A DNA stretch of 64,000 nt from the IMG/VR virus record IMGVR_UViG_3300032280_000361; one strand, 5' to 3'. Under the pieces are notes generated by a model. That model worked only from the letters and a program-made list of their open reading frames with translations, had not been told where the DNA came from and searched no databases. A program made the position numbers and the translations under genes. This DNA is from a virus. Lineage: Duplodnaviria; Heunggongvirae; Uroviricota; Caudoviricetes. Shown here in pieces: positions 1-64,000 of the stretch; the first letter of the stretch is position 1, and each line of letters starts with the position of its first letter.

Positions 1-617
1 GTATCACCTGCACCACTCAAATCTCTAACCTCAATATCATTGTTGACGGGGAATACTACATCCTTATATAAACATCCTTTCTCACTCATTGTGATAATAA
101 GTTTATCCGCCCACTCTTCGTATTTTGCACCAGCTTTCTCACAAAGTTCCCATTCATATTCATTCATCTTAATAAATGTATAATCGGAGAATGTTTGTAA
201 ATTAATTGGTTTCTTTGTATCGATGAATGTAAGTTCATGTCTTTTACTGATTTCATGTATATCATTCTCAGTTAAAAACCCTTTATCATAATCCGATACA
301 ATCACTGCATCCACATCCCAATCAACTCTATTAATATCGAATGCTGGTCTAACTCTATCAATTGAATCCACTCTTAGAAACATTTGATTAGATTTAACAT
401 CTACATATCTTGTCTTTGTTATCTGCTCTTTGTTAGTGATTAGATTCACACTAGCCCCTAATGATTCTAAGTTGGCTCTCACGTTACCTGCCATACCATC
501 GTTGGTGACAGTTCTAGATGGTTCAAATATAGGTACGGGTGCTTCTGGACACATTCTCGTTGAATGACCATAAATGAATACATCTGTACAACTATCTCCT
601 ATAACTAATATCTTCAT
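1..617 (-). CDS. PfkB-family sugar kinase, HldE/RfaE domain I-like (runs off the window edge; absent from ORF track)
   Basis: Manual translation from ATG at 617: MKILVIGDSCTDVFIYG..RMCPEAPVP..GMAGNV..SDYDKG..DLSGAGDT; EAPVP, SDYxKG and GAGD are HldE/PfkB motifs. Confidence 0.85.
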   Translation of the reverse strand, partial: MKILVIGDSCTDVFIYGHSTRMCPEAPVPIFEPSRTVTNDGMAGNVRANLESLGASVNLITNKEQITKTRYVDVKSNQMFLRVDSIDRVRPAFDINRVDWDVDAVIVSDYDKGFLTENDIHEISKRHELTFIDTKKPINLQTFSDYTFIKMNEYEWELCEKAGAKYEEWADKLIITMSEKGCLYKDVVFPVNNDIEVRDLSGAGD

Positions 618-638
618 AAACCTTTTCTGATATATATG

Positions 639-1043
639 TTACCAACTGATTTCCCAATCTTTAAACTCTGCCGCTAAACAATCAATCTTATAATCTTTTC
701 TACCCCCTACAACTTCTTGTATTCGATTCTTAGCGATGTTCCGAATACCATTCAACCCATGTGTTAATGCTAACTTATTTGGCCCCTCTGAACCGTTTCT
801 TACATTGGTTTCATTTTGCCATATATGTAAGTTCATTTGAGATAATACTATGATTGCTCTAATGGTTTCTGCAGTTATAGGCTCTTTACCTTCCTCCAAT
901 ATTAATTGTATATCATGTTGGATATCTGCAATCTCTTTAGCATACTCTTCTTTATGCTCTGTAATGAATACTTCTTTTAATTGAATGATACTTAATCTAT
1001 CAATTAATTCTGCTAATGTAGGTAAATACTTTCGTTCGCTCAT
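639..1043 (-). CDS. Hypothetical helical protein (DUF6165-like)
   Basis: AELIDRLSIIQLK N-terminus; overlaps the end of the upstream gene. Confidence 0.5.
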   Translation of the reverse strand: MSERKYLPTLAELIDRLSIIQLKEVFITEHKEEYAKEIADIQHDIQLILEEGKEPITAETIRAIIVLSQMNLHIWQNETNVRNGSEGPNKLALTHGLNGIRNIAKNRIQEVVGGRKDYKIDCLAAEFKDWEISW

Positions 1044-2227
1044 ATTAATGAAATGTATTGGTTAAGTGTTGATGGTATTTTTATATTATTATAATTCTGT
1101 GAAAAGATAAGATAATTTTTTAACTTTTCCAAGTATTCTTTTGTATTTGTATTATTTTCCTTTTGCAAATATATTAGTAAGTTCTCAATATCACCCAATA
1201 AGAAAGGAGAATTTTCTATTCCTTTTAGGGTATATGTTCGTTCGTAATACTCTTTAGCTTTATCCAAAACATTAAAGTTCTTCGTATCTAATATATCAGG
1301 ATATCTTACAAATTGAAATCTTATATTCGAATAATCGGTTATATAACCATTATCAATTAAGTAATCAAATGTTTCAAAAAATGAAAATACATTTAATATA
1401 GATGATGTGTATGTAAAGTCATAAACTATGTTATTATATTCTTTTCTTACATCGTTTAATTTATTTAGATTTGCCAGAAATACATCTGTCTTAAAGTTTG
1501 TTCTACCAAATTCACCAACTTCGAATAAACCATCTAAAGAAATGGAATAGATTACTTTTTTAAATCCTTTTGTTAATTCAAATATATTCTTGCCTTTATA
1601 GTTTAGTATCGATAGATTTGTTTGGAATTGTAAATCTACATTCTGAGGATGTGGTATAGTTTCTATAAAATCCCATGCCTTTTTTGTATATAATGGCTCC
1701 CCTCCTGCTATATAAACATATTCTAAATGCTCTAAATCTTCTTTACTGAAATCATTATTTAATATGTGTAATTTCTTACTATCAAATGGTATCCCATTCT
1801 TTTCATTCCACTCTTCTCTTTCATCATACCAACTCGTAGAATCTCTTTCACTACACATTCTACATTTAAAGTTACATTGGTTAGAGAATCTAATATCTAA
1901 AAATACTAAATCTTTTTTCTCCTCTCCACTTATTAACTCATCATATTGTTTATTAAAATGTGCGTTCTTTTCTTGTCTAAAACTTCTACCACCGTATTCC
2001 TCTTTCTTCCAGCATATATCACACATCTTATTCTTAACTCCACTCTTTAAATCCTCTCTTAATTTTTGATAAGATGGATTATTAAACAACTCATCAAAGT
2101 TTTTGAAATCATTATAGTTCTCATCAAAGAATGAATCGGATATACAACATGGTTTCAGCTTTCCATCTTGAAAAACGGAAAGGTGCATAAATGGTAGAAC
2201 ACATATAGTATCTTTATTCGGCATCAA
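1040..2227 (-). CDS. Radical SAM protein with N-terminal SPASM/twitch-like domain
   Basis: CNFKCRMC (CxxxCxxC), GGEP, N-terminal C..PCC..CxxC. Confidence 0.9.
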   Translation of the reverse strand: MMPNKDTICVLPFMHLSVFQDGKLKPCCISDSFFDENYNDFKNFDELFNNPSYQKLREDLKSGVKNKMCDICWKKEEYGGRSFRQEKNAHFNKQYDELISGEEKKDLVFLDIRFSNQCNFKCRMCSERDSTSWYDEREEWNEKNGIPFDSKKLHILNNDFSKEDLEHLEYVYIAGGEPLYTKKAWDFIETIPHPQNVDLQFQTNLSILNYKGKNIFELTKGFKKVIYSISLDGLFEVGEFGRTNFKTDVFLANLNKLNDVRKEYNNIVYDFTYTSSILNVFSFFETFDYLIDNGYITDYSNIRFQFVRYPDILDTKNFNVLDKAKEYYERTYTLKGIENSPFLLGDIENLLIYLQKENNTNTKEYLEKLKNYLIFSQNYNNIKIPSTLNQYISLI

Positions 2228-3365
2228 ATAAGTTTATAATATTATCAATCTGTAATTGAGCAAATGTTTTAACTCGCTCTCTATTCAAATCTAATTCGTA
2301 ATGGCGTTCCTTTATCACTTCCTCTATCCCACTAATTGGGGTGTTCAACAATTTTTCTATCTCACCTAATACCATCTTCAATCTCTTCTTATCATTTATT
2401 TCTTCATCATAACTTTCATCTATCAACCAATCAAATGTAGAGAATCCCAATTCCCTAAGAGTTTTTAAAGTTCCATGTTGTGCAAATGTAATGAATGGAG
2501 TTTTGTATAGAAATCCTTTGAATAACTTTTCACTCAATACGATTCCACAATGAGAGTGGTAACGGGTTTCGAATATAGCTTGAAATGAACATTCTAAACT
2601 ATCTTGCAATGCCAGATTCTTAACATTTAATTCATTATCATATTTTAGTTTCTTTGGAACATAATTTGTTTCTATATCCATTGTTCCAAAATTAGCCATA
2701 TATTCTATTGCTCTGAACTTTTTATTACCATATCCAAACAAAGGTAAGAAGAATGATGTATTACATTTATCCCAATAATTTCCTTTCTCTAACATAGAAT
2801 ATAGATGCAATCTATCTTCTTTTACATTACAATTTGCAGAGAACATATTAAACTTTTTCTCTACACTATAATCAACTCCTTCTGTTTGTTTAAAATTATG
2901 AATCAATTGAAATGGAAAACATCCGAATCCAAACTCAGCATTAATTTTTGTAAATGCAAATCTAGAATTAAAAATGTTTCGTATAAATTTAAATCTCTTG
3001 TCAAATTTGAAAATCTCATAAAAGAAATCCTCCACTCCTAATAATCTCTCAAAGGTGTCCCAATTTACTTCATTTTGAAAAAATATAATTTGTTTATATT
3101 CCCCTCTATCCATTTTACTTTTGGCTTCTGAAAAATATCTACCTTCTTCTACTATTTGTTCGGATTGCCCGTTATATATTATAAAAAGAGTTGTATCGGT
3201 TTCCGAATAATTAAATTTAACATCAGCTAACTCTTCCAACATTTTAAACCAATAGTTATTGCCTTCCAACCATTCTCTTTGATTAAAATCTTTTATAGGT
3301 TGAAATCTGCCTGTATGAGAATTCTCATCATACAAAACTGGTAATATATTTATAACACTCCCCAT
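2214..3365 (-). CDS. Putative glycosyltransferase-like protein (GT-B-type C-terminus)
   Basis: ET..LSEKLFK..PFI..LRELGFSTFDWLIDESYD motif. Confidence 0.5.
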   Translation of the reverse strand: MGSVINILPVLYDENSHTGRFQPIKDFNQREWLEGNNYWFKMLEELADVKFNYSETDTTLFIIYNGQSEQIVEEGRYFSEAKSKMDRGEYKQIIFFQNEVNWDTFERLLGVEDFFYEIFKFDKRFKFIRNIFNSRFAFTKINAEFGFGCFPFQLIHNFKQTEGVDYSVEKKFNMFSANCNVKEDRLHLYSMLEKGNYWDKCNTSFFLPLFGYGNKKFRAIEYMANFGTMDIETNYVPKKLKYDNELNVKNLALQDSLECSFQAIFETRYHSHCGIVLSEKLFKGFLYKTPFITFAQHGTLKTLRELGFSTFDWLIDESYDEEINDKKRLKMVLGEIEKLLNTPISGIEEVIKERHYELDLNRERVKTFAQLQIDNIINLFDAE

Positions 3366-4372
3366 TTTGTTATTTCATTTTTAGTAAACAAATCCCAATA
3401 GTAGTATGATGGATGTCCATTTGTACAAAATCTACCCTCTTTCATTCTCTCCTTTGCTCTTTCTATTGGAAATATATCCTTTTCATTTATAGGATTCCCT
3501 TCTATATCCTCTACAAATAATGCTATGTATTCACTATCTCCTTCTTTGTATTGGTTTCTAGCATATACCCATTCCGTTATACCACCGTATTTTATATCAA
3601 CATCTTCGTAGAACCAAAATCCATTCAAATCCAACATCTTAAACAAATCATTTAAATACGAATCCGATTGAACAAATGTCAATGGCTTCTTTATAACTAA
3701 TTTTTTATCTAAGAAATATGATTTAAAATAAGCCTCCTCATTCTTTTCATCTAATTTAAAGATAGGATAGAATGGAATACTAAATGATTCAGTTTTACAG
3801 AAGATTTTATATGGTATATTATTTGCTTTACAGAAGTTCTGAAGCAATAGAATATGAACTAATGAGTTTATATAACAATACTCAATGGAATAGATATTAT
3901 CAGAAAATGCTTTAGCTATATCAACTATCTCTTTATAATCGGAGAATCCATCACTTACATTACTGATAGTCCCAAATTGGAAATGACCCGAATTATCATC
4001 TGTAAAAAGGTAGTTATTATTCCTAACGTTTGAGGTATCTATCCCAATATTCTTTCTTATCTGAAAATTAGAGGGGAAATAGAACGATTGGCGGGTGAAT
4101 TCCGTACATTGTAGGATGACTGATAGATTTGTATTACCTTCCTTTAATAATCGATTGGCGGTACTTATAATCGATAATACGGAGGTTGCTATGTTATTAC
4201 CTGCCATACCACTATTATATACCTTATTACCGAAATTGCGGTGAATTGCCTCCGGATATGAACCCAAAGGTGAAATACCATCGATAGGAGGAGTAATACC
4301 CTCTAATACCCTCTCTGCCTCCAATAAACGGAAGCTAGTGAAGGAACACCCTGCACATATAACATCTTTCAT
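3350..4372 (-). CDS. SGNH/GDSL-like hydrolase or acyltransferase
   Basis: N-terminal GCSFT, G..GN block, C-terminal GHPS. Confidence 0.6.
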   Translation of the reverse strand: MKDVICAGCSFTSFRLLEAERVLEGITPPIDGISPLGSYPEAIHRNFGNKVYNSGMAGNNIATSVLSIISTANRLLKEGNTNLSVILQCTEFTRQSFYFPSNFQIRKNIGIDTSNVRNNNYLFTDDNSGHFQFGTISNVSDGFSDYKEIVDIAKAFSDNIYSIEYCYINSLVHILLLQNFCKANNIPYKIFCKTESFSIPFYPIFKLDEKNEEAYFKSYFLDKKLVIKKPLTFVQSDSYLNDLFKMLDLNGFWFYEDVDIKYGGITEWVYARNQYKEGDSEYIALFVEDIEGNPINEKDIFPIERAKERMKEGRFCTNGHPSYYYWDLFTKNEITKWGVL

Positions 4373-4388
4373 TTAAACCCTTTTTCGG

Positions 4389-4661
4389 TTAATAAATAGG
4401 AAGTACGGATAGTACTATTGAAGCAAAGTCTTTATAAGTTGTGTTCTCATGTGTTATATCGATGATTTCCCAATCTAATCTCTCAAATCGGATTTTACCA
4501 CCTACATTTAAACAAGGACCTCCCTCAAAGTCAAACATTGTGATACCTTCGGTATCTGAGGATTTTCGGATGAAACGGGAGTTACCCATTAATCTGATTT
4601 TGTTGTGGGAAATTCGTTCGATGGTTCTTTCTTCTCCATCGCGGTTTTTGAAGGTTTCCAT
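4389..4661 (-). CDS. Hypothetical protein
   Basis: 90 aa ORF co-oriented with neighbours. Confidence 0.6.
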   Translation of the reverse strand: METFKNRDGEERTIERISHNKIRLMGNSRFIRKSSDTEGITMFDFEGGPCLNVGGKIRFERLDWEIIDITHENTTYKDFASIVLSVLPIY

Positions 4662-4691
4662 TCAATTTTGTCGTTTAGTGAAACAATAAGT

Positions 4692-4928
4692 TTAATTACT
4701 TTTATTTAAATATCTGGATAATAAGAAATACGACAACCAAAAGCAACCTGAAATTGAATAGAAAATTATATCTGCTACCCAATATGAACCACTCATATCC
4801 ATTATTAATTTGAATAGTGCGTCGTATCCAAAGGGGAGAAAGAACATTGCTAACATTAGAGATGTATCTTTGTATAAAGTTATTCTGTGTTCTCTTTCTT
4901 TTAACTTGTTTATTTTTTTTAATATCAC
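4692..4928 (-). CDS. Small membrane protein (2 TM)
   Basis: Two hydrophobic segments; GTG start. Confidence 0.55.
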   Translation of the reverse strand: MILKKINKLKEREHRITLYKDTSLMLAMFFLPFGYDALFKLIMDMSGSYWVADIIFYSISGCFWLSYFLLSRYLNKSN

Positions 4929-4965
4929 CGTCGCCCATCTAAGTTTAATTTCGTGAAAGTCGTAA

Positions 4966-5283
4966 CTATTTTGATTTAATAATCAATTCACCCAATACTT
5001 CTAATCTACCTACTTCGGTTTGAAAAGTAGTCTGGTCCATATCTAATGATATCTTACCCAAAGTTTCTGTAAATTCTTTTGTAGCAGCCTCAATATCCAT
5101 CTCACCATTTTTTGCCTTCTCATAGTAAGGTAATTTTACAACAAAGTGATGGTATGTTAATAAAGCATCGCCACCCTTTTCTTTTGCATTTTGAGATATC
5201 TTCGCAGCTCCATTCATTCTGTTATTTACAAAATCAATATCTTCTACTACTTCTTCGGATAATATATGTTTTAATCGTATCAT
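4966..5283 (-). CDS. Hypothetical protein with MIRLxxILxE leader (possible head-internal protein)
   Basis: N-terminus MIRLKHILSEE resembles genes at 35.3-37.6 kb; TATTTATT just upstream. Confidence 0.55.
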   Translation of the reverse strand: MIRLKHILSEEVVEDIDFVNNRMNGAAKISQNAKEKGGDALLTYHHFVVKLPYYEKAKNGEMDIEAATKEFTETLGKISLDMDQTTFQTEVGRLEVLGELIIKSK

Positions 5284-5299
5284 ATGAATAAATATAATG

Positions 5300-5959
5300 T
5301 TATTTAGTTATAGTATAATCCCAATTAGTTTCCGATGGTCTCCATTTACTATAATCTTCAGACCTCCAAACTTTAGTAGAATAACGGAAATAAGGTATTT
5401 TTGTTATATCGGCTGTTCTACTCGGTTGATACCATCGGGTTCTATTGTTTGGTTGTGCACAAAGTTGTCCGTTACTTAATTTAGATATATTATATGATTT
5501 GTGTTCGTTTGGGGTTTCACTCCACCCACAATCCACTTCATTGGGGTCAGAATGTGCAGTATCAATTGTAAAAAGATACTCTCCATCAATAACAGTCTGG
5601 TCTTTAAGAGTTGTGAAAGTTTTCGTTCCTCTTAATATTCGTTTTTCTATTACTGATATATTGTATGAAAGACAATCCCATAGTTGTAGAAAATCTAATG
5701 GGTATATTTTATCACCCTTTTCCAACTCTCTCCAACGAAATGCATGGAGAGGTAACTTGTCGTAAACTGCACCGAAATTATCAATATAAGTTTCGAAAAG
5801 AAGTGCTCTGTTTGGGATTGATTTGGCACTAACCCAATGTCCAGTTTCCCATTCACCATCTCCTAAATAATTTCCCTTTTCATCTGTTTGGAAATCGTAT
5901 AAAAATTTCTTATCTATTAATACTTCAATAGAAGGTATATTAGCAATTAAATAACTCAT
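5300..5959 (-). CDS. Hypothetical phage protein
   Basis: 219 aa ORF, LQLWDC and AQPNNR motifs, no function recognised. Confidence 0.6.
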   Translation of the reverse strand: MSYLIANIPSIEVLIDKKFLYDFQTDEKGNYLGDGEWETGHWVSAKSIPNRALLFETYIDNFGAVYDKLPLHAFRWRELEKGDKIYPLDFLQLWDCLSYNISVIEKRILRGTKTFTTLKDQTVIDGEYLFTIDTAHSDPNEVDCGWSETPNEHKSYNISKLSNGQLCAQPNNRTRWYQPSRTADITKIPYFRYSTKVWRSEDYSKWRPSETNWDYTITK

Positions 5960-5989
5960 CTAATTATGTTTATACCAATAAATATGAAA

Positions 5990-6484
5990 TTAAGAAATAA
6001 GATGTTCCAATCCCTTAGTATTTGCTCTACGATATTTTATATCAAATTCAGATGTTGTTGTACCTTGTTTTACTTGCTTTTTATACCACCAATAAAGGTC
6101 TTCCAATGTTCCTTTACCTCTTTGTCTTTCTAATGATTTTTCCCACAAATCCTTACCAAACTCTTTAGTGAACTCTTTCTGCAATCTCCATAGAATCATA
6201 TTCTCATCTCTGTTAGCTTCTATTTCCAATTTAATGGCTTTGATACGTTTCATTCTCCCCGCTTCTAATGCCGCTTCATTACGATTCTTTTCATCAGTAC
6301 CACCATAATTCTTATAAGCCTGGTCATACGCCTGTTTAGAGGATGCTCTTTGGGAAGCAGCTTCGTTAAACATATAAGAATAATCAAAGTCACCATTTCT
6401 TATCTTTAATAGTAGAGGAGCATCAGAGTTCAATGGTTTATTGGGTCTCCCCTTAGTCCACCATCTAAATGGATTGTATCCCAT
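5990..6484 (-). CDS. Hypothetical protein
   Basis: 164 aa ORF. Confidence 0.6.
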   Translation of the reverse strand: MGYNPFRWWTKGRPNKPLNSDAPLLLKIRNGDFDYSYMFNEAASQRASSKQAYDQAYKNYGGTDEKNRNEAALEAGRMKRIKAIKLEIEANRDENMILWRLQKEFTKEFGKDLWEKSLERQRGKGTLEDLYWWYKKQVKQGTTTSEFDIKYRRANTKGLEHLIS

Positions 6485-6485
6485 A

Positions 6486-6749
6486 TTATAGTTGTTGAAT
6501 TTTTTCCATTACATCAGTTACATCTTCTGGTCTCAAATACCCAATCACATCATCGGTAACTGGAGTATCGTATGTTAGCCTACCTTCTGAATCCAATACC
6601 GCTATCTCATATAATCCCTTATCACCTCCATAAGTGTGTGGAGTACATACAATACTAGCACCAAAACCATTATCAAATATGATACGGCTCATCACACCTC
6701 CCATTCCGGTAGAGTGTGGTATAAATTCTAAGTCTTTAAATGTTTTCAT
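6486..6749 (-). CDS. Hypothetical phage protein
   Basis: FDNGFGASIV..YGG..GLYEIAV motif. Confidence 0.6.
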   Translation of the reverse strand: MKTFKDLEFIPHSTGMGGVMSRIIFDNGFGASIVCTPHTYGGDKGLYEIAVLDSEGRLTYDTPVTDDVIGYLRPEDVTDVMEKIQQL

Positions 6750-7413
6750 ATAGATTAAATATTTGTTTATATTGTTTATGTAATTCTTTACAAAGTTTTC
6801 TACTTACTCCTTTACTAAATTTACTATAATCATAGTTAGTACTTAAATATGCCTGAATCTCATCATCTATTACTATTCCATTATATCCCATCTTAAATAG
6901 ATTATTTCTGAATATCTTATACTCTTTAGGTGGGATTGCAATAGTAACCTCATCAACTAATTCTCTGTATTGTTTATTAGTAGCATACAACCCATGACAA
7001 ACTTCATGTTCAAAAGTATCATCATTCGTTGAGGGTGCTCCAATAATGTAACCATTCCAATTACGGGTATTCTTTTTATTGAACATCGTCATTTCAATAG
7101 TTCGTATTATTTCATCCATCACCGCATCGTAAGGTGATTCGTATTCACTTAACTTCTCATAACAATCCCATGCAGTTTTCAATGGTATATTAAATCCACC
7201 CCAATCAAATGGGTATGTAAACACATCTTTGTTTCTTCTACTATACCATTCAATGTAATCCCAAATATTAAAGTTCTTACCTCTAAATTGTGGATTAGGT
7301 GATTCATAATATTCCTGCACTCTAAGAAATAACATTGCTCTATGGTAATGGTCTTTTACTATTACCGCAAATATGTTAGGTCTAACTTCTTCTATTTTGT
7401 AATCTATTTTCAT
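6736..7413 (-). CDS. Putative Zn metalloprotein (HExxH)
   Basis: FEHEVCHG plus downstream DEIQAY. Confidence 0.5.
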   Translation of the reverse strand: MKIDYKIEEVRPNIFAVIVKDHYHRAMLFLRVQEYYESPNPQFRGKNFNIWDYIEWYSRRNKDVFTYPFDWGGFNIPLKTAWDCYEKLSEYESPYDAVMDEIIRTIEMTMFNKKNTRNWNGYIIGAPSTNDDTFEHEVCHGLYATNKQYRELVDEVTIAIPPKEYKIFRNNLFKMGYNGIVIDDEIQAYLSTNYDYSKFSKGVSRKLCKELHKQYKQIFNLYENI

Positions 7414-8013
7414 TTAAATGTTTTCGGTTCGGAATATTTTTTCTAATTTTGGAGTAAGATAATCATACTTCATATTAAACTTATTACTCATTGCATTAAC
7501 TAAGTTTTTATTCTTATATGGTGAGTTTTTTGGTTTACTCCATTTTCTTGTTACCAACATCCAATTGTAAAATTGAACATAAGCATTTGCCTTTTTAACA
7601 TAGTGTACCAAATCAACTTTCAATTCAAATTTCTTAATTATTTTAACGGCTCTTTTCTCATTATCCAATTCTAAATCTCTGGCAACTCCAATATGTTTTT
7701 CAATGGTTCTACAATTTTTACCATCCAACCAATCCCATACTTTACCTAATGATACTTCTGCCTTTTTCCAAATCGGAACTTGCTCAACCCATTGTGTTAA
7801 GTGCCCATATTCATGTGCCAATATTTCAATCCAATCAGGTCGATTCATAGCAACTACTAATTCAGGTACTTCTTCATCAAACCACCCACTACATTTTACA
7901 TTACCATCCATCTTAACATACTTAGATGGTCGTAGTGAACATTTTACTCCATATGTTTTACATTCATCCTTCACAAATTGTATGAAGGCTAATTCTTTTT
8001 TTGTCTTATTCAT
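7414..8013 (-). CDS. Putative Zn metallopeptidase (HExxH)
   Basis: ILAHEYGHL plus downstream ELDNE. Confidence 0.55.
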   Translation of the reverse strand: MNKTKKELAFIQFVKDECKTYGVKCSLRPSKYVKMDGNVKCSGWFDEEVPELVVAMNRPDWIEILAHEYGHLTQWVEQVPIWKKAEVSLGKVWDWLDGKNCRTIEKHIGVARDLELDNEKRAVKIIKKFELKVDLVHYVKKANAYVQFYNWMLVTRKWSKPKNSPYKNKNLVNAMSNKFNMKYDYLTPKLEKIFRTENI

Positions 8014-8024
8014 TTGGTTAGGTT

Positions 8025-8054
8025 AAAAAAAGGAGGGGAAGATTTCTCCTCCCC
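8025..8054 (-). terminator. Intrinsic terminator after AAA ATPase
   Basis: GGAGGAGAA-ATC-TTCCCCTCC followed by T7 on minus strand. Confidence 0.8.
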
Positions 8055-8074
8055 AGCCTTCCGAGTTATGAAAA

Positions 8075-9295
8075 CTACCACACAATCGTATCACTATCAG
8101 TAGATGCTTCTTCTTTTACTTCATTGAAGAGAGTCTCATCTGTAGTTTTAATATATTTCTGAACTAATTGTTTCACATAAGTTCTCTCACTTTCCAATCC
8201 TCCATCTGCTGAAAAGAAAGGTAAGATAGCAACCTCAGCGGCCTCCATCAAAGTGAATCCATCGTAAAGTAATCCACCCATCTCTACCGATGCTCTCGTT
8301 GAAATCATATTAGTTAATTTAGCAACCTCTGAACGGCTAACCTCTCTGGTGTTGTGAGCAATCTCAGCAACAGCTCTCAAATCGGTCTCATCAACTTCGG
8401 GATACATCTTATTAAGTAAGGTGAACTCCTCTTCTGCGTTAAGTAAATCCATTTCAATCATTACGAAACGGTCTAAAATTGCTCTATCCAATACCCTTGT
8501 CGCAGTATATTCATTACCGATGTTTGCGGTAGCGATGAAAGTAACACCTTCAGCTACATTCACAATTGGAGAACCTTCTGCCTCATCCAAACGTAAGTAA
8601 CGTTGGTTAGCATCTAATACTGTCATTAAGATATTCCAAGCATCAGGGTGTGCTCTACTCAACTCATCCAATAACACAATTGCGTTTGGAGTTTTGATTG
8701 CCTTAATGAAAGCAGATTCAGAGAAGAAAGTTCCTTTCTCTTTAGAGAACTGAGTGTTACCAATTAAGGTTGCTCTCGGGTCTTGTGTAGAACCTAAGTT
8801 GAAGTAGAAATCAGGTCGTTGTAACTGAGTAACTAAGTGTTTAGCGGCCATTGTTTTACCACAACCTGCTGCACCTGTCATCATAATGTTCTTACCTCTT
8901 ACCGCTGAACGAATCAAATACTTCCATTTGATATCTTTGATAATTAAGTTTTCAGGCTTTAATTTCAAAGAATCTTCGTGGATGATTTTCTTAATCTCCG
9001 TATGGTCATTTGTAGGTTCAATATTAACCTCACCATTTTCTTTCAATGGTTTAATCATCATATTGTATTCCTCCAATGAAACACCTTTCCAACTTTTACG
9101 ACCTGTTTTGGAAACATGCTCTCTAAGAGCCATTGCACTCTCATAAGCATTCTTACGAGTCTTAGTGTTTGCACCACCATTACCAATGTTGATGCCTTCT
9201 GCTGTAATCATTTGGAACTGATTTCCAATTTTTTCAACTTTACAGATGTTGTTTGTGTAACCTACCGATACATCGGCCAAATTTTGATTTTTCAT
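8075..9295 (-). CDS. MoxR/CbbQ/CobS-type AAA+ ATPase
   Basis: Walker A GAAGCGKT, Walker B VLLDE, ATAN sensor, LDRAILDRF Arg finger; start placed at MKNQ (9295), 9325 also possible. Confidence 0.9.
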   Translation of the reverse strand: MKNQNLADVSVGYTNNICKVEKIGNQFQMITAEGINIGNGGANTKTRKNAYESAMALREHVSKTGRKSWKGVSLEEYNMMIKPLKENGEVNIEPTNDHTEIKKIIHEDSLKLKPENLIIKDIKWKYLIRSAVRGKNIMMTGAAGCGKTMAAKHLVTQLQRPDFYFNLGSTQDPRATLIGNTQFSKEKGTFFSESAFIKAIKTPNAIVLLDELSRAHPDAWNILMTVLDANQRYLRLDEAEGSPIVNVAEGVTFIATANIGNEYTATRVLDRAILDRFVMIEMDLLNAEEEFTLLNKMYPEVDETDLRAVAEIAHNTREVSRSEVAKLTNMISTRASVEMGGLLYDGFTLMEAAEVAILPFFSADGGLESERTYVKQLVQKYIKTTDETLFNEVKEEASTDSDTIVW

Positions 9296-9336
9296 AACTC
9301 TATTTTTGTGTGTGTGTTTAATCATTTATTACATAG

Positions 9337-9368
9337 TAAAGATAAGGAAAAGGTCTGAGACCGCCAAA
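9337..9368 (-). promoter_or_regulatory. Bacteroidota-type primary-sigma promoter (variant)
   Basis: TTTG-N20-TATCTTTA upstream of AAA gene. Confidence 0.7.
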
Positions 9369-9386
9369 TCTTTTTTCATTTATTTT

Positions 9387-9764
9387 TTATACCATTGGAA
9401 ATCCATTGGTATATGTGGTTGAACGATGCAAACTTTGTGAATGATTGCCCGGCTTAGATGTGTATGCCATTCTACCATAACTCTTAACCGATGCTGAGAA
9501 ACTACCCATACTATCCCAAGAACTCTCCCATTTCTCCGGTATTACCCCTTCTTTTACATAAACAAAGGGTGAATCACCAATCATCCCTGTGGAGGTAATA
9601 TCCTTATTAGCAACCTTACGGAAGATGTTTTTTCGGTTCTCCTTATCTACTTCAATGAATAGAACCGAACGAGCTTTTACCTTACATACTTTAAGGATTT
9701 TAGTTCCAGATTTACCATCTTTGGAAACTACCACGTGAACCATTTGACCAGTTAAATTTTCCAT
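9387..9764 (-). CDS. Hypothetical (probably early) protein
   Basis: 125 aa ORF with its own host-type promoter. Confidence 0.6.
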   Translation of the reverse strand: MENLTGQMVHVVVSKDGKSGTKILKVCKVKARSVLFIEVDKENRKNIFRKVANKDITSTGMIGDSPFVYVKEGVIPEKWESSWDSMGSFSASVKSYGRMAYTSKPGNHSQSLHRSTTYTNGFPMV

Positions 9765-9787
9765 ATCTCTTATCTTTTAGTACATAG

Positions 9788-9819
9788 TAAAGGTAGTGAA
9801 TGTCGCCCAATTATCCAAG
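9788..9819 (-). promoter_or_regulatory. Bacteroidota-type promoter (variant)
   Basis: CTTG-N20-TACCTTTA, same downstream CTATGTA as the 9337 promoter. Confidence 0.65.
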
Positions 9820-9865
9820 CATTTTACCAATTATTTTTCAAAAAAGTGAAATATTTTTTATTGAG

Positions 9866-9913
9866 TATCAACGAGTTATGAAAACAAATAACCCATTGAA
9901 AATCAATGGGTTA
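9866..9913 (+). promoter_or_regulatory. Two IHF-consensus boxes; the second forms part of an 11-bp inverted repeat
   Basis: TATCAACGAGTTA (9866-9878) and AATCAATGGGTTA (9901-9913) match WATCAANNNNTTR; TAACCCATTGA-AAA-TCAATGGGTTA at 9889-9913. Confidence 0.5.
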
Positions 9914-9917
9914 GTGT

Positions 9918-12032
9918 TTATTTAGTTAAGAACATTCTATTCAAAGTAGCAGTTACTTCTGATATTGAATTGATGTTGATGAACTTAGAATCAGCACCAT
10001 ACATCGTTCTGAATCGGTCTCTAGATGAACCACCATCACCATAATCGGTAACGAAGTAAGAAAGAACTCCAATACCTCTCTCTCTAATCTTATTAACCTC
10101 TTTCTTAGTGTGTTCAGCGGCGTGTTGTCCGGTGTACTGAATATCCGAATTAGAGAAACAAGGTTCACCATCGGAGATATTCACAAAGTAAGAATCCAAA
10201 TCATTGGTTGAACTTACTAATAACTTTTGAATTGCTTCAAATGTTAATCCTTCTGGAGTAGTTCCTGATTCTCTTAAGAAAGGGAAAAGAGATTTAATCT
10301 TTTGGAATGAATCCTTTCTACTATCGTAAGCAAATAAGATAACTGGCAAATTGGAATCTGAATATCGGAATGTGATTTGTAATTCTAAGTTACCAATCAT
10401 TGAAACCGCTTTAGCTAATGCAATTGCGTTAATCATTGTTTGCTTCCATTTCTGTCCACCCATTGAACCACTCGCATCAATTGATAAGTGGATGTTTGCT
10501 TTCTTAAACTTATCTACAAAGGTTTGAGTAAATACGTTCTCATAATCGAATCCTAAAGAAGCAACCATTCTACCATCAATCTTACCATTCTTTTGGCGAT
10601 TGAAGATTGTTTCTCTACTCTCATTACGAACCTGCAATTTCTTACCCATTACAGTTCCCATTGTTTCTGCTTGAAGAAAATCGGATTCTGAAAGGTTTCT
10701 TCTTAACTCTTTTTCATTTGTTTTCCAATTAGTAGAACAATAAGCCATGTGAAAAGTACTACTCTCCATCATTTGCTTTGTAAGATTCTTAATGATGATT
10801 ACATCAACACCTTTGTTCTTACCATGTCCATTAGTAAAGTTATCAGCAACGTGCGTTATCTCTGCACCTTGAGAATCTACTGAAGTAATTTCGGATTCTA
10901 ATTGTTTGGTGATTGTTTTCTTTTTAAGCTTACCATCTAAGAAATCCTTTTGTTTCTTAATAGCTTTGTCCAACTGTCTTTTCTGAGTAGCAGAAAGGTT
11001 AGAAGGTTTTTTGTTTGAAGCATTTCCACCATCAGAATCTTTATCAGATTCTTTACCATCTCCTGATTCACCATCTTTACCACTACCATCATCAGAACCG
11101 TCCATTGGCTCACCACCATCCGCAGAAGAACTCATTCCGCTACCACCACTATTTTCTTCATCAGAATCTCCCTCCATATTTTGAGCATTTCCACCACCCT
11201 CTTCACCACCTTCTCCACCTTCACCTTGTTGGCCTTCTTGTGTTTGATTACCGGTTTCCTGAACTTCGATGTTATCTAAAATCACATCATAAATCTCATA
11301 ACACAAATCCAATACCTCTTTAGTACTTTTCAATCTACCAATATTCTTAAGGTCAATCATACCATAAATCTTTCTTAATCCTTTAAGTGCCCCTAATGTA
11401 GTATTAGAGTTAACTAAGTTGATTAATCGGAACATATATGATTCGATATCCTCATTTGTATATTCACCATCCTTAAGTGCCTTATCTACAATCTTATCAT
11501 TGAAATAAAAATCATAAAGTTTAAGGTAGTATTCTCTGTAGCCAGGAGCCTTAGTGTAAATAAAGTTATCAATTCTCCTATCCTCTACAATATTACACAG
11601 ATTTTTGATGTGGTCATTTACTGCCCATACATTAATGTTTTTAGTAAGTGCTTTATCCTTCAACTCTTGAGGAATTAAAGAATTCATTTTCTGTAATAAT
11701 TTGAAATCGGAAAGTAAAATGTGAGAACCTTCGTGCAATGCCAATCCAACCCCAACATCAAACTTTTCAGGACTATCAACATCACCACTAATTGTTACGG
11801 TTTCACCATCCGTATAACTATTCTTAGTTTCGAATCGAACTGGAATGTTTTTACCGGTAGCAATTGAAACGAAGTTTGAAATAGCTTTACGAGCAGATGA
11901 TAATCGATACTTTTTGATGGTATCTACTGCTGATTCGGAAATAGACGAGTAAACGATGGTTTCATCGAAGTCGTGTTCATCATACCAGAATGATGAGTGG
12001 TATGAGCTCTTTTTGTGTGTGTATTTTTTCAT
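9918..12032 (-). CDS. VWA (MIDAS) domain protein with N-terminal HExxH domain and acidic G/S/D/E linker (CobT-like MoxR partner)
   Basis: ALHEGSH, NIVEDRRI, low-complexity linker, IDASGSM MIDAS, GTTPE, ISDGEP. Confidence 0.85.
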   Translation of the reverse strand: MKKYTHKKSSYHSSFWYDEHDFDETIVYSSISESAVDTIKKYRLSSARKAISNFVSIATGKNIPVRFETKNSYTDGETVTISGDVDSPEKFDVGVGLALHEGSHILLSDFKLLQKMNSLIPQELKDKALTKNINVWAVNDHIKNLCNIVEDRRIDNFIYTKAPGYREYYLKLYDFYFNDKIVDKALKDGEYTNEDIESYMFRLINLVNSNTTLGALKGLRKIYGMIDLKNIGRLKSTKEVLDLCYEIYDVILDNIEVQETGNQTQEGQQGEGGEGGEEGGGNAQNMEGDSDEENSGGSGMSSSADGGEPMDGSDDGSGKDGESGDGKESDKDSDGGNASNKKPSNLSATQKRQLDKAIKKQKDFLDGKLKKKTITKQLESEITSVDSQGAEITHVADNFTNGHGKNKGVDVIIIKNLTKQMMESSTFHMAYCSTNWKTNEKELRRNLSESDFLQAETMGTVMGKKLQVRNESRETIFNRQKNGKIDGRMVASLGFDYENVFTQTFVDKFKKANIHLSIDASGSMGGQKWKQTMINAIALAKAVSMIGNLELQITFRYSDSNLPVILFAYDSRKDSFQKIKSLFPFLRESGTTPEGLTFEAIQKLLVSSTNDLDSYFVNISDGEPCFSNSDIQYTGQHAAEHTKKEVNKIRERGIGVLSYFVTDYGDGGSSRDRFRTMYGADSKFININSISEVTATLNRMFLTK

Positions 12033-12051
12033 ATCTCTTTTTCTTATACCA

Positions 12052-12083
12052 TAAAGATACGAAGAAAGACTGAGACCACCAAG
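12052..12083 (-). promoter_or_regulatory. Bacteroidota-type promoter (variant)
   Basis: CTTG-N20-TATCTTTA; spacer shares GGTCTCAG with the 9337 promoter. Confidence 0.7.
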
Positions 12084-12120
12084 CCTTTTCTAAATTATTT
12101 TTTTAATTTTTTTAATTGAG

Positions 12121-12133
12121 TATCAATTAGTTA
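12121..12133 (+). promoter_or_regulatory. IHF-consensus box upstream of VWA promoter
   Basis: TATCAATTAGTTA matches WATCAANNNNTTR. Confidence 0.45.
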
Positions 12134-13233
12134 TGAATAAGATTATAAAGGAATGTGTTAATTTTGATTATTTCGTCTAATCTTTTTCGATTTTTTGTGG
12201 TTAATATTGATAATTTTTTTAATAAACTATCATACTCACTCATTGGCATAAATGATATTTTCCTAACTAACTCTACTTTATCCTTAGATATACCATCAAA
12301 TACTTCCTTATTATAATCTCTAAACCCAAACTCTTCTAAAAATGTTCCGACCGATTTATTCATATAAATAAAAGGTTTACCTATTGATAGTAAATCTATT
12401 GTTTTTTCTGTTATCAAATCATTCATACAATCTTTTATAATATCTGATTCTGTTCCCGATTCAAAATAAATAGAAATATCACTTTTCAGAGTATGATTAT
12501 AAAGTTTATTTAATACCCAGCTATTAAAATTTTTATCAATGTCATCTATACTCAGATATTTTTTATTAATGTTTTTGATTTTATCAAACTCATCATGTAA
12601 TTCAAATTTAGTAAAATATTCCTCCACCAACTTATATGATTCTTCTGTACTTAACACAGAATTATGAACACTAATTTTAATGTTTTCGTTTAAGTGAGTA
12701 TCAATCAATCGATATAAAAATTTAATCCTATTTATTTTCTTAATTTCTCTTACAGAATAATCTACTCTGCATTCCTTTAACTTTATTGAATTGAATAGTT
12801 CATAAGCCGCATAATGATATTTACCCCACTTATCATCGTTAATCATATAATTTAGAATTAATGATAAATCAAAATAAGTATTATACAGATTATTTATAGT
12901 AGGTGATATGAAATTTAAATTAGAAGGAGTAAAATTTAATTCACTTAAATACCCGTATGATGTATTACAATCAACTATAGGAGATAATAAAAAAATAGGA
13001 ATTGTTTTGATGGATTCACATATATGCAAATCATCTGTTATGATAATGTCAACCCCATCAATATTATTATCAAAATCTTTAACTACCACTGTAATACCAT
13101 TCTTTGATAATATGTTCTTAAGAATGATTAGTGGTATATTCTCAACATCATTTTTTTCAGGAATAAATTTGGTATTCCTTAATAAAGCGTATAATAATTT
13201 CATTTCCGAAATTACTATTAAAACTTTTTTCAT
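12127..13233 (-). CDS. Putative glycosyltransferase-like protein, distant relative of 2214-3365
   Basis: FES..ITEKT..GKPFI..FLEEFGF motif; very AT-rich. Confidence 0.45.
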   Translation of the reverse strand: MKKVLIVISEMKLLYALLRNTKFIPEKNDVENIPLIILKNILSKNGITVVVKDFDNNIDGVDIIITDDLHICESIKTIPIFLLSPIVDCNTSYGYLSELNFTPSNLNFISPTINNLYNTYFDLSLILNYMINDDKWGKYHYAAYELFNSIKLKECRVDYSVREIKKINRIKFLYRLIDTHLNENIKISVHNSVLSTEESYKLVEEYFTKFELHDEFDKIKNINKKYLSIDDIDKNFNSWVLNKLYNHTLKSDISIYFESGTESDIIKDCMNDLITEKTIDLLSIGKPFIYMNKSVGTFLEEFGFRDYNKEVFDGISKDKVELVRKISFMPMSEYDSLLKKLSILTTKNRKRLDEIIKINTFLYNLIHN

Positions 13234-13241
13234 ATAATCAA

Positions 13242-13394
13242 TTAATAATCATCGTCTGGACCGAATGTATCTTCCATCTCCATTCTTTCATATAATTCCT
13301 CCAATTTAGCATGCGCACTCTTCACTAAATCCCAATTTTCAGCATCCATTGCATCTTCTAAGATGATTAGGATGTTATTTAATTTGTCTAACAT
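13242..13394 (-). CDS. Small acidic protein (50 aa, not in ORF track)
   Basis: MLDKLNNILIILEDAMDAENWDLVKSAHAKLEELYERMEMEDTFGPDDDY fills the gap. Confidence 0.6.
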   Translation of the reverse strand: MLDKLNNILIILEDAMDAENWDLVKSAHAKLEELYERMEMEDTFGPDDDY

Positions 13395-13441
13395 AGTTCT
13401 TTCTATTTTGTAATTAAATATATAGATATTTTTTTTTAAAT

Positions 13442-13470
13442 AAAAAAGGAGGATTATACATCCCCCCTTT
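13442..13470 (-). terminator. Intrinsic terminator
   Basis: GGGGGGATG-TATA-ATCCTCC plus T6. Confidence 0.7.
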
Positions 13471-13489
13471 CATTTATTAATTATTTTAA

Positions 13490-14137
13490 TTATTTTTTAA
13501 ATTTAATTTTCCAATAAACACCACCTCTTAGATATGGAGAGAATGTACCATTTGTACCATCAGTTGTTCTGTTATCAACTCCTACTCCTAATTGATATAT
13601 CTTATCCTTCTTAGTATTGATTAACACACCTGCTCCTACTGAACTTACGAAATCAGCTTTATTGAATCCACCTTCTAAACCATAAAATACTTTAGTTTTA
13701 GGTAATTCTTTAACAATTGTAGTTTCTTTGATAGTTCTTTGTTTTACATTTGCATTGAAAGTTCTACCTAAGATTCTATTTTGTGAAATTGTATCAGTTA
13801 CCGCCACAGTTCCTAAAGAATCAGGTAATACTAACACATCCTTATATAATACTTTTGAATAATAATCTTTTAATAATGCTACGGTATCGATTACTGCAGG
13901 AATGATTACTTCTTTCTCAACAATTGTTTCGTGATAAATATCTTCACCTTTTTTAGTTACCACTTTAGTCTTTACAATATCAACCGTATCGATTTCGTGC
14001 TTAATTACTTCATACGCTTTGCCAGCTATGAATACTTTTTTACCAGGTAATATATCACCTGGATTAAACCACTGCAATAAAACGAATATAATCAATGCTA
14101 CGATTGCTATATTCTTAAAGTTCAACAATTTTTTCAT
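13490..14137 (-). CDS. Membrane-anchored envelope protein (possibly spanin-like)
   Basis: N-terminal TM, beta-rich DT repeats, C-terminal amphipathic strands ending GVYWKIKF. Confidence 0.5.
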   Translation of the reverse strand: MKKLLNFKNIAIVALIIFVLLQWFNPGDILPGKKVFIAGKAYEVIKHEIDTVDIVKTKVVTKKGEDIYHETIVEKEVIIPAVIDTVALLKDYYSKVLYKDVLVLPDSLGTVAVTDTISQNRILGRTFNANVKQRTIKETTIVKELPKTKVFYGLEGGFNKADFVSSVGAGVLINTKKDKIYQLGVGVDNRTTDGTNGTFSPYLRGGVYWKIKFKK

Positions 14138-14174
14138 AATCTATTTAATTTATGTGTATAAATATTGATTTATT

Positions 14175-15611
14175 TTAAAATACCATCTTAGAACCAATTT
14201 GAATATTGTTCATCAAAGAGAATTCAGGAGAAAACATCATATTTGCTCTATATGATGCCGAAAATCCAAATCTTTTACTAATTTTGTAATCATATCCCAA
14301 TCCAACCATTGCTCCAGGTGTTCTAGTAACTGAACTACTACCTGTTACGGTATTCCATGCTAATGGTGATTGCATTAAAAATACTTGTGGAGTTAGAGTA
14401 ACTTTTTTACTATACTGAAATGGTTTCATCCAAAATCCAACAAAAGATGAGAGTAAACTTACATCATATCCACCCTTATTCATATTCTGCATCATTAAGG
14501 TTATAACACCAACATTATATCCAAATGTTCCATATTTAGGATGTGGTTTAATCCACGTGTATCCATTAAGGTTCATTAGAGTTCCTTTAAGGTAAGCAAA
14601 CGTAGTTCCGTATGAATGTATTGCATTTAGTTTACCTTCTTCAAAATCCATCTTAGTAATACCACCACTCAATGCAAATTGGTCTAATGTACTCCAAATA
14701 AGCGCGGTAGCCGAATATGATTTATCTCCCATTAAAGATGATTTAGATACACCTACACTCATCATTACAGCGTAGTTACCATCTGCATCTTCCGTACCAG
14801 CCAAATCAGATGCTAACATCATTGGGTTTGCTACTGCTTTCTTTTTTTCCTCTTTTTTCTTTTCTTCCTTCTTCTCCTCTTTCTTTTCTTCTTTAGATTC
14901 TTCTTTTTTCTCCTCCGATTTAGATTCTTCTTTCTTTTCTTCTTTTTTTTCTTCTGTTTTGCTTTCTGATTTCTTTTCTTCAGTTTTAGATTCACTCTTT
15001 GCTTCCGTTTTGGTCTCCGATTTTGTTTCAGATGAAGATGAACCACCGCTAGATGAATTACTCTCTCCAGATGAAGAAGAACCACCACTAGAAGAAGATG
15101 ATGATGAGCTACTTCCACCACTTTGAGATGAACTTCCTCCACTTGCAGGCGGAGGTGGGGTAGAACCCGCTGATGAACTTGCGGCTCCACTTGCCGATGA
15201 ACTTGCGGCTCCACTTGCAGATGAAGATGCCGCAGCACTTGCCGATGAAGATGCGGCAGAAGAAGCTGCTGAACTTGCGGCATTTGATGCAGCAGTTGAT
15301 GCCGCCTGTGTTACCGTATTCTGTACGGTCTGTTGAACTACTATATTTGTAGGGCAACCCATTGTGGAATAAGCTAAGTAGGTTGTCTGTAACCATACTT
15401 GCACCATTCCTGTCTGAACTTCAAATGGTGTGAATGATTTTGATTGATTGTAAAAAGAAACTATTGCATTTCCGTTTACATATTGTGTGGTTACTAATTT
15501 CCTTTCACCGCTACACTTATCTATAAAAGATTGGGTGTATGTTTGTCCGCTCGCATTTTCAGCGAATAATAAAGTAACAATTATAGTTAAACATGATATC
15601 CATCTTTTCAT
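14175..15611 (-). CDS. Secreted outer-membrane beta-barrel protein with Ser/Ala and Lys/Glu linker
   Basis: Signal peptide, two-Cys N-domain, low-complexity linker, amphipathic beta C-domain ending IQIGSKMVF. Confidence 0.65.
   Translation of the reverse strand: MKRWISCLTIIVTLLFAENASGQTYTQSFIDKCSGERKLVTTQYVNGNAIVSFYNQSKSFTPFEVQTGMVQVWLQTTYLAYSTMGCPTNIVVQQTVQNTVTQAASTAASNAASSAASSAASSSASAAASSSASGAASSSASGAASSSAGSTPPPPASGGSSSQSGGSSSSSSSSSGGSSSSGESNSSSGGSSSSETKSETKTEAKSESKTEEKKSESKTEEKKEEKKEESKSEEKKEESKEEKKEEKKEEKKKEEKKKAVANPMMLASDLAGTEDADGNYAVMMSVGVSKSSLMGDKSYSATALIWSTLDQFALSGGITKMDFEEGKLNAIHSYGTTFAYLKGTLMNLNGYTWIKPHPKYGTFGYNVGVITLMMQNMNKGGYDVSLLSSFVGFWMKPFQYSKKVTLTPQVFLMQSPLAWNTVTGSSSVTRTPGAMVGLGYDYKISKRFGFSASYRANMMFSPEFSLMNNIQIGSKMVF
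15172..15219. repeat. 24-nt tandem repeat (2 copies plus degenerate flanks) encoding ASGAASSS
   Basis: GATGAACTTGCGGCTCCACTTGC occurs twice at 24-nt period. Confidence 0.8.
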
Positions 15612-15928
15612 TAACGTTTTTCTCTTAATGCTCTGTTAGGCAAAGGTCTATTTGGAATAGTTCTTCTTTGTGGAGCAAATCTAGGAATGTAACGATTATT
15701 AGGTACTATAATAGGTCGGTTTCTTTGTATGATAATTGGATTATAATATGGAACTCTCCAATTATAATTTAAGAATATCGGAGATGGTACATATAAATTA
15801 TCATACACCACTCTTTGTTTTACTACTACAGAATCTTTAGGGTCTACATACACATATCTTACAGGTGTACAATTTGTTAAAAACATTACTACCCATAAAA
15901 ATAATAGAATTGATACTATTTTTTTCAT
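15611..15928 (-). CDS. Putative lipoprotein with Pro/Arg-rich tail
   Basis: MKK-hydrophobic-LTNC lipobox-like signal. Confidence 0.6.
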   Translation of the reverse strand: MKKIVSILLFLWVVMFLTNCTPVRYVYVDPKDSVVVKQRVVYDNLYVPSPIFLNYNWRVPYYNPIIIQRNRPIIVPNNRYIPRFAPQRRTIPNRPLPNRALREKR

Positions 15929-15932
15929 AATT

Positions 15933-16115
15933 TTATTGTTTTTGTTTTAAGGTATAATAAATCGCAAAGTATGTATGTCTTATAAATATTAAACATATAA
16001 ACCCTATCATTACCGATAATGTCTGACTAGTGAACTTATAAAATATATATCCAAATCCTGTAGCTACTAATAATGCAATCAATGTAAATGCAAGTGCTGA
16101 TAATTTTGTTTTCAT
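15933..16115 (-). CDS. Small 2-TM membrane protein
   Basis: Two hydrophobic helices. Confidence 0.55.
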   Translation of the reverse strand: MKTKLSALAFTLIALLVATGFGYIFYKFTSQTLSVMIGFICLIFIRHTYFAIYYTLKQKQ

Positions 16116-16120
16116 AATGA

Positions 16121-16864
16121 TTATCTTTGATATAAATATACCATACCTTCATTATCTATACAAATAGCACTCATATTCTCAATCCAATCCCCACTATTAA
16201 GATATCTTTTTCCATCAATCATTCTATCCGCAGGTTGGTGAATGTGTCCGCAAATAACCCCATTGCACCCTTTTTTGGTGGCCATACTCAATGCAGTAAC
16301 TTCAAAATCGTTTACATAGTTTGTTGCAACTTTAACACTTTCTTTAATCTTTTGTGAAATGGATATATAAGGTAGCTTTCTCCATTTACGATATGTGTTA
16401 TAAACTCTATTTAACCAAAGAGCAAAATCATAACCAACTGCACCTATTTTCGATAACCACTTATACTTTGTTATAAAAACATCAATAACATCTCCGTGAA
16501 AAATATAGTAACTCTCATTTCTATAGATATCATCTTCTACCCAAACTTTTGTAGTAAATACATAATCCTCTCTAATTTCAATTGTACCCAAATGAGTACC
16601 GATAAATTCTTGTATAAACTCATCGTGGTTTCCTCTTATCCAAATGATTTTAGTTTTGTTTGATAATTTTAATAATTTAGATATAACTTTAGTATGCTGT
16701 TTTTTCCACTTTGTTCCTCTATTTAATGCCCATCCATCGATTATATCTCCATTAAGAATAAGTAAGTTAGTTGGATGTTTATCTAAAAATTCTATAAACT
16801 CTTCTGCTTTACTATCTTTTGTCCCTAAATGTAAATCCGATGCAATTACTACTTGATATTTCAT
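16121..16864 (-). CDS. Metallophosphoesterase, UDP-2,3-diacylglucosamine hydrolase (LpxH-like) family
   Basis: SDLHLG, GDIID, RGNHD, HGD, CGHIH, YLNSGDW. Confidence 0.85.
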   Translation of the reverse strand: MKYQVVIASDLHLGTKDSKAEEFIEFLDKHPTNLLILNGDIIDGWALNRGTKWKKQHTKVISKLLKLSNKTKIIWIRGNHDEFIQEFIGTHLGTIEIREDYVFTTKVWVEDDIYRNESYYIFHGDVIDVFITKYKWLSKIGAVGYDFALWLNRVYNTYRKWRKLPYISISQKIKESVKVATNYVNDFEVTALSMATKKGCNGVICGHIHQPADRMIDGKRYLNSGDWIENMSAICIDNEGMVYLYQR

Positions 16865-17154
16865 TTTTTAAATAATTTTTTCCAAATTTTATTATTAGGA
16901 TTACCTAACTTCATTCCAATATATTTTCCTAAAACTGAACCTATTATGTAAAAAATAACAATTCTAAAATTCCCTTTCAATAAATCATCAATTGCATAAT
17001 ATGTAGATGCTAATGCAACTAAATTTATCCAAACTGAATTTAATAATAAAGCTCCTATTTTATTTTGGTATGTATATTTTATTTCCAATACTTTGAAAAT
17101 ATTATACATTGTTTGTGCTAATAACACAATTATCTCTTTATACATTAATTCCAA
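16861..17154 (-). CDS. Small 3-TM membrane protein, paralog of 63490-63774
   Basis: Shared FKVLEIK and GSxxGK motifs. Confidence 0.6.
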   Translation of the reverse strand: MELMYKEIIVLLAQTMYNIFKVLEIKYTYQNKIGALLLNSVWINLVALASTYYAIDDLLKGNFRIVIFYIIGSVLGKYIGMKLGNPNNKIWKKLFKK

Positions 17155-17840
17155 TAATTATGAGATTGTTTAAAAAATTGTGAATTGTTTCTATTGAAGT
17201 AACATTTTACAGTTAACCAAGCCATATAAAAGAAACCTTTGTTCTTAAATCTTCTCGCTGATGTCCATACACCTTTTGTATTGTGTATTTTCATACTTTC
17301 TGCTCTTTGTGAAACCCAATAATCTTCTGCAAATAAATGTGTTTCATCATATCCTCCCGTTTTCCAATATGCTTCAATTTTCCATAGTTGGAATCCACCT
17401 ATTGCAAATGGAGTTCCTATCCAATTACTTATTTTTTGCTGAATATCGAATAATTTAAATATCCAATTATATCCCATTTCTGTTTGAAATGGTACAGTCA
17501 CCAAATCAGTATCGTATGCTAAACATTCTCCTAATACAAATTTGTTGAATAACATTATATCTGCATCTAAAAAAAGAATGTAAGGAGTGGTTACCAATTT
17601 ACTTCCCTCTAATCTTGCCTTTGCCGGAAACCCACCTTTTATTACTTCTATATTTAGTGAGTATTTGTATTCGTTTTGTGCTTTCCATAACCACCAAAGA
17701 GATTCTTCTTCATCGGAAGTATCTGCAATAATAACTTTAGTTCCAGTACATCCCACTTGCTTTGCAATAAATCCAATACATTCATATATGTTTTCATTTT
17801 CGTTTTTACAAGGGATTACAATAGTTAGTAAGTCTTTCAT
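17145..17840 (-). CDS. Glycosyltransferase family 2
   Basis: IVIPCKNE, LFLDAD, GGYDE..AED, TSARR. Confidence 0.85.
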   Translation of the reverse strand: MKDLLTIVIPCKNENENIYECIGFIAKQVGCTGTKVIIADTSDEEESLWWLWKAQNEYKYSLNIEVIKGGFPAKARLEGSKLVTTPYILFLDADIMLFNKFVLGECLAYDTDLVTVPFQTEMGYNWIFKLFDIQQKISNWIGTPFAIGGFQLWKIEAYWKTGGYDETHLFAEDYWVSQRAESMKIHNTKGVWTSARRFKNKGFFYMAWLTVKCYFNRNNSQFFKQSHNYWN

Positions 17841-17845
17841 ATGAG

Positions 17846-17853
17846 TATAAATA
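17846..17853 (-). promoter_or_regulatory. TATTTATA motif, candidate phage late promoter (representative copy)
   Basis: Exact copies upstream of genes at 14157, 17846, 18646, 19832, 27656, 39566, 43320, 44098. Confidence 0.55.
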
Positions 17854-17880
17854 AAAAACCCCCATTATTAAATGAGGGTT
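17853..17880 (-). terminator. Intrinsic terminator
   Basis: AACCCTCATT-TAAT-AATGGGGGTT plus T tract. Confidence 0.7.
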
Positions 17881-17897
17881 AGTAGATTATTAAAATA

Positions 17898-18620
17898 TTA
17901 TTTTTCAAATACACCTTTTTTAACCATCTTACCTAAAATGTTTGCACAAGCTATATCCAATGCTTTCTTTGTTGCAATACTAATAGTTGATTGATTGAAT
18001 TTAATTGGGTCTATCGTTGCATCTGAAAGGAGAGTTAATTCTCTTTTAGTAGTTGCTTCACCCAATCCACTTGCTGCTATAATAGTTCCGTTCTCCGCAT
18101 GTGTGAATCTAACTTGAAGACCAATACGAGTTACCATATTATCTTTGATACCATCTTTTAAGTTAATAGTTTCATCTTCTGATACTGAATAATCATAAAC
18201 TTCGATTTCAACAAAGTAATGTGCTAAACGGATTTTACCCATTCCATTTAATTTGTCTTCCGAAATACCTGCTTGAGAAGCCTGAAATTGTTTAACCATT
18301 CGGTTTTTAATCTCTGTCTTATCTTCCGTAAACATAAACCTGTTAAGATTATCCAAATATTCCAACGTGATATTAGCCACACCCAAACCCACTTTCTTTT
18401 CTTTGAGTTCTGGATATTGCTCATAAACTTCATCACCAATACCACATTTGAGAATTTGTATTGGGATTTGTTTACCATCATAATCTAAGAATTGAGAAAT
18501 ATCTGATTTAGTTTCGAAACTTGCTTTGAATTGTTCTGTTTTTGTTGAACCGATTGTTTGAGCAACAACCGCAACACTGCTTAATAAAAATAAGCTTAAG
18601 AATACCAATAATTTTTTCAT
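17898..18620 (-). CDS. Secreted CsgG/HfaB-like protein
   Basis: Signal peptide; GLGVAN..LxxLNRF..E, AHYFV..VYDY, GLQVRF..ENGTII..GLGEA pattern. Confidence 0.6.
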   Translation of the reverse strand: MKKLLVFLSLFLLSSVAVVAQTIGSTKTEQFKASFETKSDISQFLDYDGKQIPIQILKCGIGDEVYEQYPELKEKKVGLGVANITLEYLDNLNRFMFTEDKTEIKNRMVKQFQASQAGISEDKLNGMGKIRLAHYFVEIEVYDYSVSEDETINLKDGIKDNMVTRIGLQVRFTHAENGTIIAASGLGEATTKRELTLLSDATIDPIKFNQSTISIATKKALDIACANILGKMVKKGVFEK

Positions 18621-18654
18621 ATATCTTTTTCATATTTTGTTCTTCTATAAATAT

Positions 18655-18683
18655 AAAAAAAGGGAGAAACAATGTTCTCCCTT
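18655..18683 (-). terminator. Intrinsic terminator
   Basis: AAGGGAGAAC-ATT-GTTTCTCCC plus T7. Confidence 0.8.
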
Positions 18684-18686
18684 AAT

Positions 18687-19166
18687 TTATTTAGTTATAC
18701 TTGGTTCTTCCAAATTTTTAATATATTCATCAATCAATCTACTAACCGCTTCAGGCTTTTCATCAGCCTTAAACTTAACCTTTATTTTAGCCATACCGGT
18801 TTCGTTTGGATTAAACCCAGAATCAACCTCAATACCTTTGATATTGTGTTCGTATCCTTTCTTTTTAAATAATCCCAATAGAGATTTTTTAAGGCTAGAT
18901 ACTTCTTTTTCTTCATCACCAAATATAAGTCTACAAGAGAATTCAATATCCAGTTCCTCCAATCCAATAGATGAGTGGTCTGCTAAAATATAAAGAGGTA
19001 CAACCAAATCCTTACCACCTACATTAAAGGTTTGGGTTTTGGGTGTACCATCTTCATTGAAATAGTTTCGGAGAGCATTAATATGCTGTCTTTCACTTAT
19101 ACCTTGAGAAACCATAGCGGCCTCTAAAAGACCGCCAACTAGTTCCTCTACATTTAATCTTGCCAT
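18687..19166 (-). CDS. DUF2589-like protein
   Basis: EELVGGLLEAA..SQ, VPLYIL..SIGLEELDIEF, PEAVSRLID. Confidence 0.65.
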   Translation of the reverse strand: MARLNVEELVGGLLEAAMVSQGISERQHINALRNYFNEDGTPKTQTFNVGGKDLVVPLYILADHSSIGLEELDIEFSCRLIFGDEEKEVSSLKKSLLGLFKKKGYEHNIKGIEVDSGFNPNETGMAKIKVKFKADEKPEAVSRLIDEYIKNLEEPSITK

Positions 19167-19188
19167 AATATAACCTTTATTTTATTTA

Positions 19189-19785
19189 TTACTTTCTTTC
19201 TTCAGTAAGTGGAATTAAAGATGGTTCTAACATTTGAGTTAGGTAATCTGATAATTTCAACATACCTTCAGTTGCCGGTAATTGCTCAGCGTGTACTTTT
19301 ACATTGTATTTAGCTGAATTATCCGTGCTTCTAGTGTTCTCTTTGTTGGTTGCAACTTTACCTGCTACTTTAGCACTAAAGCTCATACCCCACCACTTTC
19401 CACCAGCAGATGCTTCATAGCTGTTTTCAGTAGCTACTGTATCTTTTGATGCTTCTGATGTTTTAACTTCCATTGCAAATTCAATATCTGCTGAAGTAAT
19501 TGCCAATGAAGGAAGTGGAACTAATGGTAACATAGGAACTTTGCTATACAATTTTTGTATTTCTTGTTCACCTGTTTCACCGTTTGTAACCACGCGGTTC
19601 ATTTCTACGTCTAATGAACGAGCAGTTGTTTTACCTGTCTTTTCATCTTTTACGAAAGCTACTTCAGAAATGTATTTCCAAGTTACTTCGTTTAATTTTG
19701 CCTGTCCCTTAGCCATTCCAACGATAGGGGAAACAATTAGTTCCTCAATTGGAAGACCTGCGAATTGGTCTGCGATTCCTGCCAT
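19189..19785 (-). CDS. DUF2589-like protein
   Basis: FAGLPIEELIVSP..AKGQ, VPMLPLVPLPSLAI..IEFAMEV, DNSAKYNVKVHA..EGM. Confidence 0.75.
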   Translation of the reverse strand: MAGIADQFAGLPIEELIVSPIVGMAKGQAKLNEVTWKYISEVAFVKDEKTGKTTARSLDVEMNRVVTNGETGEQEIQKLYSKVPMLPLVPLPSLAITSADIEFAMEVKTSEASKDTVATENSYEASAGGKWWGMSFSAKVAGKVATNKENTRSTDNSAKYNVKVHAEQLPATEGMLKLSDYLTQMLEPSLIPLTEERK

Positions 19786-19865
19786 AAAATTTGGTTTTTT
19801 TAATTAATTAGGTTACTGTAACTTATTTGTGTATAAATATCATAAATTATTTAAATCAAACAATC

Positions 19866-20069
19866 TTATGAAAACTTAACCATTCCTTTATATTGTTTTT
19901 TTATCTTATCTATTTCAGAAACAGCTTCCGTAAAACTTTGTTTAATTTCTTCATTTACACTAAAATCCATAATAACCTCACAATGGGGACAAACTACCAT
20001 TGGGTGTTTTATGATAAATTCCAAAGTTAAGCCAATTGGTTTTCTACAAGCTGGACAAGGTAGTGCCAT
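19866..20069 (-). CDS. Small zinc-ribbon protein
   Basis: CPAC and CPHC. Confidence 0.65.
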   Translation of the reverse strand: MALPCPACRKPIGLTLEFIIKHPMVVCPHCEVIMDFSVNEEIKQSFTEAVSEIDKIKKQYKGMVKFS

Positions 20070-20092
20070 AACATTTTATTTTATATAGATAT

Positions 20093-20119
20093 AAAAAAGG
20101 GAGAAATGTTCTCCCTTTT
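20093..20119 (-). terminator. Intrinsic terminator after endolysin
   Basis: AAAGGGAGAA-CAT-TTCTCCC plus T6; nearly identical to the 18655 terminator. Confidence 0.8.
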
Positions 20120-20121
20120 AA

Positions 20122-20961
20122 TCAAGCTAATAAATGATAATATTCTTTAAAGTGTTTGATTCTATCAGGTAATCCGATTGTTCCTCCGTTTACTCTTTTA
20201 GTAATCTTTGTTACAACTGTATCACTAGCTCCTTCATCCGCCATCTTATGTAATCCGTTTTTAGAGAAGAACCAAGCTGCTGATAATAAAGCGTATTGAG
20301 ATGCTACCTTATCAGGATTTGCTACGATATCTTCACCTATTGATTTACCAAATGCAGTATAGTTTTCCTTACCTGTCAATTGGATATATCCTCTACCTCT
20401 GAATTTGTATCCTTCACCACTTGATTCAGGTCCGTTACCCATTCTACCACCATATACTTTAGATGCAATCTTTTGTGGTTGTCTAGCATACGGAGTTGCT
20501 GCTGCTTCAGTTGGAAAATATTTCTTAAAGATACCAGCTAATCCTTTAGCTGAATAGTTTAAGTTTTCTTGTGTTGCTTTAAACCCGCCACTTTCGTGTC
20601 CACATTGTGCTAAGAAGTGTGCTAATCTCAATGGAGTATTAATTTGGAACTTAGCTGCCGTATCAGGAATCATAGCGATTACTGCATCAGGAATATGTCC
20701 CTTTAATTTATCTAATTTTAATCCACCTACCGGTGCTATTGGTGCACTTACAATTGGGGTAGGAGTTGCCGCAGATTCTCCCATTATTTTTGCCCAAGTT
20801 GCAGGTCCCACTATACCATCAGCAGTTAATCCATTTGCCGATTGCCAAGCCTTTACAGCTGCTTCAGTTTTTGGTCCAAAGTTAGTTACAGCTGGCTCAA
20901 TACCAAGCTTCTGCTGCATTAACTTTACATTTTCATTGTTGTCTCCTTTTTTTAATAACAT
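20122..20961 (-). CDS. Modular endolysin: peptidoglycan-binding domain plus GH19 lysozyme
   Basis: FGPKTEAAVKAWQ..GLTADGIVG; AHFLAQCGHESGGF..ENLNYS, FRGRGYIQLTGKENY, VNGG. Confidence 0.92.
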   Translation of the reverse strand: MLLKKGDNNENVKLMQQKLGIEPAVTNFGPKTEAAVKAWQSANGLTADGIVGPATWAKIMGESAATPTPIVSAPIAPVGGLKLDKLKGHIPDAVIAMIPDTAAKFQINTPLRLAHFLAQCGHESGGFKATQENLNYSAKGLAGIFKKYFPTEAAATPYARQPQKIASKVYGGRMGNGPESSGEGYKFRGRGYIQLTGKENYTAFGKSIGEDIVANPDKVASQYALLSAAWFFSKNGLHKMADEGASDTVVTKITKRVNGGTIGLPDRIKHFKEYYHLLA

Positions 20962-20978
20962 AGTATTTGTGTTTTAGT

Positions 20979-21251
20979 TTATCCTTCTTCTGATTCTGCT
21001 TCTAATTTAGCTGCATCGTGCTCCGCTTTCTTATTGATAAACTTATCAACTGAAGCAATACCAAATGAACCTAAAGTTATTACCAAAAATCCGTTGAAGA
21101 TGTATTCGTTAATTAACAATGGTTTTCCCATATATCCGGTTACTAAGTCAACTACTAAAGCTAACACCATACAACCGAAAGATGCAAAACCTACAACTGA
21201 TTTCTCATTAATATCGTTGCTATCACTAAATAATTCTTTAAAAAATCCCAT
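20979..21251 (-). CDS. Putative holin-like 2-TM protein
   Basis: Two TMs, charged C-tail, directly upstream of endolysin; start placed at MGFFK. Confidence 0.55.
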   Translation of the reverse strand: MGFFKELFSDSNDINEKSVVGFASFGCMVLALVVDLVTGYMGKPLLINEYIFNGFLVITLGSFGIASVDKFINKKAEHDAAKLEAESEEG

Positions 21252-21295
21252 AATTTTCAATTTAATATATGAGTGTAACAATTATATAACTTTTT

Positions 21296-21910
21296 TTATC
21301 CAACTTGCTCAGCATCTTCATCTCTGATTTTGCCACATTTTAAACATTCTTCTTCACCATCACCATCTAAATCTCCCCATACGTGCTCACATTGTCTGTG
21401 TGCAAAATACATATCGATTTTACCATCACCATCGAAATCAATACCATCCATTGTACCATCGCCATCTTCATCCACTTCAATACCGGTTCTAGGTTTTGGT
21501 GCTTCAACGATTGTTTCTGATTCAACTTTAGGTTCTGAATGTGCATTTGAAATTGCTGCGGTAAATGCTTCTGGAATTAATGGAGTATTGTTTGGTGGTG
21601 TTACAGGCATATCTGCAGTATTACTCATTGCAGTACCATCTTCCTCATCCATTTTCTGAACTAACATTTTATCCTTATCAGTATCACTAAACCAATAGTC
21701 AATGATTTTACCATAAGAACCAATGAAGGCTCCTAATAACAATAATAGAAGTTCTTTCCATTCACCACCTATTTCATTTTTATTAATAATAGCGAAGAAC
21801 ATTCCTCCTATAATTAACATAAATCCACCCAATACTAATGCTGTGATGTACCATCTTCTGGCCATCATTTTATTTAATAGGTTTTTAAACCCGCTTGCTT
21901 GCTCTGCCAT
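21296..21910 (-). CDS. 2-TM membrane protein with C-terminal DxDxDG repeats and Cys/His motif
   Basis: DEDGDG, DFDGDG, DLDGDG; CEH..CLKC. Confidence 0.6.
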   Translation of the reverse strand: MAEQASGFKNLLNKMMARRWYITALVLGGFMLIIGGMFFAIINKNEIGGEWKELLLLLLGAFIGSYGKIIDYWFSDTDKDKMLVQKMDEEDGTAMSNTADMPVTPPNNTPLIPEAFTAAISNAHSEPKVESETIVEAPKPRTGIEVDEDGDGTMDGIDFDGDGKIDMYFAHRQCEHVWGDLDGDGEEECLKCGKIRDEDAEQVG

Positions 21911-21936
21911 TTTATGTAAATTTTTAATACGTTAAA

Positions 21937-22251
21937 TTACCACTTAGGTGCTTCTTCTTTGAATTCATCACCTTCTTTTTTCTTAGCTGGAGCTGGTTTT
22001 TCTTTAACCGTTTCTTTTTCTTTAATAATTACAGTCTTACCACCACCTGCTGATTGAGATTGTTGGTTTGAGTTTGTAATGTTAATTACCGGTGCAGCTT
22101 GCTGAACTGGAGTTTCATCTTTATCTCCACCTGTTATTTGAGTTATACCCCAAGTTCCTAACCCCATCACTGCGGTTGTTACTACGCCGATAATAGTTTT
22201 CTTCAATCCTGATAGAGTACCATCATTTGAGTTTTCTACTTCTTCTGCCAT
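21937..22251 (-). CDS. Single-TM membrane protein
   Basis: One hydrophobic helix, low-complexity tail. Confidence 0.55.
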   Translation of the reverse strand: MAEEVENSNDGTLSGLKKTIIGVVTTAVMGLGTWGITQITGGDKDETPVQQAAPVINITNSNQQSQSAGGGKTVIIKEKETVKEKPAPAKKKEGDEFKEEAPKW

Positions 22252-22272
22252 TTTTTTATTTTTTAGTTTATG

Positions 22273-22647
22273 TTATTGTAACTTATTAAAATCTGTTATT
22301 CCTAATTGTTTTCCGTTTGAATCAAACAATCCAATTCTATAAGCCGATGATGGTAATGCTGATGTATATACTTTTAATACGTTATCACCCGCTTTTACAC
22401 TCACCGTTTCTTTAGATACAACTCTATTAGCTATATCAAATATTCTAATTGTAACTGATTGTGCAGTTTCCATTTTAACATTCATAGCAACTTCCGATGT
22501 TACAAATGCAGATTGTAATTTAATACCAACTGAATTTACTATTTCAAGTTCAGATGATAATTTCTGTGGTTCTGGAAGAATTACATCTTCTTTATAGCAC
22601 CCACTTAAAAGGATTGTTGTAACCAATATTAATCCTAATTTTTTCAT
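22273..22647 (-). CDS. Lipoprotein made of a T9SS C-terminal-sorting-domain-like Ig fold
   Basis: Lipobox LSGC; VTIRIFDIANRVV..GDN..VYTSALPSSAY resembles the Por secretion tail pattern. Confidence 0.6.
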   Translation of the reverse strand: MKKLGLILVTTILLSGCYKEDVILPEPQKLSSELEIVNSVGIKLQSAFVTSEVAMNVKMETAQSVTIRIFDIANRVVSKETVSVKAGDNVLKVYTSALPSSAYRIGLFDSNGKQLGITDFNKLQ

Positions 22648-22653
22648 TTTGTT

Positions 22654-22992
22654 TTATTTTATTAATGTTGTTTTACCTATTTCAGTTTTAGTAACATCTT
22701 CTAATACTAAGTATAAATATTGTGATTCGATTGAATTAGTATAAATCTTCTTTATGTTTTCTCCACCCTTCCCAATAAATCTCTCTCTGCTTAACACTTG
22801 CCCACTTTCTTTATCAATTAAACTTAAAGTATATGTTCCAGCAGATGGTAATTTAAAATATATATCCTGCCCATTTATTACTTTACTTTCCTTCACATCA
22901 AACACATAAGTAACAGGTGGCACTGGAAGTGGTAACTCTGGTTTAACACATCCTACTAATAAAATCAATGATATTAATATTATCCTTTTCAT
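22654..22992 (-). CDS. Lipoprotein, paralog of 22273-22647
   Basis: Lipobox LVGC; YTLSLID..GQVLSRE..GENIKKIYTNS..YLYL. Confidence 0.6.
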   Translation of the reverse strand: MKRIILISLILLVGCVKPELPLPVPPVTYVFDVKESKVINGQDIYFKLPSAGTYTLSLIDKESGQVLSRERFIGKGGENIKKIYTNSIESQYLYLVLEDVTKTEIGKTTLIK

Positions 22993-25286
22993 TAGTTTAT
23001 CTTTACTTTTAATTGTTTACCACCTTTATTAACCGCATCAGTTGTTGATATTGAAGTTAATCCTAATATACTATTTAGAGTAACCAATGGAGTGAATGTT
23101 ATTTTATATTCAGTAGTTTTATCTAATGTAGCTGAGCCATCGGTTATCAATGAACCCAATGTTATATATGCACCCCTATTAGTTCCAAAATTAGTTGCAT
23201 TACCTTTTGTTGTAAAGTCTACCTTTTCAAATTTTAAAGCGGTATTATCATAGTTTAAATTGAATTGTGTACCAACCAATTCTTGTTGTAATGGGTCTAC
23301 AGATAGTGTTACTATAACTTTATTACCAACCAATTCACCCATAATTAAAGCGGTTACCTCATTTGAAACTGAATTACTACTCAAACTCATTGTTCTAATA
23401 GAATTACTTGTCACACTACTTACACTTTGTTGTGCGGAATGTGATAAGTTTACATCTCCTAACCAAGTTACACTCACGTTATATGTGTTATTTAAACTAC
23501 TTAATGTAAATGGAAGTAGATTACGAGTTGAATTAAATTTAGTTTCCCAATTTGATGTTGTCACCGCATCGTAATCTGATTTATTGTACAACTTCATTAA
23601 ATAAGTTAATGCAGTAGATTGCGAAAGTGATTGAACACCTGTAAGATGTTGTAATAGTTTGTAAGTATCTGACTCATTGAATACACCATTACCATCCACA
23701 TCCGCATTTAAATACTGAATACCATTTGTTAATCCCAAACCACTCTGATTTCCCAATATACCTTTATCTGATAATTCTTTGAATGCCAAATATACATCCG
23801 ATACACCTACGATACTACTATATAATGTATTTAGTTCCGTTTGACTTGAATGTGTTAATTCTATCCCATGTGGTTTGTACGCCATTATTGGTGAAAAGGT
23901 AAATTCGGCTTTCGTTCCATACCAACCATCTTGTAATCTTAATTGAGCTTGAAATGTTGATGAAGTTATTTTGGTTGTTAAATTACCAGGCATTATATAT
24001 GTTTTCCAAAATCCACTTACATTATTAATGGTAACCGGTCCATCGTATATGTCAAATAATTTAATTGATGTTATGTTGGATGGAGATACTCCCGTTCCAT
24101 CAAATTCTCTTTCATCTATTAATAATTGATGTCCACCTAAATTTGCATCATACGGATTTATTATTGCCCATTCAACTTGTCCTGCGGATGTTGTTGCTCT
24201 AATTCCATTTGCGGTTTTAGCTGTATCCAACAAACTTGTCAAATCAACTTTACCCAATCCACTCAATTGTTTAGCAGTTCCGTTTATTATATTCCAATTA
24301 TTATTTGTAAATGTGTATCCTTTTGCTGAAAATTTAGTTTCATCTATATTAGTTCCAAAATCAACATTGAATGCCGCTCTTAATACTTCTCCGTTTGAGT
24401 GAACAACACTATTACTATAAAATTCAGTAAATGTAGCATCATCGGGATTAGTCCAAGTTCCATATTCGATTACATACGGATTGTTAAAATTATTTGGCAA
24501 ATCATTCCATTGAGAACCACCACCCCATTTAGTTACTGCGTAATCTTCATTACCACTATTGTTTGGTTCACCACCTGCCCAGTTATTATATTGACCAGGA
24601 ATGTTTCCGTTTGTTTGTCCGTTATTGATTTTGATTAGAGTTCCCTTTTCAGGTCCTGCATCAATTGTCCATCTAGCTTCATCTACTTCATCCGTTAGTG
24701 CAAACCAAATATTACCTTGCGGAACATTAGCAAATATAAACGCATCTTCATCAGCAGATGTGATTGTTACTAAATATCCGGTCTGTCCTTTGAATGTTGT
24801 TAATAGTGATGCGGCTCTTGCATTTGTATAAGTTGCGGTTGTTGATATTGGTCTATAAAAGTGTCCGTTTACACCATTGTAATAATATCCAACAGGATTC
24901 ACAGTTGCTGCAACTGATAATTGAACATTACCAACTACTGAACCTGTATTTATTTTTAAAGATTCCAATGCAGTATTGATACTAGCCATTGTACCCGTTA
25001 CTACCAAACGAGTTTTATTACCACTTAAAGTAAATCCACTTGCGGCAACTAAACCTCTCGTATCGTTAAGATAGAATGTAGTATTTGTTGATGGATTAAT
25101 TAAACTGATTGATGCTAACAAGGTAGATGTTGCACTAAACCCACTTAATACGAATCCACTTCCATTTTGTGCAGTTGTAGATGGTATAAACGATTTAGAG
25201 TCCGGAGCAGATATACTCTGTCCGAACCCTAAAAGTGATGTTAATAAAAATAATAATGTAACTAATATTTTTTTCATATTATTCAA
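22992..25286 (-). CDS. Secreted multidomain protein: C-type lectin, dockerin-like and cohesin-like domains
   Basis: Signal peptide; NGHFY..GYLVTITS.DE..YNNWAGGEPNNSGNEDY..WND (CTL); ADVDGNGVFNESD; GTQFNLNYDNTALKF. Confidence 0.7.
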   Translation of the reverse strand: MNNMKKILVTLLFLLTSLLGFGQSISAPDSKSFIPSTTAQNGSGFVLSGFSATSTLLASISLINPSTNTTFYLNDTRGLVAASGFTLSGNKTRLVVTGTMASINTALESLKINTGSVVGNVQLSVAATVNPVGYYYNGVNGHFYRPISTTATYTNARAASLLTTFKGQTGYLVTITSADEDAFIFANVPQGNIWFALTDEVDEARWTIDAGPEKGTLIKINNGQTNGNIPGQYNNWAGGEPNNSGNEDYAVTKWGGGSQWNDLPNNFNNPYVIEYGTWTNPDDATFTEFYSNSVVHSNGEVLRAAFNVDFGTNIDETKFSAKGYTFTNNNWNIINGTAKQLSGLGKVDLTSLLDTAKTANGIRATTSAGQVEWAIINPYDANLGGHQLLIDEREFDGTGVSPSNITSIKLFDIYDGPVTINNVSGFWKTYIMPGNLTTKITSSTFQAQLRLQDGWYGTKAEFTFSPIMAYKPHGIELTHSSQTELNTLYSSIVGVSDVYLAFKELSDKGILGNQSGLGLTNGIQYLNADVDGNGVFNESDTYKLLQHLTGVQSLSQSTALTYLMKLYNKSDYDAVTTSNWETKFNSTRNLLPFTLSSLNNTYNVSVTWLGDVNLSHSAQQSVSSVTSNSIRTMSLSSNSVSNEVTALIMGELVGNKVIVTLSVDPLQQELVGTQFNLNYDNTALKFEKVDFTTKGNATNFGTNRGAYITLGSLITDGSATLDKTTEYKITFTPLVTLNSILGLTSISTTDAVNKGGKQLKVKIN

Positions 25287-26934
25287 CTATTAAGTCGATT
25301 TTATTTCCTTTTGAATCAACTGCATCCGCTAATACAAAGAAGAATAAACCTGCGGTATTAGTTAGAGTTTCTTTCGGTGTGAATATTAATGTGTATGGTG
25401 TACCGGTTTTGATTCTAGCTGTCTTTAATTGGTCAATAGAACCAAATGTTAATCTACCACCATCATGCGTTGAGAAGTTAGTAATCGTAGAGCCGGCATC
25501 AAACATCACATTATCTAAAGTTAATTTACTTTGGTCATAATTCATAATAACTTGCAATCCAGCTAATTCTGCTTTTGTTAAGTTTGTAGTTAGGATTACT
25601 TTACCACCTTCCAATTTAGATGATACACTTAGTGTTGCTTTTTCAACTGCAAGTGTCTGATATGCTAAAGGAGTAGTACTCATAGATTTTATTGAATTTG
25701 TACTTTTAGCATTCACCGAATTTGTATATTGTCCACTTGCTATTTTACTAGCAATTACAGATGGGTCCGATGAATGTGACCAGTTCAAATCACCACCCCA
25801 TGCATATACCGCATCTACCGTTTGTGATGGAGCCGTAATTAATACTTTGTTTTTAACAACACCATCTAACCAATTTTGATTTAACAAACCACTATACCAT
25901 CTTACTGATGTTGAAGTTGAAGTAGGAATCATAGCAGGTGTATCCACATTAATACCCATTACATGTGCAAATAAGTAATAAGAATCATTCTCACTAAATT
26001 CGGTTTTGTTTTTTGTAATTAAACCAACTTTCTTTTCCAATAAAGGATATGTAAAGAAGTTTGGAGTTCCACTAATATCAGTTTGTGAATGACCTAAGAA
26101 AGCCTTATATGCATCTGATACCGTTACGATATTATTCATCCAAGTTTTACTAAATGCAGGTCCAACGAATACACCAACTGAATCACCCACTTTAATTTGT
26201 GTTGTGAAAAGTGCTTCACCGGTTGCATCCAATGATAATTGTGCAATAGGTTGTTTTGTCCAATCAATATCACCACTACCATCTGTTTTAAGTGGCATCA
26301 ATTGAACCTTATGGTCTGTAATTGAAGTGTATGTAGTTGGGAATAGGACTCTAACTTTGAATTGAGATGTATTTCCCGTTACATTTGTTATAGAAGACCA
26401 ACCTCCACCAAATATTGTTCCAAGACTCGCACCCGCAGTATCAGTACCGGTTGCTAAATCTATTTTGAATATATTGTTGTAAGTATTTTGGTCTTTTAAG
26501 ATATACTTTTGAGTAGCAATTGTACCACTAATAGATGCATCAGTTCTCTGAACAGTCAATTGTCCAACATTCCAATCTGCGTTTACTGCATAACCCCAAG
26601 GTGTTAATCCATGTTGAAGATTCAACTCATTATCACTCACCGTAGTGTTTGGAGTAAACTTATAGTTATTCCAACCTGTATAGAATGTTTGAACTGATGT
26701 TCCTTGATTGAATACGGTTGAAACATACGTTAATGCCTTATTGTTAAATTGGTATCTGAACCAAAGATAACGAGGATTTTTAATTATCGTTCCTTTTGTT
26801 AAGGTATGAGTAACTGTTAGAGTATCACCAACTTTTAACCCCGTTGTAGGAGCTATCGACTGAGTGATTGTTAATTGCCCAAAAGATGATAGAGATATTA
26901 AGAATATCCCTAAAAATAAGATTAGTTTTTTCAT
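25279..26934 (-). CDS. Secreted protein with cohesin-like domains, partial paralog of 22992-25286
   Basis: Signal peptide; shared IVxVSDxYxAF, WxGDxNxSHS, NSI(K/R)xMS and C-terminal GLQVIMNYDQSKL..TFGS..Y.LIFTP. Confidence 0.65.
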   Translation of the reverse strand: MKKLILFLGIFLISLSSFGQLTITQSIAPTTGLKVGDTLTVTHTLTKGTIIKNPRYLWFRYQFNNKALTYVSTVFNQGTSVQTFYTGWNNYKFTPNTTVSDNELNLQHGLTPWGYAVNADWNVGQLTVQRTDASISGTIATQKYILKDQNTYNNIFKIDLATGTDTAGASLGTIFGGGWSSITNVTGNTSQFKVRVLFPTTYTSITDHKVQLMPLKTDGSGDIDWTKQPIAQLSLDATGEALFTTQIKVGDSVGVFVGPAFSKTWMNNIVTVSDAYKAFLGHSQTDISGTPNFFTYPLLEKKVGLITKNKTEFSENDSYYLFAHVMGINVDTPAMIPTSTSTSVRWYSGLLNQNWLDGVVKNKVLITAPSQTVDAVYAWGGDLNWSHSSDPSVIASKIASGQYTNSVNAKSTNSIKSMSTTPLAYQTLAVEKATLSVSSKLEGGKVILTTNLTKAELAGLQVIMNYDQSKLTLDNVMFDAGSTITNFSTHDGGRLTFGSIDQLKTARIKTGTPYTLIFTPKETLTNTAGLFFFVLADAVDSKGNKIDLIVE

Positions 26935-26935
26935 T

Positions 26936-27586
26936 TTATTTTTTTTCCAATAATTTTGTTACTAGCTTATCGGAGGCTTTCTTTAATGCATTGCTTAAGG
27001 ATGTTTGGTTAAATTTACCACCCTCATCAACTATTAGTGTAGACATTGAGATTTCAGATGATGATTCTTCTACCACCACTTGCTTCTCCTTCTTACCGTC
27101 TTTATATAAGATACCTTGTAATCTAACTACTACTTCTTCTTCTCCTTTATGGAATACTGAAATATTGGTTTTTGTTGTAAGCACATCTAAGTAAACGATG
27201 TTTACTTTCAATCTCTGTGTCGCAGATGGTGATAAATCTAATCCCTTTTCCTGAAGATATTCTTCTAATATATTCTTTACTCCAAACGCTAAATTTCTGT
27301 TTCCTGCTAATTTACCAATCTTAACTTGATTTTCTACGGATTCAACCCAAATATGGTCTTCGGCATTATACCAAATATTAACCGGGTCATTCTTAAATGT
27401 ACCATCGATTCTCCACTCAATCCAATTAATAACATTTCGTTGTAGCTCATGTTTACCAGAGAATTCTAAATAAACAAAGAATAATTGAAAACATAGGGCG
27501 AATACAATCCATAACCCTGTTAAATAGAGAAATCCTAATGCTAATTTATTTCCTAAATTTGATGCTAACGCTTTAATGTAAGCCAT
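26936..27586 (-). CDS. Membrane-anchored protein with CsgG/LptE-like alpha/beta domain
   Basis: N-terminal TM; AFGVKNILEEYL and FNQTSLSNALKKA parallel GLGVANITLEYL and FNQSTISIATKKA of 17898-18620. Confidence 0.5.
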   Translation of the reverse strand: MAYIKALASNLGNKLALGFLYLTGLWIVFALCFQLFFVYLEFSGKHELQRNVINWIEWRIDGTFKNDPVNIWYNAEDHIWVESVENQVKIGKLAGNRNLAFGVKNILEEYLQEKGLDLSPSATQRLKVNIVYLDVLTTKTNISVFHKGEEEVVVRLQGILYKDGKKEKQVVVEESSSEISMSTLIVDEGGKFNQTSLSNALKKASDKLVTKLLEKK

Positions 27587-27715
27587 AATCGTATAATTAT
27601 TTGGTTACCAAAACCCTAATTACGAAACGATTATCAGAACACTCTTTATTACCTCTATAAATATGAGTTATCTCACCTTTACTCAAAAAACTATAGAAAA
27701 AATTCGTTTAGACAT

Positions 27716-27743
27716 AAAAAAGGTGGAGATTTCTCCCCACCTT
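27716..27743 (-). terminator. Intrinsic terminator after TonB-dependent receptor
   Basis: AAGGTGGGGAG-AAA-TCTCCACC plus T tract. Confidence 0.75.
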
Positions 27744-27765
27744 AATTAAAACTTAATATTAAATA

Positions 27766-30700
27766 TTAGTTAAATAAGTATCTAACTCCCAATTGAATTT
27801 GGAAACGAGAACCAAATCCTACGTTATCTCTGAATGAATCAGTAAACGGAACTTTGTTTCTACCATCTAAATAAGGGAATGAGAAAATAGGTGTCTTACC
27901 ATCAGTATCCAATTTAACAAAGTTAAGTGGAGTTGTTGTGATAGGAACTTGTTGAATACCTAAATCCTTAGATATGAAATTTGTAAAGTTGTAAACATCA
28001 GCTGTGAATCTTAAAGTGTGCTTTGATTCCTTTACTTTGATATAGAAATCTTGTGTAAAGTTCAAATCCAATCTGTTAACCCAAGGTAACACTAATCCTT
28101 GTCTTTCACTCATCATACCTCTACGAGAGTTTAAGTATGGATTGTTTGAAATGAAAGCATCTAATTGATTCCACAATTCAGTTTGTGTTCTTGTATCAGC
28201 TACACCACTTACAGCAGATGCATTGGTTAATTTAATTTGAGATGCATCTTTAGGAACGAAGATTAAATCGTTACCATTGAAACCATCATTATTAATATCA
28301 CCACCATATGTGTAAGAAAGAGAAGATTGAAGAGCGTTAGGAGAAGCTTCATATAATAAACCAATTGAAGTTCTTGTGTTCTTAATCAATTCTTTACCAT
28401 AGTTCACACTAGCAATAATTCTATGAGGTAGGTAGTTATTTGATAAACCTTCCTCAAAGTTGTTAGGGTTAGTACCAGTTGGTCTAGCTCCCCACATTGT
28501 AAATGCAGTTGAACCATTGATTGTAGCATCGGTTGCAGTTTGACGAGTATAAGAAGCGGTTACCGCTAAATCTTTAAATTGTCTTTGTACCTGCAACGTT
28601 CCAAATAAAGTATAACCAATGTTTGCATTAGTCATATAAATTGCGTTACCGATGTTTGGATTTTGTGCAGTTTGTGCCGCTCCAGTTGCATCGTAAACTG
28701 AACGTTTAACGAAACGAATTCTACCATCACTTAATGTTGTGTTACCCTCTGAAGGTAATGCAACGTTTTGGAATACAGTAGCATTGATGTTCTTAATATA
28801 AGTTCCTTCCGCAGTTACTGTCCATCCTAATACTTTCCTATCAACTGCTAATGTAGATTTCCAAACTTGTGGGAATTTGTAATTAGGGTCAGTTACATTA
28901 AGAGAATATGATTTAGATAATCCAGATGTTGGGGTTGGTCTATACTTATCGATATCAGGTGAGAACATATATCCTGTTCCGTTTGTAATAGAACCAAACA
29001 ATGCCATACCACTATTAGATGCCTGATTTGAAATCCATACGAATGGAGGAGGGCCCTGGAATAATCCCGTACCACCTCTTACTTGAGTTGTTAAATCATC
29101 AAACACATCCCAGTTGAAACCAACTCTAGGAGAGATTTGTAATGAAGCCTTAGGTGCTAAACCTGTGTTCAAATTAACTCCACCATAAAATTTATCCAAC
29201 CCATCAACTACCGGATTGTAAAGGAAATTATCAGCAAAAGAAACATAATCAGCTCTAACGCCATAGGTTAAAGTTAGATTATCTTTTACTCTGAATTTAT
29301 CCTGTGCGAATAAACTTAATTCAGTATTCTTTGGTCCAACTAATGGGAAACCACCACTTAAAGAATATGATAAATCATAAACTGCCGCTGCTTTCTTTCC
29401 ATCTGCTGAAGCATAGAAATCAGCTAAACTATTAAAACGATATGCACCTGCAAATGAAGGTGAGAATCCGTTTGAATATTGTTTGAATGAATTTTGCGTT
29501 CCGAATGTAAATTCGTGCTTACCTTTGTATAAATTGAAAATGTTATTCACTTGAATTACATCGGTATTCAATACGTTACCGTATGTAAATCTTTCAAAAC
29601 CGAAAGTTGTATAAGGTAAACCATTGCCATCTAAGATATCCACTTGTGGGAAATTACCATCACTCAATGAGCTTCTGAAATCTCTTAATTGTGTAAATCC
29701 GATTTGTAATTTGTTGTTAGCTGAATTAGAGAAACGAGTATTTAATTCTCCAATTAAGATATCGGCGTTGTTGTTAATTACATAACCACTACCAAAGAAA
29801 GGTAATGCAGTAACTCCTGGTCTTCTACCATTAGATGAGTTAATTGAACCACTATTAGAAGCAGGAATATCAGCTGAAGAACGTAACATTGTATATTTCA
29901 ATGAGAACGAATTCTTATCGTTAATATTCCAATCCAACTTACCAGTCAATCTTTGTGATTTTGAACCATACTGATAACCTTGATATGAACCAGGGTTGTA
30001 TCCGTATTTTTCAATTAAGAACTTTTGTAAAGCATCTAAATCAGCTGCTTTAGCTTGTGAGATATTGATACCATTTGGAGTGTTATTAGCATCAGATGCT
30101 ATCCATTGTGTACCAGGTTCCATTCTTTCTTCTTGCTCACCATTTACAAAGAAGAACAATTTGTTTTTGATAATTGCTCCACCTGCTGTAAATCCTTTCA
30201 AGTCATAAGTGAATGGTTGTTCCGGTAATGTAATATCACCTACTTTGTAACCCTGTAAATCTTTGTTTTTAAAGTATTGATAAACCGAACCAAATGATTG
30301 ATTCTTACCACTACGAGTAACTGTATTCACCGAACCACCAGCGAATCCACCATACTTTACATCAAAAGGAGAAACGTTTACTTGTATCTGCTCAACTGCA
30401 TCTAATGAAATTGGTTGTGCCCCTGTCTGTCCACCTAACGTTCCATCTCCTAAACCAAAAGAGTTGTTGAAGTTAGCACCATCCAAAGTAACGTTGTTTA
30501 ATTGAGAACTCATACCACCGAATGATAAGTTGTTCTGAGAAGGAACTAATTTTACTAAATCTTTCCAACTTCTATTAACGTTTGGAACTCCTTCGATTAA
30601 TTTTCTACTGATAATCTCTTGAGAACCATTACGACTAGAGTTGAATACTTTACTTTGACCAGATGTAACCACCACTTCTTGTAAATCTGTAGTACTCTCT

Positions 30701-31026
30701 TTTAACGTAAAATTAGATTTGTGTGTTTGTCCCAATAACAATGTAACATCGCTTTCAGTTTCAGTTTTGAAACCAACGAATGAAACAGTAATTGAGTAAG
30801 GTCCACCGATTTTTAGGTTAGGAAGGTTATAACGTCCATCAATACGAGTTGAAGTACCATACTTCGTACCCGTAGGTTGGTGAACAGCTACAACAGTCAC
30901 ACCTGGCAATCCAGCTTTACCGTCAGAAATCAATCCCTGAATTTCAGAAGTTGTCTCTTGTGCGTTTGCTCCTAATGATACTAATGTAATCATTATCAAG
31001 AGGAGAAATTTTCCGATTTTTTTCAT
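27766..31026 (-). CDS. TonB-dependent receptor (Oar-type, N-terminal carboxypeptidase-regulatory-like domain)
   Basis: Signal peptide; LQEVVVT TonB-box-like; LDGANFNNSFG, SPFDVKYGGFAGGSVNTVTRSG plug; SPRVGFNWD; C-terminal QLGVRYLF; start placed at MKKIG. Confidence 0.92.
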   Translation of the reverse strand: MKKIGKFLLLIMITLVSLGANAQETTSEIQGLISDGKAGLPGVTVVAVHQPTGTKYGTSTRIDGRYNLPNLKIGGPYSITVSFVGFKTETESDVTLLLGQTHKSNFTLKESTTDLQEVVVTSGQSKVFNSSRNGSQEIISRKLIEGVPNVNRSWKDLVKLVPSQNNLSFGGMSSQLNNVTLDGANFNNSFGLGDGTLGGQTGAQPISLDAVEQIQVNVSPFDVKYGGFAGGSVNTVTRSGKNQSFGSVYQYFKNKDLQGYKVGDITLPEQPFTYDLKGFTAGGAIIKNKLFFFVNGEQEERMEPGTQWIASDANNTPNGINISQAKAADLDALQKFLIEKYGYNPGSYQGYQYGSKSQRLTGKLDWNINDKNSFSLKYTMLRSSADIPASNSGSINSSNGRRPGVTALPFFGSGYVINNNADILIGELNTRFSNSANNKLQIGFTQLRDFRSSLSDGNFPQVDILDGNGLPYTTFGFERFTYGNVLNTDVIQVNNIFNLYKGKHEFTFGTQNSFKQYSNGFSPSFAGAYRFNSLADFYASADGKKAAAVYDLSYSLSGGFPLVGPKNTELSLFAQDKFRVKDNLTLTYGVRADYVSFADNFLYNPVVDGLDKFYGGVNLNTGLAPKASLQISPRVGFNWDVFDDLTTQVRGGTGLFQGPPPFVWISNQASNSGMALFGSITNGTGYMFSPDIDKYRPTPTSGLSKSYSLNVTDPNYKFPQVWKSTLAVDRKVLGWTVTAEGTYIKNINATVFQNVALPSEGNTTLSDGRIRFVKRSVYDATGAAQTAQNPNIGNAIYMTNANIGYTLFGTLQVQRQFKDLAVTASYTRQTATDATINGSTAFTMWGARPTGTNPNNFEEGLSNNYLPHRIIASVNYGKELIKNTRTSIGLLYEASPNALQSSLSYTYGGDINNDGFNGNDLIFVPKDASQIKLTNASAVSGVADTRTQTELWNQLDAFISNNPYLNSRRGMMSERQGLVLPWVNRLDLNFTQDFYIKVKESKHTLRFTADVYNFTNFISKDLGIQQVPITTTPLNFVKLDTDGKTPIFSFPYLDGRNKVPFTDSFRDNVGFGSRFQIQLGVRYLFN

Positions 31027-31063
31027 GTGTTTTTTGTTTTTGTTTAATTGTTTATGTGTATAT

Positions 31064-31097
31064 AAAAATAAAGGGTGAGGGATACACTCCCCCACCC
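31064..31097 (-). terminator. Intrinsic terminator inside the receptor 5' leader
   Basis: GGGTGGGGGA-GTGTA-TCCCTCACCC then TTTATTTTT. Confidence 0.7.
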
Positions 31098-31107
31098 AGT
31101 TGGTTTA

Positions 31108-31194
31108 CTAATTTGTCTGTTCCTGCAAAGAGGACAGAATACTTCGGTTTAAACTATAATTTTCCTTAAAATTCACTAATAATAAAATATTCAT
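31108..31194 (-). CDS. Possible 28-aa leader peptide
   Basis: MNILLLVNFKENYSLNRSILSSLQEQTN between promoter and leader terminator. Confidence 0.3.
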   Translation of the reverse strand: MNILLLVNFKENYSLNRSILSSLQEQTN

Positions 31195-31203
31195 ATATAA
31201 CCA

Positions 31204-31235
31204 CAAAGATACGAAAATTGTTTTAAATTTCCAAA
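31204..31235 (-). promoter_or_regulatory. Consensus Bacteroidota primary-sigma promoter
   Basis: TTTG-N20-TATCTTTG. Confidence 0.8.
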
Positions 31236-31255
31236 TCTTTTTTCAAAAATAAGTA

Positions 31256-32005
31256 TTAATTTTTTTCTTTTAAATCGTATGGTTGCTTAGTTTCCTCATC
31301 AAACCAATACAAACTTCTATGAGGAGGGTCATCTTCTTTATGAGTAGCATCTGATACATAATAGAACAATCTGAACCCATCCCTAGTAATGTGCTCCGGA
31401 CAATTTAAATGGTTAGGATGTCCATGAAATGCGTTCTTTTCGTGTTGCCAGATAACCATATTACCATTTGATGGGTAATATTTTGTTACACATTCTTTCC
31501 TATCTTTATCCCACAATTGTATATCTCCATTCCAACTTTTTTCCCACTCAGGATTAAGATATATTACCAATGTTAACTTTCTGTGAAGTTTTAACTTTTC
31601 GTTCCAATTGAAATCAGAATGAACCTGCAGAGAATCTCCTCGATAACATCTCATATAAGATGCTCCAACTAACCAAGGGTCTGGAATTAATCCATCGATA
31701 CCAGTTACTCTTTCCAACCAATTTACAAAATACTTAGAATGTAAATCTCCTATTAGATTATGTGCAATCGGACAAATATCACCCGCTTCACATAGTTCTA
31801 CCATATGAGAACCATTCCTAGTAAAATTCTTTAATAGATTATTATGTTTTCTATAAGAATCCGTAATCTCATTCTTCATACTAAGAACTGATTCGGAGTC
31901 TAAGAAATTTGGAATTTCTAAATTGGGAAATGGTAGGTTTGATATGAACCCCTTATTGAGGGATTCATAATCACTATACCTTTCCAAAAAAGAAGAGATA
32001 ACCAT
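31256..32005 (-). CDS. 2OG-Fe(II) oxygenase
   Basis: HSD, LVIYLN..W, FHG, distal R. Confidence 0.85.
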   Translation of the reverse strand: MVISSFLERYSDYESLNKGFISNLPFPNLEIPNFLDSESVLSMKNEITDSYRKHNNLLKNFTRNGSHMVELCEAGDICPIAHNLIGDLHSKYFVNWLERVTGIDGLIPDPWLVGASYMRCYRGDSLQVHSDFNWNEKLKLHRKLTLVIYLNPEWEKSWNGDIQLWDKDRKECVTKYYPSNGNMVIWQHEKNAFHGHPNHLNCPEHITRDGFRLFYYVSDATHKEDDPPHRSLYWFDEETKQPYDLKEKN

Positions 32006-32014
32006 ATTGGTATC

Positions 32015-32263
32015 TTACTTCTTTGTAGTTTTCTTAGCAGTTGGTGCTTTTGGAGTTTTAACTGCTTTAACAGCTTTCTCAGCAACAGCTTTAACTTTTT
32101 CCACTTTAGCTTTTACTTCCTTAACTTTAACAACTACCTCTTCTACCTTTTCTTCGATAGCATCAGGAATGTTGTTGTTGTTAGCATCTTTAACCTTACC
32201 GGTTTTCATTGCTAAGAATAAAGCCAATGCTGCAATAGCAATTACAATAATGAATGTTGTCAT
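32015..32263 (-). CDS. Membrane-anchored protein with Lys/Ala/Val-rich tail
   Basis: N-terminal TM, DANNNNIPD, basic tail. Confidence 0.6.
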   Translation of the reverse strand: MTTFIIVIAIAALALFLAMKTGKVKDANNNNIPDAIEEKVEEVVVKVKEVKAKVEKVKAVAEKAVKAVKTPKAPTAKKTTKK

Positions 32264-32301
32264 TTTTTTGTTTTTTAGTTATAAATGTAAATATAAGTAT
32301 A

Positions 32302-32616
32302 TTATTTTTTCACAAAAGTTAATCCAAAGAATTCATAATTTAAGTGTACTGATTTCTCATCACCTGATATAATCGCTTCTTTTTCATCTGAATATATCGC
32401 ATCCTCAGGACACTCAGGTACACATGCACCGCAATTAATACACACCGATGGGTCTATATATAATTGCTTTCCCACCTTATCTTCTACACTCATTCCTTCT
32501 AACTCATATCCTTCTCCGGTGGGGTTAATTGGTCCATGAATACAATCAACGGGACAAACCTTTAAACAACTTCCATCTATACAACTTACACATTTGTCCC
32601 CAATTATAAAACTCAT
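32302..32616 (-). CDS. Dicluster ferredoxin
   Basis: CVSCIDGSCLKVCP and CINCGACVPECP. Confidence 0.9.
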   Translation of the reverse strand: MSFIIGDKCVSCIDGSCLKVCPVDCIHGPINPTGEGYELEGMSVEDKVGKQLYIDPSVCINCGACVPECPEDAIYSDEKEAIISGDEKSVHLNYEFFGLTFVKK

Positions 32617-33050
32617 TGTTTACCATTTAAAAGCCAAGAGGAAGATTGAATCTTATCTCCTAACCCATCAGCTAATTCGATACCTAATTCTTTACACAAT
32701 TCAGTTTCTCCGATTGTATCCCGATTTTGGTCTCCACCATTAGCAAAGATAACTCTATCAAATTCATCTCCTCTCCAATTCATAATGAACTTAATAGATT
32801 CGTTAACAGTTCTTTCAGTGTCTACCGCAACCATAGCCGCATCTACACACCTAAGAGATTGGATTATAGTTTTTCTCTCTTCCTCCAACATAAATGGTTT
32901 AGAGCCTTTCATTTCCCTTTGCTTATCGTTATTAACAATCACAAAAAGGAAATCTCCTAATCCTTTACTCTTTGTTAAATACTCTATGTGTCCACTATGT
33001 AATGGGTTAAAATACCCACTAACTATTACCAATGTTTTATTCTTCTCCAT
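32613..33050 (-). CDS. Cytidylyl/adenylyltransferase (HIGH-motif; TagD/RfaE-II-like)
   Basis: SGYFNPLHSGH, FANGGD, KIQSSS. Confidence 0.85.
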   Translation of the reverse strand: MEKNKTLVIVSGYFNPLHSGHIEYLTKSKGLGDFLFVIVNNDKQREMKGSKPFMLEEERKTIIQSLRCVDAAMVAVDTERTVNESIKFIMNWRGDEFDRVIFANGGDQNRDTIGETELCKELGIELADGLGDKIQSSSWLLNGKQ

Positions 33051-33285
33051 ATAATGAATACTTAGTTACTTCTTTCTGAACTTCTATTTTTTGTTCTGTA
33101 CATACAACTCCTTTACGAGCATATACTTTGAAATCAGTTACTCCGCTTTGACCGAATACAAAATCCAAACCAGCAGTTAGATTGGGGAACAACTTCTTTC
33201 CATCAGTTGTTTCCCATCTATCTCCAGGAGGAACTCTTGTCAGAACGGTCTTTTCTTCAATTTTTTCCTCTGTTTCTGAATACAT
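33037..33285 (-). CDS. Hypothetical protein
   Basis: 82 aa ORF, RVPPGDRW motif. Confidence 0.6.
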   Translation of the reverse strand: MYSETEEKIEEKTVLTRVPPGDRWETTDGKKLFPNLTAGLDFVFGQSGVTDFKVYARKGVVCTEQKIEVQKEVTKYSLYGEE

Positions 33286-33287
33286 AA

Positions 33288-33509
33288 TTAATCAATTACT
33301 TGAATGATTTTAGATTCTCTAGCACCTGTAACTTCGTAATCCAATTGTACACCAGATTCTTCAAATTGTTTAACTACTCTAGCTTCTGCTTCCGTAACGG
33401 TCATTGCATCTACTAAATAGTTTTCCTTTACTTTCTTAATTTTTGTACCACCTTTACCACCATCTACTTCATGATGAACTGATACTGTAACTTCAAAATA
33501 CTTTGCCAT
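33288..33509 (-). CDS. DUF4494-like protein (Bacteroidota-associated family)
   Basis: KKVKENYLVDAMTVTEAEARV. Confidence 0.7.
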   Translation of the reverse strand: MAKYFEVTVSVHHEVDGGKGGTKIKKVKENYLVDAMTVTEAEARVVKQFEESGVQLDYEVTGARESKIIQVID

Positions 33510-33533
33510 AATTTTAATTTTAAATTGTTTCTA

Positions 33534-33565
33534 CAAATATACGAAAAAAATCCCAAACTACCAAA
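33534..33565 (-). promoter_or_regulatory. Consensus Bacteroidota primary-sigma promoter
   Basis: TTTG-N20-TATATTTG. Confidence 0.8.
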
Positions 33566-33569
33566 TGTT

Positions 33570-33725
33570 TTACCTATTATGATAAATAAATGGGTCTCTT
33601 TTTCTTAGTTCTTCTAACTTTTTTTGGAATTCAACTTCCAATTCAGCTCTTCGTTTCTCTCTTTCCTTTTCCTCTTTAGTTTTGATACCTAAAGACTTAC
33701 GGATTTTTTCAATTAGTTTTTTCAT
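33570..33725 (-). CDS. Small charged protein (51 aa, not in ORF track)
   Basis: MKKLIEKIRKSLG..KKLEELRKRDPFIYHNR; ATGA overlap with upstream gene. Confidence 0.65.
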   Translation of the reverse strand: MKKLIEKIRKSLGIKTKEEKEREKRRAELEVEFQKKLEELRKRDPFIYHNR

Positions 33726-34558
33726 ATTATATTTTTATTTAATATTATCTTAGATGGTTTTAGTTTTTCATCTAAGAATTCCTTTAATAATTTAGCATAT
33801 TCAATGTGTCCAAAATATCCTGGATGCCCATCGTTACTATATCCATTTAATTCAGCTTTAATCGTTTTATCGTTATCATGACACCAAGTCGCAATATCGT
33901 AATTACTCAAATCTATTCTGAATTTAACCACATCATTTGGCTCAAAACAATCCTTAAAATATACATCGTTCCCAGTCATCACTTTTATACCAATCCCATT
34001 CTGTTTACAAAATGAATATAGTCCTACGAATTCTCTTTCTACTTTTAACCAATGTTCCTTCATATTAAAATGATTTCCAAACCACTTTTCAAAATATCCC
34101 CTATGTAAAGCATCCTCTCTTTCCAATTCTTTATCGAAATAGGCTCTCGTCGCTGAATTAAACTGATTTGTTTCCTTTACACCATCATACCAAGAGTTTA
34201 CAATATAGTAAGATTCGGTTTTATTAAAGTACACCTCACTTCTACTCGCATCAGGTTTCTCCAATATAAGAAGTAATTTGTTTCTCCTATCCCAATTCTC
34301 CAAAAGGAAGTTATAAGTCATCCTCACAACCCTATCTGTCCCTCCTCCCGATTCCGCCTCATTGATGTATGGAATTCCTATTAACTCACTTAATCGGTTC
34401 GCAAAATTGATTTCTGCCCTATCCTTCCACTTAATCCCATATAGTTTCTCATATATCGGCATTACGGATTCACCTTTTAAGGTAGGTTCTTCTAATCCAC
34501 CACCCTGACAATGTGAACATCCATTTACATATATCAATTCGTATCCTTTGTAACTCAT
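33722..34558 (-). CDS. SGNH/GDSL-like protein
   Basis: NGCSH, NEAESGGG, DGHPG..GH; start placed at MSYKG. Confidence 0.65.
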   Translation of the reverse strand: MSYKGYELIYVNGCSHCQGGGLEEPTLKGESVMPIYEKLYGIKWKDRAEINFANRLSELIGIPYINEAESGGGTDRVVRMTYNFLLENWDRRNKLLLILEKPDASRSEVYFNKTESYYIVNSWYDGVKETNQFNSATRAYFDKELEREDALHRGYFEKWFGNHFNMKEHWLKVEREFVGLYSFCKQNGIGIKVMTGNDVYFKDCFEPNDVVKFRIDLSNYDIATWCHDNDKTIKAELNGYSNDGHPGYFGHIEYAKLLKEFLDEKLKPSKIILNKNII

Positions 34559-34559
34559 A

Positions 34560-35210
34560 TTATTTGTGTATATATTGATAATCCCACGCATCCTTCTTTA
34601 CGTTCCTCATCGCCTTTCCGAACAGGTCTCCGTTTATCTGAAACCAACAATTATAACACAACATTCTAAGGTTATCGTATTTGTGGTTTCTTCTGTTTCC
34701 GTCCATATAATCCAAAAGAAGTGGAACTTTATTATCCGTTACTCTCGGTTCATCGTATCCACAATTGGCACAGACTTGAGGCATATATCCCGAAGATAAC
34801 AATCTTTTTTTTAATTTCCAATTCGGATATGAAGGATTGTTTCCCTCCAATATGTTTTCCAACGCCCAACTCTTTCTCCCTTTGTTTAGTTTCTTAATCC
34901 CTACCCCAGCTTCATTCTTACAATTCTCAAATACCCCATACATCTTAGCATACTTCTTATAGGTTGGATAACTCACCCCCAATAAACGGGCACAATGTTT
35001 AGCCGATTGAGCCTGTTTCTGCATATCCTCTATTTCCGATTGTAATAGTTGACGTGATAATCTACCCTGTCTTAGGATTCCCCCAACCGGTTTATCAACT
35101 CTGTTTCTCTCCGCTTCTTCTTTGGCTAATTTGTCGTAGTAATCTTTGTAATTGGCGTTTGTGATAAACACCTTTTCGACCTTTTTGTCGTCTTCTTCAT
35201 TTTCACTCAT
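34560..35210 (-). CDS. HTH plus degenerate HNH-like zinc-binding domain protein
   Basis: ARLLGVSYPTYKK; CANCG..LDYMDGNRRN..NLRMLCYNC. Confidence 0.7.
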   Translation of the reverse strand: MSENEEDDKKVEKVFITNANYKDYYDKLAKEEAERNRVDKPVGGILRQGRLSRQLLQSEIEDMQKQAQSAKHCARLLGVSYPTYKKYAKMYGVFENCKNEAGVGIKKLNKGRKSWALENILEGNNPSYPNWKLKKRLLSSGYMPQVCANCGYDEPRVTDNKVPLLLDYMDGNRRNHKYDNLRMLCYNCWFQINGDLFGKAMRNVKKDAWDYQYIHK

Positions 35211-35255
35211 AACATATACCTTTATGATATATATCGTGTGGGTGAAAATTACACT

Positions 35256-35345
35256 CTAAAATTGACGACTATCTTTGTAGTAGTTGTATATTCCTACTCC
35301 GGCTGCTATGATAATCAATTGTAGTTTTATTAAGAGTAGTTTCAT
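35256..35345 (-). CDS. Possible 29-aa membrane peptide
   Basis: MKLLLIKLQLIIIAAGVGIYNYYKDSRQF, ATGA-coupled to upstream gene. Confidence 0.4.
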   Translation of the reverse strand: MKLLLIKLQLIIIAAGVGIYNYYKDSRQF

Positions 35346-35551
35346 TCTATTCCACTAAGTTTAAGAAACTCTTTATCATTGAATGTTACCTTCTCAGAGT
35401 AGAACTTTTGCATCATCTTATCAGCAATCTCTTTTCTGTTATCCATATCATTTACCATAAGGAGTATTTCAGCTACACCTACAACCATATCTCTATCGAA
35501 ATCATGATTCGGTTCTTCAACTTCTTTTAGTAAATTATTAAGTCTTAACAT
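35342..35551 (-). CDS. Small protein with MLRLxxLLxE leader
   Basis: MLRLNNLLKE. Confidence 0.6.
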   Translation of the reverse strand: MLRLNNLLKEVEEPNHDFDRDMVVGVAEILLMVNDMDNRKEIADKMMQKFYSEKVTFNDKEFLKLSGIE

Positions 35552-35569
35552 ATTAATAAGTATCCGCTA

Positions 35570-36016
35570 TCAAAAAATTTTGGTCTTTTTGAGGACTTTT
35601 TTGATAGTATCCCCCCACCCCCTTTTTTTCCATACTCCTTTATCGATTACATAAAAATCATCTGTATTTCTATCAATAAATTGGTAGGTCGCTGATTGTA
35701 GTTCGAACCAACTATCAAGTTCTTCTAATACTACTTTGGGTGAAAATTCACAACAGCTATAAAGGTCAAATTGGAACATCGCAGGATTGGTATTATCCCA
35801 AACGTGGATTGAACCATGTGAAGTTGCCAATGTTACTGTCCCTGTGATACCTTCGTTTCCAGGTTCATTTACATATACTGATGTTGGTCCGGCTACAACC
35901 TTCATTCCGACTGTATTAACTAATTGTGTAAAAAATATATTGAGGATTTTCTCTGTCTTTGGTGGAGTTTTCATATAACCCTTTACCAATAGATGTAAAT
36001 GATTTGGTATAAACAT
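35570..36016 (-). CDS. speD: S-adenosylmethionine decarboxylase proenzyme-like (pyruvoyl)
   Basis: HLL, GITGTVTLATSHGSIHVW, DLYSC. Confidence 0.75.
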   Translation of the reverse strand: MFIPNHLHLLVKGYMKTPPKTEKILNIFFTQLVNTVGMKVVAGPTSVYVNEPGNEGITGTVTLATSHGSIHVWDNTNPAMFQFDLYSCCEFSPKVVLEELDSWFELQSATYQFIDRNTDDFYVIDKGVWKKRGWGDTIKKVLKKTKIF

Positions 36017-36029
36017 TATTTACTCCTCC

Positions 36030-36152
36030 TTATCGCCCTTGACCGCGATATCTTTTTGGTTTTTGTTCTTTTGGACCGTAACCTTTCTTTGCCTTACCGG
36101 TTGTTTTTTTACCGAAAGATAATTTGTTTGATGAACCTACTGACTTTGCCAT
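36030..36152 (-). CDS. Small basic protein (40 aa, not in ORF track)
   Basis: MAKSVGSSNKLSFGKKTTGKAKKGYGPKEQKPKRYRGQGR. Confidence 0.7.
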   Translation of the reverse strand: MAKSVGSSNKLSFGKKTTGKAKKGYGPKEQKPKRYRGQGR

Positions 36153-36210
36153 TTTGTTAAAACGTTTTTAATGATACAATTTAGCATAACCTTTATTTTA
36201 TTATCATATA

Positions 36211-37275
36211 CTATTGTATATAAGCATTCAATTCATATTCATTTTGTCCACCATGTAAACTTCTTGTTTTAGAATTATCTGAATTTCTCTTATAAGTTCC
36301 CATACCATAAACTTGAATATGAAGATGTTTCTTTTGTGGTTTACCATCTTTAGTTAATTGGATAGAAAATCTATTTGTTTTTCCATCGGATGGTTTTTTA
36401 GGCCCCATTCCTATTTGTCTAAAAGCATCTTCATCATCTATTTCATATCCTTTTTTTTCTGCATATTCTCTAGCTGATTGAATTGCCGATGTATATGTGT
36501 AGTGATATACCGGATAATCTGATTTTGCTTCTTCCATTACACCCTTAAGTCTCATTGATTCATTCTTCATATATCCTTTGTTATCGAATACAGATTGAAT
36601 CTTATCTGCTTCTTTATGGAAACCATTCATTCTTAATGTGAATGCAATACCATCTGCTGCTTCAACTCCACCCCATCCAGAAGATGCTGCTACTTTTCTA
36701 CCGAATTCATGTGCATTATCATCACCTCCCCAATATTCGGAACTATCTACTCCATTCTTTCTTATATCAGCCATTTTCTCCTTATACTTAGGGTCATCCA
36801 TTGATGGGTAGTTTACTTTCTTAGCCCACTCAGGTTTACCTTCAATTGATGCAACTAATTCTCTAGCTTCATCGTGGAAATTAGCATCAGTTAAAGCCTC
36901 AACTGCTGCCTGATACATTACTTTTTTATATCCTTCGTTACCCAACTTCTGTGGAGTAATTCCAAATTTCTCTGCCGCTGCTTTAGCTTCTTTATTTACT
37001 TTTGGATTACCTGGTCTTTTTTTAGCTGGCTCTGATTTAGGTTCTTCCTTTTTAGGTTCTTCCGCTTTTTTAGGTTCTACTTTTTTAGAACTTGCAGAAG
37101 CTCCACCTTTAGGTTTAGATACCGAATCTGATTTTTTAGAAGCTTCACCAGCAGTTGTTTCTTTACCTGCTATGTTTACCTTCGTAGTATCTCTCACTTT
37201 GTGCTTCTCTTTATAAGCATCAAATGCTGCTTGAGAGCCAAAATTTATTTCACTTAATAGTTGCTTTAAATTCAT
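36211..37275 (-). CDS. Mosaic protein, putative head-internal polyprotein
   Basis: MNLKQLLSE leader and an internal second leader NESMRLKGVMEE. Confidence 0.55.
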   Translation of the reverse strand: MNLKQLLSEINFGSQAAFDAYKEKHKVRDTTKVNIAGKETTAGEASKKSDSVSKPKGGASASSKKVEPKKAEEPKKEEPKSEPAKKRPGNPKVNKEAKAAAEKFGITPQKLGNEGYKKVMYQAAVEALTDANFHDEARELVASIEGKPEWAKKVNYPSMDDPKYKEKMADIRKNGVDSSEYWGGDDNAHEFGRKVAASSGWGGVEAADGIAFTLRMNGFHKEADKIQSVFDNKGYMKNESMRLKGVMEEAKSDYPVYHYTYTSAIQSAREYAEKKGYEIDDEDAFRQIGMGPKKPSDGKTNRFSIQLTKDGKPQKKHLHIQVYGMGTYKRNSDNSKTRSLHGGQNEYELNAYIQ

Positions 37276-37289
37276 TTTATCTTAATATT

Positions 37290-37562
37290 TTAAAATCCTA
37301 TTGAAATGTTATTTCCTAAATCATCTTCTACCCAACGAGCTTTTGCTGCTATTAATTTTTTCATAGTATCAACATCAAATCTATATGCACCATGCCCACC
37401 TTGTATTTTTATAGCAACAATATATCCATGTATTCCACTCCAAATTACATCAGCCTTTCCACCAATGATTCCTTCAAATGCTTTAATTTGCTTTTGCTTA
37501 ATAGAATCTAATTCTTTGAATTCGATTTCAGATGCTTCGTTTAATTGAGATAATCTTATCAT
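37290..37562 (-). CDS. Small protein with MIRLSQLNE leader
   Basis: N-terminal leader motif. Confidence 0.55.
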   Translation of the reverse strand: MIRLSQLNEASEIEFKELDSIKQKQIKAFEGIIGGKADVIWSGIHGYIVAIKIQGGHGAYRFDVDTMKKLIAAKARWVEDDLGNNISIGF

Positions 37563-37563
37563 A

Positions 37564-39267
37564 TTAATTACTAAATTGTGCTATTACTTTTTTCTGAATA
37601 GGATTGCCTGGCTTTCCAACTAATGCTGTTACAAAATCCATTCTATCTTTCAATCCACCTTTCTTCAAAGATAGATATAATTTATTTGAATTTATATTAT
37701 TCTTTTCTATAAAATCTTTAACTGCGTTTGCTCTAGAAGCAGTTAAACCTGCTATACCATTTGCATCCGCATTTATATCTTCGTTAATATGATGTTCATG
37801 CACTCCACCACATCCACAATCATGATTCTCATTACATCCACAATCATGCTCTTCGTTTACTGATTCATTAAATCTAGAGTCAGCCTTTACTCTTTTTACA
37901 ATATCATCGATTGTATTTACATAAAAATCGTTTCCTTTACTAGGTTCTACCCACCAATCAGTTCCTCCGGATTCATAATCCATTTGAAAATTTCCCCACA
38001 CATATCCATTTTTGTATATAGTATGTGTTTTTGAAGGGCCTTCAGATTTAAGTTCTATATCTCCTACTTTAAGAATGTATCCTTTTTTATTATTTTTTTG
38101 CCAAGTATCTGCAAGTTTACCTTCGTTTATCGATTCTTTAATTGTAGATTTTAATTTAGATAACTCTCCTTTTAATTTAGAATCTAATCCTCTTTCAATT
38201 CCCCAATTAAATGATGCCTTAACTAACATATCTAATGGTAAGTTACTATTCTTTTTGCCAAATGGTGAAGTTCTAATCCAATCAATATAGTGTTGTGCTA
38301 ATTCTTTTGACATTTTAGTTCCTTCTGCTCTAGAAGAATCTCCGTTAACTACAGATTGTAATATTTTGGTAGCCATTCCATGAGCACCTTCGTTTACTGA
38401 TTCGTTTCTTTTATCTAATTCGAAGTATATTTTATTTTTAACTTTCTGAAATGTATCAGCTGCCAATTTAGCATTACCAACAAATCCCATTTCTAAACCA
38501 ATATCTTTTGAACGAACACCTTTTTTAGCTAACGCCATAATTTGTGCCGCAACTGGTTTAGATACTACTTGTGTTGGAGTATCTACGTGAATAACATGCT
38601 TAAACTCTTCAGTTACTACAGATTCCATTTTTGAACGAATCTTACTTGCTATATTTGATAGTTGAGATTTATCGATTCCAATTGCATCTATTACCTGTGC
38701 AAGTAATTGTAATTTAGCGTTATTACTTAACTTTGAATCCTTTATTTTTTCAATAGCCAATTCCAATTTAGCTTTTACAGCTGCAGGTATTGTTGCTGGT
38801 GGTAATTCAGTTGCATCCTCTTTTACTGAACTGTATTTTTCTCTGATTTCTTTTAAACCCAACTCATCTTCAAATTCGATTATATCTTTGTAATCTGCAT
38901 CAAAAAGTTCCTCTTCTACATCTTTTCTACTTGCTTTAGGGTTTTTACATACAACTGCACCTATTTTCTTTTTAGTGAATGAACCACCTCTATCATACAT
39001 TTTCATAATATGCTTAAAATGAACATCGTTACCACTCATTTCATTCATACCACTCTTTTCTCTAATTACTTCTCTCACTACAGATTTAAGTTGTTCTTTA
39101 ACATGGTCAGGTAAACCATCGTGCTTAGTAGATGCAAAATCTTTAGCATCACTATCTTTCATATCCGCTGATACCTTTGCCACCTCCGGTGATGCAGGAG
39201 TTTTTCCCTTATCAGCGGCGTGAACCATTCCCATAAATCGTTGTTGTGCTTTACTTGCTGCTGGCAT
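37564..39267 (-). CDS. Mosaic polyprotein with ESVNE-type linkers; N-terminal DUF3008-like module
   Basis: MPAASKAQQRFMG..DFASTKH..LP; linkers SSVKE, ESVVTE, ESVNE, ESINE, ESVNE, HINE. Confidence 0.6.
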   Translation of the reverse strand: MPAASKAQQRFMGMVHAADKGKTPASPEVAKVSADMKDSDAKDFASTKHDGLPDHVKEQLKSVVREVIREKSGMNEMSGNDVHFKHIMKMYDRGGSFTKKKIGAVVCKNPKASRKDVEEELFDADYKDIIEFEDELGLKEIREKYSSVKEDATELPPATIPAAVKAKLELAIEKIKDSKLSNNAKLQLLAQVIDAIGIDKSQLSNIASKIRSKMESVVTEEFKHVIHVDTPTQVVSKPVAAQIMALAKKGVRSKDIGLEMGFVGNAKLAADTFQKVKNKIYFELDKRNESVNEGAHGMATKILQSVVNGDSSRAEGTKMSKELAQHYIDWIRTSPFGKKNSNLPLDMLVKASFNWGIERGLDSKLKGELSKLKSTIKESINEGKLADTWQKNNKKGYILKVGDIELKSEGPSKTHTIYKNGYVWGNFQMDYESGGTDWWVEPSKGNDFYVNTIDDIVKRVKADSRFNESVNEEHDCGCNENHDCGCGGVHEHHINEDINADANGIAGLTASRANAVKDFIEKNNINSNKLYLSLKKGGLKDRMDFVTALVGKPGNPIQKKVIAQFSN

Positions 39268-39276
39268 CTTTTAGAA

Positions 39277-39540
39277 TTATTTTAATGTTACTTTGAATTT
39301 TTGCTCAGCTAAAGGTAGAAATACATCATATTCAGCATCATCTGTAATAGTGAAATTTTCCGTTAATTGAGTTGGAGTAACATAAATAAGAGTTCCTTCT
39401 GGATTTTCATCGGTTACCAAAAAACAATCGATAAGGATTGCACCTTCTTCAGCATATGTTCCATCAAATAAAACTTGACTCTCTGCTACCTCTTCGGTAA
39501 TTGGTTTATGGTTTTCTAATTTGAATTCTGATATTGTCAT
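39277..39540 (-). CDS. Small acidic hypothetical protein
   Basis: 87 aa; TATTTATA upstream. Confidence 0.6.
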   Translation of the reverse strand: MTISEFKLENHKPITEEVAESQVLFDGTYAEEGAILIDCFLVTDENPEGTLIYVTPTQLTENFTITDDAEYDVFLPLAEQKFKVTLK

Positions 39541-39573
39541 AATATAGTGTTTTCTTGTATGTGTATATAAATA

Positions 39574-40269
39574 TTATACTATTGAATTAAAGTAATTTTC
39601 TTCGAATAATATACCGGTTAATATTGTATATCTATGAAAATCTTCTGTTTTTATAGGAGTTACTGAATGTTTAGGGTTTATATGCATAAAATCTAATACT
39701 GCAAAGTTACCAAATAGAGGTTGTTGCTTATCAACTCCTTCGATTACTAACTCTCCGCCATCCTCTTCTTTCCAATCATCGTTTAGATAAATAAGTATAT
39801 TACACACCATTCTTTTTCCACCTCCATCAGCATGCGGTTCTATCCAACATCCTTTATTGAAATGAGTAAGGTTTACATTACTTTCGTTTATTTCCCAAAT
39901 TTTATCCATCATATCCTTACCATATGAATACTTAAATACCTCTAAGAATAAGTTTCTCATAGTAGGTATTAAACTCATTTTAAGGTGCGACATTTGGTTA
40001 TCTTCAGTACCCCAAGTAAAGAATGTTTGCCAAAGTTTACCATCCTTATTTCCATCTAAATGCATGTTTTTAACCCCTTCCGCTTCTTCATAACTATTTG
40101 TTTGAGTAGCTTCGTAAGGAACATTCTTATAATATGAATGGGTTACTCTAGTAAAGTTTTCAGGATTCCTAATAGATTTAAGTTTTTCTAACTCTTCTAT
40201 TAGTGATGGGTTTATATCAGAAAGATGTCCAAACAGACATCCTTTAGTTGTTAATTCTTCTCTAACCAT
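39574..40269 (-). CDS. 2OG-Fe(II) oxygenase (prolyl-hydroxylase-like)
   Basis: HAD, ILIYLNDDW..DGGEL, HSVTP, R. Confidence 0.85.
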   Translation of the reverse strand: MVREELTTKGCLFGHLSDINPSLIEELEKLKSIRNPENFTRVTHSYYKNVPYEATQTNSYEEAEGVKNMHLDGNKDGKLWQTFFTWGTEDNQMSHLKMSLIPTMRNLFLEVFKYSYGKDMMDKIWEINESNVNLTHFNKGCWIEPHADGGGKRMVCNILIYLNDDWKEEDGGELVIEGVDKQQPLFGNFAVLDFMHINPKHSVTPIKTEDFHRYTILTGILFEENYFNSIV

Positions 40270-40789
40270 GTTTAACCAATTGGATTTTCTTTCTAATATT
40301 AGGGTACTTATTTAATCTTTTTCTAACTGCATCTACATTCTTAGATGAATCATCTACAAAATAAATATTATCATATCCCTTTCTTTCGATTTCCTTTTCT
40401 ATCCAATCGGCTTTTGATTCTGGATTATTATCCCCTAATGCAACTACGAAAACATCTTTGATTCCGCTATCTCTTATGAAATTATATACAGGTTGGTATG
40501 CGGCTCTTGCAGTTAAAATATACACTGCTCTATCAGAGGTTGCCGCCATATTCTTAAGTAATTGGAAATATCCCTTAATTACCTTTGGATTCTTTACTTT
40601 ATCAAAATCTTTGAAATCATACACATCTCCTGGTTTCTCTTTGTAAACCGCATATTGTCCAGGTGTAAGTTTGGATTTTGCTCCATTCTTATGTGTAATA
40701 TAAATAAAGGATGTAGTTTTTACTAAGGTATCATCAAAATCGAATACCCTAAGTTTCTTATCTTCTGTAAATAAACTTCTAGCTATCAT
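40262..40789 (-). CDS. HAD-superfamily phosphatase
   Basis: FDFDDTL, ILTAR, K, FVDDS..N; start placed at MIARS. Confidence 0.85.
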   Translation of the reverse strand: MIARSLFTEDKKLRVFDFDDTLVKTTSFIYITHKNGAKSKLTPGQYAVYKEKPGDVYDFKDFDKVKNPKVIKGYFQLLKNMAATSDRAVYILTARAAYQPVYNFIRDSGIKDVFVVALGDNNPESKADWIEKEIERKGYDNIYFVDDSSKNVDAVRKRLNKYPNIRKKIQLVKHG

Positions 40790-40792
40790 AGT

Positions 40793-40824
40793 CAAATATA
40801 GTGAATTATTCACAGACTTCCAAG
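40793..40824 (-). promoter_or_regulatory. Bacteroidota-type promoter
   Basis: CTTG-N20-TATATTTG, 3 nt before ATG. Confidence 0.65.
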
Positions 40825-40825
40825 T

Positions 40826-41140
40826 TTATCCGTTAATTTGTTTCCTAGTCTTTGGTAGTGATTTTTCTAACTTATCGTTTTCTTTGGTAAGGAATTCAAC
40901 TTTAACACTTAATGCCGCCACTTCTCTTGTAAGTTCTAACACCATAGTACGAAGTTCATCTTTCTCTTTTGAACTATTTTCTAATAAGGCTTCCAATTTA
41001 GAGATACGGTCTTTACAATCGTGTCTGATAAACTCATCATCCCTATCTTTGTTTAGTGCTCTCTTTTCGTAGTATCTCCAAGCACCAGTTCCTCCTAATA
41101 CGGTAATTGCCGTAATTAATACTGAATATAAGTTTTCCAT
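40826..41140 (-). CDS. TM plus coiled-coil protein
   Basis: N-terminal TM, heptad-rich C-terminus. Confidence 0.6.
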   Translation of the reverse strand: MENLYSVLITAITVLGGTGAWRYYEKRALNKDRDDEFIRHDCKDRISKLEALLENSSKEKDELRTMVLELTREVAALSVKVEFLTKENDKLEKSLPKTRKQING

Positions 41141-41403
41141 TATCCTTCTATTTTTACACCTTGTAGGTATGTTCCGATTTTATCATCATATTTCATAACA
41201 TAATGAATTCCATCCATTCCAATATGTTTATTATATTTAGGAATTTTAGACCACTCTTTTTTAGTAATAGTATGCTTTAATTTATCCTCATTAACAACTA
41301 TTTCTTCTTCCTCTACTTTTTCTACTACAGGAGTGGGGGAATTTCTACTCATCCCTAAAGAAGGAAGAGTTACTATACTATTTACTATATCCATTAATCT
41401 CAT
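41140..41403 (-). CDS. Small protein with MRL leader and VNE junction
   Basis: MRLMDIV; IVVNE. Confidence 0.55.
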   Translation of the reverse strand: MRLMDIVNSIVTLPSLGMSRNSPTPVVEKVEEEEIVVNEDKLKHTITKKEWSKIPKYNKHIGMDGIHYVMKYDDKIGTYLQGVKIEG

Positions 41404-41410
41404 TGTAGTA

Positions 41411-42364
41411 TTATTTTATGTTTTTTAATCTTAATGATTCTGCTTTGAATGGGTTAAATAATCCTCTGCTATTCACTTCTTTTTCAGTAGATGGTGCTAC
41501 TTTTGCATTCTGCTGATGTTTGTGTTTGATTGGATTGTATTTTTCTAATTCATCAACATCAACATTACCATCCGCATCTGTTTTAACCTCACCATATTTA
41601 TCATCACCCAATCTTACGATACCAACTGTCTTTGTTCTTGTATTATAAACTAAATCATCTTTTTTGAATTTACCTTCGTTTACTGATTGTTCTTTTTTTA
41701 GTTTACCTAAAGTTCTTTGTTTTAGTATTTTTTTTAAATCTGCAATTAATTCCTCGTTACCCTCATATCTACTAAGGTTTATAATCATATCAGTTATTGC
41801 ATCTTTAGAATAGTTATCCAAGTTTTCGTTTACTGATTCTAATTTCAAACTTCTCTGTGCATTAGTTAAACCACTAATAATAGATTTCAATCCACCTTTA
41901 ACTCCTTCGGTATCTCTATCTTTAACTCTTTTATCTAAAATCTTTGTATTCATTTTTAGAAAGTTAATGATTGCGTTTTCAACTGCATTCCATCTAATTT
42001 CTTCTTCATTTACCGATTCAGCATTTAAAGTAGGGAATCTATCTGCTCCATTAATACCGGCTTCGTTTGTTCCGTATTCGTGATAGTTAGATGATGCTTG
42101 AGAAATTAAGTTTTCTGCTTTAGCGATATGGTCTTGAATCCAAGCAGGAATTTCTTTTTCATTTTTACCCATTTTAGCTTTTAACTCAGTTGTCATCTTA
42201 ATAATAGTATCCAATGAGTTTTGAGCCATAGAAACTTCGTGGTCTTCTTCCTCTTTAACAATAGTTTCAACTTGTGGTGTAAACGCTCTAGCATATGGGT
42301 TTGATACCACTTGTCCAGGCTTCGCTCCCAATGTCTGCATTATTCCTTTTAAATTCATATTCAT
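41411..42364 (-). CDS. Mosaic polyprotein with ESVNE linkers
   Basis: DHEVSMA..PAWIQDHI module; GTNE, ESVNE x2, QSVNE; ends AESLRLKNIK. Confidence 0.6.
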   Translation of the reverse strand: MNMNLKGIMQTLGAKPGQVVSNPYARAFTPQVETIVKEEEDHEVSMAQNSLDTIIKMTTELKAKMGKNEKEIPAWIQDHIAKAENLISQASSNYHEYGTNEAGINGADRFPTLNAESVNEEEIRWNAVENAIINFLKMNTKILDKRVKDRDTEGVKGGLKSIISGLTNAQRSLKLESVNENLDNYSKDAITDMIINLSRYEGNEELIADLKKILKQRTLGKLKKEQSVNEGKFKKDDLVYNTRTKTVGIVRLGDDKYGEVKTDADGNVDVDELEKYNPIKHKHQQNAKVAPSTEKEVNSRGLFNPFKAESLRLKNIK

Positions 42365-42365
42365 A

Positions 42366-43313
42366 TTATTTATATCTACTTAATATTTTGAGAGATACTT
42401 CTATCATCTTAAACAAACCCATTTTTATCATATTGTCTTTGTTTACGTTTGATAGCCCATTATATATGTTTAAAACAATAGATGCAGTTTGCATATCTAC
42501 TTTTATTTTCTTACCACTTTTTGGGTCTTTTACACTTTGATATTGTTGATTATTAATAATATCTTTTAATTGAGAAATAATTTCTGGTTCGGATGCTTCG
42601 TTTACTGATTCTCCTCTGCCCAATTTATCTTTCATTTTATTCACATCATCTTCCGAAGGTGAACCGTTAATAGAACCACCTGGAAGGTTTAATCCAGTTC
42701 CTGCTGGTAATCCTATTTCATTATTAGGTGATTTGATACCATACCCTTTCTTTATATTAGAAAGTGTTTGTAAAGCATTTTTTAATCTATCTTGAAATAA
42801 TTTCTTTTGTTCAGCAGATTTTGTATCAGATAGTTTTTGCTTCAACGCTTTAATTCTATCGTTTATTTTTTGGATTCTATCTCCTTCTTCACTTTCTTCT
42901 AATCCACCCTCTACAAAGTTTTTGATTTCAGATTTAACTACCATATTATTGATAGCATCTTTGATTTGAGCTTTATTTAATCCGATTACTTTCACATCAC
43001 CTGCTTCATTTGTATATGCCGCATGCTTTAATCCGATATCTTCTAAATACTTAATAAATCTTTCTCCTATCATTGGTTGTTTCTTTTCTTTTGTTTGAGG
43101 TAATCCCTGTGCAACATGCTGAGGTTCTTGACCTTCTTCAGTTTTCCATCCACCACCTGCTGCTTTGTATTGTTTTGAAGCCCAACCGTTTGCATAAGCC
43201 GATGGATATACATCAAACTTCTTTTTTGCCTGAGAAACGTAATACTGCCACTTCGATGGGTTAGTAGGAACATTTTTCTCCGCTACTATGTTCTTTTTGT
43301 TTAATGTGTTCAT
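42366..43313 (-). CDS. Mosaic polyprotein with ESVNE linker
   Basis: KKFDVYPSAYANGW..YK..GGGW module, coiled coil, ESVNE, KVDMQTAS module. Confidence 0.6.
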   Translation of the reverse strand: MNTLNKKNIVAEKNVPTNPSKWQYYVSQAKKKFDVYPSAYANGWASKQYKAAGGGWKTEEGQEPQHVAQGLPQTKEKKQPMIGERFIKYLEDIGLKHAAYTNEAGDVKVIGLNKAQIKDAINNMVVKSEIKNFVEGGLEESEEGDRIQKINDRIKALKQKLSDTKSAEQKKLFQDRLKNALQTLSNIKKGYGIKSPNNEIGLPAGTGLNLPGGSINGSPSEDDVNKMKDKLGRGESVNEASEPEIISQLKDIINNQQYQSVKDPKSGKKIKVDMQTASIVLNIYNGLSNVNKDNMIKMGLFKMIEVSLKILSRYK

Positions 43314-43340
43314 ATTGTATATAAATATATCTTTTTTTAA

Positions 43341-44093
43341 TTAAGATATACTTTCGGTTTTGTTTTTTCCATCACAATGTGCTTTTTGTGAGAAACCTTT
43401 GGGGTTATTACAATCAATTGAGTTTTTATACTCCGCACTCCACTTTTCAACCAATCCTTCACTAGCTCCCGTCTTTACTAATGTTGGTTTTTGTCCCTTC
43501 TTTTGTTCACCACCTTTTTTAGCATCTCCTGCATCGGATTGTGCCGCTCTCTTTCTCTTCACAAATGATGCTCTACCATCCTTACCCAACTTAGCTGATT
43601 TTTCATTTGAAAGGCAAGCTGCATATGCTGAACCCTCCTCACTATCTCCACATTTACCAACTTTTTCTCCCTTAGTGTTATATCTATCCCACCCACCAGT
43701 CTTTCCACTACCAAACCACTTACGAAGGTCTTCTTTTACCGCTAAATCATGTGATGAAGGTAGAACATTTACACCTACCTTTTTACCTAAGAATATGGCA
43801 ATTGGAGTGAATGGAATTGGAGCAGGAATAAACTTAAGTGAAACCAAAAATAATATCTTAACTATATCTCCGGATTGTGCTTTTAGGAATCTTTTCTCAC
43901 TATCACTAACTTCTTTCCCCAATATCATTGATTGAAGGATATGAGCTGCTACGATAGTTTCTTTCTTTTCTCTATTAGTTACCACTTTTAGAGTATCCCA
44001 ATTTGTATTGATATACTTAATAGATTTATCAATCCAATTGGCTACCTTTTCTTTAGCAGTATCAAACACTCCTTCATGTATATTCTTTCCCAT
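43341..44093 (-). CDS. Mosaic protein of small modules beginning after xxE sites
   Basis: VKE-DLRKWF..; LVE-KWSAEYKNSIDCNNPKGFSQKAHC. Confidence 0.55.
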   Translation of the reverse strand: MGKNIHEGVFDTAKEKVANWIDKSIKYINTNWDTLKVVTNREKKETIVAAHILQSMILGKEVSDSEKRFLKAQSGDIVKILFLVSLKFIPAPIPFTPIAIFLGKKVGVNVLPSSHDLAVKEDLRKWFGSGKTGGWDRYNTKGEKVGKCGDSEEGSAYAACLSNEKSAKLGKDGRASFVKRKRAAQSDAGDAKKGGEQKKGQKPTLVKTGASEGLVEKWSAEYKNSIDCNNPKGFSQKAHCDGKNKTESIS

Positions 44094-44111
44094 TGGATAT
44101 AAATATAATAT

Positions 44112-44546
44112 TTATTCTATTTCCTTAAAAGATAATATGTTTTCCGATATAATACCTTTTAAGGGTAACCCCTTATATTCATAATCCTCCGTTAATAGTA
44201 ATATATCACCCTCATACCCTTCAATAAGTTGGTCTGATATAATGTGTCCAGTATCGGTTAGAAGTGGTTCACCATTATAATAGAAACAATGTGGTGATTT
44301 ATATTCTTTTAATTTAAGAAGTGTTTCAAAGTTCATCGCATTACTCCATAGAGAGAACATATTGATAAACGATGGTTTGACAGGATATTTTGGTTTATGA
44401 GTTCCTAACCAAAACTGCTCTTCGTGCCACCATACATCTATCCAACAATGAAACCCCATCCGAATAACTTCCGTTACCTGATAGGGTTTATTTTCTTTTT
44501 GCTCATCTACTCCTAAGATGTTTCCTCTATATGAAATTAAATACAT
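44112..44546 (-). CDS. Degenerate GDPD/PLC-like phosphodiesterase-fold protein
   Basis: LISYRGN..EN.P..GF..WIDVW resembles SHRG..EN..G.D.EID. Confidence 0.45.
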   Translation of the reverse strand: MYLISYRGNILGVDEQKENKPYQVTEVIRMGFHCWIDVWWHEEQFWLGTHKPKYPVKPSFINMFSLWSNAMNFETLLKLKEYKSPHCFYYNGEPLLTDTGHIISDQLIEGYEGDILLLTEDYEYKGLPLKGIISENILSFKEIE

Positions 44547-45688
44547 TTTCTAGTATACCATTCCGATTTTAATGTAATCAGTTTATGATGATAGGTGTTA
44601 AATGCTATGATTTGTATGTTTACCCCTTCTACTTGATACATCCCTACATTTTTAGCCTGAGAGATTATATTAGGTAAAGTTGTTAATGCCTGATATCCCT
44701 TCTCCGATAATTGTGCAAAATCAAATGAAACTATTATATCATTATCTCTCGGTGTTTCATATGATTTAATCTTTTTAGTTAAATTAAATTTAGTCTTAGA
44801 TTGATTTAAGTTAATGTATTCCGTTGGGTCACAATCTACATATACATTTGAAAAGAAAGGTTCTAATACATCTAATGCTTCCGTTGAGCCATTTTTAAGA
44901 ACTAATCCTATATCGTATGTATGCTGAACAGGATTACCACCATGCCTTCCCCACTTTCTTAAGAAGTTTTTATTAGATGCCATTTCCTTAACTTTTGTAT
45001 CTCTCTCATGCTCAGGAGAGAAACGAGATGTTTTAGATACGAAGTGATATACAACACTATCTAATGCAGTATATTGTTCAAATCCTAATAATTTTAATCT
45101 AAAAATTAGGTCATCATCTTCGGAAAACATAGGGTTATATAGGTTATCCATTCCTCCCATTTGTAAGTATCTTTTTCTACTTTGACACATAAAGAATGAA
45201 ATACCAGCAGATGTTTTATCAGCTTCATTTTTAACTTCCCTTTCCGCATATTGTTCTAACTCCTCTAATTTTAATGTATCAAAATCTCCACCAAAATCCA
45301 TAATGATTTTACCTGGTCTAGCATGTCCGGCAAATACAGGTGGTTCAATTGTTGTATATGAAACTACTTTTCTATCTCCACAATGCTTTTGTAAGTTCTC
45401 TAAGAATCCATTACATACCACTATATCATTATGACAGAATACTATGTACTCCTTTGTTGCTAATTCGGCACACTTATTAAATGTATCCGAAAATGTTTTA
45501 CTTTCCTCAGAGTAGAAGTATATTAGGTTCTCATCATTTAAAGAGTCTAACCACTCATGTGTACCATCCGATGAACCCCAACTTACAAATACCAATTCTT
45601 CTGTTGGGTATATCTCTCTAAATCTTTTATAGAATTTTTGTGAATATTCTAAATTGTTTCTTAATCCTACTAATGTTGAAATTGTCAT
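44537..45688 (-). CDS. Glycosyltransferase family 2
   Basis: SSDGT, FCHND, GGMD..EDDD, VYHFVS. Confidence 0.8.
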   Translation of the reverse strand: MTISTLVGLRNNLEYSQKFYKRFREIYPTEELVFVSWGSSDGTHEWLDSLNDENLIYFYSEESKTFSDTFNKCAELATKEYIVFCHNDIVVCNGFLENLQKHCGDRKVVSYTTIEPPVFAGHARPGKIIMDFGGDFDTLKLEELEQYAEREVKNEADKTSAGISFFMCQSRKRYLQMGGMDNLYNPMFSEDDDLIFRLKLLGFEQYTALDSVVYHFVSKTSRFSPEHERDTKVKEMASNKNFLRKWGRHGGNPVQHTYDIGLVLKNGSTEALDVLEPFFSNVYVDCDPTEYINLNQSKTKFNLTKKIKSYETPRDNDIIVSFDFAQLSEKGYQALTTLPNIISQAKNVGMYQVEGVNIQIIAFNTYHHKLITLKSEWYTRKCI

Positions 45689-45697
45689 AACTATATT

Positions 45698-46411
45698 TTA
45701 TTGTGTTTCTATCAGTTTACCATTATATTCTCTGATTGCGAATCCAAAAATTCTTTCCATCGCATGTGCATATCCCGTATCAGGTTTTCCTTTTTCAAAA
45801 TGAGATGCAAATTCATCAAAATTAACTCCATTAAACATTTTTTTAAATAATAATGTAGAACTCATAAACATAGTTCCTGCAAAAAAAGGAATTCCATATT
45901 CTATATTTTGTCTAAAATGAAAGAATTTATCACTTAAAGTTTTAACCATATTAAATGCGTGATAGCCAGATAATACACTTTCTCCATCTTTTAACACAGT
46001 TGAAGTTCCTATCATTAATGGTATTCCATCATTTTGAAATTTTTCTATATAGAGATGCATATTTAAAAACTTTTCATAATCATCTACTAAAGGTTTATAT
46101 GCATGAATTCTCCAATCATTATCCGATTTTTTAGATTGTATTTTTGTAACAACACTATATGTGTCCGTAAATAATACTTTATCATATAATGTTTTTACAA
46201 ATGGAAGTACATCCATTCCTCTATTCTCTACTATACTATATGTTATTTTTGATGGTTTTATTTTTTCAAGAACTTCATCTGTTATAGTATCTTCACAGAA
46301 ATCTATATGTATATCAACAAAATCACTTTTTTCTAGTAAATGATAACAATTTATCAGAAATTCATTCAATACGTCTATGTGATAACAATATATTAAAATT
46401 AAATGTCTCAT
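45698..46411 (-). CDS. Rhamnan synthesis protein F (RgpF)-like
   Basis: ENRGMDVLPF, KIQSKKS, FFAGTMF, AHAMER. Confidence 0.7.
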   Translation of the reverse strand: MRHLILIYCYHIDVLNEFLINCYHLLEKSDFVDIHIDFCEDTITDEVLEKIKPSKITYSIVENRGMDVLPFVKTLYDKVLFTDTYSVVTKIQSKKSDNDWRIHAYKPLVDDYEKFLNMHLYIEKFQNDGIPLMIGTSTVLKDGESVLSGYHAFNMVKTLSDKFFHFRQNIEYGIPFFAGTMFMSSTLLFKKMFNGVNFDEFASHFEKGKPDTGYAHAMERIFGFAIREYNGKLIETQ

Positions 46412-46412
46412 A

Positions 46413-47021
46413 TTATTCTTTTATAAAATTTTCTCTATGCCTTCTGTAATATAATAATCCCTCACTCACATGAGAAACGGTTGCCCCTGCTCCTTGCATT
46501 CTTTCCCATAAAACTAAATCTTCTTCTGAATTATGGCCTCCGCTCGCCGCATATCCTACTGATTTTGCAATATTAGCATTATATAACATAGAACCATGAT
46601 GCTTCATATATCTACTCCAATAATAATCACCTTGATGAGGTTTCATTTCTCCATAATGCCTTGTATATAGTTTATCTTTTAAGTCACCTGTTACTATTAT
46701 ATCGTATGTTACTATATCAGCGGTTTCTTTACTAAGTAATTCTATTGTATCAGCTCTCATCCAATTATCAGCGCCTATAAACATACATTTATTGGTGGTA
46801 ACTCGATTTAACATATCCGAAAAATTAGCAACAGTTCCCATATTTTTTTCTCTTAATATAAAATCAACTTGAGGATATATCGTAGGTAAATGTGCACAAT
46901 CTCCCGCTCCATCATCTACAAACATAATTCTATCAGCCGCTTTACTTTGTGCCAAAACACTTTCTATACAATGTGCCGCTAAGTGTCCGTAACGGTAAGA
47001 TGCTATAACTACTGTAATCAT
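46413..47021 (-). CDS. Glycosyltransferase family 2
   Basis: VVIASY, VDDG, GADN, EED, YYRRH. Confidence 0.85.
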   Translation of the reverse strand: MITVVIASYRYGHLAAHCIESVLAQSKAADRIMFVDDGAGDCAHLPTIYPQVDFILREKNMGTVANFSDMLNRVTTNKCMFIGADNWMRADTIELLSKETADIVTYDIIVTGDLKDKLYTRHYGEMKPHQGDYYWSRYMKHHGSMLYNANIAKSVGYAASGGHNSEEDLVLWERMQGAGATVSHVSEGLLYYRRHRENFIKE

Positions 47022-47022
47022 A

Positions 47023-47757
47023 TTAAGGTATTTTTGTTGGGTTTATACTTTTAATTATATTACCATTAACTAAATAATCTGGATATATCGTTGTTGCCTT
47101 TGTTCTACAAAATCCATTCATATAAGTCATACGGTCTTTATCTGATTTATTTGGTTCACTACCGTGCACTGTCAATACACTCCAAATCAATACATCACCT
47201 TTTTTAGCGGTATATTTAGTTCCTTTTAATTCTCCTCTGCCAAACACTCTTAAGTTTTGAGGAGCTCCAATTCTCATAGTTTTGTGTGAACCATCTATAA
47301 ATTCAATAGCTCCATTTTCTTCTGTAATATCATCTACTGCAATAATAGTTTGAAAATAATCATTCTCAACATCTCCATTGAAACTACCTTCTTCTCTAAA
47401 CATTATATCTTGATGCCAAGCAAATTGGTCTTCATCACCACTTTCTCTAAAGTATATTTGGTTATTTATTTGTCTAACATCATCTCCGATAAATTCTTTT
47501 ACTAACTCAACCATTCTTTCATCTGTTCTAATATTATTGATATAATCATTAGCTAAAGCAGGAAAGAATATAAGAGACCTTTTATTGTAAGCAGTTTCAG
47601 ATGCATCATGAGGATATCCTGCTGCTTTTATTTCACTATCTTTAATTGAATATGCTTGTCTTTTTATCTCATCACATTCTTCCGATGTGAATACGGATGG
47701 TATTACAATAACTCCATTTTCAGTATATTGTTTTTTGAGAGTTGCTATGTTTTTCAT
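47023..47757 (-). CDS. Phytanoyl-CoA dioxygenase (PhyH) family 2OG oxygenase
   Basis: WHQD, ENGAI..GSH, KGDVLIW..HGS.PN..R. Confidence 0.85.
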   Translation of the reverse strand: MKNIATLKKQYTENGVIVIPSVFTSEECDEIKRQAYSIKDSEIKAAGYPHDASETAYNKRSLIFFPALANDYINNIRTDERMVELVKEFIGDDVRQINNQIYFRESGDEDQFAWHQDIMFREEGSFNGDVENDYFQTIIAVDDITEENGAIEFIDGSHKTMRIGAPQNLRVFGRGELKGTKYTAKKGDVLIWSVLTVHGSEPNKSDKDRMTYMNGFCRTKATTIYPDYLVNGNIIKSINPTKIP

Positions 47758-48266
47758 ATATAATTTCTATAAATTTTGTAATTGTAATCTATTTCATTAA
47801 TATCATTCGAACCCTGTGTCACACTCCATGCAAAATTAAACCCAGCTTTCTTAACACACTTAATAACTAAATCATTATAATTACCATATGGATATGCAAA
47901 TAAGTCCATAGGATATGGAGGAGTTACTTCTTTCATAATCTCTTCCTCTGATAACTTAGTTAAATCTGGATGATTCCATGTATGCCAACCTATTTTAAAA
48001 TTATAATTAGAACACATTTCTTCAACTTGTTCCCATGTACAATACTTTTCCAACTTTGGTACATAATCTAAATCAAAAGAATTATCACCTCCCATAAAAT
48101 TACCCATAACAAAAAATACACCAGTTTTATCCTTTAGTATATCCTGGTTTTCATATACATTTAAATATATACCATCAAATCCTAATGGTTCACTACAATT
48201 TAATACCTGTTCTCTTGTATTATAATTTGAATGGTTTGTATCACCTATGTTATGTAATAATCTCAT
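47754..48266 (-). CDS. Polysaccharide deacetylase (NodB-like)
   Basis: FDG, HTWNHPDL, FAYPYG. Confidence 0.8.
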   Translation of the reverse strand: MRLLHNIGDTNHSNYNTREQVLNCSEPLGFDGIYLNVYENQDILKDKTGVFFVMGNFMGGDNSFDLDYVPKLEKYCTWEQVEEMCSNYNFKIGWHTWNHPDLTKLSEEEIMKEVTPPYPMDLFAYPYGNYNDLVIKCVKKAGFNFAWSVTQGSNDINEIDYNYKIYRNYI

Positions 48267-48741
48267 ATAATCTTACTATTTGCGTATATTCTCTATATTG
48301 AAATTCTATTTCTTTTATTATTTTCCCAAAATCACTCCATATAATCCAATCTTTAATCCCACCAACTAATATATGATGTGATGCGGATTCTTTAATCCAT
48401 TGAGTAATCTGCTGATGATTGTATTGTTGATATAATGTTCCAGTTGTTATTACTAATTCATATTTACCACTTGGTTCATTTAATCTATTTACATTCGATG
48501 GTAATCTTAAAGATGCATTATCAGATAACTCTATACCAAATATTTTTGTTGCGGGTAAATGAGTTGTTACAAATCCTTCTCCACATCCAATATCTAATGC
48601 AGTTTCATAATTATCCAATATAGAAAGTATTTTATTTTTTCTATGTAAATCATCATCGGTAGTTTTATACTGCCATGGGTCTTCAGTTAAATACCAATTT
48701 TCTAATTCTTCTTTAGATTGCATCTCCTTGAAAATAATCAA
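48250..48741 (-). CDS. Class I SAM-dependent methyltransferase (NodS-like)
   Basis: DPWQY, LDIGCGEG. Confidence 0.75.
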   Translation of the reverse strand: MIIFKEMQSKEELENWYLTEDPWQYKTTDDDLHRKNKILSILDNYETALDIGCGEGFVTTHLPATKIFGIELSDNASLRLPSNVNRLNEPSGKYELVITTGTLYQQYNHQQITQWIKESASHHILVGGIKDWIIWSDFGKIIKEIEFQYREYTQIVRLYEIIT

Positions 48742-49447
48742 ATTGTGAATAATATTCTTTATCTTTTATATAGTGTACGTTATCAATCGTTGCCAATAAT
48801 TCTATTCCTCTACTAATGTTCATCGATGATGCCCATGCCATTGGACCTGATTGGTTTCCGATGAATAACTTAGAACCATTTATTTTTTTAAAAAACTCAT
48901 ATAGTGAATCAACTTTAATCATTTCACATTGGTCTTTAAGAGTAAAGTTATTGTATTGTTCCTCATCAAAACATATAAATGCTTTCTTTTCAAATTCTTT
49001 TAATACATTTTGATATACCGCAGTTGTTTGCTCACTCATTGGTTTCATAGAACGATTGATTAAGAGTGTATCACTTAACGATTCATCTTTATCCATTTCT
49101 ATCCATGTAAATTCTTTTGGTGGAGCTATATCATCTAAGAATTCTTTAAAATAGATTTCTAACCAATTTGTAGTATATAAAAAACGGCTTTGTCTGAATC
49201 TACTTAAGTTCACATCTATCTGTTCATCTTTGTGTATATTAAAAGAATTCAACCATTCTTGTTTTTCTAAAATTGGCTTTAAATCATTGTATGTAAAATC
49301 CAATCCTTTTTCAAATTGTTCTCCTGTGTTAGATATATACAAATCTGCTTTATACCCAAAGAAATCCCAATTGAATTTACACACAACTAAACTATGTATG
49401 AAATCTCCTAATTTTCCACCTTGTAGATATGATTTTGTTTCTTTCAT
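48713..49447 (-). CDS. GT9/heptosyltransferase-like protein
   Basis: GKLGDFI and FIGNQSGP. Confidence 0.55.
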   Translation of the reverse strand: MKETKSYLQGGKLGDFIHSLVVCKFNWDFFGYKADLYISNTGEQFEKGLDFTYNDLKPILEKQEWLNSFNIHKDEQIDVNLSRFRQSRFLYTTNWLEIYFKEFLDDIAPPKEFTWIEMDKDESLSDTLLINRSMKPMSEQTTAVYQNVLKEFEKKAFICFDEEQYNNFTLKDQCEMIKVDSLYEFFKKINGSKLFIGNQSGPMAWASSMNISRGIELLATIDNVHYIKDKEYYSQFDYFQGDAI

Positions 49448-49794
49448 ATTTTAACTTCTGTTACTTCGTTATTAAAAAATTTAGTTTGAAGTTCTACCTT
49501 CTTAATATATCTTTTATAATTAGCTTCCGCAGTTTGTTTAGATAGAGCAGTTTCCCCTGCCCTATCTACTAAATCAAATACTTCTTTATTTGCATGCTTT
49601 AAATCAAAATAGGATGTACTATTTATAATAGAATGGTGTTTAGCTATTCCAATTTGATTTTGAATTTCTTCGGATAATTTATTAAATGAATCTAAACTTT
49701 TCTGTTTCTTTTCTCCATTACTATTTTCAATTTTTACTGCATATATTGATAAGATATCATAAACATATGCTTCATCCAAACTTATCTTTATCAT
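49444..49794 (-). CDS. Hypothetical helical protein (DUF6165-like)
   Basis: MIKISLDEAYVYDILSI..K..N..R..K; start moved to avoid overlap. Confidence 0.5.
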   Translation of the reverse strand: MIKISLDEAYVYDILSIYAVKIENSNGEKKQKSLDSFNKLSEEIQNQIGIAKHHSIINSTSYFDLKHANKEVFDLVDRAGETALSKQTAEANYKRYIKKVELQTKFFNNEVTEVKI

Positions 49795-49795
49795 A

Positions 49796-50440
49796 CTATT
49801 TTCTTTTGAATACAAATGTTGCAAATGTGTACCAATGCCCTGCATAACAGAAATCATTATCTCCACTATAATCCGCTTCTAATAATTCACAATCATTATC
49901 TTCCAATACTGCATTTAATCGTATCCTTAAATCAAACTCTGTGTATAATCTAACATCTTCGTTTGGTTTAGTTACACCTCCGTTTAAATATCCGTTATTA
50001 TAATCCATAGTTACAATACCATACCCACCACTCTTTAATAATTTACAGATACAATCAATAAATTCTTCATCTTTCTCAACATGCTCAATTACAGAAGTAG
50101 AAACTACCGAATCTATTTTACCATGTTTATCCGGATTGTTATCAAAGTATGTTTTTAAGTCTGAGTTAATTGCAGGGTCTACATCTATTACATCATATCC
50201 TAACTTCTTTAAACTTTCGGTTGCAGTATCTTCCCAACTTCCCGCTGATAATACTACGCCACCGGTAGGAGTTAAATCTAATGCGGTTTGTAATGTAAAC
50301 GCCTGTTGTATAGTAGCTTCTTTTATTTTTCTACCTAACATCTCAGGTGAGTGTTGTTCCATTAATTGAAGAGCCGCCACATAATTGGCGTGCTCTTTTT
50401 GATTTAGTAATTTGTTCATTGTTATATTATTATTTTCCAA
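49796..50440 (-). CDS. SAM-dependent methyltransferase
   Basis: VLSAGS, SVIEHV, LKSGG. Confidence 0.7.
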   Translation of the reverse strand: MENNNITMNKLLNQKEHANYVAALQLMEQHSPEMLGRKIKEATIQQAFTLQTALDLTPTGGVVLSAGSWEDTATESLKKLGYDVIDVDPAINSDLKTYFDNNPDKHGKIDSVVSTSVIEHVEKDEEFIDCICKLLKSGGYGIVTMDYNNGYLNGGVTKPNEDVRLYTEFDLRIRLNAVLEDNDCELLEADYSGDNDFCYAGHWYTFATFVFKRK

Positions 50441-51662
50441 TTATTTCAAAAGTTGGGCAAGGTACAATAAATTTACCACCTTTAGATAAGAACTCATCTT
50501 CTCTCTTAACGAACTCAGCAATAAAATGCCAAGGTAATACCAACATATAATCAGGATTCATTGCTCTAACATCTTCTTCTGATAAGATAGGGATGTTAGT
50601 TCCAATTGTTTTTAATCCAAACTTATAATGGCTTCTCTCTGCAATCGCATCAATTAGAGTATTATCTAAACCGAAGTATTGTAAAAGAGTATTTCCTTTT
50701 GTAGAAGCACCATAACCACATATTACCTTTCCTTTAGCTTTTTCAGCTTTAATGAAATCAACTGTCTCTTTTTTCAATGCTTCAATTCTATTATAGAAAT
50801 CTAACCAAATCTCTTCTTTATCTAACTTCAATCCTTTCTCCCATTTGATTAAAGATTCAACTCTTACGTTACATACATCTCTATATGGTGCAGTTGCAAA
50901 TGAAGTTACGGCTGATTTCTTTTTCTTAATATAAATTCTGAAACTTCCTCCGTTTACATCGTTAACTTGACAATCAACAATTTTTAATCCAGCTTTCTTT
51001 AATAACTTTTCCATTGAAGCTAATCCCCAATAGTAAACGTGCTCATGACAAATGTTATCAAACGCTAATTGCTTTATCATTAGAGGGGTGTAACTCATTT
51101 GGATAACAAACAACCCATCATCATCCATTACCTTTGATACATCCTTTAAAAACTCAACTGGCTCATCTAAATCATAGAACATAGCAATACAGGTTACAAC
51201 CTTTGCTTTCTTCTTTTTAAACTTAGATTTTTTGTAGTTTTCCAATGTAAAGAAATCCTGTACAATATCATCTGCAATCTTTGATGATTCTGCTTTAAAT
51301 GAATCTTCTGCGGGGTCAATACCTAATTTCTTAATACCATCTGGAACAAAACTTAATAGTGTTCCATCGTTACATGCAATATCTAACCATAAATCACCTT
51401 CGTTTAATTTTTGAACTGAGGTAACACTATCAACGATACCCTTTAATTCAGTTTTCATTGTTTGATTAATTCCGCTTCTGTACCAATACTTTCCAAACAT
51501 TGAATGGATAGGTGTGCATTTTTCTAAACGGGCTGCACCATACCTCTCATCTATCACAAGAGTCATATCATGCTTACCTGCTCTTGCATCTGTATCTACA
51601 TTAATGAAGTCCGATACATAAAGGTCTCCTAATGAAAATAACTTTTTTGTAAACTTGCTCAT
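50430..51662 (-). CDS. NDP-hexose C-methyltransferase family
   Basis: YWYRSG, LDIACNDGTLL, FDNICHEH, YGASTKGNTLL, LPWHF. Confidence 0.88.
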   Translation of the reverse strand: MSKFTKKLFSLGDLYVSDFINVDTDARAGKHDMTLVIDERYGAARLEKCTPIHSMFGKYWYRSGINQTMKTELKGIVDSVTSVQKLNEGDLWLDIACNDGTLLSFVPDGIKKLGIDPAEDSFKAESSKIADDIVQDFFTLENYKKSKFKKKKAKVVTCIAMFYDLDEPVEFLKDVSKVMDDDGLFVIQMSYTPLMIKQLAFDNICHEHVYYWGLASMEKLLKKAGLKIVDCQVNDVNGGSFRIYIKKKKSAVTSFATAPYRDVCNVRVESLIKWEKGLKLDKEEIWLDFYNRIEALKKETVDFIKAEKAKGKVICGYGASTKGNTLLQYFGLDNTLIDAIAERSHYKFGLKTIGTNIPILSEEDVRAMNPDYMLVLPWHFIAEFVKREDEFLSKGGKFIVPCPTFEIIGK

Positions 51663-51663
51663 A

Positions 51664-52608
51664 TTATTTTTTATTTAAAATTGTTGTTAAAGCGTATTCA
51701 TATTTTTCTAATAACGCTTTGTTTGAATGTTTTTCGTAAATTGGTTTCAATGGTTCGATACCATCTGCTATTATATCTCTTAAAGGTCGTTCATCGACAA
51801 ATATTGAAGGTGTTACCCAATTAATATGTCTGAACATCCAACTTCTACTTATTCCTATTGGTTTTCTTACTGATAAAGCGTAATCAATGCTACCACTTAA
51901 ACTTCTTGTGTTATGAGGGTCGTATAAGAATATGTTAATATCATTTTGTTTTAAGAAATTCAACAAATCAGTATGTTCTAAGAAATCATGTGTTACTTCT
52001 AATTCAATATCTTTACCACTATCAGCTATTATTCTTCTCATTTTTTCTACTTCACCTCTAGCAGTATTACCATCACTATCACCAAATGTAGCAAATGGAG
52101 TGTTCAATCTAATCTTTGCTTTGTCAAATTGAGAGCAAACTAACTCAGCTATCTTAGGAAAGTTTTTATCAGGAAACCCAAATCCAAAACTTCCAATCGT
52201 AGGAACTTCATTAGGAGGAAAATCTTTTAAATCCATATCCTCAAATAAAGGTCTAGGAGATGTAAAGTAATTTTGCTCAGGTATATCTTCTTTAGTTGAA
52301 TCTATATCAATTATTCCATTTGGATTAAAGTATAACCCAACTTCATGATAAACAGTAACATGAGGTATATGTCTAATAGGTGATAAAAACTCATCGGTAA
52401 CAAATGGAAGAATAACTGGATAGTAATTATATAATACTAAATCCGGTTGAACTTTATTATACCACTCTGCATACTCATTTGCGTTTTCTACTTCTGCCCA
52501 ATGAGTTTCAAATAGAGAAGATTTTTGTAATGCAGCGTTTACTCTTCTTCCGTAATCCGCTACACCACATCTTTCAGCCTTACGGCTTATGAATAAAATC
52601 TTTTTCAT
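51664..52608 (-). CDS. Putative GT-B glycosyltransferase
   Basis: CGVADY, FGFGFPDKNF, SGSIDYALS..KP. Confidence 0.6.
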   Translation of the reverse strand: MKKILFISRKAERCGVADYGRRVNAALQKSSLFETHWAEVENANEYAEWYNKVQPDLVLYNYYPVILPFVTDEFLSPIRHIPHVTVYHEVGLYFNPNGIIDIDSTKEDIPEQNYFTSPRPLFEDMDLKDFPPNEVPTIGSFGFGFPDKNFPKIAELVCSQFDKAKIRLNTPFATFGDSDGNTARGEVEKMRRIIADSGKDIELEVTHDFLEHTDLLNFLKQNDINIFLYDPHNTRSLSGSIDYALSVRKPIGISRSWMFRHINWVTPSIFVDERPLRDIIADGIEPLKPIYEKHSNKALLEKYEYALTTILNKK

Positions 52609-53580
52609 TTACTTCTTTAATAATTTAATATCATTCTCTACCATTATCTTTACTAACTGAGTAAATGATGTTTTTGGTTTCCATCCTAATTTTTCATGTG
52701 ATTTCTTAGCATCACCTAAAAGATAACTAACCTCAACAGGTCTAATAAATCTAGGGTCTACTTTAATGTATGAACTCCAATTATCGATTCCAATTATCTT
52801 AAATGCCTCATCTAAGAATTCTCTGATTGAATGTGTTTCTCCCGTTGCCAATACATAATCTTCCGATTTCTCTTGCTGCATCATTAACCACATACCTTCT
52901 ACATAATCAGGTGCATAACCCCAATCTCTTTTAGATTCTAAATTACCCAATGAGATATGGTCTGCTAATCCTAAATGAATTTTAGCTACACCATCTGAAA
53001 TCTTACGAGTAACAAATTCATGCCCTCTTCTTTCAGATTCATGATTAAATAAGATACCACTTACAGCAAACATACCATGTGATTCTCTATAGTTCTTTGT
53101 AATCCAATGTGCGTATAACTTAGATACACCATATGGAGAACAAGGATAGAATATAGTATCTTCGTTTGCAGTACCACCTTGCTTACCAAACATTTCCGAA
53201 GAAGATGCCTGATAGAACTTAGTGTTCTTATTACCATACTCTCTTATTGCTTCTAATACTCTTAATGCACCTAAACCTGTGATATCAGATGTTTGTTCAG
53301 GCATTGTCCAACTCTCTCCCACAAATGATTGTGCTCCTAAGTTATAAACCTCATGTGGTTCACAATCTTTGATAGCTCTCAATAGTGAGTTTTGGTCAGA
53401 TAAATCTCCTTTTAACAAAGAAATCTTCCCATCTAAGTGTGCTATATTAGGTGAATAGTAATTCGCCTTTCTTCTTTCAATTCCAAATACTTCGTAATCT
53501 CCTCTTTCTAAAAGGAAATCCGCTAAATGTGACCCATCCATTCCGTTAATACCGGTGATTAGTGCTCTTTTCTTTTTCAT
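52609..53580 (-). CDS. gmd: GDP-mannose 4,6-dehydratase
   Basis: ALITGINGMDGSHLA, YQASSSEMFG, SPYGVSK, FNHES, FVTRKI, RDWGYA. Confidence 0.95.
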   Translation of the reverse strand: MKKKRALITGINGMDGSHLADFLLERGDYEVFGIERRKANYYSPNIAHLDGKISLLKGDLSDQNSLLRAIKDCEPHEVYNLGAQSFVGESWTMPEQTSDITGLGALRVLEAIREYGNKNTKFYQASSSEMFGKQGGTANEDTIFYPCSPYGVSKLYAHWITKNYRESHGMFAVSGILFNHESERRGHEFVTRKISDGVAKIHLGLADHISLGNLESKRDWGYAPDYVEGMWLMMQQEKSEDYVLATGETHSIREFLDEAFKIIGIDNWSSYIKVDPRFIRPVEVSYLLGDAKKSHEKLGWKPKTSFTQLVKIMVENDIKLLKK

Positions 53581-54200
53581 ATATTATTGTAAAAATTGTT
53601 TTGCTTTTCTTGTCTTTCGATTTGTTTGTGGTGATATAATGAGAACCTTTCTTCTGCAGGAAAATTAGCAAAAGTATTATAACCACTAATTCTTTCATGC
53701 ACTTTACCGAACCACTCTACATCATTTGTATTTTTGTAAATTCTTGTTTGATAATCAGGAAAGTTTACCCATCCTTTTTCATCTACTCTCCATCCCCACC
53801 CTTTAATATGTTCTTCAGTTAATCCGTTTACCGTATTTACTCTCGGTACAAACACTATATCAACATTATTACTTTCCAAAATTGTTTTAATATTTTTCAT
53901 TAAATATTCAGTTGGAATCTCATCTGCATCAATTTGGAAAATATAATCTCCACTACAATTCTTTTTAAGATTGTTTTTAAATGTTGCGAAATCTTTGTTA
54001 AGTGGGAATGATACTATCTTAGTTTGTTTATTTATATCACCAAAGATAGTTAAGAAGTCTGATACTTCTTTCGTAACACCATTTGTATCATATTGAATTA
54101 TAATCTCATCTTCCTCCTCAATTCTACCCTGAAGGAAGTTAGTTAATTCTATAATCTCTTTCAGTTCATTACAAACTGTTATTGCGTAACTTATTTTCAT
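53577..54200 (-). CDS. Glycosyltransferase family 2
   Basis: ITVCNE, FQIDADE, PDYQTRI, VHE. Confidence 0.85.
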   Translation of the reverse strand: MKISYAITVCNELKEIIELTNFLQGRIEEEDEIIIQYDTNGVTKEVSDFLTIFGDINKQTKIVSFPLNKDFATFKNNLKKNCSGDYIFQIDADEIPTEYLMKNIKTILESNNVDIVFVPRVNTVNGLTEEHIKGWGWRVDEKGWVNFPDYQTRIYKNTNDVEWFGKVHERISGYNTFANFPAEERFSLYHHKQIERQEKQNNFYNNI

Positions 54201-54203
54201 TTA

Positions 54204-54737
54204 TTAATCTGTTAAATTTTCTCTCCTTTCTTTTTGTTTTTGAGAAGGATTTGATGATGGTAAAAATTTATCTCTTAAATATTCTTTATCTATTGTTAAA
54301 ATCTCAACACTTTTAATTGAGGTCATTTTATATTCTCTATAGTTGCCTTCATATATTAATGGTTTCTTTTTTAAAGCATTGAATATAGGTGCACCATCAG
54401 CTTGAAATGTTCTTAACAAAAATCTAAATTCCTCTAGTTCATTAATCTTTTCCTCATTAACCGGCCCCATAGTAGGTTTGATTGCAGTAAAGAATTGTTC
54501 TGGATTTACATGTTTTAATTTTATAGCAGGAAATCTAACTTGCTTATCTATAAACTTTCCTATTAAAAATATATAAGATGTACTCAATCCTGTCAATGTT
54601 CTAGTTTTACCATCAGCTGCATATTTGTACACTATAACTTTGTAGAAATTACCAGGTTTCATTAATCCATGTGCAATAGTTTTTCTATCACTTATAATGT
54701 TATCCCATTGTCCGGTAAATATTCTACTATTTGGCAT
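54204..54737 (-). CDS. Hypothetical basic protein
   Basis: 177 aa ORF; only faint resemblance to T4 gp2-like proteins. Confidence 0.5.
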   Translation of the reverse strand: MPNSRIFTGQWDNIISDRKTIAHGLMKPGNFYKVIVYKYAADGKTRTLTGLSTSYIFLIGKFIDKQVRFPAIKLKHVNPEQFFTAIKPTMGPVNEEKINELEEFRFLLRTFQADGAPIFNALKKKPLIYEGNYREYKMTSIKSVEILTIDKEYLRDKFLPSSNPSQKQKERRENLTD

Positions 54738-55972
54738 TAATCAGGAAGTATTAAATCAATTTTTTGTGCAACCTTAATGTGAGTATTAGCTATTTTTCTT
54801 AAAGAATCTGTCATAGAATTCATACTAAATTTAACCTTATTTGTTTCACCTAATTTCTTAGATTCAGCTGAATACTTATCATAGTTCTTATAAATGTCAA
54901 GCATCTTAACCGCTGCATTACTATAATTTACATAAAACCATTGTGTATCTTTTAGTAAGAATTGATTTGCTGCACTTTCATCAACATTTTTCAATTGCCC
55001 TTCTAATAAAACTGCACCTTTTTCATCTAAGAAATCTAAGTGCCCACTCCATTTAGAAACAACTACAGGTTTACCTGTCATACTGAATTCTAAAAGAGGT
55101 CTTCCATATCCTTCTCCATGTGTAAATGATACAGATGCCTTTACTTTAGGATGATTGTATAACTTCCACATATCTTCCTCACTTAAATCACCATGTAATA
55201 AATAGATAGGTGCTGAACCATTTACTTTAGAACTAGCATCTTCGATTTTCTTTCTCATTTCTTCTCTATCTCTTACCGAAAATCCTGCTGATGATGTTTT
55301 AAGAACTAATGCTGGTTTTTTGCCTTTACTTCTTGAAAATGCAGATAAGAAAGTTTGGATTAATCCTCCATTATCTTTTCTATCATGATATAATCCTCCA
55401 GGTAACCAATGCCCTACAAATAAAAAGATAAAATCTTCTTCGATTTGGTCTAACAATTCTAATCCACCGGTTTTATGATAATCACATCCTTCAAATAAAA
55501 CTTCAATTGGTTTAGTTAACTTATGTTCAGCTAAAATTTGTTGAGTATCTTTATGCTTTTCATGATAAATGGTATCCGCAATTCCTTTTTTAGAATGTTC
55601 GGAAGTTGTAATAATCAAATCCATTTTATTACAACCATCTATCCAATCTTTAGCAACTAAGTTAGTTTCAATACCAGCAGTTATGCCGATATTAAATTTA
55701 CCCATTCTTTGAAATTCGTTTGGAACGGTTACTTGCACATAGATATCAACCTCTCTATCTACCGATGTAACGGTATTAAGGTTAATCCATTTATGGAATT
55801 CATTTTGTGGATTTAATTGGTCCATTGGGCAATTTCCCCACTTTGTTGATACTACCTTAATATCATATAAATCTAAATCTTTAAAAGATTTTAAAAGGTC
55901 TCTACTATGGTCTCCGTAGCCACTTCTCGTAGATACTGGAGCCTGAAAAACTAATAATGGTTTTTGTGTCAT
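54737..55972 (-). CDS. Glycosyltransferase family 4 (GT-B)
   Basis: SGYG, RKDNG, GEGYGRPLLE..GKPV..WSGHLDF. Confidence 0.85.
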   Translation of the reverse strand: MTQKPLLVFQAPVSTRSGYGDHSRDLLKSFKDLDLYDIKVVSTKWGNCPMDQLNPQNEFHKWINLNTVTSVDREVDIYVQVTVPNEFQRMGKFNIGITAGIETNLVAKDWIDGCNKMDLIITTSEHSKKGIADTIYHEKHKDTQQILAEHKLTKPIEVLFEGCDYHKTGGLELLDQIEEDFIFLFVGHWLPGGLYHDRKDNGGLIQTFLSAFSRSKGKKPALVLKTSSAGFSVRDREEMRKKIEDASSKVNGSAPIYLLHGDLSEEDMWKLYNHPKVKASVSFTHGEGYGRPLLEFSMTGKPVVVSKWSGHLDFLDEKGAVLLEGQLKNVDESAANQFLLKDTQWFYVNYSNAAVKMLDIYKNYDKYSAESKKLGETNKVKFSMNSMTDSLRKIANTHIKVAQKIDLILPD

Positions 55973-55976
55973 AACT

Positions 55977-56411
55977 TTATTTTCCTGTTGAACCGAATCC
56001 GCCTTCGCCTCTTTCGGTGTTAGATAATTCGTTTACTTCGTTAAATTCAATTGGTGGATGTGGGATAATTATAATTTGACAAACTCTATCGCCTACTTTA
56101 TAATTTTCTCTCTCTACATTATCTATTCCTTGTATCTTATTGAATGTAGCCTGCAATTCTCCTCTATATCCACTATCGATTACTCCAACTGAATTACTCA
56201 ATTGTAAGTTTGTTTTTCTGATAGATGAACGAGGGAATACTAACCCTACAAATCCTTCAGGTATTTCTAATGCTATACCCAATCCATATGTTATAGAACC
56301 TAATGTTTCACCTATAATTGTTGTTGCAACTAAATCTAATCCTGCATCTCCATTTTTTGCATAAGATGGAACAACTGCATCAGGATGTATTTTTTTAATG
56401 TTTACTTTCAT
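55977..56411 (-). CDS. dut: Trimeric dUTPase
   Basis: AGLDL, PRSS, GVIDSGYRGE, GDRVCQ, RGEGGFGSTG. Confidence 0.97.
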   Translation of the reverse strand: MKVNIKKIHPDAVVPSYAKNGDAGLDLVATTIIGETLGSITYGLGIALEIPEGFVGLVFPRSSIRKTNLQLSNSVGVIDSGYRGELQATFNKIQGIDNVERENYKVGDRVCQIIIIPHPPIEFNEVNELSNTERGEGGFGSTGK

Positions 56412-56664
56412 AATATCTTCTTCTTACTTTTGCACCCAATTCTTCATTGTTCGGTGTATCTAAAATTGTTCTTTCGTCTACTGTTATTAGGTTTCTACTA
56501 CTACCCATATAACACTGTCTACATAATTGTCCAGCTCCTTCAACATATCCAATTCTGAAATCTATGTGAGTTGTTTTTAATGTATCAGTTTCTACTCCAC
56601 ATTGAATACAGGTTTCAAATATATCAAATTCATCTTTTGGAAATAATTCTAATTGCTTTCCCAT
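56395..56664 (-). CDS. Small Cys-containing hypothetical protein
   Basis: CIQC..YVEGAGQLCRQC. Confidence 0.6.
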   Translation of the reverse strand: MGKQLELFPKDEFDIFETCIQCGVETDTLKTTHIDFRIGYVEGAGQLCRQCYMGSSRNLITVDERTILDTPNNEELGAKVRRRYYESKH

Positions 56665-56665
56665 A

Positions 56666-58072
56666 TTATTCTTTTATTTTAAATAAATCAAATCGTTTTC
56701 TAGGTTTCCAATTTTTAAATGCTCCTTCCATTCCATCAATTAAAGTTTGACACATTCTTTTAGCATTATATCCATGTTCAGGAGTCATAAAGAATTCATG
56801 TCCTTTCATACCCATCTTCTTTCTCTCTTCTTTAGGGATATCATACCAATATCTCATAGCATCTGCTAAATCCTTAATATCAATTTTATCATCAATAATA
56901 TATGGTGTAGGAACTGAACCTGTCATTGTTTGTGCCTTAGCCCATAGCGGTTTAACCCATTCTCCATAAGTTACCTTATCCATTGAATCTCTCCAATTAT
57001 GAAGTGAACCTATTTTAACATAATCTTCAGCAACTAATAATTCACCACTATCCTTCCAACGGAATCCACATTGGTCTTGCAATCCACCGGTTGTTAATAC
57101 AATAATTGGTGTGCCCGCCATTACTGATTCCGCAGTTCCTAACCCGAATCCTTCATTACCACAAATGTTAATTGATACATCTGAAATATTTAAAACTTGA
57201 TTAAGTTGTTCGGTTGATAACCTTCCTGTCGAAAATTTTATATTAGTAGTAGGAGATATTCTTTGAATAACCGCAGGTAAATCTGTACCATTTTCATCAA
57301 CGGGCTGAGTATGCATCAGTAATAACACTTTATCTTTTTGCTCAGGTGTTAATGTTTTACAAAATTCATCATACGCCCAAATTACATCTGATGGTTGCTT
57401 TCTACGAATGTTTCTGTTTGACCAATGGAATACAAAATCATATTTTTTTCCTTCAAACATTTGATTCTTAAACGCATCTAATTCAGCACTTTCTTCTAAT
57501 GGTTTGTATAATTCAGAAACGCCATGAGGTACATACGATACCTGCCAATCTTCTCTAGGTACCCATGTTTTCCCATTCTCTAATTTACCAACTCTTTTGG
57601 TAATACCATAAGTTTGCTTTGAAATACACCCAATCCAATCACAACTTTCGTAGTAATCTCTGTTGTAGTGAGGGTCTGGTAAATCATCCCAAATATGATA
57701 GAAAAATATTGGTGTAGTTTGTCTGATTTCATGCTCGATATCATACAACCATATCCAATATCTCGGGTCTGTAAAGTGTAAGATAGCATCTGGATTATGC
57801 TTATCTATTAATTGCTTAACGATACCATAATCTCCGTATCCACTATAAGGGTAAATTGTTACATTACCTTCTGTTAAACCGGCAACTCTTCTTGCATCAT
57901 CAGATACATCAACAATCTTTCCCTGCTCAGGATGATTAATCGCTGCACCTAACTGAATCCAATCGTATTTGTGAAGAGTACCTAAAACTAATTCTTTTGA
58001 CATAGTAGCTATTCCACTATGCATTCTTAAATCATCTGATAAAAGTAAGATTGTCTTTCTTTTGTTCGCCAT
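56666..58072 (-). CDS. Glycosyltransferase family 4 (GT-B)
   Basis: SG, VPHG, RNIRRKQ, NEGFGL..ES..AGTPII..TGGL. Confidence 0.88.
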   Translation of the reverse strand: MANKRKTILLLSDDLRMHSGIATMSKELVLGTLHKYDWIQLGAAINHPEQGKIVDVSDDARRVAGLTEGNVTIYPYSGYGDYGIVKQLIDKHNPDAILHFTDPRYWIWLYDIEHEIRQTTPIFFYHIWDDLPDPHYNRDYYESCDWIGCISKQTYGITKRVGKLENGKTWVPREDWQVSYVPHGVSELYKPLEESAELDAFKNQMFEGKKYDFVFHWSNRNIRRKQPSDVIWAYDEFCKTLTPEQKDKVLLLMHTQPVDENGTDLPAVIQRISPTTNIKFSTGRLSTEQLNQVLNISDVSINICGNEGFGLGTAESVMAGTPIIVLTTGGLQDQCGFRWKDSGELLVAEDYVKIGSLHNWRDSMDKVTYGEWVKPLWAKAQTMTGSVPTPYIIDDKIDIKDLADAMRYWYDIPKEERKKMGMKGHEFFMTPEHGYNAKRMCQTLIDGMEGAFKNWKPRKRFDLFKIKE

Positions 58073-58093
58073 AACTTATTAATAATCTCTTTT

Positions 58094-58285
58094 TTAAAAT
58101 TGTGAACCTGATATTTGTAATTCTCCGAATGAGTCTATCTTTTGTTTAAAGATTGGGTCTTCTACATAAAGTGTAAGTGAGCGGTTAACTAATTTTTGTA
58201 AACTCATCTTATCATCTAATGTAGTTCTCTTAAATGAAGAATACAAATCTCTAAGGATTTTCACACTTGTTAATTTTACATCCAT
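58094..58285 (-). CDS. Small putative DNA-binding protein (RHH-like)
   Basis: KLTSVKI strand followed by two helices; start placed at MDVKL. Confidence 0.5.
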   Translation of the reverse strand: MDVKLTSVKILRDLYSSFKRTTLDDKMSLQKLVNRSLTLYVEDPIFKQKIDSFGELQISGSQF

Positions 58286-58361
58286 ATCTATCGTTTTGTA
58301 TTTGTATATATAGATATATATATGTATTTTTGATAAAACGATAAGTTTTTTGAATATTTTT

Positions 58362-59225
58362 TTAATCTTTATAAAGTGGACAGAGTTTTCTTTCTTTGAA
58401 CTCACACCAATTACAAGATGTTCCTTTTTTAGTTGGATAATCTATATCTCTATAGTTTCCGGCTTCATCAAACACCGTATTCACAAACTCCATAAATCCA
58501 TTCCATGCTTTATTTACAGATGGTTTACCGCTTGCTGGCACATGCTTTGAGATACGAGGAATAGGATAATCAGCATCCTCTTTAACTTTTCTTTTTAGTA
58601 TATGGAATTCTACCTTAACTTTATCCTCACTTATGTTATATTTCTCAGCATAGAATTTTTTGTAGATAAGAATCTGTGCGTTTTTAATTGGGTCTGATTT
58701 CTGATATTTACTCCAACCCGCAGTTGATGTTTTGAAATCTATAATTGTAACTGATTTATCCCATGTATCTCTAACGATAACATCTACAAATCCTATGAAA
58801 TTTACATTATCTTTAATTTGCATATTAAGTGGTAACTCAATAGCAACTAATTCAAATCCTTTCTTATTAAAAAAACTTCCTAATTTAGTTTTGAAGTAGT
58901 GAATTATCTTTCTACCATCTCCGTAGAATTCTTCCAACTCTTCTTTTGTGCAAGGAAATTCTCCTTCTCCTAACTTTTCTTTTTCTTTGTTAAAATTTTC
59001 AACTAATCTTTTTCCCAAAAGTCCATCTAAATCTAAAGCCATTGCAGCAGTTTTAGTGGTATTATACATTATATCTAAAAAGTGTTGTAGAGTTTCGTGC
59101 ATAGCAGTACCAAATATCAAATGTATATTTGCATTTGATACAGATAACTTATCTATATAATTTAATTTGTATTGTTGCGGACAAGTTGTCCACATTGAAT
59201 ATTGTGAAAACGAAACTCTTCCCAT
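58362..59225 (-). CDS. PD-(D/E)xK exonuclease (RecB/Cas4-like, four Cys)
   Basis: SFSQ..CP, FGTAMH, E..GFVD..IIDFKT, Q..Y, CNWC..C. Confidence 0.88.
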   Translation of the reverse strand: MGRVSFSQYSMWTTCPQQYKLNYIDKLSVSNANIHLIFGTAMHETLQHFLDIMYNTTKTAAMALDLDGLLGKRLVENFNKEKEKLGEGEFPCTKEELEEFYGDGRKIIHYFKTKLGSFFNKKGFELVAIELPLNMQIKDNVNFIGFVDVIVRDTWDKSVTIIDFKTSTAGWSKYQKSDPIKNAQILIYKKFYAEKYNISEDKVKVEFHILKRKVKEDADYPIPRISKHVPASGKPSVNKAWNGFMEFVNTVFDEAGNYRDIDYPTKKGTSCNWCEFKERKLCPLYKD

Positions 59226-59228
59226 TGA

Positions 59229-59693
59229 TTATTTTTTACTTTTTTTAACTTTTTCCGTCTTAGGTAATTTTTCTTTACCTTTAATTCCATACTTATCTTT
59301 TAAGTATTGTTTATATTCTTCACCTTCTTTAATACAAGTTAAAATATGATAATAATCTATAGCAGTTGATTTAGAACATCCATATTCCTGTTGAAGTAAC
59401 CCCACTATTTGTTCATCTGATGTTTCCTCTGCTTTACCTTTTATATATCTGAAATAATATCTGCCAGATGGAATTATACCAATTAATAATTTATAAAATA
59501 ATTCCGGTTCTAAAGTTTGAGTTAATGGTTGCAATTGAGCAATCATATCTACAAAATCATAATTCATCGAAAGAAATCTATGAATCATATAATTACTCCA
59601 AGTCTTTTTATCTTCTTCCGATAAATCTCTGAAGTAATCCGGTTTTTGGTCTTTTGATATTGCGTTTAAATGGTCAAATAATGTCTTAGCCAT
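59229..59693 (-). CDS. Clamp loader small subunit (T4 gp62-like)
   Basis: LFDHLNAI..YMIHRFLSM; lies near large subunit. Confidence 0.65.
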   Translation of the reverse strand: MAKTLFDHLNAISKDQKPDYFRDLSEEDKKTWSNYMIHRFLSMNYDFVDMIAQLQPLTQTLEPELFYKLLIGIIPSGRYYFRYIKGKAEETSDEQIVGLLQQEYGCSKSTAIDYYHILTCIKEGEEYKQYLKDKYGIKGKEKLPKTEKVKKSKK

Positions 59694-60265
59694 TAGCTTT
59701 TGATATAAGTGTTATAAAATTTTTGTTTAAATTGTTCATACCCAATTCTACAATTTTCTATCCAGTCTTCAGTCCCTCCATCATCGCTTACCCATTTGTA
59801 AGAAGTGATAGGTATTTTGAACTCTCTACAAACTCTAGTGATTGAGTATAATTCCATCTCAAAGATACTACAATTATTTAATAATTCCAACTTTTGAGAA
59901 GGGAAAGATTTAATTTTATCCTTTGTTATGAACGTTTCAGTTGTGAAGCATTTAACCCCCATATCCATTACAGGAAACGAACCACCATCTTCTTCAAATG
60001 GGGTAACTGAATATCTTACAAATGGTTCTGCATCCATATCACCATTGAATACTTCTTTTACGGTTACTAATGTTCCTTTTTCTAATTGGAATGAACCACA
60101 ACTCCCAAAGTTACACACAAATTTAGGGTTATATTGTTGAATAGCTAATGCAGTTTTATACCCTGCATTTATCTTACCAACTCCAGTATGAATTATCGGT
60201 GAACCAAATAGAGTAGTTTCTCCATTTGATTCATCCGGCAATGCACATATGAATAATACTTCCAT
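59693..60265 (-). CDS. Nucleoside phosphorylase / MTA-SAH nucleosidase fold protein
   Basis: ALPDE, TGVGKINA, NFGSCG, EME, KWVSD. Confidence 0.85.
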   Translation of the reverse strand: MEVLFICALPDESNGETTLFGSPIIHTGVGKINAGYKTALAIQQYNPKFVCNFGSCGSFQLEKGTLVTVKEVFNGDMDAEPFVRYSVTPFEEDGGSFPVMDMGVKCFTTETFITKDKIKSFPSQKLELLNNCSIFEMELYSITRVCREFKIPITSYKWVSDDGGTEDWIENCRIGYEQFKQKFYNTYIKS

Positions 60266-60266
60266 A

Positions 60267-60584
60267 TTAAATTTCTAATGAACTTTTAGTAACTACAGGC
60301 TCTTCAGGTGTAGTAGGTGTTTCTGTTTGTGGTGTCGATTGTCTTCTTAATTCAGCTGGTAATAATTCATCCAATGGTTTCCCACAATTACCACATAATA
60401 ATACATCCACCGGTAATACAGCATCTTTAGCAGTATTTGCTACGAATCTTGAAATCTTCTTCATCATTACTGCCTGAATAAAGTACGGGTAATTACAATG
60501 AGGACAATTCATGTCTTGTGCTTGAGATAAATCCACTCTAGGTTGTTGTGGAACTCCTGGTTGGTTTCCTAAAATTTGTGCCAT
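60267..60584 (-). CDS. Zinc-ribbon hypothetical protein
   Basis: CPHC and CGNCG. Confidence 0.6.
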   Translation of the reverse strand: MAQILGNQPGVPQQPRVDLSQAQDMNCPHCNYPYFIQAVMMKKISRFVANTAKDAVLPVDVLLCGNCGKPLDELLPAELRRQSTPQTETPTTPEEPVVTKSSLEI

Positions 60585-60595
60585 TTTGTTTTGTT

Positions 60596-61516
60596 TTAAT
60601 TTATATTTAATTTTCTTTTCAAATTCTCTTTTAATACATCATATACCTTTCGATGTCCATTTTCATTTGGATGTGAGTTATCAGGTGTTCCCATTGGTCT
60701 ATCCGGTAACAGAAACTCTTTCCAAACAGTTGTATCACTACCACTATAAATCGGTTCTATGAGTATATCAGTTATTTTATTAGCCTCATCTATTTCATCA
60801 ACAAAGAAAAAGTTTTCTTGCCTAAATGATTCATAGAACGCATTTCTTTCATCACTATTTTCAGTTAGAAACTTAATCATTGTTTTACCAAAGAAATTAA
60901 AATCTGAAAATTCATAATTTCTATATTCTAACTTATAACCCATAACCGGTACAGGTATATCAAAAAATAGGTGTTCTACATTATTTGCCTTAAACCATTT
61001 GTGAACTAAGTATAAAAGATATGTGTTTTGCTTATACAACTCCTTCATATAAGAAACCCATTTGTTATGGTCAAAATCTTTTTTATAAGACCAATAAGTT
61101 CTTTCGTAAAAAGGTTTGTAATCTGTCCAATATCCTACCCAATCATCTATTCTTAATATCTCAGGCTTTTCTTTATATTTCTTTTCAAAATCATCTATTG
61201 AAAATGTATTGGTAAACACTTCCTTATAAAATCGATTATCATAAAATGGATTTTGTAGAAGGTCTTTATCAATTTGTCTTTCAAAGTATGTAGTCTGAAA
61301 TAGAACTAATGCGTTCTTAAAAAAATCAATTGGTTTATTGAGTAATACAGTTGCACCTACGATGTTTCCTGCACCACTAATAGATAAGTTTATAAAGGGT
61401 ACACCTAAGTTATCAGCTATTCTTTGCCCGAATATCTTATCCTTATCAGCGTTTAATCCATATCCGATGGAACACCCCCATAATATTACTTTATCTATAA
61501 CTTTTTCCATACCCAC
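60596..61516 (-). CDS. SGNH/GDSL-like protein
   Basis: WGCS, NLSISGAGN, SHPNENGH. Confidence 0.65.
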   Translation of the reverse strand: MGMEKVIDKVILWGCSIGYGLNADKDKIFGQRIADNLGVPFINLSISGAGNIVGATVLLNKPIDFFKNALVLFQTTYFERQIDKDLLQNPFYDNRFYKEVFTNTFSIDDFEKKYKEKPEILRIDDWVGYWTDYKPFYERTYWSYKKDFDHNKWVSYMKELYKQNTYLLYLVHKWFKANNVEHLFFDIPVPVMGYKLEYRNYEFSDFNFFGKTMIKFLTENSDERNAFYESFRQENFFFVDEIDEANKITDILIEPIYSGSDTTVWKEFLLPDRPMGTPDNSHPNENGHRKVYDVLKENLKRKLNIN

Positions 61517-62724
61517 ATTGGTTCACAAAATCTTTTACCTCTTGCTTCCTCCGCTTTTGCTAATGCTTCCTCTGTATATCTACCTTCATCTCCTTCGATA
61601 ATAGCACCTGCTCCCGCTGAACCAGGTCTCTTCGCCATTTCCATGCCCAAACATCCTTCGTATTCCGCGCCTAATGATTTGATATAATCATTCATTGGGT
61701 TTGTAATCTCCACATATCCCTTTTCTCTATCGTTTGATTTAGCATATACATCCGCAATATTAACTGCCAAATAACCCCCTTTGCGTAACGTTGGCCATAG
61801 GTTATGAATTACTTTGTGTAGGAAATCTTCATTCCATGCATCGATTGATTTATAACGTACCCAACTCTGAGTATCATCATATGAATATCTTTCTACATTG
61901 AAGTACGGAGGTGATGTAAATACAATATCGAAGTGGTCTGTATAAGGAGAGAAATCAAAATCTTCAGCCGGTGAACAATGGAATTCTGCTCTTTTATCTG
62001 TTTCAAAAAATCCGTTATGTTTTTTATACCATTCCGCCTGTTGATTATAGATTGGATGGTTTTCTTTTCTAGGGTCAATACCTACATAATGTTCTCCATA
62101 TTCTGATGCAAAGAAACCTGCTACTCTATCACCCCATCCTGCTGAGAAATCTAATACATTCTTACACTCTAAGTAATCGTATAATGCTTTAGCTACATTT
62201 GGTTTGAATTGTGCACAAATGTACTTTCTCAATCCTAAACAAGTTCTTAGTGAGTTTCTATCAATCTCATCAAACTTAAGTGTATATAACCCACCCATAA
62301 GTGAAACCATAAACTCTTTTGTTTCCCAAGTTCTTTTTGGACCAGGTGAAACAGTTCCGTCTACACTCCAACGATTTGCTTGTTGGAAATGGTTTGATGC
62401 TTCATTACCTATATTGTTTCTACTAAAGTATTGTTGCTTACCTCTGAATGTTATTGGATATCTACTCTCCGATGCTTTCCTCGGAAACCACTCCCCTTCT
62501 TTAAGTAAGTCTGCCCACCAAGTTCCTTTTAACTTTTTATATGAATCTAATGCATCTTTTTCAGAAATATCAGCATAAGGAATAGGATACTCCATAAGAA
62601 TAGTTGCTAATGTTTCTTTAACATCATCTATAGCAAATGTAGTTTTAATGTAAGTCCAATCTTCTTTTGGTATGTGAAGATACGGCTCCATTCCTTTGTA
62701 TTTATCTAAATAATCTATATACAT
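61495..62724 (-). CDS. Putative DNA amino-methyltransferase (N4-C/N6-A type)
   Basis: VLDFSAGWGDR (motif I) followed by FTSPPYF (motif IV); start placed at MYIDY. Confidence 0.75.
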   Translation of the reverse strand: MYIDYLDKYKGMEPYLHIPKEDWTYIKTTFAIDDVKETLATILMEYPIPYADISEKDALDSYKKLKGTWWADLLKEGEWFPRKASESRYPITFRGKQQYFSRNNIGNEASNHFQQANRWSVDGTVSPGPKRTWETKEFMVSLMGGLYTLKFDEIDRNSLRTCLGLRKYICAQFKPNVAKALYDYLECKNVLDFSAGWGDRVAGFFASEYGEHYVGIDPRKENHPIYNQQAEWYKKHNGFFETDKRAEFHCSPAEDFDFSPYTDHFDIVFTSPPYFNVERYSYDDTQSWVRYKSIDAWNEDFLHKVIHNLWPTLRKGGYLAVNIADVYAKSNDREKGYVEITNPMNDYIKSLGAEYEGCLGMEMAKRPGSAGAGAIIEGDEGRYTEEALAKAEEARGKRFCEPMWVWKKL

Positions 62725-62735
62725 AATTTTTATTT

Positions 62736-63503
62736 TTAAGCTCCTACATTCCAAAATAATGAATCTGGAGAAGCCAATTCTTTAATATGTTTCCATGCTT
62801 TACTATCATACGTTAATGAAGATGGAAATGGAGGTCTTTCTTCTATAGGGCAATCTTTATGAAAAGGCATTCTTTTTGGTATTGTTATGGCTCTACCCAT
62901 TTCTTCTGTAGTTGTACCATGCCCAATTTGAACACCATATACTTTTGCATCGGGCCAAGCCATTTGCAATCCTCTACTCAATACCCCACTACTCATCACA
63001 CTCCAAACTTCTTTTGGTTCTATTAATAATCCTTTAGCAAAGTTTGCAATAGTCTGAACTATAATTGGATGGTCTAATCCAAATGGTAAACACATAGTTT
63101 TATCCCACCCTAATCCTTGCCTATCTCTAGCTCTTTTATTTATAACCGTCAACATTCCCATAGGAACTTGATTAATTTCAGCACCTAATGCTTCAGATTG
63201 TTTTGTTAATTCAGTTTTTTCATCACTATCAGGAACATAGATAATTGCTTTCTTTCCCAAATCTTTACACACATATGCGAGAGCAAGTTGTGCATATCCT
63301 TGTCTAGGTGAAGCATATACCCAATTTTCTATTTCAGGAAATCTCAAAACATAATTATAAGCTGCTCTTCTTTTAGTTCCACCTGGTAATAAATCTTCTC
63401 TAACTACATTTATACCTTCTATGTTTTCAATTACAATAGATGGTAAGTTAATTTCAGTATCTAACTGCTTATAATCAAAATCAAAAAAATCAAATTGTTT
63501 CAT
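62736..63503 (-). CDS. PLP-dependent enzyme, fold type II (ACC deaminase / Trp synthase beta-like)
   Basis: VREDLLPGGTKRR, SSG loop, YDSK, LFWN. Confidence 0.75.
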   Translation of the reverse strand: MKQFDFFDFDYKQLDTEINLPSIVIENIEGINVVREDLLPGGTKRRAAYNYVLRFPEIENWVYASPRQGYAQLALAYVCKDLGKKAIIYVPDSDEKTELTKQSEALGAEINQVPMGMLTVINKRARDRQGLGWDKTMCLPFGLDHPIIVQTIANFAKGLLIEPKEVWSVMSSGVLSRGLQMAWPDAKVYGVQIGHGTTTEEMGRAITIPKRMPFHKDCPIEERPPFPSSLTYDSKAWKHIKELASPDSLFWNVGA

Positions 63504-63774
63504 TTAGTGCTTCTTTTTTTTTGAAATATTTTAGTATTATAATTTTACCAAACGAACCTGATAATAAAAACAATATAATCGTTAACCAATCACCCTTAAG
63601 AAAACTATCTACAGACCAAGCAGTTGATGCTATCCAAAATAGTGTTTGTATATTAAATAGTATTACGGATTTTGTTATATTATTTTCAACAACCCATTTG
63701 ATTTCTAATACTTTAAAAACTGCTAAAGCTATTTGAGAAAAAATTACAAATCCGTAAACTATATATGGATGCAT
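63490..63774 (-). CDS. Small 3-TM membrane protein, paralog of 16861-17154
   Basis: FKVLEIK and GSFGK. Confidence 0.6.
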   Translation of the reverse strand: MHPYIVYGFVIFSQIALAVFKVLEIKWVVENNITKSVILFNIQTLFWIASTAWSVDSFLKGDWLTIILFLLSGSFGKIIILKYFKKKEALNETI

Positions 63775-64000
63775 TATTTAGATAAAATTTGTAATACAGT
63801 AATTATACCTGCCATAAATTGTATTTCCTTATCAACTACCAACGCATCTTTTGAGGTTGCTTCAGCTAATGCCTGGATTACAGGAGCCGTATTACCTTTT
63901 GCATAATCATCCAATTTATCATATAGATAAGAATATGTATCAGTAAAATCAGTTACTCTATTATCAGCAACTAATTGTCTAACATTCATAAACTTATTTC
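63774..64000 (-). CDS. Clamp loader large subunit (RFC/gp44-like), C-terminal fragment
   Basis: RQLVAD..LYD..VVDKEIQFMA; frame open to window edge. Confidence 0.7.
   Translation of the reverse strand, partial: NKFMNVRQLVADNRVTDFTDTYSYLYDKLDDYAKGNTAPVIQALAEATSKDALVVDKEIQFMAGIITVLQILSK

Follow-up and report, generated by a model that had tools for sequence, protein, structure and literature searches.

The neighbouring minus-strand genes at positions 36,211 to 44,093 of the 64,000-nt stretch of DNA analysed here (hereafter the window), from an uncultured myovirus distantly related to T4, probably code for cargo polyproteins inside the phage head, which would be cut at short linkers by a Peptidase_S77 prohead protease and whose cassettes would be swapped at the same linkers. 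Taken as a whole, we hold this explanation to be likely, though well short of certain. Each polyprotein would be a chain of cassettes that fold independently and measure about 24-143 aa. The sites between them are of the hydrophobic-x-Glu type, most often E-S-V/I-N-E with Gly, Ala, Ser or Glu as the next residue, and fit the cleavage specificity of the clade's prohead protease, which is of the T4 gp21 type. Conserved end modules (in the 567-aa protein the DUF3008 N-terminus and the C-terminal module, in the 317-aa protein the N-terminal one) probably carry the string into the prohead core, where the protease would cut after each Glu and free the cassettes within the capsid, as for the leader-tagged internal proteins of T4. 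Cassettes would be gained, lost and exchanged in frame between genes and phages by recombination at the linker, and descent through this recombination would explain why linkers joining unrelated cassettes have the same 15-nt word. Cleavage, packaging, release and any injection of the cassettes are what we infer from these comparisons.

The linker word is GAATCAGTAAACGAA, and the window holds four exact and three near copies of it (1-2 mismatches) in minus-strand genes, all of them in frame and encoding ESVNE (five), ESINE (one) or QSVNE (one). They are distributed over three ORFs of 567, 317 and 315 aa, so that the in-frame 15-nt linker across three genes described in the initial annotation was recovered in full. 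Searching the whole window yielded 8 matches to the 15-mer where 0.27 would be expected by chance, and none of 100 shuffles gave as many; the eighth, at 27836 on the plus strand, lies antisense within another gene and is probably due to chance. No direct-repeat family in the region ranks above the 15-mer, and the sequences on either side of the linkers are unrelated by DNA and by protein. Copies of GAATCRGTAAAYGAA were in frame within a long ORF in every case in the window and in two large relatives, and in 47 of 48 cases in other loci. The genes and linker sites are as follows.

36211..37275, minus strand: 354-aa lysine-rich protein with leader MNLKQLLSE, 46-56% identical to head-module genes of relatives
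37290..37562, minus strand: 90-aa protein with leader MIRLSQLNE then ASE, whose homologue in relatives comes directly after the protease gene
37564..39267, minus strand: 567-aa polyprotein of about 8 modules (DUF3008 N-terminal module, six internal cassettes, conserved C-terminal module)
37780..37851, minus strand: Cys/His-rich mini-cassette of 24 aa (HDCGC twice, then HEHHINE) between two sites
37852..37866, minus strand: linker ESVNE, exact 15-mer, where homology to relative L001 resumes
38122..38136, minus strand: linker ESINE, 2 mismatches, where homology breaks between L002 and L004 and in many relatives from the database
38389..38403, minus strand: linker ESVNE, exact 15-mer, where homology to L001 ends
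38608..38625, minus strand: degenerate site ESVVTE
38818..38832, minus strand: degenerate site SSVKE, whose DNA has TCAGTAAA in common with the 15-mer
39040..39054, minus strand: degenerate site SGMNE, closing the DUF3008 module
41411..42364, minus strand: 317-aa polyprotein of four modules
41675..41689, minus strand: linker QSVNE, 1 mismatch, preceding a widely shuffled 87-aa cassette
41825..41839, minus strand: linker ESVNE, exact 15-mer, where homology to L001 ends
42005..42019, minus strand: linker ESVNE, 2 synonymous mismatches
42366..43313, minus strand: 315-aa protein with a single ESVNE site ahead of a 76-aa C-terminal cassette
42597..42611, minus strand: linker ESVNE, exact 15-mer, within the 315-aa protein
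43341..44093, minus strand: 250-aa protein with a C-terminal module behind an internal AVKE site (43731-43742)

Besides the 15-mer, modules are delimited by the degenerate sites SGMNE, SSVKE, ESVVTE and HHINE. The modular layout agrees with the earlier description of linker-joined modules of some 40-90 aa; the strict size range does not, the measured modules running from 24 to 143 aa.

The window belongs to a far-T4-like clade whose closest isolate is Flavobacterium phage immuto; ESVNE linkers are absent from this nearest cultured phage. The S77 protease and the head module are known from contigs of relatives and not from the window's own sequence; the relatives' head module was reached from the neck gene of relative G004, and the sequences of G001, G003 and G004 end before it. 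Relatives carry Portal_T4, Peptidase_S77 and Gp23 (in L082, Peptidase_S77 matches PF03420 at 102 bits and phrog_207), and on the L023 contig the protease is 81% identical, with ESVNE polyproteins immediately flanking it. Homologues of the 317-, 354- and 567-aa proteins are located between protease and scaffold, the N-terminal module of the 317-aa protein being 61-75% identical to the gene in that place. The minimal form of the 567-aa gene, 211 aa long, is found in head modules of relatives, and the gene is cassette-expanded in other phages. Residues 3-56 of the 567-aa protein match DUF3008 (PF11450) at 25.8 bits for a curated cut-off of 24 bits; this part matches five PHROG families of unknown function (1e-9 to 1e-19), 157 phage records match it only, and the homologue in cyanophage S-SCSM1 is annotated as a "virion protein". 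In L021-L025 the homologue of the 354-aa protein is fused to the last cassette of the 317-aa protein.

Cassettes were searched by profile and, for the one modelled, by fold, and none received a function. Pfam at E<=1 gave only noise on the cassettes, with no enzymatic or peptidase domain; PHROGs returned only families of unknown function for proteins and cassettes; a search of the Protein Atlas with the 87-aa cassette yielded nothing above 0.79; and no homology to T4 IPI, IPII, IPIII or Alt was detected with Pfam and PHROGs for any protein or cassette. The cassette at residues 294-382 of the 567-aa protein was modelled as a compact helical domain (pLDDT 76), which had no match in the PDB at E<=0.001 with Foldseek and retrieved only generic helical bundles in an Atlas shape search. 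The view that the modules are injected effectors thus found no support from Pfam, PHROGs, Atlas or fold search. It is possible, if on balance somewhat doubtful, that the pieces are instead cleaved scaffold or core material, like T4 gp22, gp67 and gp68, either discarded or serving as DNA counter-ions rather than acting on the host. The homologues occupy the place of the T4 core genes, among portal, protease and scaffold, many cassettes are lysine-rich with a pI of 9-10, and none matches an enzyme or a known anti-defence family, all of which would fit such material. The cassettes are, however, domain-sized, and the one modelled forms a compact fold, unlike the short peptides released from the T4 scaffold; their fast combinatorial turnover, with thousands of variants, is also nearer to that of the diverse internal proteins of T-even phages described as defence-countering (PMC3012670) than to that of conserved assembly parts.

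Turnover was assessed by comparing loci between relatives, among which module order is not invariant and cassettes are heavily gained and lost. Against the closest relative, L001 (93% nucleotide identity), homology ends at 41825 and 38388 and restarts at 37866, giving three junctions at 15-mers, and at these three junctions identity spans the whole word and stops 0-1 nt from it. Breakpoints also fall at linkers in the L028/L029 and L002/L004 comparisons. At the protein level, 31 of 54 breakpoints were at most 4 aa from a linker, for 5-14% expected, and among 150 database representatives 220 of the 316 internal HSP ends (70%) were located at seven hydrophobic-x-Glu sites that span 19.6% of the positions of the 567-aa protein. 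One indel lies off ESVNE: two contigs that are otherwise 100% identical differ by a 43-aa deletion, which starts at NLTE and ends at no evident site. By sequence comparison, then, the recombination-junction reading is well supported, and the proposal that the DNA word acts as a swap junction holds up: module order varies, breakpoints fall at the linker to nucleotide resolution, and codon identity goes beyond codon bias.

For codon identity, the codon usage of the window predicts the exact word for 3-5% of ESVNE peptides, and the probability that at least 4 of 5 ESVNE peptides be encoded identically is 2-4e-4, so that codon bias, which had been raised as an alternative, does not account for the identity. 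In the relatives, the unique xSVNE sites (n=73) use GTA for Val in 69 cases and AAC for Asn in 52, versus 61 and 48 of the 131 other xVNE sites (Fisher 4e-13 and 2e-6), and the variants each differ from the consensus by one transition. Codons vary freely at the protease's own orthologous GKVNE site; translational accuracy was rejected as a cause, since the other xVNE sites, the protease's own included, use background codons. A convergent origin would not yield codon sharing between unrelated flanks, and the linkers must therefore have spread along with the formation of the junctions. Between orthologues, linker codon identity was 73-81% versus 66-81% at flanking conserved residues, so that these comparisons reveal no excess synonymous conservation of the linkers over flanking codons, and neither concerted evolution nor homogenisation of linker variants was seen inside genomes. 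Since linker and flanking codons are about equally conserved and homogenisation is not seen, there is no sign of selection on the DNA word itself, and a word shared by descent through recombination is better supported by these data than a word kept as a recombination signal.

The same two results, together with at least one recent deletion without an ESVNE pair, would also fit a reading in which the protease sites were real and the 15-nt word merely inherited, with no role in recombination and with breaks inside folded cassettes being lost; selection on random recombinants could likewise place breakpoints at domain boundaries. We consider this rather unlikely: random breaks followed by selection would give ragged ends or changed linkers, whereas identity in the closest pair stops sharply at the word, and linkers with unrelated flanks share their codons far above what codon usage predicts.

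That the linkers are cut is suggested by their pattern. All seven fit a cleavage motif in which P3 is hydrophobic, P2 is free, P1 is Glu and the residue after the cut is small. Upstream of cassette 294-382, 21 homologues have Glu at P1 (21/21), V, I or L at P3 (21/21) and G, A or S at P1' (21/21), P2 being variable, and over 150 relatives P1' is mostly A or G. The same cassette is found stand-alone in other phages behind the leader MKHIKLFEQFIAE, which is close to MKTYQEFIAE, the targeting sequence of T4 ipII/ipIII; comparison of the sequences shows the linker to be equivalent to the end of such a T4-like targeting leader. In the window, the 354- and 90-aa proteins have short N-terminal leaders of their own, and in relative G004 the C-terminal module of the 250-aa protein sits behind the N-terminal leader MIKLKSILSE. 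The 567-, 317-, 315- and 250-aa proteins have no T4-like N-terminal leader, which would be 10-20 residues long and end at the cut; their own N-terminal modules may do the targeting instead. The relatives' protease has conserved xNE sites close to both ends, and LLDE/A in their capsid protein aligns with the SFLTE/A stretch of T4 gp23, which we take to be where gp23 is cut, after Glu65. The initial annotation had read the linker as a prohead-protease site, and this is well supported by the S77 protease in the clade, by homologues that lie in the head module or next to the protease, by the residue pattern at cassette boundaries and by the T4-like leader. An uncleaved structural inter-domain linker, unrelated to the protease, seems improbable to us. 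The AlphaFold model of the 317-aa protein, poor overall (pLDDT 42), places the sites between helical hairpins at low confidence, as such a linker would be, and the predicted cleavage is itself drawn from sequence; yet a fixed P1 Glu with a hydrophobic P3, a small P1' and a free P2 is the signature of a protease site, in other phages the same cassette begins right where a cleavable T4-like leader ends, and the protease carries such sites itself.

There are homing-endonuclease-like genes in these genomes (an ORF adjoining a relative's capsid gene looks GIY-YIG-like by eye), but it is highly improbable that the word is the target of a site-specific nuclease or recombinase, or an RNA-level signal, as its copies lie in frame in long ORFs and none is intergenic or out of frame, the flanks have no common structure, Rfam gave no match, and the cassettes are not accompanied by any dedicated enzyme gene. 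The T4 late-promoter word TATAAATA was not enriched in the window (19 versus 16.5 expected).

The internal proteins of T4 are the textbook case of capsid-carried proteins delivered with the DNA, each behind one leader. They comprise IPI, IPII, IPIII and Alt, which have a capsid targeting sequence (PMC3012670, PMC5694885), and polymorphic internal-protein loci of T-even phages are attributed to Repoila et al. (1994) in the same two papers. The polyproteins resemble them in the gp21 / Peptidase_S77 family protease with its hydrophobic-x-Glu cut site, in the near-identical leader of the stand-alone cassette, and in a very diverse cargo, conservation being confined to the element for targeting and cleavage. 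They differ in that up to eight or more cassettes follow a conserved carrier module within a single ORF, that the cut site is repeated internally, that the joint has a common 15-nt DNA word, and that their sequences are not homologous to those of the T4 proteins; as far as sequence can tell, the likeness is one of mechanism and not of cargo ancestry.

In the gp38 adhesins of T-even phages, conserved glycine-rich motifs lie between hypervariable segments and recombination is described in or near the motifs (PMC3157838; Tetart et al., 1998, as cited there). Here too, short conserved coding motifs bound variable segments and serve as preferred in-frame exchange points for a shared library, with exchange endpoints in or next to the motifs, a correspondence of mechanistic class and not of homologous family; the gp38 motifs form the core of one folded tail-fibre-tip domain, whereas the linker is a predicted protease site between separate head-protein domains. 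The arrangement is a variant of T4 internal proteins and of gp38 motif-mediated swapping. PeSL promoter/stem-loop cassettes, which mediate gene shuffling in T4-type genomes (PMC2839356, PMC4122927), are likewise short, repeated, conserved sequences that flank variable units and mark the endpoints of insertion, deletion or replacement, but they are intergenic and regulatory and move whole genes, where the linker is a coding repeat and moves sub-gene cassettes in frame.

Giant phages such as phiKZ and SPN3US have processed inner-head and ejection proteins (PMC5694885, PMC10052503), and share with the present system head-internal paralogous families of variable number, a gp21-related protease and x-x-Glu motifs, some proteins having several candidate sites; theirs are mostly single mature proteins that lose long propeptides, and those papers describe no beads-on-a-string array with cassette exchange and a joint conserved in DNA. 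The polyvalent proteins found in phages and conjugative elements (Iyer et al., 2017; PMC5512222) also combine many unrelated domains in a single polypeptide; they are presumed to be delivered along with the DNA, are sometimes released by proteolysis, and are extensively mosaic. They are large, with recognisable enzymatic domains and often an embedded peptidase, unlike the small unassigned cassettes seen here, with their uniform linkers and a protease acting in trans; the cassette searches turned up neither an enzyme domain nor a peptidase. In the literature we found no mention of DUF3008 or of a phage ESVNE motif.

The T4 scheme would here be multiplied: with a single carrier gene, a single protease and the same joint throughout, a phage could package many small domains and trade them as cassettes. 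This would offer a natural rule for designing capsids loaded with foreign proteins, and a clean, testable case of a short coding repeat organising in-frame domain shuffling. We tentatively raise, as a possibility that we would not call likely, that the 15-nt linker is the working joint of a clade-wide, integron-like exchange through which thousands of related phages share one library of capsid-delivered proteins; any cassette bounded by the word could then recombine in frame into any carrier gene, and one protease would free the whole library, for example of anti-defence factors. The family is large, more than 3000 clusters (defined at 50% identity) matching one of the polyproteins, and if the pieces are injected it would be a large unexplored reservoir of small, first-acting phage proteins. 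When segments were clustered into cassette families, single linkage chained them into one giant component. At E<=1e-3, 3035 cluster representatives matched, and among the best 150 of these the motif was present in 102, with at most 6 copies each and a median spacing of 84 aa.

The minus strand at 36211-44093 holds a closely packed run of ORFs in which the 15-nt word GAATCAGTAAACGAA occurs exactly at 37852, 38389, 41825 and 42597 and with 1-2 changes at 41675, 38122 and 42005, against 0.27 matches expected by chance from dinucleotide-preserving shuffles. Among direct-repeat families in this region it ranks first. The seven copies, whose flanks are mutually unrelated, are all in frame and encode linker peptides (ESVNE five times, ESINE and QSVNE); the four exact and three near copies reported in the initial annotation were thus confirmed, distributed over three genes as follows:

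37564-39267, minus strand, 567-aa ORF with three in-frame word copies
41411-42364, minus strand, 317-aa ORF with three in-frame word copies
42366-43313, minus strand, 315-aa ORF with one in-frame word copy

A one-mismatch match at 27836-27850 (plus strand), antisense in the 3' part of a large receptor-like gene (27766-31095), is probably due to chance.

We compared the codons of the linkers with the codon usage of the window. The GAATCAGTAAACGAA spelling is expected for 3-5% of ESVNE peptides, and the probability that at least 4 of 5 ESVNE share one spelling is 2-4e-4, so that codon bias does not explain the identity. Related contigs were collected from IMG/VR using the 567- and 317-aa proteins as queries. 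At 73 unique xSVNE sites of relatives, Val was encoded by GTA in 69, Asn by AAC in 52 and Ser by TCA or TCG almost throughout. Because other xVNE peptides use these codons less (GTA 61/131, AAC 48/131; Fisher 4e-13 and 2e-6 respectively) and the codons of the orthologous GKVNE site of the protease vary freely, the spelling is a property of the xSVNE linker and not of VNE or cleavage sites generally. Word copies were in frame in long ORFs (all in the window and two large relatives, 47 of 48 in other loci), and variants were without exception single transitions away from the consensus. We rejected a convergent origin of the word, as well as its derivation from diverged ancient tandem copies, since under either the codons would follow usage. 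We read the word as common by descent, with recombination at or beside it having placed it at new junctions. Selection on it as a recombination signal is possible; we limit the claim because codon identity of the linker in orthologous alignments (73-81%) is hardly higher than at neighbouring conserved residues (66-81%), and linker variants are not more alike within genomes than between them.

Module order was not invariant among relatives, in line with the exchange of modules at the word proposed initially. In L001, a contig with 93% nucleotide identity, a single unrelated cassette stands in place of the two that the ESVNE sites at 38389 and 37852 enclose, and the 317-aa protein has its final two modules replaced as well; nucleotide homology stops at 38388 and 41825 and restarts at 37866, each time at the edge of the word. 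In two other close pairs, homology restarts at the word (L028/L029) or breaks within it (L002/L004). Cassettes also pass from gene to gene: the one that ends the 317-aa protein occurs (85-90% identical) in a 354-like protein of L021-L025, and also in a 722-aa protein of L026 and the DUF3008 gene of L089, while one cassette of the 567-aa protein is present in a 317-like gene of L008. Across the ORFs of these loci, 31 of 54 internal breakpoints lay at most 4 aa from a linker (5-14% expected).

With the 567-aa protein as query, a search of 1.84 billion cluster representatives returned 3035 matches (E<=1e-3). Among the best 150 of these 3035, the motif was present in 102, up to six times per protein, ESVNE occurred 194 times, the median spacing of the motif was 84 aa, and 220 of 316 internal homology ends fell at most 5 aa from seven sites covering 19.6% of positions (SGMNE 76, SSVKE 150, ESVVTE 220, ESVNE 293, ESINE 382, ESVNE 472 and HHINE 496). 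The protein therefore comprises about eight modules. Relatives 84-94% identical in the common parts range from 455 to 663 aa, the difference coming from cassette changes. The word is not used in every event: contigs L005 and L011, otherwise 100% identical, are set apart by the in-frame deletion of 43 aa from the DUF3008 gene, starting at an NLTE site, and by a 183-nt indel affecting their homologue of the 250-aa protein (L005 8270-8395 and 3019-3202 for the two differences), which indicates very recent, population-level cassette changes.

The large relative G004 has many proteins in common with the window (50-88% identity), and its neck gene was used to find the head modules of the clade. Portal_T4, a Gp23 capsid protein and Peptidase_S77, of the T4 gp21 family, are encoded there. 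By capsid protein, Flavobacterium phage vB_FspM_immuto comes closest among cultured phages (52% identity); next are Microcystis phage Mel-JY01 and Rhodothermus phage RM378. Because of these genes and capsid relatives we place the window's phage as a distant T4-like myovirus, plausibly with a host in Bacteroidota. Between protease and scaffold, these head modules encode homologues of the first module of the 317-aa protein (61-75% identity), of the 354-aa protein (46-56%) and of the DUF3008 start and last module of the 567-aa protein. On contig L023, ESVNE-bearing ORFs directly adjoin the protease gene on one side, with homologues of the 90- and 354-aa proteins on the other. Judging from gene order, the linker-bearing genes and their neighbours are predicted to belong to the phage head. 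The shortest DUF3008 gene (211 aa) consists of DUF3008, ESVNE, one module, SVINE and the last module, and in other phages the gene at this position carries two to four added ESVNE-bounded cassettes; the 567-aa protein is one of these lengthened forms. Cyanophage S-SCSM1 has the DUF3008 unit as a gene of its own, 69 aa long and annotated as 'virion protein'.

The neck gene was present on >590 viral contigs (loci L056-L135), many of which end no more than a few kb upstream of it, and three large relatives (141-207 kb) are likewise without a head module, which suggests a recurrent assembly break or genome end close to the head genes. The immuto gene that separates protease from capsid (L136:7731-8972) is annotated as 'DNA polymerase phi-like' but, judged by position, more likely encodes the scaffold protein; the acidic, repetitive composition is that of the scaffold ORFs at this position in relatives L060, L080 and L082.

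T4 gp21 takes N-terminal leaders off internal and capsid proteins and fragments core proteins (PMC5694885). We aligned 26 database homologues of cassette 294-382 of the 567-aa protein, 21 of which have upstream sequence. In 21/21, P1 was Glu, P3 was Val, Ile or Leu, and the first residue of the cassette was Gly, Ala or Ser, with P2 varying (N, T, K, A, F). Homologues of this cassette lead several proteins, behind MKHIKLFEQFIAE, MKHIKTFESFLNE or MQKFTEFVNE; the N-terminus of T4 ipII and ipIII is MKTYQEFIAE. Since the same cassette comes first behind a T4-like leader elsewhere, the internal ESVNE occupies the position at which a T4-type capsid targeting leader ends. The same equivalence holds for the module of the 250-aa protein that follows AVKE, which in G004 lies behind the leader MIKLKSILSE. 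The LLDE/A of the clade capsid protein aligns with the SFLTE/A stretch of T4 gp23, where gp23 is cleaved, after Glu65. GKVNE/D and VP(V/M)NE/S are conserved close to the two ends of the clade protease. The linker thus looks like a prohead-protease site: the initial proposal of such sites gains from the motif pattern, the leader equivalence and the S77 protease of relatives, with cleavage itself predicted by comparison. On the 256-kb T4-like contig G002, a Gp23-family capsid protein (L032:1426-2898) starts with MAQLINE then A, so that an xINE site closes a very short leader; this contig also has one cassette of the 567-aa protein within a 758-aa ORF.

The cassettes had no match in Pfam, PHROGs or Atlas that would indicate a function. 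Cassette 294-382 was modelled as a compact helical domain (pLDDT 76), for which structure search returned no informative neighbour. Many cassettes are basic. The cassettes may be effectors that are injected, internal proteins associated with DNA, or core material. A 24-aa Cys/His-rich mini-cassette (37780-37851, minus strand), with two HDCGC followed by HEHHINE, has a predicted cut site on either side and is nearly unchanged in many relatives in varied contexts (L082:2800-3870, L089:3436-4395, L060:2568-3245). Relatives have other mini-cassettes of CGCGCGCG type and PCW...CVP type. Were the mini-cassettes released, the products would be small peptides, possibly able to bind metal.

The closest known systems are the internal proteins of T4, which have a targeting leader and polymorphic loci (PMC3012670, PMC5694885), gp38 adhesins recombining at conserved coding motifs (PMC3157838), gene shuffling mediated by PeSLs (PMC2839356, PMC4122927), inner-head proteins that are processed in giant phages (PMC5694885, PMC10052503) and polyvalent proteins (PMC5512222). 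Our literature search found no paper on cassette polyproteins of this type; what appears new is many cassettes as beads on a string in one ORF, a repeated internal site also serving as exchange joint, and the family's size. A cassette-polyprotein arrangement akin to known systems is well supported at the level of sequence, and its biochemistry is predicted.

Elsewhere in the window, a 216-aa ORF (34560-35210, minus strand) has a Cys-rich C-terminal stretch that may be HNH-like, judged by eye, with no Pfam match at E<=0.001. The T4 late-promoter word was not enriched within the window. A motif (GTATATAAATAT on the plus strand) occurs at 39562-39574, 43316-43328 and 44094-44106, shortly before the 87-aa, 315-aa and 250-aa genes start, and could be a promoter or translation-start context specific to the clade.
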